Shown here: in pieces, positions 1-64,000 of the stretch
Numbering within the stretch: position 1 is the stretch's first letter
How the letters are laid out: each line of letters starts with the position of its first letter
Translations under genes and position numbers: made by a program
The notes under the pieces: generated by a model
Databases searched by the model: none
Told to the model about the DNA's origin: nothing
The model's input: the letters and a program-made list of their open reading frames with translations, nothing else
Assembly: GCF_006345805.1 (NCBI RefSeq)
Contig: NC_043002.1
Span: forward strand, 68,634,001 to 68,698,000
Direction of reading: 5' to 3'
Source: Octopus sinensis
Lineage: Eukaryota
Length of the DNA stretch: 64,000 nt

Positions 1-3
1 TAA

Positions 4-131
4 AGTGGTTGGCATTAGCAAGGGCATCCAGCCGTCGAAAGAGCTTGGTGCAGTTCTCTGGCTGGCCAGTTCCTATCAGACCATCCAACCCATGCCAGCA
101 TAGAAAACAAATGCTAAATGATGATGATGAT
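4..131 (+). mobile_element. RTE-LINE-type 3' tail element ending in (GAT)n
   Basis: gtggttggcattag..gggcatccagcc...aacccatgccagcat...aaatgatgatgatg; the same motif recurs more than 10 times in the window. Confidence 0.75.
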
Positions 132-439
132 GCACTTTCTTGTGTATTGTTATGCACATGATCTCCTAGTCTGTGAAAAAATTGTCCTGCATGAAACTGG
201 TCCACAGTGTAAAAAACAGGTTGGAGATTGCTGATGTACAAGGCCTCTGAGACAAGTAAGAAAGAAGGAGAACAGTATCTCCCAACCAGAGACCAGGTCA
301 GAATTTTGTAATAGAGTGGACACTGTTTAAAAATACTAAAGGCACCAGATGGTGGATTAAGTCTAGTAACCAAGTAGGCCAGGGTGGAATTTGAACTCAG
401 AATAAAAAGAACTAGTACAAAAACACAAGGTATCTGGTT

Positions 440-645
440 CAACATTCTCTACAGTTCCACCAATCCATTATCCTGGATTGATACCTTTATTTATTTATTT
501 ATTTTTCTTCATATTCAGCCTTGAAAGGATGAAAGGTGAAATTGAACTTGGTGAGATTTGAACTCAGAATGCAGAGAATCAGAACAAACAAATACCATGA
601 AACATTTATCTGATGCTCTGACGACTCAGCCAATATGCTGCTTAA
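440..645 (-). mobile_element. SINE family B (tRNA-like head, Deu/Nin-like core), degenerate
   Basis: Reverse complement of the ttctgagttcaaat...ctttcatcctt...ataaataaggtatc core seen in the 12362 and 61834 copies; boundaries approximate. Confidence 0.6.
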
Positions 646-2040
646 AATTTTATCGACTTCCAACTTTTCTACCACCACTATAACAACACAACCCAACAAA
701 TCTGAAGAGACACCCTACCAACATATTAAAAGGGATATAAAATAATGAATTAATAATAGTAATAATAATAATAAAGTGTACCTCTTACTTCATAATATAT
801 TCCACGCATGCACTCAAATGTATATGTGCATACATGTTAGTGTGTGATGTCATTATTGTAATTCTTTTTATTACACCTGTTGTTTTTGCATTTATAATAG
901 TAGACAAAACAGGTGTACAAGTTCGCTGTTCTCTAACTTCGTCACTCAAAAATCATGAGTCAGATATAAATAAAGAAAGGTACATTAAAAATCCCCTTTC
1001 CTCCCCTCTCACCAAGAAACACTGACAAATCACAAATGGCCAATGATTGTCAAGGGAAAATAATTTTATTGATTTATTTATTTATTTAATTCTATATCCA
1101 TCTCATACATTTATTAGAGGAAATGTTATATACAATTATCAAACAGGTGAACTAAAATTTGAACAACAGGTTGGCAGCTGGATAGTTTACCACTGTCCTG
1201 AGTCAGACAAACAAATACAGAATCACACAGATATATATGAGAAGAGAGACAGACAGACAGAGACAGAGTGTCAGCCATTAGAATGAGTTGACTCATAATG
1301 ATAATAATAATATAAACATTGCTGGCTAAGAGGAAATAGATGGATCAGTGGATTAGATGTACTGAAAGATATGCAATAAAACTTATAAATATTTGTCTAT
1401 TTTATCCTTGTTTAGTCAGAAGGAGTTCAAAAGTGGGGGAGAAAAAAAAACAGTTTCAGTTCAGCATCTAGCTGAGGTTTAATTTAATTTAATCCATTAT
1501 CATGTGTCATAGGTAATCTCAAATAAATACTTGAGCAAAATTAAACTGTCAAATAATTCAGGATGATCCACAAGCTCAAAGCTTCCATCTGGCATAAAGC
1601 TTTGCTATATTTATTTCTGTACCTTTTTTTCCCTTGCTTGCATAGGTCAAATAGAATTTGTTGAGATAAATTTCCTATGGTTGGATGCCTTTCCTGTCAT
1701 CAACCCTCACATGTTTCAAAGCAAGGTAATATTGTGGCAGTAGAGTCCTCAGATATTTTCTCTTTACGGTCCTATCTTAAGCAACCATCATTACACTTGT
1801 CTGTCAGACTTCCAAGCATGAGCAACTGAGACTGCGGATATCGTGCAACTACCTTGTTCTTGGCCTACCCCACCACCACCCGGGTCTCCTGCTGGTTGAC
1901 TTTGCTTGTAGATTCCATTTTGCAATCCTTTCCTGTGGCATTAGTTTGTGTAGATAAAGTTATTTTAAAATGTATTGGCTAAGTAATCAACTCCAGCTTA
2001 TCGTCTCTACTGTACAGCATTCTCATGCATTTAAAAGTAA

Positions 2041-2756
2041 TCTATATATATATAAAACTGAGAATGTGTGTCTGTCTGTGTGAATCCCTAAAACTTGAGA
2101 ACTACACAAGCAATTTCATTCAAATTTTACACATGCCTTACTTAGGGTCCATGTAGTGTCATGGGCAAAAAATTTTTCAACTTCTTGCCTAGGGCGAGCC
2201 CACAGCAATATCATATCTTCTCCACTATTTCAATATTACGTGTTAAAAGTGAAACAGAAACATCTCTCTATTGTAATGTCAGATGCTTTCACTTTAATAC
2301 TGAAACTGTTAAAGTGAAACTATTATATAAGAGGGATGAACCATTAAGAGTGGACATCCATTTTGCTAGAAGATCCGCTATGGTCTTACCACTAAGAAAG
2401 GAATGGTAAGTCCATAGTGGATCTTCTTCTAGCATAATGGATGTCCACTTACAGGACACCACCCTTATATGTATGTAATATAATTTTTTCTGAAACTTTA
2501 GACTTTTCAATATGCTACACCACTGGTTTTAAATTGATATAAATCAATTTAATATTCAAATTTTCACCCTTATTATTTTAAATTTAACACCCACTACACT
2601 CTTGGAGTGGTTGGCATTAGGAAGGGCATCCAGCTGTAGAAACTCTGCCAGATCAAGACTGGAGCCTGGTGCAGCCATCTGGTTGCCAGCCCTCAGTCAA
2701 AACCGTCCAACCCATGCTAGCATGGAAAACGGACGTTAAATGATGATGATGATGAT

Positions 2757-2791
<35 letters not shown>

Positions 2792-3823
2792 GTATATATA
2801 TACATGTATATGTATACATGTATATATATATAGCTGTATATGTATAGATGTATATGTATACATGTATATGTGTAGATGTATATATAGAGAGATGTACATG
2901 TATTATGTACACATATATACATGCATACATTTATACACCCATACACACACATACATAGGTGCAGGTGTGGCTGTGTGCTAACAAACTTCGTTCCAAGACA
3001 CATGGTCCTGGGTTCAGTCCCACTGTATGGTGACTTGGCATGTGTCTTCTGCTATAGCCTCAGACCAACCAAAGCCTTCTCAGTGGATTTTGTAGACAGA
3101 AACTGAAAGAAATCAATCGTATATATATGTATATATGTAAGTCTATGTGTGTGTCTTGGTGTTTCTCCCTCATCACTGCTTCACAACTGCTGTTCGTTTA
3201 TTTACAGCCTCAAAACTTACTGGTTTCACAAGAAGAAACTGATACAATAAGTACCAGGCTTATCAAAATAATAAAAAAAAAACACTAGGCAGTCTGGTTG
3301 TGCCTGTCACCTGGATGGTGAGGAATACTACAATGGGAGTGATAACGACTAGGGTGCTGTAGCTGACTGCTTATTGTGATCATTCATCTTTTGGTCTCCT
3401 GTAGCTTTGCTCTCTTTTACAAACCCAGTGAATATATATTTCCTATTTCAAAGAAATTCAAACAATAGATATAGGACCCGAGTTAAAAAGATTCTCAACA
3501 ATTCAACTTCTCTGCTTGACATTAAGACGCCCACTCCCAATAGGGGCCTAACTCTCACATTTTAGAGCTCCATGACCTCCATTTTTCAGGAGCAAAATCC
3601 TTTTAACAGGTTCTATAAGACTGGAATTTTGGAATGTGCGCATAAAAATCAGTAGTATGGGATACATATGGCACGATTACAATTTTTTTAGGGTGTGTAA
3701 AGAGGGAAATATCCCTCATCTGCAATTTTGATGATATTCGAAACATAGGTATTCCAGTTCATTACAGAAAAGTCTAATTCTTCAATTGCATGTAACACGG
3801 GGAACGCCGGGTAACTCTGCTAG
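2041..3823 (+). mobile_element. Non-autonomous Helitron carrying nested SINE/RTE-tail fragments
   Basis: Starts TCTATATATATATAAAACTG right after A2040 and ends ...gggaacgccgggtaactctgCTAG before T3824, with no TSD. Same termini as the 58326 element. Inserts at ~2599-2755 and ~2955-3125. Confidence 0.75.
2349..2449. repeat. ~100-nt inverted repeat (hairpin) inside the Helitron
   Basis: agtggacatccattttgctagaagatccgctatggtcttacca / 12-nt loop / tggtaagtccatagtggatcttcttctagcataatggatgtccact; 3 mismatches (one G-U) and a 3-nt bulge. Confidence 0.9.
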
Positions 3824-4572
3824 TATAAGTTAAAGCAAATAACTTAAATATGCCAATGATGTGAAATTGGGTAATTGTGACATTCTGAAACTTATCTACA
3901 AAAATTCCTTCTCTTCTCGAATGGGCTATGGTGCCCAAGAGCTGACTGTGTATCTCTTCCAGGTGGTACTATTAAATTAGACATGGCCTGGGCCGACTTT
4001 GGTCGAAGCTTATCTAAGTAAATATCCTTCTTGGAACAATACCAGAATGACAAAAGTTAGCGACTCAAAGAAAAAGGGGGAGACAATTTCAAGAAATTAA
4101 GAATTTTTCTCAAGTAACTTTATATGCTTAGAGGGAAACATGTCTATAGTTATGCTCTAGTTTGCAAACAGTGTAATTCTGATAGCAAGCAAGGGATAAC
4201 TAATCAGTACAGAAGAGTTTAATCCAGCTTGTTGAGAGGATCACTGTTCTTAACCTAAATTTGTAAATCAACTTCAAAAAAAATTAATTCTTTATTTATT
4301 GAAATTGTCTTTCCTTCCCTTTGAAAGTTGCTAACTGCAACCAAATTTTTCTCTTTCTCCAACAAAGAAAGGTATTTCAAGCAATTAAGAATTTTTTTGT
4401 TCACAGCATTCCGTACAACTTTCGTTATGTTTGTAAGTTCATTCGTGTGTTGGATACCGTTGAGATTACAAGCTGATAAGAGAATTGAAGACATTCTGTT
4501 TACACAATGATCTTAAAATAACTTTAACAATGGAATTTCTATTTCAAGTAAACAAATGACAAATACTGTGGT

Positions 4573-4602
4573 TTATAAATAAACATTTTCACTCGTGTAT
4601 TC
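4573..4602 (-). CDS. Candidate terminal coding exon (EYTSENVYL*) of a putative minus-strand gene
   Basis: Strong acceptor ttaaccttttctacactccAG; phase 0; stop after 9 codons; no homology recognised. Confidence 0.15.
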   Translation of the reverse strand, partial: EYTSENVYL

Positions 4603-4767
4603 CTGGAGTGTAGAAAAGGTTAATAATTGTAACAATAATAATTATAATAAATAGTGGTGATTCGATAGAAAACCATTAAGTGATTGACTAACGCTGTACA
4701 AAGCATTTAGTTTTATCCTTTGGCAAACTAAACTGCCAGATTCAATATTTTGTTAAGTACAACATAC

Positions 4768-5042
4768 AGATCGACTCAATATCATCTTTCGTTCAGAAAC
4801 ATACAATGTGTCTACATAAGAAATATGTTCAATATTCGAAATATATTGGTTACTTGGCGGAATTTTGGAATGTTCCATTAATTTATGGGGAAACGAAAGG
4901 GGCGCGAAAGCGGGGCGGCGAGTGTCGGATAGAATATAATAAAAAATTAAAATTCCGCCGGTTCCATCATACATGAAATCCCACTGGTACTGATTCAATG
5001 AAATACATTCCTTTCCTAATAAAAATTTGGCCATGGGACCCT
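4768..5042 (-). CDS. Candidate coding exon (GPMAKFLLGKECISLNQYQWDF...ILSRS)
   Basis: 93-codon ORF in non-repetitive, CpG-retaining DNA; long pyrimidine tract and TTAAC branch-like site upstream; GTATGT donor at 4767. Could instead start at ATG 5034 (cccATGG). Confidence 0.3.
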
Positions 5043-5940
5043 CTAATAAATTTTAAATGCTGTTAATTGAAATGAGAAACGGGCAACTATAACGACGGAA
5101 GAAGGAACAGAGAGGAAATTTATCAGCAGACTAAGTATAAAGCGGGAGACAGAAAGCTTGGGTGAAAAAGTGGGTGTGTAATGGAAGTGAGGTAAAACTT
5201 TTTTTAAAGTTCCATATTAGATGGAATAGATTTTTATTTAACAATAAAAGCATAAGTAAACAGATCCATTCAATGGATATGAAAGATATAAGCAAATAGA
5301 TACACGAAATACAAAAAAAAAAGACAAAAAATTGTTCTAACAAGCCAATACTCTAAAGGAGAAGCAAGGGTAAAGGATTGAAATCAGTGCTATACTTGTC
5401 GTTTTGACCCTGACAATGTCCTCGGCAACTGAATTCGAAGTTAGAAACGTTAAAAGAACTGTTTTTGAAATCACAATTACCAAATTGAAAAATCTTAAGT
5501 ACTAAAGCCTATTTTTAAAATAGAATAAGATGGGATGTTGTAACATAGATAAAATTTCCCAAAAGCATTAACAACCTAAGCGAAATGGCCCCAATCATGA
5601 ACTAAACAGTAAACACATTGATAAAAAACAGATTGATAAAAAAAAACAACTAGGTCTTGTACTCGTTATCCTTATATGTTAATCAATAAGATACAAAGAA
5701 AAAGCGGTAAAGTTGTCGAATATGTATGTTTAATTATCACCATCCTACATGAGTGCCCACTAAAATAATTAAACTGAGTTAATTACTGTTCTATAGTATA
5801 TTTTATAGAAATAACTCAGCGCACCTTAAAATTTTTATAGACATTCGGGGATTTCACATCCGCAGGATAAAAATCTTCTTTATGAACTGAGGGAGCTTGT
5901 ATTATGAAGACTAATTAAACAGAACAATAAGATACTATAC

Positions 5941-6044
5941 TTTGGGATTTTTGCAGACGTTTGGGAAGTCTATCATAAATTTCTAAGTGGTCCCTTCCGT
6001 TTTGTAACGGAGGTTGTTGTTTATGTACATATTCCACAACTTTA
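5941..6044 (-). CDS. Candidate internal exon (KVVEYVHKQQPPLQNGRDHLEIYDRLPKRLQKSQ)
   Basis: Acceptor ctagcttttacAG; open only in phase 2; weak donor GTATAG. Confidence 0.22.
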
Positions 6045-6352
6045 CTGTAAAAGCTAGATTATTTTCATGAAGAAAAGTAAAACTTTTACTGACCGTTCTT
6101 TAGTCGAGTTAGATTTGTGACATACAAACAGTGTCTAACTACATCCATAGTCATTTGATTTGCAGTTACCATGTTTAAAACGTTAGATTCAGTGCTTGAT
6201 GAACATGACAACCGAAATTGGCGCCACAGCCTCGTTCTGGCCTAGCAACAGACATGTCATAAACAAAAACAAGCTGTCTCGTTTGAACTTTGAACGGATC
6301 GTTCATTTTAGTCTAGTCATGTCAACAAAGCAACGATTGTTTTTGTTTACAC

Positions 6353-6561
6353 GAACCGGCTGATAAAACGAAAGATGCATGCTCACACACACATATAGAC
6401 ATATATACACACATTCATATATATATATATATGAACCGGCTGATAAAACGAAAGATGAACACTCATACACACATATAAACATATATACACACATTCATAT
6501 ATATAAACCGGCTGATAAAATGAAAGATGCACACACACACACATAGACATATATACACACA

Positions 6562-6570
<9 letters not shown>
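6353..6570. repeat. Three-copy ~75-80-bp tandem minisatellite
   Basis: aaccggctgataaaa(c/t)gaaagatg plus a CA/TA tract repeated at ~6353, ~6433 and ~6506. Confidence 0.9.
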
Positions 6571-6610
<40 letters not shown>

Positions 6611-8337
6611 TTATCTATACACATACAGATAATTATGCATAACATAACATAGAAACAATTAGTCACTGGTTTTTTTTTATTGTTCAGAGGACACGTTACT
6701 TCTTTGAACTACCAGGAGGGTAATGTTATAAAAGAAAAAAAATATCAAAGTTCGAAGTGACAGGAGATGGATTGTGTCGGCATAAATTAGTTCACAATAC
6801 AGAATAGATCTCATGCCGTATGTAAGAAGAGAATTCTAACTTTTCGACGAGGGGAAACTTCACCGAATAATATAAATGTTGCTAAGTGTGGGTGTACGCA
6901 AATGAAGCGTATATTACTAGTATTTATTATTTAAAAGGAAAACGTTTAGATAACATTTGAAACCAGAATAGTAAAGCACTGAATAAAATACTACACAATA
7001 TCTAGATCGGTTCCATATGGTTAGATGAATTCCCAAATAGATGCTTAGTGAGACACTTTGTTGGTGTAGTGTGTAGACAGCACTCCTCAATGTCTTCATA
7101 TTTCGACGGCTTCCCGCTCCTAAAAAAATAAATAAGCAAAAACACCGTTAAAGACTGCAATAATGAAAGGTGAAAGTCCTAAAAATATGACTCAAACTAA
7201 TCAAAGTATCCGGTCTTCGGGGATGAGCTTGTACTAATAATAGGTAAAACACACACAACAAACATTCATGCATATATATTTATATATATGTGTGTGAGTG
7301 TATGAATGTATATGTGTGTGTATATATAAATATATATGTGTGTGTGTATACACACACAAATATTCTTTGACACACATGTATAAGAACGTGTCTTTGTCAC
7401 CTACACTAGCGCTGCCACCGCCGTCCTTGTCCTTTAATCATTTAACTGAATCGCCGAACATAATCTGTTACCCTCCTTTGACCAGAAATTGTTTGACCAT
7501 ACACTAATCCTGAATAAAATACATACAATGTAAGGCTTTGAAGCTGCGGCCATCACTTTTTTTAATCTTACTGGATTAGTGCATCGTGGACGTTGTTTTG
7601 TAACGTGTTAATCAGAGATGGTAGGATGGATTTGTGGGAGATTCGGCTGCTATTTCTACCAGATCAAACGACCGTATAGCGGCTTCTTCATTGATCTGAC
7701 GTGGTATATAGGTATAATTGGTGAGGTTTAATATATACAACGAAGGTTTAATATACGAGTATAAATTTCATTTATTCTTTTTAAATTCAAGAAGGGACAA
7801 TGTGCTCAACTTTTGTTGGACTCCTGAAAGTGGTGAGATCGATATAGTAAATTCCATTTTAAGTTTTGTTGGATGATGTCTGTATGAAAAGCATAAAGAA
7901 AGGGAGTTCCATAAGATTGCACGTTTGACGAAGATTTAGTCTGGGTCTTTGGTAAGGAGTCACAACAATGATGCACAAAGGAGCAACAGGTGAAGCAGGT
8001 GGACTTAGGTGGGAAAAATCCAAAACTTGTTGTTCAAAGGAGTAGAGACTGTTGTACCTAAACTAAAAAAAAAGAAGAGAGAAAAGCAGAGGTGGGGATT
8101 CAGCATGTGTGTGTCTTTATGGTTATGTGTTTGGTGAATGGAAGTTGGCCAAACAAACTACATAGAAAGTTTGATCTCCTCCTTTCAATATTGACAAAGG
8201 TTTAGAATATAAGGCTTCATGGGAAGGCTGTCGGAGAATAAATGTCCCAGTATGTGTATAAAAAAAAAAACACCTTTTAGGTAAAGGGCTGTAGGCTTAA
8301 TCCAGCATTCTATTTAATTCTATTGGTGCTAACTCAC

Positions 8338-8355
8338 CTGAAACTACCCTTAGTT
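8338..8355 (-). CDS. Candidate 18-nt micro-exon
   Basis: ctaat + tattctttttctttcattt...ttgttatAG | aactaagggtagtttcag | GTGAGT. Confidence 0.3.
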
Positions 8356-8889
8356 CTATAACAATTTGTATGTACCAAATAAATGAAAGAAAAAGAATAA
8401 TTAGTTGATATAACCTTTATTTTATCATTGCACTGTGAGATACAACTTCTTAGAGTTGCAATTTGCAGTTTTGTTATCCATTCTGTAGGTAGTTAAATTC
8501 ATCTGTGAGTGACTACTAAAAGATGCATGGATGAAGTAGTGTTAGCCTGGCATGCTAACATTTCTATAACCCCAGACTGACCAAAACCTTGTAAGTGGAT
8601 CTGGTCGATGGAAACTGAAAGAAGCCCGTTGTATGTGTATGTGTGTGCGTGCACGCATGTATGTCCTCTTGTTGTGACATCATGTGATGGTTGTAAATGA
8701 GCTTCATTGTCATACAAGTGGTGTTGCAGTTTACCAATCTTCTGTGTAAACATGTTCAATCATGTGGAAATATTTTACACTGCTTGGAAACAGGTGAAGG
8801 CTGATCACAAGAAGAACATCTACCCATAGAAGGTTTGCCTTAATGAATTTTGTCTGGCCTATGCAAGTATGGAAAAATAGATGTTGATG

Positions 8890-9110
8890 AGGGTGACAAA
8901 CTGGCAGAATCATTAACATGCTGGGCAAAATGCTTAGTGGCATTTCAACCATCTTTACATTCTGAGTTCAAATTCTGCCCAGGGTCGACTTTGCCTTTTA
9001 TCTTTTGGGAGTCAATGAAATAAGTACCAGTTGAGTACTGGGGTTGATGTAATCAACTTACTCCTTTCCCAAATTTGTTGGCTTTGTGCCGAAGTCTGAA
9101 ACCAATATGA
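8890..9110 (+). mobile_element. SINE family B copy
   Basis: ctggcagaatcattaacatgctgggcaaaatgcttag...ttctgagttcaaattc...gtcgactttgcc...aagtaccag. Confidence 0.7.
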
Positions 9111-9986
9111 CAATATTGATGGTTTAAGACTTTGCTGATATCAAATGCGAAAGCTTTAGTTTCTTCATGGATTTCTGAGACTAGATATAAATTTGATGTT
9201 AAGCAGTATATACCGAGATACCTTTACATTGCCAAATACAACAGAATTAATAAAATATGCTATTATAAAAATACTGAAGTTGAAGCTAAATTATTTACAA
9301 ACTCAAAATGAATCATATATATGTAATTTCTTTGTTTATGTTTTAGTCTGGAAGACAGCAGCATTCATGGTCATAGCCTTGGGTCAGCCAAAACATCTTC
9401 AGAGAAATTTGGTAGATGAGAACTATGTGGAATCCTGCCAGATGTCTATGAAACATATATAAATACATTCATACACTCACATTGTATGCATATATATATA
9501 TATATATATATATCCTCTTCTCTGTGTATGTGTGTGTGTAAATGTATATATGTTATATATATCATCATCATCATCATCATCATCGTTTAATGTCCGTTAT
9601 ATATATATATATATATATATATATGCATGCAGACCTATATGTTTGTGCTTGTGTATTGGCAATATGTGGCAAAGAGACAATAAAAGGCTTTATGGTATTG
9701 TGTTGCACCCAGTTACATCCCTTTTTGCCAAGGTCAATTTTATCTTTTTCTGGCTCTCAAAGCCAATGAAACGAGTACCAAAGTACTACTGAGTCAATGT
9801 TAATCAACTGAAGTCATAGAATCCAGTGCTCTAGCATGGCCACAGGGCAATGACTAAAATAATAAAATTAAAAATAATATCAGTATAAAAATAATATTAG
9901 AATAAAAACAGAAAAATATAATTTGTAGCCCTTTTTGGTGATGGCTTTGGTGACGTTTATCCATTGACATTATGGTCAACCTGCAG

Positions 9987-10060
9987 GAACAACAAACAAG
10001 ATGAGGACAAATATCCGTCAAATGTAAATAATGTACACAATTCCTCATTTCTTAAATATA
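9987..10060 (+). repeat. Partial copy of the hammerhead-bearing repeat at 60655-60825 (ribozyme part missing)
   Basis: aacaacaaacaagatgaggacaaatatccgtcaaatgtaaataatgtacacaattcctcatttcttaaatata is the reverse complement of 60655-60738. Confidence 0.75.
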
Positions 10061-10119
10061 GAACTGTATAAGTTACTTTGTTGTAAAGCTAATTTTTGTA
10101 AGTGGGTTCTAACAAAAAT

Positions 10120-10430
10120 TAATCAGAATTTCTGGCAAAGAGTTTCCAGTTGTTTGATCAACTGAACAACCACACTTATTGAATCAGTATGTAAGTGGCT
10201 GAGTATCACAAAGACACGTGTCCCCTTAATGTAATTCTCAAGTAGAATCAGGGTGACACAGGGTGATAAGGCTGAATCTTTGAATTACAAGTATAATCCA
10301 TTTGATAGACTTTGCCAGTTTCCATGTAACTGGTGTCACTCAAAAGATTAGAAAATGACACTTGCTTGAGATTGAACTAGAGACCTTGTGATTGCAAAGC
10401 AAAATTCTTAACTATTCAGCTGTGCAACAC
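10120..10430 (-). mobile_element. SINE family C (tRNA head), degenerate
   Basis: Reverse-complement similarity to the 39950 and 42800 copies; boundaries approximate. Confidence 0.5.
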
Positions 10431-10622
10431 ATACAGTTGGAATGTACAAACACCTAAATGACTCCAGATACATTAGTAATACTATTTTAATAAAAACTTA
10501 GAGGATAAAAAAAAAAAACAGCACTGATCCTGATAGAATTTGATCTCAAGACAAAGCATGATGAATTGAATTAAATTCTATAATGTGTTGAATCAATCAC
10601 CAAACATGTACTGATTTCGTAC

Positions 10623-10640
10623 CTTATCTTCAACAAACTT
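10623..10640 (-). CDS. Candidate 18-nt micro-exon
   Basis: atctccatttatgcacAG | aagtttgttgaagataag | GTACGA; open in phase 0 or 2. Confidence 0.22.
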
Positions 10641-11629
10641 CTGTGCATAAATGGAGATGGATATATAAAGGTATGACAACTTTCTTGTATAAATTAAAAA
10701 TATGGAAGTCTATTTGTAAATGTGAAATACTTTTTTCTGTCACTGAGTTAGAATAAAACCAATACTTGTTCATTCTTCCTTAACAATGACCTACATTCAG
10801 CTCTATTCTGAGATTTTTTTAGAGAAAAATATGAAATGACTTGACTATGTTCGACTTACCTTAGAAAACAACAACAGAAAAATATGAGGCAGTGGGTGAG
10901 TCTCCATGCAGTCACTTAATTTGCAAGAAATAACTATAAAATCTCCTTTGAACTCATAATTTCACTGTCATGGAAAAGGAAAATGCATTGGCTTATATGT
11001 CATCCAAGGGAGAAAGATAGAATGACCATAACTGGACTGGCTTTAATCATATATTTAGTTATTCAGGGTAGTCCACAGCTGCTGCTGCCACCACCACCAC
11101 CTCCATTTTGGAATTGCCTTTTCTTAGAGAGATGCCTAAACAAAGACTAGGAATCTCTCACACCCAGCTGTTGGATGGCTGTTGACTCTAATGAGATCAT
11201 TTGCCCTTTGACAGATTTTGTTTTTCATCCTGTAGGGTGTCCAATGTAAACCATCTTCCTTACCAAGCAAAAGGTGTAGAGCTTCTGGTCTATTCACTGA
11301 TGGACCATTCATGTGACAGGTTGTACTGTGTTATATGTTACCAGCAGCACTAAGAGTAACCTGCACTACACACACACAGATACACAAACAAATACTGATG
11401 TAAGGACATGCATACATACACACAACACATATATACCAAAAATGGTGGTGGCGTGGTGTAGGCATTGCTATTTGCCATGTAGAGATGTGTCAATCAAATG
11501 TTTAATTCTGATTGAACTTCTTAGCTCAGCCTTTTCATTTTACATACCATGCGTCCATGATCTCCGAGTCATACACAAATATTGGAGAGAAATTGATCCA
11601 GTTATTCTGATTTACTGTTAACAGCATTT

Positions 11630-12190
11630 TACTCTTTTATTTGTTTCAGTCATTTGACTGCAGCCATGCTGGAGCACCATCTTTAGCCAAACAAATGGAT
11701 CCCAGGACTTATTCTTTGTAAGCCTAGTACTTATTCTATCGGTCTCTTATGTTGAATTGCTAAGTTACAGGTACGTAAACACACCAATATTGGTTGTCAA
11801 GTGATGGTGGGGGGGACAAACACAGACATATCAATTCATACATACATACACACACACACACATATATATATATATCGGAGTGGTTGGCATTAGGAAGGGC
11901 ATCAAACTATAGAAACTCTGCCAGATCAGATTGGAGCCTGGCGCAGCCATCTAGTTCGCCAGTCCTCAGTCAAATCGTCTAACCCATGCTAACATGGAAA
12001 GCAGATGTTGAAGGCTGATAATGATGATATGATGGGCTTCTTTCAGTTTCCGTCTACCAAATCCACTCACAAAGCTTTAGTCAGTCCAAGCTATACTAGA
12101 AGACACTTGCCTAAGGTGCTATGCAGTGGGACTGATCCCCTAACTATATGGTTGGGAAGCAAGCCCCTTACCACACAGCCACTCCTGCGC
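11630..12190 (-). mobile_element. SINE family A (tRNA head, internal microsatellite) with an RTE-tail element inserted at ~11878-12030
   Basis: Tail ttgtttcagtcatttgactgc...; head ...accacacagccactcctgcgcc; matches the full copies at 56221 and 62069. Confidence 0.75.
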
Positions 12191-12361
12191 CTACACAGCA
12201 TTTTACTTAGGACTTCAAGAGGTATGCAGGCCACAGAGAAGAGACATAACAAAATACATGGTTCTTGACAGCAAAACAGTACTCCAAGAAAAATTGGAGA
12301 TCCTTGATAGAATTGCCAGTTACTTGGACAACCTGCTAATTATCTCATACACGAGATAATA

Positions 12362-12820
12362 AGATGGTGAGCTGGCAGAAACGCTTAGCAGTATTTCACT
12401 TAGCCGGGCGAAATGCTTAGCAGTATTTCGTCTGTCTTTATGTTCTGAGTTCAAATTCCACTGAGGTTGACTTTGCCTTTCATCCTTTAGGGTGTCAATA
12501 AATTAAGTACCGTTTGCATACTAGGGTTGATCTTATTGACTGGCCCCCTCCCCCAAATTTTGGGCCTTGTGCCTAGTGTAGAAAAGAATATATTTCACAT
12601 TGTAAGGCAGCAAGATGGCAGAATCATTAGCACACCAGGCAAAATGTTTGGCAGTATTTCATCTGTCTTTATATTCTGAGTTCAAATTCCACTGCGGTTG
12701 ACTTTGCCTTTCATCCTTTTGGGGTCAATAAATTAAGTACTGGTTGCATACTAAAGTTGATCTAATCAACTGGGCCCCTCCCCAAAATTTCGGGCCTTGT
12801 GCCTAGAGTAGAAAAGAATA
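12362..12820 (+). mobile_element. Two tandem SINE family B copies
   Basis: ggtgagctggcagaaacg...gtagaaaagaata (12362-12590) followed by a second copy (12606-12820). Confidence 0.8.
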
Positions 12821-13299
12821 AGGGAAGCCCTACCTAGTCATTTGGCCTGCTAGAAATAGCAGCCAAGTTTCCTTCTTAGACAAGAAGGACACTTTAGATA
12901 CTGGATGGTGGTGCACTATGTTCTTGAGCAAGAAATTTCATTTCACATTGCTCCTGCTCTCTCGGATCTACTCACAAGGCTTTGGTTGGTCAAGGCTATA
13001 GTAGAAGACATTTGCCCAAGGTGTCACACAATGGGACTGAACTCGGAGCCTTTTGGTTGTTAAGCAAGCTTCTTATCACACAGCCATGCTTTTGGTTTAT
13101 GTATAGAAATTATCAACATTGAAAGCTTCCAATAAAATTTCCTGCTAATTTATGCTTCAAATGCTAGTTTGATAATGATAAAATTATTTCAGTAAGTTAT
13201 CAATTACTTTCAAGAATTAATTGAAACAAAAAGTAGTGTATTTCAACAGAAATCATCATCATCATCATCATCACTGCAATGACCACTGCCACCATATGC

Positions 13300-13730
13300 A
13301 TGTTGTTTGTTGTGTGTGTGTGTGTGTGCGTGCTCACATTTGTGTGCATGCTGTTGAGTGTATGTGTTTATGTGCATGTGTGTGTTTGTGTGCATGCATT
13401 GAGAGAGAGAGAGTGTGTGTGTGTGTGTGTGTGTATGTGTGTGCGTGCATGTGTTTGTGTGCATGCATTGAGTGTGCGTGTGTGCACATGTATGTACAGG
13501 CAGATATGCTTTGTGGATACATGTGTATATCTGCGTAGACACGTGTATGCGTGTGAGTACATGTGTACGTATGAGACAGGCTTCTGCACAGACTTTATCT
13601 CGCCAAATTCTATTCACAAAGTATTGGTTAATATAGACATCAAACATAAAAATGTAAGTGAGGGTACATGTATGTGTAAGTGTGTGAGTGTGTGTGAAAG
13701 AGATATAAATGTGTGTGTGAAAGAGAATAT
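13300..13730. repeat. Degenerate (TG)n/(TGCA) low-complexity tract
   Basis: Continuous tg/tgca repeats; source of the spurious VC/TH-rich ORFs. Confidence 0.9.
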
Positions 13731-14141
13731 AAATGTCAGCTACAATAATGAAGAAGGTTTATATCTAAAATAAATGCTCACAATTATAATATCTAGAATT
13801 AAATTAAGAGGCTACAAAAACAGTGAAATAGTTTCACATTAACCCAATCAAATTTTTCCAAACGATAATTATTCAACTGAAGACAAGGACTCACTCACAC
13901 CACTACTCTACCTCCACCTCTTTCTCTTTCCTTCAGCTTATTGCAACCACCCTCTTCTTCTCGCAGTCATGGTCTTACTGTCTCTTTTTCTCTGTCTAGC
14001 TTCCCCTCCCCCTCTCTCTTTTCTCACACTATCTTTCTGCTCCACCCATCCTCTCTTCAAAAAACAGTTTTCTGTTTTACTCCAGGTACAGACTAACTAT
14101 TTCAATGCCGTTGAGGCAATGAAATGTGAACTGCACTTTAC

Positions 14142-14202
14142 AGATGAGACAAATATTTAGGAGTTGAATATACTCTATAGTATTCGTGCCATACTGTGAA
14201 CA
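14142..14202 (-). CDS. Candidate internal exon (FTVWHEYYRVYSTPKYLSH)
   Basis: Acceptor tttagcttatctaatttcAG; donor GTAAAG; 61 nt, open in phase 1. Confidence 0.2.
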
Positions 14203-14449
14203 CTGAAATTAGATAAGCTAAATGTTACAGCTATAAGCAAACATTGTTTTATGAAATAAATGTCGTATATTTTTATCACAGTACAGTACTCTTATTAGCA
14301 GTGATGAAAACGTGTGTTGGATGTTTAATGGACAGATATAGTGTAGTAGAGTAGAAGTGCACACACACACATGCACATACATACATAAATATTGTGTGTG
14401 TGTGTGTATATATGCATGTGTATGTACATTCTGTATGTATATGTATATA

Positions 14450-15132
14450 CAGGGTGTGATGGATAAATTGTCGCCGTTTTATATTTTTTAATTTCGTGCA
14501 TATGCATTATTTGTTTTTGATTTTGTCAACTACACAGTATAGTAGGGTCAGTTGGGCACTATCTGTGAGAAAAAAACAGCACTGCTAGAAATCTGGAAAT
14601 GACATGCTGTACTGCTTGACATTCATGCTGGAAGCTCCAATGCGAACATTTCAGGGTGTTTGGATGTCAATCTGAGGACATGTACCAAGAGTGATAAAAA
14701 TCAAACATCCAGTCAGCATCATGCTGTATGGAATGATCACTAGTGATGGTAATGTTGTACCAACATTCATCTTCCCACACAACCTCAAACTCGACACAGA
14801 GGCCTACATCAAGTGCATGGAAGAGGTAATGCTGTTCTGGATCGAGAGGGTGGCTGCTGGAAGACCCTATGTATAGTAACAGGACTCTGCATCATGCCAC
14901 ACAAGCAGCAGAACCCCTAACATCTGGTCACCTAACTCCCCAGACTGCAATCCCCTTGATTATTATGTGTAGGGCACAGTTTAGTGAGAGATAAGCAAAA
15001 CTCCTTGTAACACCAAAGATCAATTGAAGGCCAGGATTATGGCAGCAGTCACCAACTTAAACAAGGAGGCCATTCAGAAGAGTTGCAGGAGATTTTGCGT
15101 AATTTAGATATCAGTTTATTCACCGCACTCTG
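14450..15132 (+). mobile_element. Internally deleted Tc1/mariner (maT/DD37D-like) DNA transposon
   Basis: TA|cagggtgtgatggataaattg ... cagtttattcaccgcactctg|TA imperfect TIRs; transposase remnant KHPVSIMLYGMITSDG...QDSA...WSPNSPDCNPLDYYV. Confidence 0.85.
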
Positions 15133-15327
15133 TATATATATATGTGTGTGTGTATAAGAGGAAAAAAGGGATTAAAACAAATATGTATATATATGTGTGT
15201 GTGTGCATATGCATGCGTGTGTATGCACACACACACATTTATAATACATGTGTGTATGTATCTACCTATATTTATATCTATCTATCTATCTTGCTAGCTA
15301 GCCAGATATCTATCAATATATACATCC

Positions 15328-15358
<31 letters not shown>

Positions 15359-15479
15359 TGTGTATGTATCCTGATGCATTGTATATACATTGTGGCTGGT
15401 GACTCACTGACCACATGTGGTGCTCCTTTCCTTTAAATTTTTAAGTAACAGTGCCTTTCTGTTTTGGGTTATCATGGTA

Positions 15480-15930
15480 ATAAAATCATATAATAGAATG
15501 ACAAAATCTAGGTTCCACTTCTCCGACATTGATGGCACTTCAAGGAAGCATGCTATTTCATGGGCAACTGGAGTACCAAACTTCCTGCTTGCACTACATA
15601 TTGGTGTAGAATATTCAAGATCACTCACAGAGACAGAATCACAAACTCTGAAGTTCTGAGAAGAACCAATCTGCACTGCCTGCAGGAGTTTGTGGTGGAA
15701 AGAAGAGTGAGAGTCAAATAGATATACTTTCTGACTGCCAGAACAAATACCCAAGAGTGATTTACAATGGATACCAACAGAGGGGAGAAAAGAAGAGATG
15801 GATAGCCTGAAAGACATAGTGTACCACCTTCAATGCAGCTCTGAAGTGACATTGCATCACATTGGAAGATATTGGAGGCTATCTTCAAAACTGGGTTTAT
15901 TGCAGACGTTTTGTTGCCCAATGTACAGGC
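15480..15930 (+). mobile_element. RTE-clade LINE RT C-terminal remnant
   Basis: Plus-strand frame reads CRIFKITHRDRITNSEVLRRT...VERR, typical of the RTE post-RT region; multiple stops. Confidence 0.6.
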
Positions 15931-16293
15931 TGATGTATGGAAGGCTCAAAGACTAAGACTAAAACACTGTATCTTCTGTGTGCCTTTTTAGTAGTTTATA
16001 GCTCCAGCTATGTGTGACACCCTGACAGCCTGACCACATGCAATAGAAAGTCTGCTGTACAGTTGTGATGCTTAGAAATGTCAGTCTGTGCTTGAAAATA
16101 AATAATTATATAAATAAATGGGGCACGAAAAGTACATCAGATTTATGGTGGCAGATATTCATGTGACACAAGTACCAATAAATAAAGTCATTAAAATACC
16201 ATCAAGCAAAAAGAAAAAAAGAAAAACAATATAGCCAGTAACTACTGAGCAACAGACAGACAGATGGACATATGAACACACAAAAACACACAC

Positions 16294-16337
<44 letters not shown>

Positions 16338-16379
16338 CTGGTCGCATGTTGGTTCTGAACAGTTTCCAGGATATTGACA

Positions 16380-17720
16380 TGCTTAGCAAGATAGCAGTTT
16401 CAGACTGTTGATGCAAATATTAAGAGTACTATTGACATATACAGTTTTAAATAGATAGCAGGAGAGCAGCTGACAAAGGTCTTACTGATTGATGCTAAGA
16501 CACCCTCAGCCTTCTTGACAATCTTGGAAATGCGGTTCGTCCAGTGCAAATTGTGGTTGACAAAAATGTCCAGGTCTCATTCACTAACAAACTTTCTTAA
16601 GATTGGTGTTGTAGAGGGAGTATGTAAAAGTTGGGGGTTTCCTCCCAAAATGCATGGTAATGCACTTGCTCACAGCTAGCTTAAGTTGCCATTCAGTAAT
16701 CCATTGCTTCATCGTGTCCAAGTCTGATTGCAAGAAAGGTCTATAGCATATAGGATCTATTCTTTTAATCTCAAGGTACAACTTCGTGTTATCTTCATAT
16801 TTGAACACTGTAACACTCTTCAAGTTGGCATCTATGTCATTAATGTATGCAACAAACAACAGGGATCCAAGAATGGATCCCTATGGTACACCAGATGTCA
16901 TCTCAAAGGGTGAAGTATGATGTCCTAGAACTGTGACTACCGCTTTTCAACCAATTATAGAGATCATTTTTCACACCTGTTGCAGAGTTTTGCCATGAGC
17001 CATTTGCATGGCACAGAATTGAAGGCTTTAGCAAAGTCAAAGTAGATAACATTCACCCATAAACTGCCATCAGTGATTTGGGTGATCTTTTCAAGAAACT
17101 CAGTTAGTTATCTACAGCAGCTGGAGTTAGGGATAAGTCCAAATTGTTTGGTGGCTGGCAGACAACTCCAAGTAACAGTGTTGACGTGTTTATGCGTATA
17201 TCACAAAAGAATACCTCTTGTGATTGGTTCAAATCATCACAAGGAATTGCTGAAAAGTTTGATCAAAAGTAAACCACCATGTGAAACAAGATGTAACCAT
17301 GCTAAAAACAACATCACAGAGTAAGGAGTGTGCCCATGTTTCTGTGACTGATGAAATCAGGGTCAAAACTTTTGATGTAAGAGTTAAAAAAATGATTCTT
17401 GTTGCATAAATTTCAGGCATTTAAGGACAGTAATTTGCTTTGGGATTTAAGCCAATAGTGATGATACATAGGGGATGGTGAATTGTTCTTGTTTAGGTTC
17501 CCGGAGCTTTTTCATTCTTGCCTATTGTGGGGACACTATCCACAGGCCAGCTCGTATATATTTTCCATGTCTCACCAGACTTAACAAATTTCCATATTTG
17601 TCTGTCGTTGCATAGGCTAAAACTCTCATTTGGTGCTGAGTCACTGTTCAAGGAAGCCACAGCACCTAGCTTTGGATGTACATCAGGTGGTAAATTGGGA
17701 CATGTTTGAAAGATAATTCA
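16380..17720 (-). mobile_element. CR1-clade LINE reverse transcriptase pseudogene
   Basis: YFDFAKAF, GVP*GSILGSLLFVAYINDI and KYEDNTKLY (YADD-equivalent) motifs; ORF 16584-16859; frameshifts and stops. Confidence 0.85.
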
Positions 17721-17868
17721 ATTTTCCTGCCTTGCCTTTTCAGAGGCTAAATAGTGTGCATGTATCTCAGTAGGGCTTGAAAATTAGTCTGGTCTGGGAC
17801 CTGGGCAACCAAGAGAGAGAACATCTATTGGAGGAATGCAGAAAAAAAACCAGATGATGATGATCTTA

Positions 17869-17906
<38 letters not shown>

Positions 17907-17937
17907 AATAAATGTATATATACTACATATGTGGAAA

Positions 17938-20345
17938 ATTAGTGAGCGTTTGTTTGTGGCGTTGTTAGCTAACTCTTCCTACATCGTTTTATTGATTTTG
18001 ATGAAAATTGACACGTGAGTAGAACTCATGTCTAGAAACCTCATGACATACTTAGATTGTGGATAATACGGCCCCTGGAAGGGATCTTTATATCTCTCAC
18101 ATATAACTATTTTTTTTCTAAACATCCAAAGGAAATAACCCATAGCACCTACACAATATTTTTTTAAACATTCAAGGGAAATAACCCATAGCTTCTGCAC
18201 TTACGGTTGTTAGTTTTTAGTGAAACGATCAATATTTGATTTTCCCAATCAGCAGACCTAATTCTGCATTTTATTATTCAGAGTTTTGAGCAGCTAAACC
18301 TTGTTATTGCACTTTTTTGATGCATGTACACTTTCAATGCCCATAACTCTGGCAATTCTTCATTTTTCCAGTTAAAATTTTTCAATGACAGTACATAAAT
18401 TTTTCATTCCAGAATGTATTTAATAAGTGTGTCCCAATACAATGAACTCATACTTTGAATGCTTAGAGTTCTTAAAAAATGAAACCAAACTTCCACACCA
18501 CATTCAGTTGAGACACCCTGTATCACTTTTACTTATTTTACAAATCATATTTATTGCTTATTTACAGTTCATACAATATATTCATGAAACTAACTGAACC
18601 ATTGAATTTAGAAATATTTTACAGGTTTCATTGTTTATGTTTGATTACTTTGAATATTTATTTTTGGTGTGTCCAATTTCTAATTTTTGCAGACAATATT
18701 ACTTTTATACTTTATTTGACAAGTGAGTAGAACTCATGTCTGGAAACCTCATGACATACTTAGATTGTTGAAAGAAATTGATTATAGGGCCCCTCCAATG
18801 GATCCTTCTATCTACTACATATTACTAATATTTTATTTAAACTACCCGAGGGAAAATACCCATACCACCTGCAGTTTTTAGTGAAGTGATCAATATTTGA
18901 TTATCACAATCTAATTCTACATTTCACTACTCAGTTTTGAACTGCTAAACATTATTATTGCACTTCCTTGATTTGAATCTTAAACCTTAAAGATTTCATT
19001 CATACATTTCTATACGTACATACTTTTTTGAAGACCCATTACTCCGATAATTCTGCATTTTTACAGTTACACTTTTTCCATAACAGTTACTGAGAGTGAC
19101 CATCAGTGTGTATGAATGTTATTATTGCACTTTCTTCATTTTATTCTTAAACATTAATCACTTCATTCATATATTTATATACATATATACTACATTTATA
19201 TATTACCTTTAATAAATTAGCCTTCATAAGTTCATCTTTAAAATGCCACGATGAGTCAGAGTACTTTCTCACCAACCTCCAAAAACCTCTCTCGCCAATC
19301 TCCAACAATCTCTCCCTCCTCCAGCTGATAATTTTTGGTACTTTTTTGTGACAGAAAGTACACCTTTTGTGACAGTTATAACAAAATTACTTTCTTATAT
19401 CAGAGTAATAAAGCATTTCAATAGAAAATTTAAACCAAATTTTCTCAAAACAACTTGTCTGACCGTCCTATAAGCCTACCCTTTGAGAAACACTGATTTA
19501 ACCTAAATTTGAGACACCAGCAAAAGAAGAAATAAAGACAGACTTTTTTTTCTATTCCAAAGAAAAATGATTTTATTCTCACAAATATGCAACCGAAGAG
19601 TCTAAAGTACCAGTAATGATAAGGCTGTTGACTGGGAGAACACAAACTTGGTTTAAACAGTAAGATTGGCAGGAAAGAAATATGCCTTTAAGCAGTACAA
19701 AAACAACAAAAAATGGAAGGTGCAGTTATGTACAGGTTGACGGAAGTAAAGCAGGACAAAAACGATGCATGCAAATGGGTTAGCTGGAGGTAAACATGAT
19801 GAATTTATGAGAATGTACCTGGGACAATAATAAGTTTATCCGATAAAACATGTAGGAAATCAACTTGCGGTGATTTTTGATGAAAAGCAACAACCTAAGG
19901 AACTAAGTAACTACTTTTAAGCTAACTTACTTTACGGGATGTTCAAAGGCATGGAAAAGCTAGTGGAGTGCAGCCTTGGAAACCACATTCCTTGTTACTC
20001 CATCTGGAGCGTAGTAGAAAAGGTTTGTCGAACAGCCCACATACAGTTGTCCGTGTGAAAAGCAGGGAGTGCTGAGGTCCAACCCCACGACTTTCAATGA
20101 CTGCCCCTGTGCTTTGTTGATCGTCATCGCGAAGCTCAGGCGAATAGGGAATTGAATGCATTTCATCGGGTAAACACAGTCTGACGGAATCAATGGCATG
20201 CAGGAAATAAAAACATCTCCTGCTCCTTGACCCATGACAACTTTTGCCTCAAGAACATCATCCGCAAATACATCCAGCTGATGTACTTGCGCGTACAAAA
20301 GCATGTTCCCACAGTTTTATCGATTGCATTCTCACCTGGAATCGA
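17938..20345 (-). mobile_element. 5'-truncated Helitron with PIF1-helicase C-terminus and long 3' region
   Basis: Helicase remnant at the right end; degenerate 3' end (acaacgcc...ctaat) near 17938, so the left boundary is uncertain. Confidence 0.6.
19960..20304 (-). pseudogene. Helitron Rep-Hel PIF1 helicase C-terminal fragment
   Basis: QFPIRLSFAMTINKAQGQSLKVVGLDLSTPCFSHGQLYVGCS...TRNVV (PIF1 motifs V/VI). Confidence 0.9.
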
Positions 20346-20386
20346 TTTTTGTAATTTTTTCAAGATTTATACACAGATTTTATATA

Positions 20387-20417
<31 letters not shown>

Positions 20418-20734
20418 AGCCATCTGGTTCGCCAGTCCTCAGTCGAATCTTCCAACCCATGCTAGCATGGAAAGCAGACGTTAAATGATGATGATGATGA
20501 TATGTTAGCATGGTACACGGACGTTAAATGATGATGATATATATCATAAGAGATTGTAGAGATTCTGACTTTGACAGCTAAATGTAGAGGGACTGTGGGG
20601 TGATGCTGTTATTTTTTTGTTATATTTGTAGTGATAGGATCTTGGTGCAAAGGAAGATTATTTTGCATTATTTTTCAGAGTGATAAGGTCTTGGTGCTTG
20701 ATAGAATGATTTAGTTTAGCGTTATCATTACCTG

Positions 20735-21080
20735 CGCCACCTTACTGGCACTTGTGCTGGTGACACATGAAAAAGCATTCGAGCGAGGTCATTGTCAGTG
20801 CTGCGGGACTGGCTCCTGTGCAGGTGGCACATAAAAAGCACCATTTGAGCATGGTCGCTGCCAGTACCGCCTGACTGGCCCTCGTGCCGGTGGCACGTAA
20901 AAGCACCCACTACGCTCTCGGAGTGGTTGGCGTTAGGAATAGCATCCAGCTGTAGAAACTCTGCCAGTTCAAGATTGGAGCCTGGTGCAGCCATCTGGTT
21001 CGCCAGTCCTTAGTCAAATCGTCCAACCCATGCTAGCATGGAAAACGGACGTTAAACAATAATGATGATGATGATGATGA
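20735..21080 (+). mobile_element. RTE-tail element with internal ~55-bp subrepeats
   Basis: gtgccggtggcacgtaaaagcaccc...ggagtggttggcgttagg...gatgatgatg. Confidence 0.8.
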
Positions 21081-22074
21081 TTGTTGTATTAAGGTTTTGG
21101 CGTAAGACTAGTTTGTGTGATATGTATGAAGAGTAGATCTTGGTGTAAGATTGTTTTTTGTGATGTGTACAATGAAAAGGTCTGTTTTCTGTGATGTATG
21201 TACTGATAGGGACTTGGTGAAGTTTGTGGAAATCAAGTAGTCATATCCACATTGAAGGATGTTTGTCAGATTTCAATCTCTGGAAGTAGGGGCATGTTTG
21301 GCAGGGGATACTTTGACAGTCTATAGATGAGAACCACATGTGTAAACTTGAAGGTGATATTTTCTATGTAGGAGTATGCAGTCAATAGTAAAAACAAGTA
21401 GGTGTGTGTCTCTCTCTCTCTCTATATATATATATATGCATGGGTGTGTGTATTTCTATATGTGCATGCATATATGCAACATTTATAGATTACAATTAAC
21501 AAATGACATTTTAGAATCCTCATTCCTTTCAGTAATTGGTACTAAGCAAATTAGGTCCCCACTCATTATTAGAATATGATATTGTCAAAATAGCTCTTGT
21601 TTATTCATTTATTTAATCTCATGGAATACTGAATTCATATCCAAACAATAAACTCATTTGTTATATTGGAAGTTAGATATACACACAAGATTACTACTAT
21701 TTGTTGGTTGGTTGTTATTTGTAAAGTACTTCTAACTTTTTTTGTTTTCATCTGCTTTCTGTCTGTTCCATATTTAAGATTACACAAGTCATTTTGAGGA
21801 AATCTCTGATACCTAAACGAGTCATTCAGTGTATCTAGTATGAAAAACTATGGGTGAGCATGCAAGATTTTCAGGATGAAATCAAAATTTTTTTAATTGG
21901 AAATATCTAGGTGTGGCTGTCTAGTTATGTAGCTCACTTTACAATCATATGGTTTTGGGGTTCAATCCCACTGCATAGTACCTTGGGCAAGTGTCTTCTA
22001 TTATAACTCGAAGCCAACCAAAGACTTGTAAGTGAATTTGGTAGACAGAAAGTGTGGAATCCCATTGTATGTAT

Positions 22075-22466
22075 CATCATTATCATTGTTTAATGTCTTC
22101 CTTTCATGCTGGCATGGGTTGGATTGTTTGACAGGAGCCAACCGGATAGAAGACTACATCAGGTTATTGTGTCTGTTTTGGTATGATTTTTATGACTGGA
22201 TGCCCTTTCTAATACCAACCACCCTGCAGAGTGGACAGAGTGCTTTTTGCATGGCACCAGCACAGGCAAGTTCAGTTTTGGCACGGTTTTTACAGCTGGA
22301 TGCCCTTACAAATGCCAACCATTTCACAGTGTGGATTTGATGCTCTTTTTACATGGCACCAGCACTGGCAGGGTCACCAAGTAACTTTGCAAGACAAGGA
22401 ATCTTTGAGAGGGGAAGGGGCATTGGAGGAGGTGATCTTGTATGAGAAGATAAAAGGTTAGAGAGT

Positions 22467-22508
<42 letters not shown>

Positions 22509-23085
22509 GGTGTCTTTCAATAGAGGAGGTACATGGTTACCCTACCAAAGAGAGAAGGGGAGGAGGGAGAGGGAGAGAGAGAGGTAATCAGGAAGAGGAC
22601 AGAAACTGGTGTGCTGCTGTAAAGGAGATACATGATTATTCAGACAGAGTGAAGAGCAAGGGAAAGAGAGGGAGAGATAGTAAGAGTGCAAGAGAGAGTT
22701 GATGGTGAAGTGTCAGGATATATTCACAAGGAATGGGGTTCAGAGCATAGATGTGATTATAGATGTTGCACATCCGGTGGAACATACTACCTTCATTCCT
22801 CTCTAGTCTACACATGTCCTCTGCAGTTAGAGCCCATGTCTAACTACCATGGAGTATAGCTGTTCATACACAATACATTAAAATCTACCTTTCACTTTGA
22901 GAGATGGACCTTTTGTTGACAACAGAGGTAGTAGTTCTCTGAACTTCCTCCATCCTATTCTTATTCCAGAAATAACACTTTCTGAGTATCCACCGCCATT
23001 ACTAATTTGGTCATATAAGTAGCAGTAACTATCAAATATCTCAAAAGAGCATCCTGGGCATTTGAGAGAGTCTAAGTCCGGCATG
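22075..23085 (-). mobile_element. RTE LINE 3' fragment
   Basis: DQISNGGGYSESV..IRIGWRKFRELLPLLSTKGPSLKVKGR, purine-rich 3'UTR, conserved tail. Confidence 0.8.
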
Positions 23086-23281
23086 CTCTAAACAACATAA
23101 TTCAATCACCACAAACAATAAAAACTTCACACAAGGGAGAGAAATATGATTTGGTTCAATCCATCATTCAGTGAAATTAAATTCAAACACAAAAAAAAAT
23201 TAAATTATTTAACAGGAATGAAATAAGAGCCAATTGGAAAATAATTTTGTTGCATAATCATGGGATTATTCAAAACAATAC

Positions 23282-23357
23282 AAATCAAAGAGAAGGCAAC
23301 TGTAATTTCCAAAACACTGAGAAGTGCCCTTGGAAAACTGATGCATGTATCAAGCCG
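23282..23357 (-). CDS. Candidate internal exon (RLDTCISFPRALLSVLEITVAFSLI)
   Basis: One of several adjacent AGs after a pyrimidine tract; weak donor GTATTG; chosen partly for frame compatibility. Confidence 0.12.
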
Positions 23358-23539
23358 CTAAAACTGAAACTGCATGAAAGAAAACTACAGATCAGCAATT
23401 AACTCATTTCAGAAGCAGAATATACTTCTTTTACACACTATCACAAAGCAAGCACTACATCATTCTTAAAGCACAGTTGGAAAGAGAAAGACTAGTGCAA
23501 GTGAATCACCCATCGTCGTCGTTGTTGCCGCCACCGCCT

Positions 23540-24560
23540 TCTTCTTCATTAAATGTCTGTTTTCCATGCAGGCATGAAAAGGATGTTTTGACAGGAACAG
23601 GCAAGTCAGAAGTTTACACTGAGCTCTGCTGTCTGTTTTGGTATGGTTTCTATGGTTAGATGCCCTTCCTAATGCCAACCACTTTACAGAGTACTTAGGT
23701 GCTTTTTAAGTGGCCTCATCATCAGTGAAATCACCAAGTAACTTGCAGAACAAGATCATCCTCAACTGGGAAGAGTAGTGTTGAGGGACAGAAAAGTGTC
23801 TTGCATTAGAAGATGGAGCAGAGAGAGAAGAGAGAAAGATGGTGAAGATGTGACAGAGAGCGAGTAGGGGCCATACACCTAACTTAAAGGGTGATATATT
23901 TAGTGAAATAAAGTGGGGATTGGAGAGGTTTGGTAGGTGGCTGACTTCACAAGATTTTGAAAGGAGAGTGGGAGCTAGAGGTAGGGAAATGGAAGGGGTT
24001 TGATAGGGGTATATTGTGTGCAGATAGGTAGGTGAGCACATGAGGGAGAATAGAGGGAAGTGAGAGGAAACAGCAGTGGAGAGCACAGGTTGGTTGTGGG
24101 AGAGGGAAGGGATCATAGATATGGATTGTTTTTTGCTGGGCAGGTTTTCTCAAGCACGGCAATATTGTCAGTTGTCTTGATCATTTGTTATCTCCTCTCT
24201 GAGGCTCAACATCTGAACTTTGTTTCTGACCACTTCCTCCCAAATCATCCTGGGTCTTCCTCTTCCACAGTTTCCCTCTGCATTTAGACATCAGCATTTC
24301 TTTATGCAACTGTTCTCATCCATACACAACACATAACTATACAAGCACAGTCTTCTCTCTTACACATTACAACTAATGCCTCTCATACTCAATTTCTCTG
24401 TCAATACATTTACACATTGCTGTAGATGCACACTGGCATTGCACATACAGTAGAGCATGCTGGCTACATTTCTTTCAAGCCTTTGCATGTCACAGCTTAT
24501 ATTTTGCTCATATGTATCTGTCCATACACAGGTATCATACAGTGTACAATACAAATAAAT
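23540..24560 (-). mobile_element. RTE LINE 3' fragment
   Basis: LYDTCV...DMQRLERNVASMLYCMCNASVH...LTEKL plus the conserved RTE tail. Confidence 0.8.
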
Positions 24561-24949
24561 AACCTGCTGGATTTAGTAAATGTGAGTATTATATTATCTA
24601 TAATACCCACACAGTTTATTCACACCATGGTCTTCACATAAAAAGATGTTTACCGTACAAATTCATGAATGATTGGGCCTTCATTTTAAATTGAAAAAAC
24701 TATTGGTATATAAGTGTTGGACTGTGAATAGTTTGCTTGCACCATTTAAAGAACACTATCATGAAACACAGGTTTAGAAATTGTGGTAAGAATATATTAT
24801 CCAAAAGACCCTCACCATTCCTCCTCTGCATGTTATCATCTCATATAACGTTGTTGCTTGCCTGTGATATGGAGTCAGATGATTGACCATCTGATACAAG
24901 GATGTGGTGTCTGTATCTTGTTGCCCATAGTCATTCATTCATTTTAGTG

Positions 24950-25190
24950 GCATGTAAAAAGCACCATCCGATCGTGGCCGTTTGCCAGCCTCGTCTGGCA
25001 CCTGTGCCGGTGGCACGTAAAAAGCACCCACTACACTCATGGAGTGGTTGGCGTTAGGAAGGGCATCCAGCCGTAGAAACATTGCCAGATCAGACTGGAG
25101 CCTGGTGCAGCCTTCTGGCTTCCCAGACCCTAGTTGCACTGTCCAGCTCATGCCAGCATGGAAAGCGGACGCTAAACGATGATGATGATG
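24950..25190 (+). mobile_element. RTE-tail element
   Basis: gtggcacgtaaaaagcacccactac...ggacgctaaacgatgatgatg. Confidence 0.8.
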
Positions 25191-25464
25191 ATTGCAATAC
25201 CCCTTACATATATGAACTGGTTTGTCTGCTACACAAACATTCTACATTACATAAAAAGAAATGTTAACAGCAGTAATTTTATGACCAGCACACAACTATT
25301 TTACAGAGGTGCAGTTTCCTCTCTGTGTTTCTTCTAGCATTAATACAATGGCCTCTATCTATTTGAACTAGTAGTTTGATTCCTCCTTTATCCATTTCTC
25401 CTTCTTGAGTAACTATTTCACCTCCTAGGGAACACACAAAATATTCACTATTATTTTATCTTAC

Positions 25465-25538
25465 CTCTAAGGCAGCACTCAAAATGTCTTTCACAATCTT
25501 TCTCCCCACAATTGTAACTCTAAAAAATTCCTGATTTT
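25465..25538 (-). CDS. Candidate internal exon (NQEFFRVTIVGRKIVKDILSAALE)
   Basis: Strong donor GAG|GTAAGA; acceptor position ambiguous. Confidence 0.22.
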
Positions 25539-25741
25539 CTTGCAATTATCAATCTGTAATTTAAATTGAACATCAACTTCATCAGTCTTCTCAGTCTAGG
25601 ACAGCCTGTTATGATATGTGTTGCCCCTTTTCTCTTAAATTTAAAATAAAAATTGCCGTGACTAAACACTTGCACCGTCAGGTTGTCAATAGGGACCATA
25701 AACAAGCTTACAGTTTTATGTACTGTATTATATTATATTAT

Positions 25742-26071
25742 GAAGGCGCATGGCTCAGTGGTTAGAGCGTCGAGCTTACGATCGTGAGGTTGTGAGCTCG
25801 AATCCCGGACCGGGCTGCGTGTTGTGTTCTTGAGCAAGGCACTTTATTTCACGTTGCTCCAGCTCACTCAGCTGTAGAAATGAGTTGCGACGTCACAGGT
25901 GCCAAGCTGTATCGACCTTTGTCTTTCCCTTGGATAACACTGGTGGCGTGGAGAGGGGAGGCTGGTATGCATGGGCGACTGCTGGTCTTCCTTGCCCGGA
26001 CTTGTGTCTAGGAGGGTAACTTTCTAGGTGCAATCCCATGGTCATTCATGACCGAAGGGGGTCTTTACCCT
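25742..26071 (+). mobile_element. Full-length, CpG-intact tRNA-derived SINE (family C)
   Basis: A-box tggctcagtgg, B-box-like gagctcgaatccc, body tgttcttgagcaaggcact; 11-bp TSD tattatattat at 25731-25741 and 26072-26082. Confidence 0.85.
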
Positions 26072-26127
26072 TATTATATTATTGATTGTTTCTATAGAGT
26101 TAGCGACAAAAAACCCCAACTCCTTAC

Positions 26128-26193
26128 GATATCTTCTAAATAGCTGTATCAATGATTGAAGTTCCCTGTTACTCCTTTTAATGACTGGGGTTG
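26128..26193 (-). CDS. Candidate 66-nt symmetric exon (TPVIKRSNRELQSLIQLFRRY)
   Basis: tattttcttctcAG acceptor and ATC|GTAAGG donor; length divisible by 3; only phase 1 is open. Confidence 0.35.
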
Positions 26194-26813
26194 CTGAGAA
26201 GAAAATAGCTATCTTACAGCTACATTTTAAAGTTTTCTTTACAGTAACAGAGTGGAAAACATTAATTTGTAGTAACATTTTGGTCAGAATTTACATGGTG
26301 CTAAATGAAAACTAATCCTTAATTATTTGTGCGGGAAAATAAATATTATTTAAAGGAAACACCAAAATTCCTGACACCAAAGAAATATCTTCAGATGGTT
26401 TTGGAGGTGAGGGTGGAATATGTATTTATAGTTTGCACTTGTGTAAGGGAAGTGAAGAGAAATAATACACTAAACCCAGATTTTCTCTCGAAATATTACC
26501 ATCTTCAAGTTATTTATAGAGTAAAAAGATATAAAAAGGAAATATTACGTTCTATATTATGTCTATGAACTCGACAAACATTTAAAAATGATTTTCACTT
26601 TTAATTTAATCTTCGAGACTTTTCGATTTACTATTTCATTCTAGCTTTTTTAAAATAAATTATCAACATTACTTTCTGGTTAAGGATTTTTCTAGTAAAA
26701 ATCTAATTGATAAATACTATTTTGATCTTATAAGGCGCTATTTAAAGTTTCATGGTATTTGTTGGTTGATACCTAATTGATATTGTCATTCGCACATTGG
26801 GTATTACACTGAC

Positions 26814-26895
26814 CCAAAGAACCAAGAACTATTTCCTGCCAGGTGACAGATGCTGCGACTTGCTTTTGCATAGTTTCGATGACGATGCCATCCAT
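26814..26895 (-). CDS. Candidate first coding exon (MDGIVIETMQKQVAASVTWQEIVLGSL)
   Basis: aatATGG start context; donor G|GTCAGT in phase 1; CpG-retaining unique DNA ~1.2 kb upstream of FRAT. Confidence 0.22.
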
Positions 26896-27799
26896 ATTCG
26901 TTAGAAAGTTGCTCACTAACGCCTTGTCCCAGTAACCCCATACAAGAGGCAACAACAATAAACATTATATACATCCCATGTGATTGATAACACTGGAATG
27001 CGTTGCAATCCTAAAATGGTTCCATCGTAGGGCGGTTATACAAAAATATAACGAAAGTATATATCGTGTTCTCATTAGCACGCCGGTTTTTAGCTTCATA
27101 CCCCTGTATCTTCTTTATATTTCTCTGAACGGAATTCAGTTGACCGTTAGTTTATGTTTATCCTGTCTATTCCAAATGTGACCGCTTCTCAGTAGACAAT
27201 GGCGACTTATATTGCAAAGCAACATGTGTTGTTTGTTTAAACATGCAAACAACTGCAAAGTACAATGAATATAACCAGCAATACAAGCTACTTCCATCAA
27301 GATACTACTTATATAATTATGACAGCTTTCGTTAATTAGTTTTGTTTATTATTAACATCACCAAGAGCATTAAGAAGTCTCACTCGAGATGGAACCGGCA
27401 TAATATATATAAACATAAACAGCTGCCACCGGTATACATTATTACAGATTATTAAACCGATTGTTTTGAAACTGCAATAAATCACCATATCAGTACAAAA
27501 ATGTTTATTTGTTAGCAAAACAACAATAAAACACTATCGAAATATAATAACCCGCTTTAGGGAAGGGGGTTATTAAATATGATATTACTGTTTACTGAAT
27601 AAAGTAGCTAATATATTACGCCATTACTGAGGCTTTGTTTACAAAATAAAAATTATTTATTACAAAATGAATATTAATAAAGTGTGAAGATAATGTTTAC
27701 TAAGAATGTTTCAGTTTATATTAATATGAAATTAAAACGAAAAATTTCGAATAACATGAAAGTTATTTGAAAAAAACATTGGGTTTATTTTCTTGACGC

Positions 27800-28053
27800 G
27801 TAGTAACATGTCTATGTCAACAGACATGCCATTCAAAAGTGAAGCGTTCAAATTTTTAGCCAGTTCAAAGGGAAGTAAGTAACGAGGATTTTTAATTGGC
27901 CTATACGTGACGTTATTGGTCGTGGTTAATTGTAGCTAGTCGTGTATTGGCTGTTCGCTTGAACAAGAACTTTTATCAATGTGAAATATAAATATACACA
28001 GAAATAGGCCACTACTCCTTAGTTACGCTGTCGGAGACTACATCGTAGCAAAT
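27800..28053 (+). promoter_or_regulatory. Proximal promoter of the FRAT-like gene
   Basis: Three inverted CCAAT boxes (ATTGG at 27895, 27915, 27946), CRE-like TGACGT at 27908, TCF/LEF-type TTCAAAGG at 27864-27871; CpG-rich and free of TEs. Confidence 0.55.
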
Positions 28054-28890
28054 ATGCCGATCAGGTTAGAAAGCATGGGAGCTGTTAATGTTAGCCCTTC
28101 GAATCAAACGGATTTAAAAGATATCGAATGGTTAACTCGTGGCATCGAGGAAACATTACAGTTACAACAACATCAACATAACCATTGCGAAACCGGTCAC
28201 CATTTGAAGTCGGTTTCTCCTTCAGCAAGCAGCATGCCAAGTCGCCATCCTACTTTTAGTGGCGGTAATCAGGCACATGTGCCCATCGACCACGATAACA
28301 TGGTAATACCAACTAAACCTTGCAAAGCTGCCTCAGCCGGCACCTGGTTGCCTTACGTTTTACCGTCCGTTCGAGACAGACATCTAAACCGAGTGAAAAG
28401 TAATTGGCGGCACGGCAACTTCAATAATAATGACAACAATAACAAATGGGTTGTGAAGCGGCTAAACCACAGGAACGTGGTCAACAAGAGGAGGAAAAAT
28501 TATGTGTATATCGAAGATGTCCGGACTAGAAACGGTTGTAATACAGACTACAGGCATCACCAAAAATTGCTTTCTACACAGACATTAATTCAGGAAGCTG
28601 TGCGTCGACTGTATGGATTACATAGAAGCACTGGTTCTACAACCATTAATAATGATACAAACAATAACAACAATCCTAACAGTAGCACCATAATGACTAC
28701 TACTAATAATAATAGTAATAGTAGTAATAATAATAATAATGGTACTACTGTAGGACACAATGGCATGGTCTCTGTCGGGACCGGCAGCTGCTGTACATTA
28801 CAGCAAGAACGTCAACAACAACAACTATTACTATTTCAGCAAAACAGTTTTAGGGACAAATGTGAATTATTTTGTGATGTAACCGTATGA
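28054..28890 (+). CDS. FRAT: FRAT/GBP-family GSK3-binding protein, intronless, 278 aa
   Basis: MPxR start; DIEWLTRGIEETLQLQ matches FRAT1 EVDRLVAQIGETLQLD; PY motif; W-x-x-G; DYRHHQKLLSTQTLIQEAVRRL matches DPHRLLQQLVLSGNLIKEAVRRL; same motif order; single exon as in vertebrate FRATs; poly-N and poly-Q inserts. Confidence 0.9.
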   Translation: MPIRLESMGAVNVSPSNQTDLKDIEWLTRGIEETLQLQQHQHNHCETGHHLKSVSPSASSMPSRHPTFSGGNQAHVPIDHDNMVIPTKPCKAASAGTWLPYVLPSVRDRHLNRVKSNWRHGNFNNNDNNNKWVVKRLNHRNVVNKRRKNYVYIEDVRTRNGCNTDYRHHQKLLSTQTLIQEAVRRLYGLHRSTGSTTINNDTNNNNNPNSSTIMTTTNNNSNSSNNNNNGTTVGHNGMVSVGTGSCCTLQQERQQQQLLLFQQNSFRDKCELFCDVTV

Positions 28891-29048
28891 TTTATTTTTG
28901 ACTTAACATTTTATGTACATTATTTCAAATGTGTGGATTTTAACTCACACACATACACACACACCACACAAAAACATACACACAAACATCACTCATGCAC
29001 TCACTTCATACATATGTACATGCATTTTTCACACATCACATATATATT

Positions 29049-29083
<35 letters not shown>

Positions 29084-32056
29084 TTCGTTTATGCAAGGAG
29101 ATAATTTATCTGTGAAACTAAATTACGGTGAGGGTAAACTAGCGTACATGTGAGTCTGTGTGTGTATCTATGTATATAGGCATTCCTTTATATGTATAAT
29201 ATATACATATATACACACACACACACACACACTCCATACGCATCTATATGGTTAGTTTGTGTGTGTATATATTTTAACTATTGAAAGAGGAAGCCAAATG
29301 GCTAGTTTCAGTAGCTATGGTAAATATCAGTATGAACAACAAACCGCATAACCCGGCAAGACAACATTAGTGGCTACGGAATATGTGTGTGTATAATATA
29401 TATATAATTTCGGTGGTGAGATAATAGCGATCTCTCTATAACCAGTAAATTAAACCTATGGTTTAATTTACCCATGGTTTCATGGCTGGAGGTCGATTAA
29501 AATTTTTCCAAATAGTATCTGTGATTTCCAACAATTTCGTTTGCTATATTTCTATTCTAATAATGATACATGGAAAAATATACTAATCCCCGAGACGGAG
29601 TGATAATGTAAATTTTTTGGTAATATTTAATGTGTAAATTATAGCTGCGTTCTCGGATCGAACGTGTACACGTCAGATATCCAGTACTTGTTACTATTGT
29701 TAACTAATTCTATTCAGATATTATTAGTATTATCATTATTACCATCATCGTTCATTATTTTTGTCCTTTAAAAATGCAAATGTTTTCTTTGTCAATGACA
29801 GTCTTTTTTTAAAATATGTGTGTGTATATGCATATATATATATTGTGTTACATCTCTATGGTTATATTTGTGTGTATATAAATATGTGCATGGTCATAAA
29901 TATATGCATATAGATGTATGATTCACATATTTATATACGTATGTGCACACAGATACACGCATGCAAATATATGCATATAGATATGCACATAGGTATATAG
30001 ATATGTACTTAATATTTACGCACATGCATACAAATGTATGATGCACATATATATACATATATATGACATAACTACATTTGGTGTTCCCCTTCCCAACCAT
30101 ATAATTATTTGAAAAATGCATATTTTTAATTAAATTTTATATACACTCATACACACACACAAATGTAATTATTGATGCTGAAAGTTTAAAAAAATACCGT
30201 AATTTAAATTCTTTAAAGAAAAAAATCAGATCATTTGAATTTTGTTTTGTGTTGTTTTTTTTTCTGTATATATTACATACAAATATAAATATATATTTTT
30301 AATTTTTGCCCGCAGTTCTGTGGTTGCTCTTTGTTTGGTTTGATTTGTGTGGGTGGCACTGTCTTTAGTATATATGCTGCTTCTTCGGTCACGCTAGTCT
30401 CTTGTATCAACAACACTTCATCTTCCACCACCACAACAGTGTTGTGTGTGTATATGTACGTATGTGTATATATATATATATATATATCTGTGGTGTGTGT
30501 TTAATTTCTCTACCTTCCCACTCCACTCAATTTTATCATCAGCCCAAACAAATCGACATCCCTCGTGGTTTATTTTTTTTATAGGGTGGTAAAGAATATA
30601 AATTTATCACATACGCATGCATATATATATATATATATATATATAATGTGTGTATAAATAATGTCTATATATATATATATTCTCTATAGATACACATACA
30701 TACTGTTCTGCTTTATCAGTTTTTATTTTGGCTATTTTCACGATTAGAAAAAAAAATCAACATATATATTTACAACTCCCCCTGTCCACCAGCGTGGACA
30801 TTAGTGACCGTTGGTAATTTAATATATATGAAAATATTTACAGTGCAACTGAATGCGGAAGGTTGTTTTCATTGCTATGTATATTAGGCAACTCTCTCTT
30901 ACACACATACACAACTGTACTATATAGGATTTTTTTTTTTAATTAGCGATGGGTCCTCCCTGGTAAAATATAGCATGGCTGACACCGACTCTAAACCGAC
31001 GCAGCCTCTACCCCGGTGCCATAAATAATTCGGACACACGAGCCAAAATCTCGCCGTATTGTCTGTCAGTGGAAAGACAGATTGGATTGTCTAGAAGAGT
31101 TAGAAAAAAATACCTAATGGTCACGGTTGGAAAGATTGAATGTTTCCTCCCTCGTTCAGGGCTGATCTGGGGTGGTGTGGAATAAACGACTCTCAGATAC
31201 ACATATACAGTTTTCAGTTGAAATTTACTTAGGTATTTAAAAGACAAAAAAAAAAAAAAGCAATCTGGGTCTATCTTTTTCTCTCCTTCACACTATCCTC
31301 ACCACTCTACGTTAAGGTTATTTAAATTACGATAGTCTTTAAATTGTTGCTAATTAATGTTGATAATCTATGCAATTATCAGCGTCTCTCTTTAATACTT
31401 TTCTAGGAAGTCTTAATATTTTTTCAGATGAATTTAAAACAAATTATCAGTTTCATTTTTCCCCTGGCAGACTGCTATCTAACTGCGAATTACAATTATA
31501 ACACGCAGCTATCTTAGCATAATATAATATACTTATATAATTTATGCTCTTGTGTGTGTATGTATGTATATATATGTGTATAAATATGAGTATATATGTA
31601 TACGTGCATATATATATAGACATACATACATACAAGTATAGTTTATATTTAAACATCTGCACCTAACTGTATCTACACATACCTATGCACACACATGAAT
31701 GTGAATATATATATATGTATATTGTATATATAAGTATATAACTGTATATATATATATATATATAGGTGTGTGCATGTCCTGGGGGGGGGGTTACCTAAGC
31801 ATGTATTTCATGCTTACACGTGTAGATGCGTTATTTACAATGCGTGTCTCAAGATAGTTCATGTCTCAGATATATGATCTTGTTATTGTTTACTGTTATT
31901 GACCAGTCTTTTTTTACAGTCTTCGCAGCAGGCTGTTTATCAACAAGTCCAGGATGTTGTTGACCTTCTCTCGTCTTGCTATTTATGACACATCGCTCTT
32001 TTCTGGCGGCCTCCTTATCTTTGCCCTCTACCTTCTCTTTCTCGTGTTTAGGTGTG

Positions 32057-32092
<36 letters not shown>

Positions 32093-33829
32093 TGTCACTA
32101 CCCTCGCCAGCATTTTTGTGCAATTATATAGTTAATATGCATTTATCAATAATTTTATCACAGATGTATTTTAAGACATAAATATCATTCTCCACCCCTT
32201 ACAACTTCATAGTACCTCCTTTGTTTTTTTTTTTATATTATTGCTTAGAATGTGTACATGTGAGGTTTTTCTGAAGGAATATAAACTAAATCTAAAATAA
32301 TCGTTAGTTTGTTTACTAAGCGAATAGTAACTGTTGCAAACGATAATATTAAAGGATCTAGGTATTCTTTAAAAATTATTTAGAAAAAAAAAACACACAC
32401 ATCAATATTAGGATGCAGTAGCTTTTTTTTATTTTTATTTTCTTTCGGAGTCGATTCTAAAATTCGGTCTCTTGTTTTGTGGTTTTCACCATGTTTCTTA
32501 AACGCCTTTGAGAGATGCATGAATGTATCAACTTCTCATTTCCCGCTTTCTCAGTACACTTGAGGTATTCCCTATGTTTATCAAACATTTCAAACTAAGT
32601 ACATAATAAACACACTCAGTACATAATAAATCTCAAAGTAGTGTCTTGTGTACTTTTAGTTGATGCTTATTTCGTTGAAGGTGGTGGTGGTGGTGGTAGT
32701 TGTTTTCACTAATTTGTTATTGTGACTTTCTCTGCTGCCGTCCAACGAGGCTCAAAACGTGACTTTTATCTAGAGTTTAGGTAGGAATGGAGGCTTCTAC
32801 ACAGACAGGGTGCTGTCGATAAGCATGTGCTTGCGTCGTTATTCAATGCTTGCTACAGAGATCCACCGACCACCCACTCCCTAACTTAAGCATTTCTCCG
32901 CCCCCTCCGTCTCTCATCTTCCTCTTTATTTCTTTCTTCTCTCTGTTGTTCTTTGTTTATTCCATCGATTTTGTCAATGCGTTTTTTTTTTCCCTCTATA
33001 GATACTCAATATTTGCTGGATTCTACCATTTCTACGTCCACTTTATTTTCGGCACAAAGAGATACTTCTCTACTTCGACCTCTGGCCTAGACCAGACACA
33101 CAAACACACACACATTCACAAATATAAACAAGCATTACCTCCTCCTCCTCCACCTCCTCCCTGCATATTTGTTATTTTATTTACCTTAGCTGACTGGCTG
33201 CGTTCTTCTCAATAGTATGTTTCTTGCTGGGGAATTCAGATTATTTACCAAAGTCTCTTCCACTAGACGAAAGGCAGCTCAGTTAGAGTTACAGGGCGGC
33301 GACGGGAGGACAGTATTGAGCTCAAACCTGCTTGTATTGTTTACTGGGAAATATGTCATGAAGTATAGTAATAATAATAATCTGTTACATAAATGTTTAT
33401 TTGACATATATTTCACTATTCAGGTGATAATAATGGAACACTAGAATAAGGTTACTAATACATTCTTTTCACTTCTACATTTTCGAAATCTGTCTCTTAA
33501 TTGACCTTATTAATTTTGTATTTCGCAGGTAGCTTATAGTAATTGTAAAGATATATTATCATTATAGTAATAGTAAAGATATATTATCATTATAACAGTG
33601 GAAATGGCTGGGACTGCTCCAGACCAAATGTAGTAGAGAATGAGTAATTATGTTGAGGATCAACTTTGGATTTCTCGACAGTTAAAGAGTAGCAATAACT
33701 CTATAAAAGCCAGTCTTGTGTTTTATTAAGAAGCTCTTTTTATTGGCAGTAATTTATTCCACCAAGTTTACACCTCCACAATAAATGCTTAATTAATGAT
33801 AAAAATGTAGTGTAAGCATTAATTATTAG

Positions 33830-34040
33830 GGTTCTGGATTGGTAGGATTGTTAGAGCGTCGAACAAATTGCATTTGTGTTATTTAGTTTCGGTTCTTCAC
33901 CTTCTGAGTTCAATACTGCCGGAATCAACTTTACATTTCACGAAAAAAAAAAGAAGAAAAAAGTACCAGTCACGTACTGGGGTAGATTTAATCGACCAAT
34001 ATCGTTTACTCAAAATTTCTGGTCTTGTGCCCAAAATGTT
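33830..34040 (+). mobile_element. SINE family B, degenerate
   Basis: ggattggtaggattgttagagcgtc...ttctgagttcaatact...aagtaccagtcacgtactggggtag. Confidence 0.6.
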
Positions 34041-34584
34041 ATTGTTGTGACGGTGAGTTACAACCGGTTAGTGCCAGATAAAATGTTTTGTAGTATTTAA
34101 TTACGTCTCTTTATTTCCTGAGCTCAAGTCTGGTTGAGATCTATTTAGCATTCCATCTCTTTGGAAGTTGACAAAATATGTACCAGTCAATGAGTAAAGT
34201 CGATGTAGCCTATATAAGAATTATTATTACCCAAACAACTACATTTTTTGTTTGCTTAGCTTATTTTCCTACCCTTCTATCTTTAATCAGTTCTTGTTTC
34301 CTCAACATCTCCCTGTTATTTACTCACTCGGGAGGAAAAATATCGACCCCAAAATTTTCTTAGATTATTTGAATTGCTTTACAGCTATTTATTGACCATA
34401 TATTAGTTTCTGGGTCTATTTTGGATGTTTAACAATTGCTTGTATGTAATTTAAGCTAGGGATTTAACACATTCCATCTGTTATACAAAACAGCATTCAC
34501 ATATAATTGTTAAGAATATTAAGTTTATCTCTCTATTAAGTATCAGCAGTTTAAAGCAATTATTTTCAGCCTCTAATAAAATGC

Positions 34585-34633
<49 letters not shown>

Positions 34634-35090
34634 TGCACACATGTGTAAGAATTTACATACAGGCATATATAGCATATATATAAACAAGAAGCTATCGCCG
34701 TACTTTCGTTTGCCATCATTGTTTCAATATCTGCTTTTTTTGTGCTTGCATGGGACAGACGAAATTTGTTGAAGCAGATTTTCTGCAACCAGATCCCCCT
34801 TCCTGTTGCTACCTCTCACCTGTAATCAAACAAAGTAATGTTTTTCCTATAGCCAGACATTTTTCATGGAAGACGTCACTTACGTGACTGACACTTGTGT
34901 CCACAACCATTCTGTGATGCGAAGACAAGTGGGGACACGTGTGTGTGTCTGTGTACACACATGCGCGCGCGCACACACATATATATGTAGGATGGGCTCC
35001 TTAGAGTTATATGTATCTATGTATATATATATATATATATGTATCATATATGTGTGTGTGTCTCTATATATATATGTTTGTGTGACTATA

Positions 35091-35121
<31 letters not shown>

Positions 35122-36666
35122 CTAAATATATATATATCTATCTCTCATTTAATATATGTATGGTGTATATATATAATACACCCCCACACACGCACTCCTA
35201 ATATATATATTCAGTTCATTCTACAACTGTGATCTCATCTATGTAGAGAGCATTCCATTGTAGCTAACTACATAATCTGTTACTGCTGTTGTTGACATAG
35301 CAAGATATCAACAATTTAAACCAAGTATGCGTGTATGTCAGAAACACATTTACCCACCAAATACCCATACTACTATTATCATCATCTTTGTCAGATAAAT
35401 CTCTCTCTCAGACCTTTTTTTTTTTTATTTAAACCTCTTGAGCATTTATTTTTCCTGAGTAACAGCTGGTTAAATTCTGAATTTTTTGATTGGTTGAAAA
35501 TATAAATTCTTCTGCCTCTAGTAACACATTTTTACTCATTTTCTTTCTTTCCACCTCATATTACATTTTGAAGAGTTGTTATCTGTATTGTTGACCTGTG
35601 ATCTTGCCTGTTATGTATTTATTGACTTTTTGGTACAATGTTTGCAAAAGGTTAGTAAAAAAAAAATTGACAAGTAAAAAGAAAAAAAAAATGTTAAATA
35701 AATTGAAGAAGAAAATTTGAATTCTGTGTTTTCTGATGTATAATTTTGTTAATTTAATCTTTTGCTATAAAATCGATTCTTTTGGATATGATTGTTACTG
35801 TAAATCTGAAAATCCTAAGTGTTTTCTAAAATAGAAAGCAGAAAAGAATCAATTCCACAAATTTTAAATGTCATTTTTCAGCAAGCAGTTATCAATATGC
35901 TAAGCTCCATCTTCACAAGTGCTGCTTTTTTGTATAGCTGAGGGAGGAGACAGGACAATGCCCATGAAGACTTCATTTATATATTTATTTTTGCAGCACC
36001 TCCTGGTGGAAAGGGAATAAGACTCATTTGTTGTAGTCAGAGTAGATTGTTAAGCTGACCAGTAGTCATAGCTGAAGATGTTAAGTTGATAGATTAAGTC
36101 TGTCATCCCAAAATAATTAGTTTGTTTTGGTGGGTTTCTGCATAGTTTCTGTCTACCCAGTTTTGCTTATAAGGCTTGAATTGAACCAAGGGTATAGCCA
36201 AAAGAAATTTTTCCGAAATGGTGAGATTGAAGTTGGAACTGTGATTATGAAAGGAAATTCTTAATCATAACAGATCTAACTGCATTCATACATTGATTGG
36301 TTACTATTAATTCAACCTTAGATTTTAAAACTCATCTTTCTAAGTAACCTCGTCTGAAACTACAAATATTTATTTGTACCCTTTCATTAAGTATTTATCT
36401 TTTGATTAAGCTACTTATTTTAACCCATTTTAACACTAAAAATTAATTAGATCAGGTGACTAATTTTAAAGTGTAAAATCTATTTTAAGAATATAACATT
36501 TCACTGAGTGATTATATACCAAAACAAATTTTCTATTGTTTCCCTTTTTTTTTGTCATCTTTGTTAAGCCCCACTGAAAATAACCATCAGTCATTCTTTT
36601 TTTTTATATTTAAGCTTTCACTAAATTAATTCATGTGTATAACTCTGTAGCTGCTTTTGTTTTCAG

Positions 36667-36687
36667 AATTAACTGAAAGAGCTGGAG
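36667..36687 (+). CDS. Candidate 21-nt micro-exon
   Basis: gcttttgttttcAG | aattaactgaaagagctggag | GTAATC; open only in phase 1 (LTERAG); host gene not identified. Confidence 0.2.
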
Positions 36688-37729
36688 GTAATCATTGTCA
36701 TAAATCTGTTTAGATCCTGTCAAGCTTTCTCTACCAACTTCCTGAAAATTAACACTAGTGTATAATCACCACGTGTGTGAGAGACTTGTTTTCTAATAAG
36801 TAGTAAAGTGTGAAAAAAATGTTACTTTGAATTAATTGCCTCTTGAACTAGATATCTATGTTAATAATCTCTGCCACTCAAAGTAACTGTATATTTATTA
36901 GCACATCTATCTTTGGAAATATTTTATGAATGATGGTACTGAAAATGAGATTTTTGTCAAACTTAAACTATAATTAACTAAAGAATAAATTTGTTTTCAT
37001 GCAGCAAAATGCCCAGTTAAATGTTTCTGCTGCGAGACTAATAAAATGTTTTCATTACTAACATTTTAGCTTATTATACTTCAATAATTTAGGACAGTTT
37101 CTGATCTGATATGAGTTATCATATTTTATTATAAAATCTTGAAATTTCTAACATTTGGCACAAGGTCTCAAATTTATAAGAAAGGAGTTTAGTTTTTGAT
37201 TAATACTTATGTTATCAATTCTGAGTCAGCAAGGAGCTTGTACATGATCACTCGTTCTGTTAATGAAAAGCCAACTTCTTTTAAATCACACTACACTTAA
37301 TCTAGGAAGAACAAAATGGATAATGTTGATTGAGATATCCCAAAATGTAGGATGATCATAGCTGAAACACTTATGATCATAGACATGCTTGATCAGAGCT
37401 AACTTGGGACTAAATGACAAGTTTTAAAAGGATGAAAAGAAATTTTGATAATGGCAAGACTGGAATGTAAGTAAAGGAAGACAACTTTATATTGCAGAGT
37501 ATTTAGTCCGTGAAGCTAGCATTCTGCCATCTAATTGCTGTATCTTACCTCTATCAGGTTATTTGATCTGCAAGATAGAAATTCATACTCTATCAACTAA
37601 AAAATGATCACAATGTTAGATGAATTGGACCTGAAGACATGGAATAGTATTAGCTGGAATGCCTTTTAATCTGGAGTCTTTTCTTTCACTTTCAGGAACT
37701 AAATAACAAGAAGTTTATATAGAAAGAGA

Positions 37730-37760
<31 letters not shown>

Positions 37761-37794
37761 GTTTAGTTTGTCAGAAAGGGCTGTGTACATATCC

Positions 37795-38225
37795 TTCTGA
37801 CCTTCGAACGTTGGGCTTCACAGAGGCAATGACAAAAGACTGAGACCTCTGGAGATAAGATGTGACTGCGAAGACCTGACAAACGGAGTTCATGGCTGTA
37901 TCTTACATCAACTTCACACAACCAGCCCCAGCCCATTCAAAGTACCTTGGATTGTGGGGCAACCTGCTGTGCTTGAGGAGACCTATTGAGTCAAGAACAT
38001 CAAAATAAAAATCAAATGGAATTGTAGTTGTGATACCTGTGCCAGTGGCACGTAAAAAGCACCCACTACTCTCACGGAGTGGTTGGCATTAGGAAGGACA
38101 TCCAGCTGTAGAAACACTGCCAGATCAGACTGGAGCTTGGTGCAGCCTCCTGGCTTCCCAGACCCCGGTCGAACCGTCCAACCCATGCTAGCATGGAAAA
38201 CAGACGTTAAACCATGATGATGATG
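37795..38225 (+). mobile_element. RTE LINE 3' end with (GAT)n tail
   Basis: gaccttcgaacgttgggcttcacagaggcaatgac (ORF end DLRTLGFTEAM) followed by the conserved tail. Confidence 0.8.
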
Positions 38226-38227
38226 AA

Positions 38228-39040
38228 TACAGGCGTGGGGATAGCTGGTTAAAAAGCTTGCTTTGCAACCAGTCTCATTGCATGGTACCGTGATTCTCTT
38301 GCGAGTGAATTTGCTAGACGGAAACTGTGTGGAAGCCTGTTGTATGTATATATATGTCTTTGACTCCCCCACCACTTGACAACTAGTGTTGGTTTGTTTA
38401 CACCCCTGTAACTTAGTGGTTCAACAAAAGAGACCAATAGAATACAAGACTTAAAAAATGAGTCCCAGGGTCAATTTGTTTGACTAAACTCTTCAAGGTC
38501 GTGCCCCAGCATGGCCGCAATCCTATGACAGAAACAAGTAAAAGAAAAATGATGTGATTCTAAGTTTTATTTATTTTTTTATCAAAGTACAAATGGATAT
38601 TTTTTTAGAGATGAAGCATGGAAGACTTGATTGGTATACTGTTGAATGAATGGAAAACAGATGATCCTTGCAAGGCTCAAAAACATTTATCTAATTCCAA
38701 TAGTCTAACAATTTCATATAGTTCTGAGTTAAAATCCCAGCTGTACAGAATCTTGAGCAAGTGTCTTCTACTGTGGGTCCAGGGTAACTTCTGTCTTGTG
38801 AGTGAAATTTGATAGGCAGACCATGCAAAAGCTCTTCATGTACATGTTTGTCCCCCAACATCGCTTGACAACCAATGCTGGTGTGTTTACATCCCCGTAA
38901 CTTAGCGGTTCGGCAAAAGAGACCGATAGAGTAAATACTAGGCTTACAAAGAATAAGTCGGGTCGATTTGCTTGACTAAAGGCGGTGCTCCAGCATGGCC
39001 ATAGTCAAATGACTGAAACACATAAAAGAGTAAAAGAGTC
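38228..39040 (+). mobile_element. Two SINE family A copies (~38228-38550, ~38715-39040)
   Basis: Each ends ccagcatggcc..gactgaaaca..aaaagag. Confidence 0.7.
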
Positions 39041-39949
39041 TCAATATTTACACTGCATAATTAGTGTCTGTCTTACACTTATTTTCGGTTTCTTTATGCT
39101 CAATATCTTAACAGGTCTACGAAATAAGTGCATATCCTAGAATGATATGATCAATGAAATCCTCAAAAGTAGTACTCCAACATGGTTGCTGTCTAATGAC
39201 TGATACAAAGATTAGAAGAAGATCGTTGGTTCAATGTAAAAGATTATCAGAATTGATGGTAACAAGCGTGAAGATTGTGGTCTTGTTATTCATATCCTGC
39301 ATGAGTTTTTTTACATTCTGGGATGGGTAATAAAAAACAAAAATTGGATCAAGCAGTGAAGAAGGTGTGACTAGGCCATGAGATGCCAAACAGACTAATT
39401 GATTAAGGTAACAACAGTAGGGTGATTCACAACTTTATACTGAAAAACTGCCAAAACAGTCTGGGTGCAACAACTCTAGGATTCTCTGTTGTCCAGAAGA
39501 TATGCCTCTCACTAATTTAATGATATGTAATGTTGGATTAATTCCAAGTTAATATGGTTTAGAAATTGTTTTCTTGTTTTACATTATTTTTTTTGTTTTT
39601 TTTTCTTTTGCTGAATGGGGGTGTTTGAGCAATTATTTCAGTAACTAAATGGCATTATTGTTACTAACCAATAAATCAGCAAGCAAACATGTACCTTACC
39701 TTAAAAAAGGAAGAACACATTGAATAATTTAGTCAGAGATTTACAATGTCTTGATAAAAGACAAAATAGTCACAACTATAATAAATATAGCTGCTTTAGT
39801 TTTTTTTTCTTCTTATGTATAACATCAGCTCAGGCTTTATTGAGCAGATCTATGAGCATAGATGTAGTAGCTGTGACAATTTTGTACAGTGTGTCAAGAA
39901 CTCATCATCATCTTTTAATGTCTGCCTTCTATGTTGGTATGAGTCGAGG

Positions 39950-40290
39950 CTCAAGGGCCCAGTGGTTAGGGCAGTGGGCTCACGATCATAGGATCACAGT
40001 TTCGATTCCCAGATTGGGCATTGTGAGTGTTTATTGAGTGAAAGCACCAAAAGCTCCACGAGGCTCTGGCAGGGGGAGGTGGCAAACCCCACTGTATTTT
40101 TTCACCACAATTTTCTCTTTCATTCTGTTTCTATTGTATCTGTATTTCAAAAGGGCCAGCCTTGTTGCACTCCGTGTCATGGTGAATCTCCCCGAGAACT
40201 ACATTAAGGGTACACTTGTCTTTCAAGTGCTCAGCCTCTTGCATGTTAATTTCACGATGTTGGTATGGGTTGGACATTTTGACAGGAGCT
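39950..40290 (+). mobile_element. tRNA-derived SINE family C variant
   Basis: ggcccagtggttagggcagtgggctcacgatc...gtttcgattccc head. Confidence 0.65.
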
Positions 40291-41004
40291 TGCATCAGAC
40301 TTCTGTGTTTGTTTTTGCCTGGTTTTTACACAGTTGGATGCCCTTCACAACACCAAACACCCAGCAGAGTGATCAAATGTGTCTTTTTCCTAAAAGAGTA
40401 GGGTGTGATTTAAGTGCCCACACAAGAAGCTCTTTCATTGTCTCATGTACTAAGTGTTGAACAATGTGATCAATAGTCCAGCATCTTGATCTCCAGGCAT
40501 GAAATATTGAAATTAATAATAAATGTTTACACATTTTTGCTTAAGCTGTTGTCACAAAGACTATAACTCCAATAACAAATTGTTGAAAGATTCAGTTGTT
40601 ATACTCTAAAGCTTGTGAATAATGGTTGAAGATGTTCAAATTTTAGATTATTTCTCATTCTTTTTAATGTTTAATAAGACAAAATTTTCAAGTGTTCGAC
40701 ATATTTCAGCTGATAATGCTTACATCTGTTAAAATTTGAATGTTCTTCATGATATCACACCCACCAGCACCTATTTACTTGTTAGTGAATGAGAGCAGTT
40801 GAGAGTTAAAAGTCTTGACTACGGATACATAACATTAACTGAGATAGGTTATGAACCATTTACTTGTCAGCTAATAAATTGGTAGACTACAAGGAAACTA
40901 GTGAAGTTCTGCATTGGCAAAAAAATAATACAAATAGTTCAAACTGTGGAATAAATTTTATACTGTCAAGGGGAACATATGTCAAACATTTCATACACAA
41001 TTTA

Positions 41005-42077
41005 CAAGATTTCCCCTGACCCACTTCTCAAGTACTGGGATAAACAAAACTAGACATAATTATGTCCTCTACATAGCTACCACCAATGATGACACACTTC
41101 TCCGATGAGCTGTGAAGACCTCATCTGTAGAAGTCGGTAGGTTGTGTCTAGAGCCAAGACTTTACCTCAGAAATAAGTTCAACATCTGAAAAGTGCTTCC
41201 CCTTCAAAAAAGACTTCATGGTTGGAAAGAGGAGGAAGTCAGATGGTGCGAGGTTGGATGAGTAAAGATTTTATAGCCGCAGGAGTGCTTTCTACTGGGC
41301 AACTTGCACATTATGAACTGGAGTGTTGACTTGGAGGAGGCGGACTCTTTTAGTCAGCATGCCACACCTCTCTGCTTTGATGGCATCCTGTAATTTCCTC
41401 AGCAGAGAAGCATAATATACCCCATTAATTGTGGTGCCCTTTGCCAGAAAATCCATCATCACTACTCCGTTCTGTTCTCAAAAGACTGAACATCACTTCT
41501 TGTCTGCTGAGGGTTGGGAGCAACTGACTCATTCCTTCTTCTGAAAAGGTGTGAGCATCTGGGGTATCCATCGTGTAGACAATGTCTGCATGTGCAAATG
41601 GTCGTGAATGGCTTTTTTTCATGGACCCTACATTTATCTTCACTTTTGGGCTAGTTGCCAAATAATTATGTAGCAATCCTCCAAAATAGTAGCTTCCCCT
41701 TTATGGATGGTGTTGTCATCAATGACAGAATGTGAGTGTCCAAGAATAGGAGCAATTTCCATCGATGTCCAACCACATTTGAACTGGCTATGCCAGTGCT
41801 TGACTACATCGTCACTGTAAACTTCTTTTATCTCATCGAAAGTCTCTTCTGGTGTATGCTCTTTCAAGTATAAGAACCTGACCACTGATCTGCATTCAAC
41901 TGCTTCCATTATAACACCTTAGTCTACTTTAGCAGCCGTAAAAGATAAACGAATACTAGTGGAAAGCTACAATTTACAATGTGACATGTAGAGACGTGTA
42001 TGATTTTTACCTGTATAAGTTCTCTTTCCTGCAATAACTGGAAGTGGGTCAGGGGAAACTTTAATGAACACCCCTTG
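41005..42077 (-). mobile_element. Mariner (DD34D-type) transposon relic
   Basis: TA-flanked TIRs sharing ttcccctgacccacttc (left copy partly deleted); HTH MEAVECRSVVRFLYLKEHTP and C-terminal YSSNLAPSDFLLFP. Confidence 0.85.
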
Positions 42078-42799
42078 TATTAGATCACCTATAATCTAAC
42101 AATATCCATGGGTGAAGTAGCTTGCCTAATTGATTGAGTGCTGTTCTGTTGGTTGAAGAATATCAACAACTGTTGTTTTGCTGGCAAAGATACTGAAAAA
42201 TACATCTACCACTGATTAAGTCAAAGAAGCAGGCTTGTATGTAGACATTCGTCCTGCTAGAAATAGCACAAATTTCTGAAAATCCCAGACTACTATCATC
42301 AAAAAGAAAATGAACCACATTGGACAATAAACTCCTAAATGCAATGTCTGAATTAAAAATGGGATGGTCATGGCTGGAAAGCTTTTGGTCATAGGTCTTT
42401 TCAGTCAGAGCTGACATGGGTCAAACAACAGTTCACTGATATAGCCCCACAATTAAAATAAAGCAACTGTTCCTGTATGCTGGGGGTTATCTTGAAAGCT
42501 GGCACCTAGGTCTAGTTTCATATCATTAAGTTGATGAGAGATACAACTCTCTCTGGATAGGATACCAGTCTACAACATGTAACTTAGCCTTGTGGTTAGG
42601 TACTTCCTCCTAACAGCAAAAGGAACTGAGACAATGGAGAATAAAATGTGTTCCTCTGATGCCCTAAGTATGTCCTTATTTTGATTAATGGCTAATCCAA
42701 CGCTGCCTATAATGTTCAAATTATATAATGATGCTGAAAAAAAAGAAAATTATTTGTAAGTAAAAAGTATGCAATAATGTTTGCATGTAATAAGTGCTC

Positions 42800-43110
42800 T
42801 GTGAAGGCACATGGCTCAGTGGTTATGGTATTCAGCTCACAATTGCAAGGTTGTGAGTTCAATTCCCAGCGATGTATTGTGTCCTTGAGCAAGGTGCTTT
42901 ATTTCACACTGCTCCAGTCCACTCAGCTGGAAAAAATAAGTAGCACCTGTAATTCAAAGTGACCAGCCTTGTCACATTCTGTGCCATGCTGAATCTCCTT
43001 GAGAACTACACGTGTCTGTGGAGTCCTCAGCCACTTGCATGTTAATTTCATGAGTAGGCTGTTCTGTTGATTGGATCAATTGGAATCCATGTCATCGTAA
43101 CTGACAGAGT
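42800..43110 (+). mobile_element. tRNA-derived SINE family C, older copy
   Basis: gaaggcacatggctcagtggttatgg...gagttcaattccc...tgtccttgagcaaggtgctttatttcac matches the 25742 head with CpG decay. Confidence 0.75.
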
Positions 43111-43468
43111 GCCAGTACAATAGTGCTGTTTAAACATAGGGAATTCTTAGACAACATCCAAGTTTTCAATTTTGTAGTTTTCTTCCCATAAGATTGTAGT
43201 TTTTGAAGTGCCTAAAATAATATTTCAGTTGTTTCAGTCATTGGTCTGTGGCCATACTGGAGTTCCACCTTGATGAGTTTTAGTTGCACAAATTGATCCT
43301 CATACTTACATTTTTTTAAAGACTAGCATTAGTTCTGTTGGTTTCCTTTGCTGAACCACTAAACTATGGAGATAAACACTGGTTGTCAAGAGGTTATGGT
43401 GGCAGGTGGTGGTGGGGACAGTGTCAAACTCAGACACAAAGACACACACAAGTACACACACACACACA

Positions 43469-44315
43469 CAAGGTGCAATCAATAAATTGTCATCTAAAGT
43501 ACGCAAATGATGAAAATAACGTTGAGATCTTATTTTAACAAAATTACATAAAAATATCTTGAAACACTAAAGAGTAAATTTATTCAATAAAATCGCCATT
43601 GGCTTCAACCATGGCCTCCCTCCAGACAACTTTGGAATCTCCTGCAACTCTTCTGGACAGTCTCCTTGTTTAATCCTTGCCTTCAGTTCATCTTAGGTGT
43701 TACTAGGAGTTTTGTTGGTCTCTCATACAACTGCACCCCACATATAATAATCAAAGGGGTTGCAGGCTGGGGAGTTAGGTGACCAGATGTTAGGGGTGAT
43801 GTGATTGCAGGAATTGTCTGACAGCCATGACTGGGTTCTCCTGCTTGTGTGGCATGGTGCAGAGTCCTGTTACCAGACATAAGGTCTTCCAGCAGTCACC
43901 CTCTTGACCAAGGGCAGCACAACCTCCTCCAGGCTCTTGATGTAGGCCTCCATGTTAAGTCTGAGGCTATGTGGGATGATGAAGGAAGGTATAACATAGC
44001 CATCACTAATGATCACTCCAAACAGCGTGATGCTGACTGGATGTTTGATTTTTATCCCTCTCAGTACATGTCCTCAGATCAACACTCAAACATTCTGAAA
44101 TGTTCGTAGTGGAAATTCTGGCATGAATGCCAAGCAGTACAGCATGTTGTATCTAAATTTCTGGCAGAGTGAATTGTGTTATGGAGCTGTTTTTCTCACA
44201 GACAGTGCCCAACTGACCCTACTATACTGTGTAGTTGACAAAATCAAAAACAAACAATGCACATGCACGAAATAAAAAATATAAAATGGTGACAATTTAC
44301 CCATTGCACCCACTA
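43469..44315 (-). mobile_element. Second copy of the maT/DD37D-like Tc1/mariner element
   Basis: Reverse complement of the 14450 element, including the WSPNSP.CNPFDYY region and degenerate TIRs. Confidence 0.8.
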
Positions 44316-45494
44316 TACACACACACACACACACACTTATGTGCATATGTTTGTGTGTCTGTGTTTGTCCCCTCACCATCACTTGACAACCGATGTTGGT
44401 GTGTTTACGTCCCCGTAACTTACCGGTTCAGCAAATAGAGACCAATAGAATAAGTACTAGGCTTACGAAGAATAAGTCCTGGGGTCGATTTACTCGACTA
44501 AAGGCGCTGCTCCAGCATGGCCGCAGTCAAATGACTGAAACAATTAAAAGAGTAAAAAAGGAAAAGTATATTATATATATTAAATATATATATATATATA
44601 TATTTGTGTGTGTGTATGTGTGCATGTATACTCAACCATATTCCACATAGTTTCTGTCTTACAAATTCTGTCATAAACCATTGGCTGGCCCAGAGTTGTA
44701 GTAGAAGACACTTACCCAAGGTACCATGCCATGGGACTGAACCAGAAACCAGATAGCTGCAAAGTGAACTTCATAACCACACAGCCATGCCTGCGCCTTC
44801 ATGGCCATACTTTTATCTACACAGCCTTGTCTGCTAATTCCATTTTAAAACATTGTACCTAGTACTGTATTAGCCAGCCTGTCCTTCCATTTGTGTGAGA
44901 GTAGGATATAATTTTCAGAAGACTTAATTACTATTTCTTGCAGGTTGAATGAATGATCTATAGACTTGCTCCACGTGTGGTTTAAGTGTTATAGGTGGGA
45001 AAAAAATCCATAAGATTCCTCCACCCACAGCTACAAAGCGTTGCAGTACATATCACTGATTTTGTGTGCTAGTTATTAACCTATAAAATATTCAGTACAA
45101 AAGAAAAAAAGATTATTCGGTTCTAGTACAAATCTTCTAAGTATCCACATGTAGAAAACCTGTTCTAAATTTACATACAATTTACATTCTGCATCATATG
45201 ATACCTGGATGTACAAACTGGGAGTAGGTGGAGGATAAGAAACATATGTGAAAATTTATAAGTGCATATGTATAAACATATGTAACCATATACACAGCTG
45301 AGAGTTTTTACACAAACACACACACTCTCTCACACACATGTATACACATATATGCATACACACACGCACATTATGTAGGAGGTTACAATAACGGCATTTT
45401 GATTGAATTTATATATTAAGTTATAAGTTTCAAAGTAGCTTACTTCTTTTGCACCCATCAATGAAGAAAATATAGCATATATATGATATCATCA

Positions 45495-45754
45495 TCATCA
45501 TCATAGTTTAACGTTCACTTTCCATGTTGGCAGGGGTTGGACGGTTTGACTGAGGGCTGGCAAGCCAGAAGGCTGCACCAGGCTCCTATCTGATCTGGCA
45601 ATGTTTCTACAGCTGGATGTCCTCCCTAATGCCAACTACTCCGAGAGTGTAGTATATATATACACACACACACACATACATATACGTATGTATACGTACA
45701 TATATATATATATATACATACATACATATATATGTGTGTGTGTGTATATCATCG

Positions 45755-45786
<32 letters not shown>

Positions 45787-46010
45787 GTTTAATGTCCGTT
45801 TTCCCCGCTAGCACGGGTTGGGCGGTTTGACCGGGGTCTGGGAAGCCAGAGGCCGCTCCAGGCTCCAGTCTGATCTGGCAGAGTTTCTACGGCTGGATGC
45901 CCTTCCTAACGCCAACCACTCCGCGAGTGGAGTGGGTGCTTTTTACGTGCCACCTGCACAGGGGCCGGGGGGTCCGGCATCGGTCACGATCGGTTCGGTA
46001 TTGGTGGTGG
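45495..46010 (-). mobile_element. Two RTE-tail elements separated by a TA/CA microsatellite
   Basis: catcatcat..tttaa..tcc...ctggatgcccttcctaacgccaaccactcc present twice. Confidence 0.75.
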
Positions 46011-46199
46011 GGGTGGGAGGGCGGGGGCACCGCCGAACGGCGGAAAGATGGAATTAATGATTGAACATTAAAGGGTTAAATTTCGTAGAGAAAGATAGGA
46101 AAAACAAAGCAAGTTACTGTATGAGTACAGACATTTAACAATAGTAACGAATGAGCACGAATGAGGTACGAAAGATAATGAGATAAAAATGTCTTTGTA

Positions 46200-47035
46200 A
46201 CTTGCTGTGAACATGAAGGCCGATTCTTTGTAAGCCTGGTACTTATTCTATCAGTCCCTTTTTGCCAATCCGCTAAGTTACGGGGACATGAACACACCAA
46301 CATCAGTTGTCAAGTGATGGCAGGGGACAAACACAGGCACACAAACAAACGCACACACACAAACACACACACACACACACACGACGGGCTTATTTCAGTT
46401 TCCGGCTACCAAATCCACTCACAAGGCTTTGGTTAGCCCGAGGCTATAGTTAATAATAATAATAATAATGAAATTATTGTATACAATGCTCAGGTGCACC
46501 ACAACTTGTCAGAAAGTGCATATAAAGTACATGCAGTAATGTACAAATGTCTGGAAAGCTTGTGTGTATATGGAGGGGAGAAAATCAGGTGTAGTGTTGG
46601 CGAATCTCAGAAAGCATGGAAGTTTTGAAGGATGCAGTGCTCCGACAACTAACAACTGATGCCGGCAGTTTGTTCCATGCTTCAGCAACTCTCAGTGAAA
46701 AAATGTTTCCTGAAGTCATGGGAGCTGTGCTATTTTCTGACTTTGTAAATATGTCCACGGGTGTTAGATGGGTAGAGTTTGAAAAGGTGCTCAGAGTTAT
46801 TGTTTGTACGATGGTTGATAATTTTATGGGTGTCTGCCAAGTCAGCTGCCAGACGTCGGAGTTTCAATGTGTGCATGCCCAGGGAAGTAAGGCGTTCAGG
46901 ATATGGCAAATGCCTGATGGAGGGTATTCTTTTGGTTGCACATCGCTGAACGGCTTCCAGACGATTGATATCCAAGTTGAAGACACTTGCCCAAGTTGCC
47001 ATGCAGTGGGACTGAACCCGGAACCATGTGGTGAT
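46200..47035 (-). mobile_element. SINE family A split by a CR1 insertion
   Basis: ...gaggctatagt at 46450 resumes as gaagacacttgccc at 46979. Confidence 0.8.
46451..46978 (-). mobile_element. CR1 LINE 3' end with (ATT)n tail
   Basis: DINRLEAVQRCATKRIPSIRHLPYPERL...RRL..DL...KI...TRGH..K...WNKLP. Confidence 0.9.
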
Positions 47036-47339
47036 GATTTTACAAAAGAAGTTGCAACAATCAAACAACTGATAGTATTTTGAGACTGATTGACCCAATG
47101 GTGTTGTTGATTATTGTATATAGGTGGCTTATGGGTGATTGTGCATAAGTGCAGGGCTGGATTTAGACTCATAGAAGCCCTAAGCACTTAAAAGATTTTG
47201 GTCCCCCACCCCGATATATATCTGTAATTCAAAACGTAAACAGTAATAAACCGCGAAATAAACTTTTGTTTTTCAAAATGAAACAAAATGAACAGTATGA
47301 TGGAAAATAATGTTTATTTTTGTGTACTTCACTTTGTTT

Positions 47340-47572
47340 ATATTTACTCTTTTATTTGTTTTAGTCATTTGACTATGGCCATGCAGGAGCACTGCCTTTA
47401 GCTGAGCAAATCAACCCCAGGACTTATTCTTTGTAAGCCTAGTACTTATTCTATTGGTCTCTTTTGCCAAACCACTAAGTTACAGGGACGTAACACACCA
47501 GCATCGGTTGTCAAGCAATGTTGGGGAGGACAAACACAAACACATAAACACAGACACACACACACACATACA

Positions 47573-47609
<37 letters not shown>

Positions 47610-47800
47610 GTATATATACACACATATGCATATATACGATGAGCTTCTTTCAGTTTCCGTCTTCCAAATCCACTCACAAGGCTTTGGTCGACCTGAGGCC
47701 ATTGTAGAAGACACTTATCCAAGGTGCTATGCATTGGGAATGAACCCGGAACCATGTGGTTGGTAAGCAAGCTACTTGCCACACAGCCAATCTTGCGCCT
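47340..47800 (-). mobile_element. Full-length SINE family A
   Basis: Tail, internal TA/CA microsatellite and tRNA-like head all present. Confidence 0.8.
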
Positions 47801-48001
47801 TTGAAAAGTTTTCACCTACTTTTTTTTTTATCAGATCCTCACCATGAACACTTCAAAATTATATTTCTGATCATATAAACCACTTTGAATTTTATTTTAG
47901 AAAGTTTAAAGTGATTTCTTTTGTGCTGTAAACCATCTACCATTTACCCCATTTACCCCTGCTTTCCCTTGATGTCCTAAACACATGCATATTTTGCTTA
48001 A

Positions 48002-48222
48002 CCCTTTCGTTACCAACCTGGCTGAAACCAGCTCTGGCTCTGAGTATAAATGTCTTGTTTTCAAAAGTTCTAAATTAAAATCTTCCACCAAGCCTTAGCC
48101 ACAATTTATGTTCCTAACACTAGCTGAATGATAACTATGTTATTTTACTAAATTCTTTGTTATATTTAAAATTTATTGAAAGAAACACAGAGCATCTCCA
48201 AATAAATACAATAACGAAAGGG
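48002..48222. mobile_element. piggyBac-type MITE
   Basis: TTAA|ccctttcgtta ... taacgaaaggg|TTAA: perfect 11-bp TIRs with TTAA TSD. Confidence 0.85.
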
Positions 48223-48507
48223 TTAATGATTAATCCAGCACTGCATGAGTGACAGGAGCTGTGAGTGTTGGTTAGAATGTGCTACTGCTATAAATTATAC
48301 CCTTTGCATGTGGATTTTCATTTTAAGTATACTTGTTTCATATCATTAGTAGGTTGCGGGTGGTGGGCTCTGTGCCACCTGTGATAAAGTATGTGAAATG
48401 TGTTGTTTTGTGGAATGAAATGGTTGGGCACAGCCTATTGGGATGCTGATGGTTTGATGCGGTTGACTGGACATTCAACCTGTTTTGATTTATTTTTGGC
48501 ATTGGAG

Positions 48508-48509
<2 letters not shown>

Positions 48510-48586
<77 letters not shown>

Positions 48587-48960
48587 AACACACACACACA
48601 GACAAACACAGACACACAAACACACACACACAAACACAAACACACAAACACAAACACACACACACACACACACACACAAAGACTCAAACACAAACACAGA
48701 CACAAACACACACAAACATACACACACATGCACACTTGCATGTGTATGTAGAAACATATACATACATACATACAGAAAGAATGAGAGTGGGAGAGAGGAG
48801 AGAGGAGAGAGAGAGAGAGAAAAAGGGTAGAGAGGGGAAAGTAGGAAAGAGACATGGCGAGAAGATGGGAAAAAAGGGGGAAAGACAGAGAAGGAGAGAG
48901 AGAGAGAGAGGAGAGGGAGAGAAAGAGCGGGGGGGGGAAAAGAAGGAGGGAGAGAGGCAT
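48510..48960. repeat. Long (CA)n then GA-rich simple repeat
   Basis: Direct inspection; explains the 160-230-aa VC/HT-rich ORFs. Confidence 0.95.
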
Positions 48961-49329
48961 TATGATTATAATTGAACACAATCGACATAAACACTTTCCT
49001 CATACAAATGTGCTCAAACACATAAACAGAGAGCGGGGGGGGGAGTGGAAAGGGAGGGAGGAAGGGAACAAGAGAAATATTAAAAAAGAACCGTCAAAAT
49101 GTGTGCTGTCAAATAAGTCAACGATGAATCAGTGACACCAAATACAGGACGCAAAGTGGCGATGCCAAAACGTCACATACGTGCGTGCGGTTTCATATTC
49201 CATGTTGTTTATTATGGTTTGTTGCAAAGTGATCTGAGTTGGGGTACAAGCAAAACAGGAGTCACTCGTGGTAGTTCGTTTGTCTTCCTGTTGGTCAAAT
49301 GCAATGGCTGCAAGTGCTCTGTAGTCTCT

Positions 49330-49479
49330 AATTGATTGCTAAACCTTTGCAAGGCTGAAGGAATCGATGAAGAAATGAAAGGAAACCTGTGAGCCGGAGA
49401 TTGTTAACATGTTGATGGCTGAATCTGGGATAATCAGTTGAATGGCCTTGCATGCATTCCAGGATATTTCTGTGTGTGT

Positions 49480-49519
<40 letters not shown>

Positions 49520-50960
49520 ATATGTGCATGCACATGTGTGTGTATGCAAGTGTGTGTTGGCATGCATGTGAATGTGTTTAAGTGAGTGTGTGTGTGTGCA
49601 TGAACGCAAGTCTGTGCATGTGTATGTGTGCATGCATCTGAGTATGCATGCATGTGAGTGTACATGCATGTGAGTGTGCATTGTATGCATGCATATGAGT
49701 GTATGCATGTGTATGTGTGCATGCATCTATGTCTATGTGTGTGTGTGTATGTTAAAAGTACATTGGAATACTTTTAACATGTATTAGAGGGTGCTGCTGC
49801 AACACACATACACATACAAGTATTACATACATACACACTCTTCTCTTTCTCACACACATGTATACATACACGTGCATATGCACACACATATACACACACA
49901 TGCTCATACACTCGAGCACACATACACATGCACACACTCACACTCTCTCTTACATGCATACACACACACATAATCGCTCACACACATACACACACACAAA
50001 CTCTCTCTCCTCATGCACACACACAGCGGCTTATATTACAACACAGACTGCAACACATACACACACATGTACACACAGACTCACACAACACAGCACACAC
50101 ACCAATACAACACAGCACACACACCAATACAACACAGCACACACACATGTACACACACACACATGTGCACACACACATATGTACATACAGACACACACAC
50201 CAATACAACACAGCACACACACAACACAGCACTCATGCACACAACACAGCAAACATACACACACCCACACATGTGCATGCACACACACACACACACATAC
50301 AGACACATGCATGTTTACACACACACACACTCACACTCTCTCTTACATGCACACACATATACACACACAGACTCTCTCTCCTCATGCACACATACAGAGG
50401 ATTATATTGCAACACAAGCTGCAACACATACACACACATGTACACGCACACACACACAACACAGCACACACACCAATACAACACAGCACATGCACACAAC
50501 ACAGCACTCACATGCACAACACAGCACACTTACACACACCCACACGTGCATGCACACACACACACATACTTGCATGTATACACACAAACACACTCACACA
50601 CACTCAGAAATATCCTTCAATTCCTACAAGGCCATTCAACTGATTATCCCTAATTCAATCATTAACAAGCCACAACTTCTAGCTTACAGGTTCTCTCTCT
50701 CTCTTTTTCTCCATCCATTGCTACTACAACAGACTATATACACATTTCTCATAATCCATTTCTAATTTGCATTCTCTTCAGAGCCGCGAGCAGTTATCTG
50801 TCTACCCTTGCCATCTTCTAAACCAGCATGAAACATTTCCACCGGACATTCTTCCTGTAAAATGATACATACTGGAATCCTCTCCCTTCCTCGCACTTTT
50901 CCTGCAAATATTCGTTTACAGACGTTCAAGCGATGTAGTTACTGCATCAATTGATCCAGT
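49330..50960. repeat. Old imperfect inverted duplication of a (CA-rich tract + CR1 3' fragment) unit
   Basis: 49380-49470 is the reverse complement of 50600-50700 (roughly three-quarters identical by eye); central 12-bp hairpin at 49749-49780; CR1 C-terminus continues to ~50960. Confidence 0.7.
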
Positions 50961-51159
50961 CCAGTAGGACTAGAAAACCACGGGCAATGACCCTCCTTCT
51001 CTAAAATTAGTCATGGTTATTCTTACTCTTTTGTTGCGGGCTTGAAGGAAGGAGGTGAGTGTTTTGCGGATGACAAGAAAAGGACACCATACTACACTGG
51101 TTGCCAAATTGCTGATTGCTTAAATTCTTTGCTATGTATATGTATGTGTGTATATATAT

Positions 51160-51345
51160 ACAGGTGCAGGAGTGGCTGTGTGGTAAGTAGCTTGCTTACC
51201 AACCACATGGTTCTGGGTTCAGTCCCACTGTGTGGCACCTTGGGCAAGTGTCTTCTACTAAAGCCTAGGGCTAACAAAAGCCTTGTGAGTGGATTTGGTA
51301 GACAGAAACTGAAAGAAGTCTGTCATTTATATACATATATATATA
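51160..51345 (+). mobile_element. 5' half of SINE family A, interrupted at its TA microsatellite
   Basis: ggtgcaggagtggctgtgtggtaagtagc...gaaactgaaagaagtc followed by a TA tract. Confidence 0.8.
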
Positions 51346-51546
51346 CATATATATACTACAAAAATTAGAGAATGGAGAAATATACTTAAATCAGTAAAAC
51401 ATCAACTATCCGATGATACTCAATCCATACTTTAATACACCATTACATATGAGTAAAGGCAATACATAAAATGAAATGAGATATACAGTAATAGTAACAA
51501 GATAAAGAGATATAAGTAAAAAATTTTCAAATATAATATGCAAATA

Positions 51547-51670
51547 AATCAAAACTGACAGCTGTTTCGGCAGTGAGGACAGTCATACCTCATTTAACCT
51601 ATAAGCCATAAAGGCAGGTATAAATGAGGCATTAACAAGGATGCCCCACGGCCTCTTCAGAGAATTAAAT
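51547..51670 (-). ncRNA. Type I hammerhead ribozyme (left arm)
   Basis: Exact reverse complement of the 52451-52574 motif; predicted cleavage after the C at 51557. Confidence 0.75.
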
Positions 51671-52003
51671 TAAATTTGTTATAATAGTGAAAAATATTAT
51701 ACAATCATATACATATAAATATAAAAATATAAAAATGTAAAATATAAAAACTTATACATCATAAAGCTACACTTATATAATATAATACACATTTGTACAA
51801 AAAAGGAAGGTAAACAAACAAATAAAACAAAATATATAATAGTGTATATATTAATATCAATAAGTACCGATATTATACATATTTGGCTAATAGTTTTTAT
51901 ATATATAAAAAAAAGGCTAACATATATGGAGATGAAAAATAATAATTAAATCCGTGGTACAGTTCATAAGATTCTAAAGCTATAAAAGTTAATAAAAATT
52001 ACT

Positions 52004-52038
<35 letters not shown>

Positions 52039-52074
52039 TATAATAAAACTTAACTGTATCTATTTTTTATTATA

Positions 52075-52115
<41 letters not shown>

Positions 52116-52450
52116 AGTAATTTTTATTAACTTTTATAGCTTTAGAATCTTATGAACTGTACCACGGATTTAATTATTATTTTTCATCTCCATATATGTT
52201 AGCCTTTTTTTTATATATATAAAAACTATTAGCCAAATATGTATAATATCAGTACTTATTGATATTAATATATACACTATTATATATTTTGTTTTATTTT
52301 GTTTTGTTTACCTTCCTTTTTTGTACAAATGTGTATTATATTATATAAGTGTAGCTTTATGATGTATAAGTTTTTATATTTTACATTTTTATATTTTTAT
52401 ATTTATATGTATATGATTGTATAATATTTTTCACTATTATAACAAATTTA

Positions 52451-52574
52451 ATTTAATTCTCTGAAGAGGCCGTGGGGCATCCTTGTTAATGCCTCATTTA
52501 TACCTGCCTTTATGGCTTATAGGTTAAATGAGGTATGACTGTCCTCACTGCCGAAACAGCTGTCAGTTTTGATT
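52451..52574 (+). ncRNA. Type I hammerhead ribozyme with extended helix II (right arm)
   Basis: CUGAAGA 52461-67; GGC/GCC closing helix II; GAAA 52553-56; C-AGCU-G minimal helix III; GUC cleavage triplet 52562-64. Confidence 0.75.
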
Positions 52575-52929
52575 TATTTGCATATTATATTTGAAAATTT
52601 TTTACTTATATCTCTTTATCTTGTTACTATTACTGTATATCTCATTTCATTTTATGTATTGCCTTTACTCATATGTAATGGTGTATTAAAGTATGGATTG
52701 AGTATCATCGGATAGTTGATGTTTTACTGATTTAAGTATATTTCTCCATTCTCTAATTTTTGTAGTATTAATTTACGGTAATTTTATTACCTTTACCCAT
52801 ATAATGCAATAGATGAACTGATTGTTTGACAATTTTTAACATCTATGTATTATTTTTGTTGGTACCTATCTAGCAGTATATTGGATATATATTATCCCAT
52901 GGCGGGTTGAATTTTCAACCCCTATCTCA

Positions 52930-52959
52930 TTTTATAACCTAAATATATACATATATATA

Positions 52960-52993
<34 letters not shown>

Positions 52994-52996
52994 TAC

Positions 52997-53027
<31 letters not shown>

Positions 53028-53034
53028 AATATAT

Positions 53035-53079
<45 letters not shown>

Positions 53080-53110
53080 TATATATATAATATATATATA
53101 TATAATATAC
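52930..53110. repeat. Irregular (TA)n microsatellite
   Basis: Direct inspection. Confidence 0.95.
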
Positions 53111-53114
53111 CTTT

Positions 53115-53830
53115 CCTTCTTGGGAAGCACGACCTTCGAACTTTAGATCTCACCAAGGAATGACTAGAGACCGAGACCTATGGAAGTATGCTGTGAATGA
53201 GAAGACCCGGTAAGACTAGTGAGAAGATAACCTGTGGCCTACATACCTTTCCTTCTTGGGATACAAAACTCCACTTGTGAAGACCCGTTGAGACGAGTGA
53301 AAATCAGAGTCAAAATCAAAATCAAACCAAATCAAATCAGATATCAGAAAGCAGAACCAAAATCAAAGTCGATCAACATCAATGGAAATTGCAGCTGTGG
53401 TTAAGCGAACCATCCGATCGTGGCCGTTGCCAGCGCCGCCCCGACTGGCCTCCGTGCCGGTGGCACGTAAAAGCACCATCCGTTCGTATCCGTTGCCAGC
53501 CTTGCCTGGCCCCCGTGCCAGTGGCATGTAGCACCATCCATTCATGGCTGTTGCCAAACTCGCCTGGCCCCCGTGCCGGTGGCACGTAAAAGCACCAACC
53601 AATCGTGGCCGTTTGCCAGCTCCGTCTGGCACCTGTGCGGGTGGCACGTAAAAAGCACCCACTACACTCACAGAGTGGTTGGCGTTAGGAAGGGCATCCA
53701 GCCGTAGAAACACTGCCAGATCAGACTGGACCTGATGCAGCCTTCTGTCTTCACAGACCCCAGTTGAACCGTCCAACCCATGCTAGCATGGAAAGCAGAC
53801 GCTAACTGATGATGATGATGATGATGATGA
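53115..53830 (+). mobile_element. RTE LINE 3' end with four ~60-bp tandem subrepeats and (GAT)n tail
   Basis: gcacgaccttcgaac...gagacctatggaagtatgctgtg ORF end; acca.cc..tcgt.gccgtt...gtggcac unit repeated 4 times at ~53405-53660. Confidence 0.8.
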
Positions 53831-54114
53831 TGATATATACATATATATACATATATGTATCCGTTTGTGTGTCTGTGTTTGTTTCCCCACCATCGTTTGA
53901 CAACTGATGTTGGTGTGTTTACGTCCCTGTAACTTAGCAGTTCGGCAAAAGAACCTGATTAGAATAAGTACTAAGCTTGCAAGGAATAAGTTCTGGGGTT
54001 GATTTCTTTGACTAAAGGCTGTGCTCCTGCATGGCCAAAGTGAAATGACTGAAACAAATAAAAGGATAAAAGAATACATACATACATACGTGTATACACA
54101 CACACACACACATA

Positions 54115-54480
54115 TCATCATCATCATCATCATCATCATTGTTTAACGTCCGTTTTCCATGCTGGCATGGGTTTGATGGTTCGACTGGGGTCTGGGAAGC
54201 CAGGAGGCTGCACCAGGCTTCAATCTAATCTGGCAGTGTTTCTACAGCTGGATGCCCTTCCTAATGCCAGCCACTCCGAGAGCGAAGTGGGTGCTTTTTA
54301 CATCCCGTTGGTACAGGGGCCAGAGGGGGGCTGGTATCATCCATGTTTGGATGGTGCTTTTATGTGCCACCAGCACGGGAGCCAGTCAAGGCGGCGCTGG
54401 CATCGGCCACATTCAGAGGGTGGTTTTTACATGCTACCGGCACAGGGAGCCGGACAGGCAGTGCTGGCATCAGCCACAAC
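54115..54480 (-). mobile_element. RTE-tail element
   Basis: Reverse-orientation conserved tail with subrepeats. Confidence 0.75.
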
Positions 54481-54791
54481 TACAATTTCCACCTGTCTGT
54501 CTGTCTGTTCGTTCATCCGCCTGTCTGTCTGTCTATTTATCTCTCTATATATCCTTATATATGTGTGTGTGTGTGTATATATATATATATGCGTGTGTGT
54601 GTGTGTTTGTATTATATAATTTATGTAAATAATATCATTGCTCCCATTAATGTTTGTGTTGTTTCTGCTGCTGCTGCTGCTGCTTTTCTTGTTCAATATA
54701 ATATCATCAGAGTATGAATGAAGTGTGATTTGTGACATCATAAAGTAAATAAATGTCAAGTATTGCTACGACTGAAATAATATCCAAGTAA

Positions 54792-54826
<35 letters not shown>

Positions 54827-55369
54827 CAACTACAATATGTGACATCATTTCAATTTTGTAAACAACATGGGAAAGAAAAAATCTGTAAGAATCCAAAGTC
54901 ATGTGAAAACAAAATCTAAACATGATGCATTACTAGATAAACATGTGAATACATATCTTTTATGTTTTATCATTTACTTTTTACTTGTTGCAGCCATCGA
55001 ACTGCAGCCATGCTGAAGCAAGCATTACCTTGAAGGCTTTAGGTGAACTAATCAACCACAGTATTTGATTTTTTAAAAAGTTTGGTACTTATTCTGTTGG
55101 GCTCTCTTTTGCCTGACCAATGTCACTGTCATACAAGAAGTGTCATTGCATGTAAAAAAAATCTGTCTGGTCAAGGGGGGAAAATATTACGTTACATGGA
55201 AACAGGTGAAGGCTGGTGATAGGAAGAGCATCCGGCTGTAGGAAATCAGTCTGGTACTTGCTAACATGGAAAAATACTCCTCCCCCTCCCCCTCCTCCTC
55301 CACCACCCGTCCTCCTTCTCACCACCACCGCTGTTGCTGCCGCCACCACCGCCACCATCATCACCACCA

Positions 55370-56452
55370 TCATCATTTGACATCCGTTTCCTATGCTTTG
55401 GACAGTTTGACTGGAGCTGGCCAGCTGAAGACTTGCCCAGGGTCCATGTCTGTTTTGGCATGGTTTCTATGACTGGATGCCCTTCCTAATGCTGTCAACC
55501 ACTTTACAGAGTATACTGGGTGCTTTTACACAGCACCAGCACAGGTGCTTTTATGTGGAACCAGTACAGGTGCTTTTTATGTGGCACCAGCACCCACAAG
55601 TCTACAAGATTAGGAATGCACAGCTGGAGAAGAATGCAGGGTACATGCCTGTATGCAAGGACAACCAGGATCTTACTTAGCTTGATGTGTCTTCTCGAGC
55701 ACAGCAAACCACCAGGAGTCTTGGTCCTCTGTCATCCTCTCTGTGAGGCCCAACGTCTAAAGATCCTTTCTTACCACTTTGTCCTATGTCTTCTTGGGTC
55801 TATCCCATTCACATGTTCCCTCCACAATTAGAGATAAGCACCTCTTGATGCAACTGTCTTCATTCATATGCATCACATGGCCATACCAGTGCAGTCTTCT
55901 CTCTTGCACACTACATCTGGTGTATCATATACCTAGTTTTTCTCTCAAATTACTTACATGCTGTCACATACACATTGACATTACCCATCTAGCAAACAAA
56001 CTGGCTTCATTTCTTTCAAGTCTTTGCTTATCCTCAGTAGTCACAGCCCATGTCTCACTGCCATGTAACATATCTGTTCACACACCGACATACAATCTAC
56101 CTTTCACTCTGAGGGAGAGGCCCTTCATCACTAACAGAGGCAGTAGCTCTCTGAACTTTACCCAGCCTATTCTTATTCCAGCAGTTATACTTTCAGAACC
56201 ACTTCCACCACCACTAACTTACTCTTTTACTCTTTTACTTGTTTCAGTCATTTGACTGCGGCCATGCTGGAGCACTGCCTTTAGTCGAGCAAATCGACCC
56301 CGGGACTTATTCTTTGTAAGCCAAGTACTTATTCTATCGGTCTCTTTCGCCGAACCGCTAAGTGACGGGGACGTAAACACACCAGCATTGGTTGTCAAGC
56401 AATGCTAGAGGGACAAACACAGACACACAAACACACACACACACACACACAC

Positions 56453-56494
<42 letters not shown>

Positions 56495-57030
56495 AATATA
56501 TATATATAATATATATATTATATATATATATACATATATACGACAGGCTTCTTTCAGTTTCCGTCTTCCAAATCCACTCACAGGGCATTGGTCGGCCTGA
56601 GGCTATAGCAGAAGATGCTTGCCTAAGATGCCACGCAGTGGGACTGAACCCGGAACCATGTGGTTGGTAGGCAAGCTACTTACCACACAGCCACTCCTGT
56701 GCCTATGGTCACCTAAGTAATGGAAAATGTCTATTACTTCTAAGGATCCCACCTGACATTTGAGGGAGTCTATTTTTGGTTCATTCCTGGTGTTTAATGT
56801 ACCTGCACATCTGCCACATGTAATGACTACTTCCTCTCTTAGTCTTCCAGTGATACTGCTGCACCTCTTATGTGTCCATAGCTTGGAGTTTTTCCTGATA
56901 CTTTTTCTACATATTGAGCAGTACCGTCTCCTTGAAGGGATCTGTGAGTTGTCTGTTTTCCTACTTATCAGGACTTTGGTATTTGCTAAATTAACTCTAA
57001 GGCCTTTTTTATTCCAGACCTTGTTTCCAT
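55370..57030 (-). mobile_element. RTE LINE 3' portion (RT C-terminus to tail), split by a SINE
   Basis: KGLRVNLANTKVL...FHYLGD [SINE] ...IGWVKFRELLPLL..KGLSLRVKGRLY...GSETWAVT...RRLHWYGHV. Confidence 0.9.
56221..56704 (-). mobile_element. Full-length SINE family A nested in the RTE
   Basis: Flanks rejoin as ccaccactaactt|ggtcacctaag, a contiguous RTE coding sequence. Confidence 0.85.
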
Positions 57031-57814
57031 ACCTGCAGTTTCTTGAGGAGGATGAAGCAGGAGAAGAAGAGGAAGAGAGGAATAGGATGAAGAAAAGGAG
57101 GATGCAGAGAAGAGAGGGAGAAGGAAGAAGGGAGGAGTAAGATAGGAGGAGGCAGAGAAGAGATGGAGGAGGCAAGGAGAAGGAGGTGGAGGAGGAGGGA
57201 CGGAGGAGGAGGGGGGATCACAAAGTATTCTAAAAAAGGATATATGGGCTGCATAAAATACAACCTAACAACAAGCTAACAATAAATCTAATTTGAAATA
57301 GCTGACAGAAACTCAGAATGACTGGAAATATCCATTAAGGAATGATGCAACATGTTTGAGAAAGGATAGATCGAAAATGCTGAGCTGAAATGAGCCTTGC
57401 ATAATTTGAAAAGCAGAAAGTACAAAGCCTGTGAATATGTTCTTTGCAAAGCAGGCTTCATTGATCACGTGAAATCACATGCTATGTTCACAAAAGCAAT
57501 CTACATTTAGCAATCTTTTATCACCATGTCTGGAATATACTAATTATGTAGTGTGCAGCAAAGCATGTAAGTTGAAATTCAAACATGTATGATGAAGACA
57601 TTGATATCATTGTCATGGGTGGCATGGTGGTGGCGAAAGATGAAAGGCAAAGTTGACCTTGGAGGAATTTCAACTCAGAATGTAAGTTGTAGTTGTAATG
57701 ATAATAATTTGAGACAAAAACTTGGTTTATGAGAGAGAGAGGTGGGGGGAGTGAGGTGAAGATAGTGGAGGGACAGAAGTTGTGGAGAGAAAAACCACCC
57801 AATCTGAAAAAAAC

Positions 57815-58013
57815 ATCTGAAAACCTTAGAAATCCCCAACTGTCTACAACCTAGATGTATCGCAAAAGTCAGCATTCCTTGGAACTGTGTGCATATTGCA
57901 TAAAGTACTGCTTGTCGGAGGTCCTTGTTGTGACTTGACAAACAGTACAAAACCCCTGGTAGACACAATATCTTCAATCAGTAACCTTATGATATTGTAT
58001 ACTGTGCAACATC
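57815..58013 (+). mobile_element. R4/Dong-like LINE 3' end (copy 1)
   Basis: Similar to 59345-59555; degenerate KHLKTLEIP...QKSA.LGT..IL.KVL; ends at an (AAT)n tract. Confidence 0.65.
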
Positions 58014-58227
<214 letters not shown>

Positions 58228-58325
58228 AGACAAGAAGAAGAGCACTCAGAGAGAGCAAACCTCCATCAAAGCAACACCAACGTCCTCTCAAAGATTAACT
58301 AGAGATGATTTTTAAAATGAGAATA

Positions 58326-58886
58326 TCTATATATATAAAACTGTAGTTGTGTGAGTGTCTGTCCCCTTTGATTTAGATTCCTAACTACTCCCACATTTTG
58401 CGGTGCAGTTTAACCAAATTCAGGTATCTTATAGTCGTGATTCATATCGAGCCCGTCTGAGTATTAGCGCGCGTCTACGATGAGTCTACGATTTTAAAAA
58501 TAATTTAACATCATTTTTTATTCCATTTTAATGCATAATTTTTCGTGTATCGATGGCGGCGGAGTTGGCGTCCACGGTCACACCTGCACCTGTTTGCTTC
58601 TCCCCCTTCTTCCCTCCCTCGTGAAGCTGTGGGGAAGGGAGTGTAATAAATCAACGTCGTAAAGCGTTGTCAAGGAGACCAGCGTTCTTTTAGAACAACG
58701 ACTTCATGGATTGAAGACACCAAAACAGAAAATGTCTACGATGAGTCAACGATTTAAAAAAAAATTTACCATGATTTTTTTTCCATTTTTAATGCATTTT
58801 TTTGCTATATTTTGCTATAACTCTCTAAAAATGCCTATATAGTTATTTCCCTTACAAACCTGAGCAACGCCGGGCGATACTGCTAG
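58326..58886 (+). mobile_element. Non-autonomous Helitron
   Basis: A|TCTATATATATAAAACTG ... cctgagcaacgccgggcgatactgCTAG|T; no TSD; internal ~70-bp direct repeat at ~58453 and ~58733. Confidence 0.85.
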
Positions 58887-59179
58887 TCTGAAATAAACTC
58901 GACTGTTCTCACATACGTGAATACTAAAAATGAATATTTGGAAACATGGTTGTTTTGTTCAACGTACTTAAGCAACGCATATTCAGGGAGCTTTTGAGCA
59001 GGATGGACTACTTGACCTAAAGAAAATTCCAGCTGGGTCCTACCTGCAAAGTCATGTACTGTTAATCTTGATATGTGATCACTATGTCATGAACATATGG
59101 TTGTAATGCAAGTGCCTGGTTACCTTATCAGACAAGTAGTCATGATAGGTATATTTTGCCCCAGTGGACAAATAAGAGT

Positions 59180-59560
59180 GCCTAATAATCAATGTAGCAG
59201 TACCAAGAGATCAACATGTCATCATGAAAGAAAGAGAAAAGGTTGATAAATATGGAGACCTGAGAATTGAGATTACTAGGCTGTGGTAGCTACGAGAGTC
59301 AAACATAAAGAATATCCCTATTGTCATCAGACCATTGGGCTCAATACCACCCAATCTGAAAAACATCTGAAAACCTTAGAAATACCCTACAATCTAGATG
59401 TACTGCAAAAGTCAGCATTACTTGGAACTGCACGCATATTGCGTAAAGTACTGTCTGTTTGGGGTCCTTGTTGTGACTTGACAAACCATACAAAACCCCT
59501 GGTAGACACAATAACTTCAATCAACAACCTCATGATATTGTATGCTTTGCGATGTCTATA
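59180..59560 (+). mobile_element. R4/Dong-like LINE 3' end with REL-endonuclease C-terminus (copy 2)
   Basis: VAVP...KEREKVDKYGDLRIEITRLW...IPIVI..LGSIP.NL.KHLKTLEIPYNLDVLQKSALLGTARILRKVL, followed by an (AAT)(AGT)n tract. Confidence 0.75.
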
Positions 59561-60143
59561 ATAGTAGTAGTAGTAGTAGTAGTAGTAGTAATTTTCATCT
59601 AGCCATAACATTGCTTTAGAAAACCCTCATTGGCAATGGTACCACTTCTGCACAATATATTCTATATATGAATGGGATTAGGATTATAATAAAAGACAAG
59701 ATAAGATTCATTGCTCAAGAAAAAAAAACATTTTTTCTGGAAGCAATTATACCAACAAAGATAATGATTAAAAATAATGTTTGTCTTTTACTCTCCTACC
59801 CACCAACCCAGAAGATCTACTGAGATATACCTCATTAGGAGTGGGATGGCAGGTCACCAGTGTTGCTTTCTTTATTCTGGTTCTAATGGCAGACCAAAGT
59901 TTCTCAGACAAGAGATCAGAGATGTTATACACAGATAGGAAAAAGCAACTAATACTTTGAACAACACAAGTTTTTATTACTAATCAGCTTATTATTATGT
60001 ATATCGGTATAGCTCAGTTATATTACAACGTAAGTATAAAAGGTTATCCTTCTTTATAACTGGAACAATTCCTTACTCATGAAACAGTCATATATACACA
60101 CAAACACATATCTTCATACACATACACATGTGAAAATACATAC

Positions 60144-60184
<41 letters not shown>

Positions 60185-60654
60185 CCCCTGGATAAGATGC
60201 TACTCTTACACTTCACCACCATTACTTACCTAATCATTGTTGGCTTTAATATCCTGTATCTGTGACCATCTGTAACACATGACCATTTTCCATCTTTCTT
60301 TTCCTCACATGACCATCTTTCTTTTCCTGCACAGATGTTCAAAAGAGCAGATGTGTTTTTTTTCTCTCTCTCTTCTTTCTTTTCTCTAAAAAAAAACTGT
60401 TTCTCCCAGCATTCACTATTTTCCTCTTGTTCTGGTCCAACGATCCTCCATGTTTCTTTTCATTTGGTTTCAATGTATGTCTCCACTGTCATATTTTTGT
60501 TCCGAATTTGCCCCTCCATAAATCCTAAATTTTATTTTAGAATTTATGGAAGCAGATATCTTTGAAGAGTCGTAATGTCATTGAATGCTTGAAATGAGAA
60601 GTAGGTAGACAGCTAACAACTGACACAGGGTCCTTTCTCTGTGTTTACTTGTTC

Positions 60655-60825
60655 TATATTTAAGAGATGAGGAATTATGCACATTATTTACATTATTTAC
60701 AATTGACAGATATTTGTCCTCATTTTGTTTGTTGTTAACACAATGTTTCGGCTGATATACCCTCCAGCCTTCATCAGGTGTCTTGGGGGAAATTTTGAAC
60801 CTGGGTTCTCATTCCTAAGGTATTT
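60655..60825 (-). mobile_element. Short dispersed repeat carrying a minimal hammerhead (probable PLE pseudo-LTR)
   Basis: Partial second copy at 9987-10060; contains the ribozyme core below. Confidence 0.6.
60737..60782 (-). ncRNA. Minimal type I hammerhead ribozyme, probably decayed
   Basis: GACAC-CUGAUGA-A-GGCUG(10-nt loop)CAGCC-GAAA-CAUU-GUGUU; helices I and II pair; helix III reads ACAU rather than palindromic ACGU. Confidence 0.6.
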
Positions 60826-61833
60826 GTTGTTGTTGTTGTTGGGGGGACAAACACAGACACACAAACATACACACACACACACATATATATACATATATAT
60901 ATGCATATATACGATGGGCTTCTTTCAGTTTCTGTTACCAAATACACTCACAAGGCTTTGGTCAGCCCGAGGCTATAGTAGAAGACACTTGCCCAAGGTG
61001 CCATGCAGTGGGAATGAATCTGGAACCATGTGGTTGGTAAGCAAGCGACTTACCATACAGCCACTCCTGTGCCCAATGGTGGTTTTTTTTGTGTCCCTGT
61101 AAATTTTCAGTTCAGCAAAAGAGACCGATTGAATGAGCACAACACAGGTTGGGTGGAGGGAGGACATGTAACATGTTCAACCTTTTATGGCAGTGCCCCA
61201 ACATGGCCACAGTTCAATAATTGAAACAAGTAAAAGGTAAGACATGATGATGATGATGATGATGATGACAATGATGATGATGGTGGTGGTGGTGGTGGAG
61301 GTACTGCTGCTGCTGATAGATGTGATGATGATGTTGATGATAACAATGAAACAATGATGATGGTGATGATGATGATAATGATGGCAACAATGAAAACTCG
61401 TAATTCTTCTCAGTTCCATTTCTTTTTTTGATTTGTTCTTGCATTGTTCTTCAGTGATTTGTTTATTGCATCATATTGTCGTTTAAAACAACAACGAATG
61501 CATTTGCTACTCACAAAATTGGTTCACAGTCAATGATGCAACATTGTGCACCAGCATTAACAACACTGCACAATTCCTTTAAAATTTTCTTTTTCTTTTT
61601 GTTATTTTGTTATTTTTGGTATGTCAAGGTTCTGCTGGAATAAACATGTTATTTATTCTACTTTATTATACTTATTATGGTTTGTTCCTTAAACACAGTG
61701 GACTAGCAGAATTATTAGCTCATTAGACAGAATGCTTTGTGGGATTTCTTCTGGCTGTTTATGTTTTGAGGTCAGCTTTGCCTTTCATCCTTTCTGGGTC
61801 AAAATAAAATTAAATATTAATCAATAAAATATT

Positions 61834-62046
61834 CTTTTCTACTCTAAGCACAAGGCCCGAAATTTTTGGGAGGGGGCCAATCGATTAGATTGACCCCAGT
61901 ACAGAACTGGTACTTAATTTATCGATCCTGAGAGGATGAAAGGCAAAGTCGACCTCGGGGGAAATTTGATCTCAGAATGTAAAGACAGACGAAATACCGC
62001 TAAGCATTTCGCCCAGCATGCTAACATTTCTGCCAGCCTGCCGCGT
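61834..62046 (-). mobile_element. Full-length SINE family B with 19-bp TSD
   Basis: tattaatcaataaaatatt at 61815-61833 and 62047-62065. Confidence 0.9.
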
Positions 62047-62068
62047 TATTAATCAATAAAATATTAAC

Positions 62069-62498
62069 AGGTGCAGGAGTGGCTGTGTGGTAAGTAGCTT
62101 GCTTACCAACCACATGGTTCCAGGTTCAGTCCCACTGTGTGGCATCTTAGGCAAGCATCTTCTACTATAGCCTCAGGCCAAACAAAGCCTTGTTAGTGGA
62201 TTTGGTAGAGGGAAACTGCCAGAAGCCTGTCACACACACACACACACATATGTGCATCACATATGTATGTGTGTGTGTGCGTGTATGTGTGTGTGAGTGT
62301 GTGCTTGTGTTTGTACCCCGCACCATCACTTGACAACCGATGCTGATGTCTTTATGACCTCCATCACTTAGCAGTTCAGCAAAGGAGACTGATAGAATAA
62401 GTACTAAGCTTACAAAGAATAAATCCTGGGATCGATTTGCTTGACTAAAGGTAGTACTCCAGCATGGCCTCAGTCAAATGAATGAAACAATTAAAAAA
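62069..62498 (+). mobile_element. Full-length SINE family A
   Basis: tRNA-like head (tggctgtgtgg / ggttcagtccc), CA/TG microsatellite, tail. Confidence 0.85.
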
Positions 62499-63089
62499 GT
62501 TAGTACTGGAACTAATGTAATTGACTAACCCACCTCTCCTTGGTAACGAGATGGCACATATTCCCTTAGAGACTAACGAAGTGAAATTATTGCCTCTCCT
62601 AGTTTATGACCATGCTGCATCAAGAGTCATGTCCATCTTGAAGTGTTGCCAGTGGTGCTTTAACCTACTTTGGTCAATCACAGACGTGAATAGATGACGC
62701 ACCCGTACAAAACAGCATGGGTCTTGAGCTATAATCTGATAAAAAGCACACTGATAGGACTGGTGTCCTCCAGTGGGACAACAAGAGCCACAGAAAGTCT
62801 GCATGATAAACCCCCTCTTAAAACTGCTGGTCTAATGCCAAAATTTGAAACAATTATGGTTCCACTAACCCTATAATAAAGTTCAGACATAAAGTCAGGG
62901 ACTATATACCATCAATACCCTTGTCGTCATCACCATCATCACTGTTTTAAAATCTACTTTTCCATGCTTGCATGGGTTGGCTAGAATTCATTGAGACAGA
63001 TTTTCTACAGCCAGACACTCTTCTCATTTCTAACACTCACCTGTTTCCACATAATATTTCCTCGAGGCTGGACAAGATTTCACAGATTA

Positions 63090-63962
63090 GAAATGAAGAA
63101 CACAGCAGAAATGTTTTTGTTGGACAAACCCATTAGTAAAGGCTTCCATCACTAGAAGCTACTTGATGTGACACTCAAGCATCAGTATGCGACTGGATTC
63201 ATCAAGTGAAGTCGTACTGCCATGGAGTATGTCTTTGTTTTGCAGTGTTTCTGCCTTGTTTGTCAATTTTTGCAATGGCTGAAATGAAGGAACATTGTGC
63301 TTCTGTGAAATTCTGTTTTCTGCTGGAGAAAATGGTGGCCAAAACAGTTGTCATGCTTCAAACAGCTTACAAGGACGCTGCCATGAGCAAAACACAAGTT
63401 TATGAGTGGTTTCTACACTTTCAGAATGGTCGCTTGTTGCTTGAAGACCAACCTTGTTCAGGACAACTGTCAACCTCCTGAAAGAATGAGTGAAAACATC
63501 ATGAAAATTCATGAACTCATCTTGGAGGACTGTCACCGAACAATTAACAAACTTGTTGATATGGCTGGTGAGTCCAGGAACTCCTGCAAACAAATTTGGA
63601 GTGAGAAATTGCAAATGAAAAGAGTTGCAGAAAAATTTGTGCCTCACTTGCTCACAGAAGATCAAAAGCAGTCATGACTGAATGTGCGACATGAACTGAA
63701 AGAACAGCTGGAAGTTGATCCAAGCCTTCTTTTGAAGGGTCATCACTGGTGACAAAAGCTGGTGCTATGGAATTTGCAGATGTGGAAAAAGAGAAGAAAA
63801 AACAACAGAGGCATTAAAAGGCATCACATCGCAAGAATTCCAGCACTGTTTCAAACAGTGAAAAATGCATTTGCACTAATGCATTGCTTCAAATGGAGAA
63901 TACTTTGAATAAGTGAATAAAATAATATTGCCAAATTTTAGTTTCTTATGGGTACCCCCTAG
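63090..63962 (+). mobile_element. Mariner transposon relic
   Basis: VKFCFLLEK...MLQTAYKDAAMSKTQVYEWF...ED.P.SG..STS and KRVAEKFVPHLLT; right TIR gggtaccccctag|TA; left end not found. Confidence 0.85.
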
Positions 63963-64000
63963 TATACACACACACGCACACACACACACACACACACACA

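What the first reader, a model, noticed from the sequence alone, without database searches (positions are those of the whole stretch)
28054..28890. Intronless FRAT/GBP Wnt-pathway regulator in a cephalopod-type genome
Seen: four collinear motifs matching vertebrate FRAT (MPxR; IxxLxxxIxETLQL; PY; LIxEAVRRL) in a single exon. Known: FRAT/GBP binds GSK3 in competition with Axin and promotes beta-catenin signalling; it is absent from Drosophila and C. elegans and was long treated as a vertebrate feature. Inference: the gene and its intronless structure predate the protostome-deuterostome split and were lost in model ecdysozoans. I know of no functional study in molluscs, although automated database annotations may exist.
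Basis: partly seen in the sequence, partly recalled or inferred. Interest (0 to 1): 0.7.

Follow-up and report, generated by a model that had tools for sequence, protein, structure and literature searches.

The report
Divergent FRAT/GBP-like gene in octopus
A real, single-exon octopus gene encodes a mostly disordered protein whose few conserved blocks match, in order, those of vertebrate FRAT/GBP (a GSK3-binding Wnt regulator said to be vertebrate-only), and a scallop has one too, so the family is probably far older than believed, although the match is weak by standard database thresholds and GSK3 binding is untested.

Summary
The 278-aa ORF at 28054-28890 (+) is there as described. It is a real gene. 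It is the longest ORF in the window, and about 4e-4 ORFs this long are expected by chance. It is conserved in four other cephalopod sequences with dN/dS of 0.12-0.26. A conserved CCAAT/TATA promoter sits directly upstream.

The FRAT link is supported but not proven. Pfam GSK-3_bind is the only hit and falls on the FRATtide region, but it is sub-threshold (12.3 bits against 25; E=0.11). An exhaustive HMMER search found only cephalopods.

Targeted tests are stronger:
- A vertebrate FRAT/GBP HMM scores the ORF 14.4 bits (p about 1e-6; 0 of 3000 shuffles reach it).
- The N-terminal box matches independently (p about 1e-3).
- LIQEAVRRL fits the published GSK3-interaction motif LxxxAxxRL.

A scallop hypothetical protein carries the same collinear motifs and scores p about 2e-7. 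It also keeps helix-1 hydrophobic residues that cephalopods changed. The CDS is uninterrupted in octopus, argonaut, a third cephalopod lineage and scallop.

My verdict is a probable divergent FRAT/GBP orthologue (about 0.75), which would extend the family to molluscs. GSK3 binding, wider invertebrate sampling and synteny remain untested.

The parts
27895..27950 (+). Three inverted CCAAT boxes (ATTGG at 27895-27899, 27915-27919, 27946-27950): putative proximal promoter
   Evidence: All three are invariant between the window, a second octopus (L004) and Argonauta (L002). This upstream block is more conserved than the CDS (sequence). Promoter function is inferred.
27987..27994 (+). TATAAATA, putative TATA box 60 nt upstream of the ATG
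   Evidence: Invariant in all three octopod sequences. It implies a short 5' UTR with no room for a 5' intron. This is an inference.
27982..27984 (+). Nearest upstream in-frame stop (TGA)
   Evidence: The equivalent stops lie 6-72 nt upstream in L001-L004 and L006, so the conserved MPIRLE is the true N-terminus.
28054..28890 (+). Complete single-exon CDS, 278 aa, FRAT/GBP-like protein
   Evidence: It is the longest ORF in the window, has cephalopod orthologues, and shows dN/dS of 0.16-0.25.
28054..28071 (+). N-terminal MPIRLE (vertebrate FRAT/GBP: MPCR[RK]E)
   Evidence: Invariant in all cephalopod sequences. M1 and P2 are invariant across molluscs and vertebrates.
28123..28164 (+). Box IEWLTRGIEETLQL (aa 24-37), equivalent to FRAT1 VDRLVAQIGETLQL (40-53). 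Predicted helix that fits a leucine-rich nuclear-export-signal pattern.
   Evidence: hhalign P=7e-4 to 9e-4. N-block HMM E=2.3e-3, reached by 2 of 3000 shuffles. AF2 predicts a helix at 21-43. It is the only PHI-x3-PHI-x3-PHI-x-PHI match in every family member. dN/dS is 0.09.
28348..28371 (+). LPYVLPSV (aa 99-106), a possible counterpart of the vertebrate APY / SPYxIP motif
   Evidence: Present in octopods and in scallop (SPYCIP), absent in P0003/P0004. No HMM support in cephalopods. Weak.
28444..28461 (+). KWVVKR (aa 131-136), aligned with the invariant vertebrate RRGWLR
   Evidence: K131, W132 and V133 are invariant in cephalopods. hhalign extends the C-block alignment to this Trp. MAFFT places it in the same column.
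28540..28614 (+). FRATtide-equivalent segment (aa 163-187, FRAT1 197-221): putative GSK3-binding helix-turn-helix
   Evidence: Ungapped BLASTP alignment with offset 34. Pfam and PDB FRATtide hits fall here. C-block HMM E=3.7e-6. AF2 predicts a helix at 164-192.
28585..28611 (+). LIQEAVRRL (aa 178-186), core GSK3-interaction motif
   Evidence: 8 of 9 residues identical to FRAT1 LIKEAVRRL. It fits the published L/FxxxL/AxxRL motif (PMC9794558). L178, I179, E181, A182, V183 and R185 are invariant across all 14 aligned proteins.

Best explanation
The ORF is an expressed, intronless, protein-coding gene that encodes a divergent molluscan orthologue of vertebrate FRAT/GBP. The protein is mostly disordered and Asn-rich, with a few short conserved binding modules. 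The proposed mechanism is inferred by analogy with FRAT. The C-terminal helix-turn-helix (aa 163-187, core LIQEAVRRL) docks on the C-lobe groove of GSK3 that Axin also uses. This would sequester GSK3 from the destruction complex and favour beta-catenin stability. The N-terminal amphipathic helix (aa 24-37, L-x3-I-x3-L-x-L) would act as a partner-binding or nuclear-export element, so the protein could also move GSK3 out of the nucleus. Shown here: the gene is real and under purifying selection; its conserved blocks coincide in order with the FRAT blocks; a scallop protein has the same layout. Inferred: GSK3 binding, competition with Axin, the export function, and an origin before the protostome-deuterostome split.
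For: Gene reality:
- About 4e-4 ORFs of 278 codons are expected by chance in this window.
- Orthologues exist in a second octopus (94% identity), in Argonauta hians (66%) and in a third cephalopod lineage (39%).
- dN/dS is 0.12-0.26 overall, and lowest in the N-terminal box (0.09) and the FRATtide block (0.17).
- A CCAAT x3 plus TATA block directly upstream is invariant between octopus and argonaut.

Link to FRAT:
- Pfam GSK-3_bind is the only Pfam hit, and aa 146-188 map to profile positions 179-221 of 238.
- The PDB FRATtide chain 1gng_X aligns at aa 157-188.
- BLASTP against FRAT1 gives E=3e-5.
- The vertebrate HMM gives 14.4-16.6 bits for octopods and 16.7-18.8 bits for scallops (p from 1e-6 to 5e-8), with 0 of 3000 shuffles reaching the observed scores.
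- Separate N-block and C-block HMMs both hit, and in the right order.
- hhalign of the mollusc profile against the vertebrate profile gives C-block P=1.7e-4 and box P=7.8e-3.
- Unsupervised MAFFT puts all blocks in register, with 10 invariant columns.
- After cephalopods, the best hits of a cephalopod-only profile were a catfish GBP (Pfam 74.5 bits) and the scallop protein.
- LIQEAVRRL fits the published GSK3-interaction motif.
- AF2 predicts helices only at the two FRAT-like blocks plus the tail.
- The CDS is intronless in four mollusc lineages. Vertebrate FRAT genes are also intronless, which I state from established knowledge.
Against: - The Pfam score is half the gathering threshold (12.3 against 25), and P0002, P0003, P0004, P0125 and the scallop protein get no Pfam FRAT hit.
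- The cephalopod profile does not find FRAT in the PDB, or in 1.84 billion proteins at E<=1e-3.
- hhalign probabilities are only 23-50%.
- Most of the signal is one helix of about 20 residues, and unrelated proteins (Axin, GSKIP) have evolved helices that bind the same groove.
- The helix-1 residues L202 and L203 of FRAT1 are His-His in cephalopods.
- The PY motif is not conserved across cephalopods.
- The rank argument is weakened because candidates were pre-selected for shared 5-mers such as EAVRR.
- No synteny evidence exists, because no neighbouring gene was recognisable in the window.
Confidence: 0.75

Rival explanations
1. Convergence. This is a mollusc-specific disordered protein that independently evolved a GSK3-binding amphipathic helix. 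It works like FRAT but does not descend from it.
For: Most of the statistical signal sits in about 20 residues. GSK3-interaction helices of the L/FxxxL/AxxRL type occur in unrelated proteins such as Axin, GSKIP and WWOX (PMC9794558). No intermediates outside molluscs were found.
Against: Axin and GSKIP use the same groove with quite different sequences, so the groove does not force LI[KQ]EAVRRL, which is 8 of 9 identical here. The N-terminal MPxRxE and the box L-x3-I-x-E-x-L-x-L also match, independently and in order. The conserved Trp about 45 residues upstream, the similar protein length and the intronless CDS are shared too.
Confidence: 0.13
2. Chance resemblance. This is a genuine cephalopod gene of unrelated function, and the FRAT-like motifs are coincidental in a low-complexity protein.
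For: The Pfam E-value is only 0.11, and other hits of similar strength to unrelated proteins appear in the PDB search: phospholipase D at E=0.25 and NMD3 at E=0.42.
Against: None of 3000 shuffles reaches the observed HMM score. The matching segments are exactly those under the strongest constraint within cephalopods. A scallop protein repeats the pattern and scores better against vertebrates.
Confidence: 0.1
3. Not a gene: a fortuitous ORF or a pseudogene.
For: The exact protein is absent from the 15-billion-sequence collection, and the only named relative is a 'hypothetical protein'.
Against: The ORF length is improbable by chance. There is purifying selection across lineages with saturated dS, and a conserved promoter block. 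The ORF is intact in every species examined.
Confidence: 0.02

Closest known systems
Vertebrate FRAT1/FRAT2 and GBP (Pfam PF05350, GSK-3_bind)
   Same: The order of conserved blocks is the same: N-terminal MPxRxE; an amphipathic box [VIL][DE]xLxxx[IL]xExLx[LV]; a Trp-containing basic stretch; and the helix-turn-helix ending LI[KQ]EAVRR[LI]. The protein size is similar (157-290 aa). The protein is largely disordered, and the CDS is intronless.
   Different: Identity is only about 20-25% overall. The spacers are Asn/Ser/Thr-rich rather than Pro/Ala/Gly-rich. The acidic run after MPCRRE is absent. Helix-1 Leu-Leu is replaced by His-His in cephalopods but kept as Ile-Leu in scallop. K214 becomes Gln. 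Octopods have an extra Q-rich C-terminal helix (aa 248-265). The protein falls below the Pfam gathering score.
Mizuhopecten yessoensis hypothetical protein KP79_PYT13355 (OWF40784.1; P0127)
   Same: It has the same four motifs in the same order, shares QTLIQEAVRR exactly with cephalopods, and has an uninterrupted CDS.
   Different: It is 175 aa and much shorter between blocks. It keeps SPYCIP, which is close to the teleost SPYNIP, and keeps the helix-1 hydrophobic residues. Its N-terminus is MRLPTE. It lacks the Trp.
Axin GSK3-interaction domain and GSKIP
   Same: These are amphipathic helices that bind the same GSK3 C-lobe groove, under the general motif L/FxxxL/AxxRL.
   Different: There is no sequence relationship beyond the motif. 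They are different proteins with different architectures. The ORF matches the FRAT version of the helix and not the Axin version, which uses F388, L392 and L396 (PMC9794558).

Membership tests
FRAT/GBP (Pfam PF05350 GSK-3_bind) | Score at or above the Pfam gathering threshold (25 bits) | tested here: not met
   12.3 bits, E=0.11. It is the only Pfam hit and lies in the correct region. P0001 scores the same, while P0002, P0003, P0004, P0125 and P0127 get no FRAT hit. This is an operational threshold and not a biological feature, so I file the ORF as a probable divergent orthologue and not as a certified member.
FRAT/GBP | C-terminal GSK3-binding segment homologous to FRATtide (FRAT1 188-226, ordered 198-222), with core LIKEAVRRL | tested here: met
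   Ungapped alignment of aa 140-187 to 174-221, E=3e-5. C-block HMM E=3.7e-6, with 0 of 3000 shuffles reaching it. LIQEAVRRL is 8 of 9 identical. L212 and I213, named as GSK3 contacts in PMC10676556 and PMC10502273, are identical, and K214 is Gln.
FRAT/GBP | Conserved N-terminal box VDxLVxxIGExLQL | tested here: met
   hhalign P=7e-4 to 9e-4. N-block HMM E=2.3e-3 for octopods, but only 0.04 for scallop and 0.12 for the third cephalopod lineage. L27 and L35 are invariant and E33 is nearly invariant.
FRAT/GBP | N-terminus MPCR[RK]E | tested here: inconclusive
   MPIRLE shares M, P, R and E at the same positions. It is too short for a formal score, and scallop has MRLPTE.
FRAT/GBP | Central APY motif | tested here: inconclusive
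   LPY occurs in octopods and SPYCIP in scallop (p=0.004-0.012), but the motif is absent in P0003/P0004 and gets no HMM score in cephalopods.
FRAT/GBP | Intronless coding sequence | tested here: met
   The ORF is uninterrupted in the window, Argonauta (768 nt), ENA contig L001 (804 nt), scallop (528 nt) and the Logan contigs. A promoter-like block abuts the ATG.
FRAT/GBP | Physical binding to GSK3 in competition with Axin, and beta-catenin stabilisation | not testable with these tools
   This needs a binding assay or a complex prediction.
FRAT/GBP | Conserved synteny with the vertebrate FRAT locus | not tested
   None of the 10 next-largest ORFs in the 64-kb window has a Pfam hit, and the flanks of related loci are limited to 10 kb.
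Generic GSK3-interaction domain (Axin/GSKIP/FRAT type) | Helical motif L/FxxxL/AxxRL | tested here: met
   L178-x3-A182-x2-R185-L186. The motif comes from PMC9794558. AF2 predicts a helix at 164-192 with low confidence, pLDDT about 60.

The most novel reading that the evidence does not exclude
FRAT/GBP is not a vertebrate invention. It is an ancient, intronless bilaterian gene made of two short modules: an NES-like amphipathic box and a GSK3-docking helix-turn-helix. It survives in molluscs (cephalopods and bivalves) and was lost or diverged beyond recognition in flies and nematodes. Its ancestral job may have been to relocate or sequester GSK3 in early embryos, as GBP does in Xenopus axis formation, and this could now be tested in spiralian embryos.
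Probability: 0.6. Interest if true: 0.65.

Novelty: new member of a known kind. Interest (0 to 1): 0.55.

Why it matters
As recently as 2020, specialists in the field described FRAT as 'not present in invertebrates' (PMC6974163), and I found no paper that links FRAT to any mollusc. If the mollusc genes are true orthologues, this GSK3-sequestering branch of Wnt regulation predates the protostome-deuterostome split. Its absence from fly and worm would then be a loss. The comparison also defines the minimal conserved core of the family: MPxRxE, the L-x3-I-x-E-x-L-x-L box, and LI[KQ]EAVRR[LI]. That core shows which parts of the vertebrate oncoprotein matter. It also offers a non-vertebrate system for asking what FRAT is for, given that it is dispensable for canonical Wnt signalling in mice but that GBP is required for axis formation in Xenopus (PMC6974163). 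The gene appears to be missing or unnamed in cephalopod annotations, so it is also a practical annotation fix.

Tried and rejected
- An exhaustive HMMER search of 1.84 billion representatives with the cephalopod profile found only cephalopod proteins. A hit of 15-25 bits cannot be significant in a library that size.
- The cephalopod profile searched against PDB sequences gave no FRAT hit.
- Seeding a search with human FRAT1 to collect diverse FRATs returned a list saturated by mammals, so my vertebrate profile is 15 mammals plus one catfish GBP and is poorer than I wanted.
- The Pfam scan of the scallop protein and of the other cephalopod proteins gave no FRAT hit.
- I looked for neighbouring genes to test synteny. 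None of the 10 next-largest ORFs has a Pfam domain, and the window has no Rfam hits.
- I could not locate the mapped FRAT nuclear export signal in the literature. Franca-Koh 2002, He 2019 and Li 1999 are not held, so calling the box an NES rests on the pattern alone.
- I treated the rank of the catfish GBP as only weak evidence, because candidates are pre-filtered on shared 5-mers.
- I did not use the AF2 monomer model (mean pLDDT 46.8) for a fold search, because it is too uncertain to give meaningful matches.

Full report
**1. The observation**

At 35% G+C, about 4e-4 ORFs of this length are expected by chance in the whole window, and it is the longest ORF present. The four motifs can be read directly from the sequence: MPIR (aa 1-4), IEWLTRGIEETLQL (24-37), PY (100-101) and LIQEAVRRL (178-186). 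They lie in the same order as MPCR, VDRLVAQIGETLQL, APY and LIKEAVRRL in mammalian FRAT1.

**2. It is a real gene**

- A word-indexed search of 5.8 billion proteins and an exhaustive HMMER search of 1.84 billion representatives found relatives only among cephalopod-like sequences. These are a 94%-identical protein from two sequencing runs (P0001), an Argonauta hians 'hypothetical protein' (P0002, 66%), and a more distant lineage at 37-39% (P0003, P0004, P0125). That lineage is unnamed and is presumably squid or cuttlefish.
- The window's exact protein is not in the 15-billion-sequence collection.
- Codon-level comparison shows purifying selection. dN/dS is 0.157 (window against the second octopus), 0.253 (against Argonauta) and 0.118 (within the distant lineage). 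The lowest values are in the N-terminal box (0.088) and the FRATtide-like block (0.165).
- Every orthologue has an in-frame stop 6-72 nt upstream of the conserved start and an uninterrupted CDS.
- The roughly 190 nt upstream of the ATG are more conserved between octopus and argonaut than the CDS is. They carry three invariant inverted CCAAT boxes (27895-27899, 27915-27919, 27946-27950) and TATAAATA (27987-27994), 60 nt before the ATG. I read this as a core promoter abutting the ORF, which makes the gene intronless. That reading is an inference.

**3. Is it FRAT/GBP? Standard tests**

- Pfam gives one hit only. It is GSK-3_bind (PF05350), mapping aa 146-188 to profile positions 179-221 of 238, which is the FRATtide region. 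The score is 12.3 bits against a gathering score of 25, with E=0.11.
- phmmer against PDB sequences lists FRATtide (1gng_X, aa 157-188 to residues 4-35) at E=0.77, among equally weak unrelated hits.
- The cephalopod profile does not find FRAT in the PDB or in the exhaustive search.
- P0002, P0003, P0004 and P0125 get no Pfam FRAT hit.

**4. Targeted tests**

I retrieved genuine FRAT1/FRAT2 sequences and a teleost GBP. The GBP is P0126, with Pfam 74.5 bits, and its cluster mate is named 'glycogen synthase kinase binding protein [Clarias gariepinus]'.

- BLASTP of the ORF against marmoset FRAT1 aligns aa 140-187 to 174-221 without gaps, E=3e-5.
- hhalign of the cephalopod alignment against 15 mammalian FRATs picks the other block: aa 21-40 against FRAT 36-55, P=7e-4 to 9e-4.
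- With scallop added, hhalign gives the C block (aa 131-190 against FRAT1 171-224) P=1.7e-4 and the box P=7.8e-3.
- An HMM built from the 16 vertebrate proteins gives these results:

| Target | Bits | E (Z=1) | Shuffles reaching the score |
|---|---|---|---|
| Window ORF | 14.4 | 1.2e-6 | 0 of 3000 |
| Argonauta (P0002) | 16.6 | 2.5e-7 | 0 of 3000 |
| Scallop P0127 | 16.7 | 2.3e-7 | 0 of 3000 |
| Scallop P0129 | 18.8 | 5.3e-8 | not run |
| P0003 | 6.0 | 4.3e-4 | 1 of 3000 |
| P0004 | 6.2 | 3.6e-4 | not run |

- Splitting the HMM shows two independent contributions for the window ORF. The N block gives E=2.3e-3 (2 of 3000 shuffles) and the C block gives E=3.7e-6 (0 of 3000). The PY block contributes nothing in cephalopods.
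- Even after correcting for the roughly 25,000 Pfam families that could have been matched, the combined evidence stays below about 0.01. That is significant but not overwhelming.
- Unsupervised MAFFT of 14 mollusc and vertebrate proteins places all blocks in register. The invariant columns are M1, P2, L27, L35, L178, I179, E181, A182, V183 and R185.

**5. The scallop protein**

After the cephalopods, the cephalopod-only profile retrieved the catfish GBP and Mizuhopecten yessoensis KP79_PYT13355 (P0127, 175 aa), each at 24 bits.

- The scallop protein reads VDLDALIGKLKENLTV ... RPSPYCIPRK ... IMILKQLLREQTLIQEAVRRIQ.
- It shares QTLIQEAVRR exactly with cephalopods.
- Its SPYCIP resembles the catfish SPYNIP.
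- At the positions of FRAT1 L202, L203, L206 and V207 it has I, L, L and L, whereas cephalopods have H, H, L and L. It therefore behaves as an intermediate.
- Its CDS is also uninterrupted.
- A second pectinid copy exists (P0129).
- Caveat: candidates are pre-selected on shared 5-mers, so the rank itself is weak evidence.

**6. Mechanism**

- FRAT binds GSK3 in competition with Axin and can be recruited by Dishevelled (PMC3529405; PMC6974163). It also promotes nuclear exclusion of GSK3 (PMC9122323).
- FRATtide is FRAT1 188-226, with residues 198-222 ordered as two short helices. L212, I213 and K214 hydrogen-bond with GSK3 Tyr288; the two papers read disagree on the Glu partner, Glu290 in PMC10502273 and Glu300 in PMC10676556.
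- The general GSK3-interaction motif is L/FxxxL/AxxRL (PMC9794558).
- With the offset of 34, the ORF has L178, I179, Q180, E181, A182, V183, R184, R185 and L186. That is a perfect motif match and 8 of 9 identical to FRAT1.
- The AF2 model (mean pLDDT 46.8, so only indicative) predicts a disordered chain with helices at 21-43, 164-192 and 248-265. These are the two FRAT-like blocks plus an octopod-specific Q-rich tail.
- The box is the single match to PHI-x3-PHI-x3-PHI-x-PHI in every family member, which is a leucine-rich export-signal pattern. I could not verify from held papers where the FRAT export signal maps, so this is a hypothesis.
- I infer that the protein docks on GSK3 through aa 163-187 and uses the box for export or partner binding. 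None of this is shown.

**7. Rivals**

- Convergence of a GSK3-binding helix in an unrelated mollusc protein (about 0.13). It is disfavoured because the N-terminus, the box and a conserved Trp also match in order, and because Axin and GSKIP bind the same groove with different sequences.
- Chance resemblance (about 0.10). It is disfavoured by the shuffle controls and because the matching segments are exactly the most constrained ones.
- Not a gene (about 0.02).

**8. Novelty**

FRAT is described as absent from invertebrates (PMC6974163). I found no paper connecting FRAT with molluscs, and the only named mollusc relatives are 'hypothetical protein'. Unpublished automated annotations of invertebrate FRAT-like proteins may therefore exist. 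I classify this as a new, divergent member of a known family with an unexpected phylogenetic position.

**9. Context**

No other recognisable gene lies in the 64 kb. The surroundings are repeat-rich. Synteny could not be assessed.

Noticed in passing
window 24023-26341: A 2.3-kb segment present in the window is absent from the orthologous contig of a closely related octopus. L004 positions 1-365 align to 23678-24022, and positions 420-3035 align to 26342-28970. This looks like a lineage-specific insertion or deletion about 1.7 kb upstream of the gene. It is less likely to be a 5' intron, because the flanks are only 80-90% identical genomic-type sequence.
   Followed up: partly
window, e.g. 53579-53822, 38035-38226, 45772-45993, 54126-54370, 20824-21072, 2588-2757: A SINE-like repeat of about 250 bp occurs in at least 15 copies on both strands at 70-91% identity. 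One copy lies inside the 2.3-kb segment. Tandem arrays with 58-66-bp units containing GGCAC(A/G)TAAAAGCACC lie at 20740-20907 and 53438-53659.
   Followed up: partly
window 48338-50765: A cluster of overlapping ORFs of 160-260 aa in several frames coincides with long (AC)n-type microsatellites (48512-48728, 50041-50603) and a strong negative GC skew. These ORFs are artefacts of low-complexity sequence and have no Pfam hits.
   Followed up: yes
L003 3225-9994 and 10001-10528 (scallop): The scallop annotation has a multi-exon 110-aa 'gene' whose stop codon lies in frame 6 nt before the ATG of the FRAT-like CDS. This may be a split gene model, meaning upstream exons or an upstream ORF of the same transcript. 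If so, the scallop gene may have 5' UTR introns even though its CDS is intronless.
   Followed up: no
window 28813-28887 (aa 254-278): A Q-rich predicted helix and the C-terminal FRDKCELFCDVTV are conserved between octopus and argonaut. They are absent from the other cephalopod lineage, from scallop and from vertebrates. This is an octopod-specific module of unknown role.
   Followed up: no
L006 2232-2258: In some contigs of the distant cephalopod lineage, an in-frame upstream ATG adds MKKKRAFAD before the conserved MPIRLE. Gene callers disagree on the start, giving 290-aa and 281-aa products.
   Followed up: no
window 58117-58227: A perfect (CAA)37 microsatellite.
   Followed up: no
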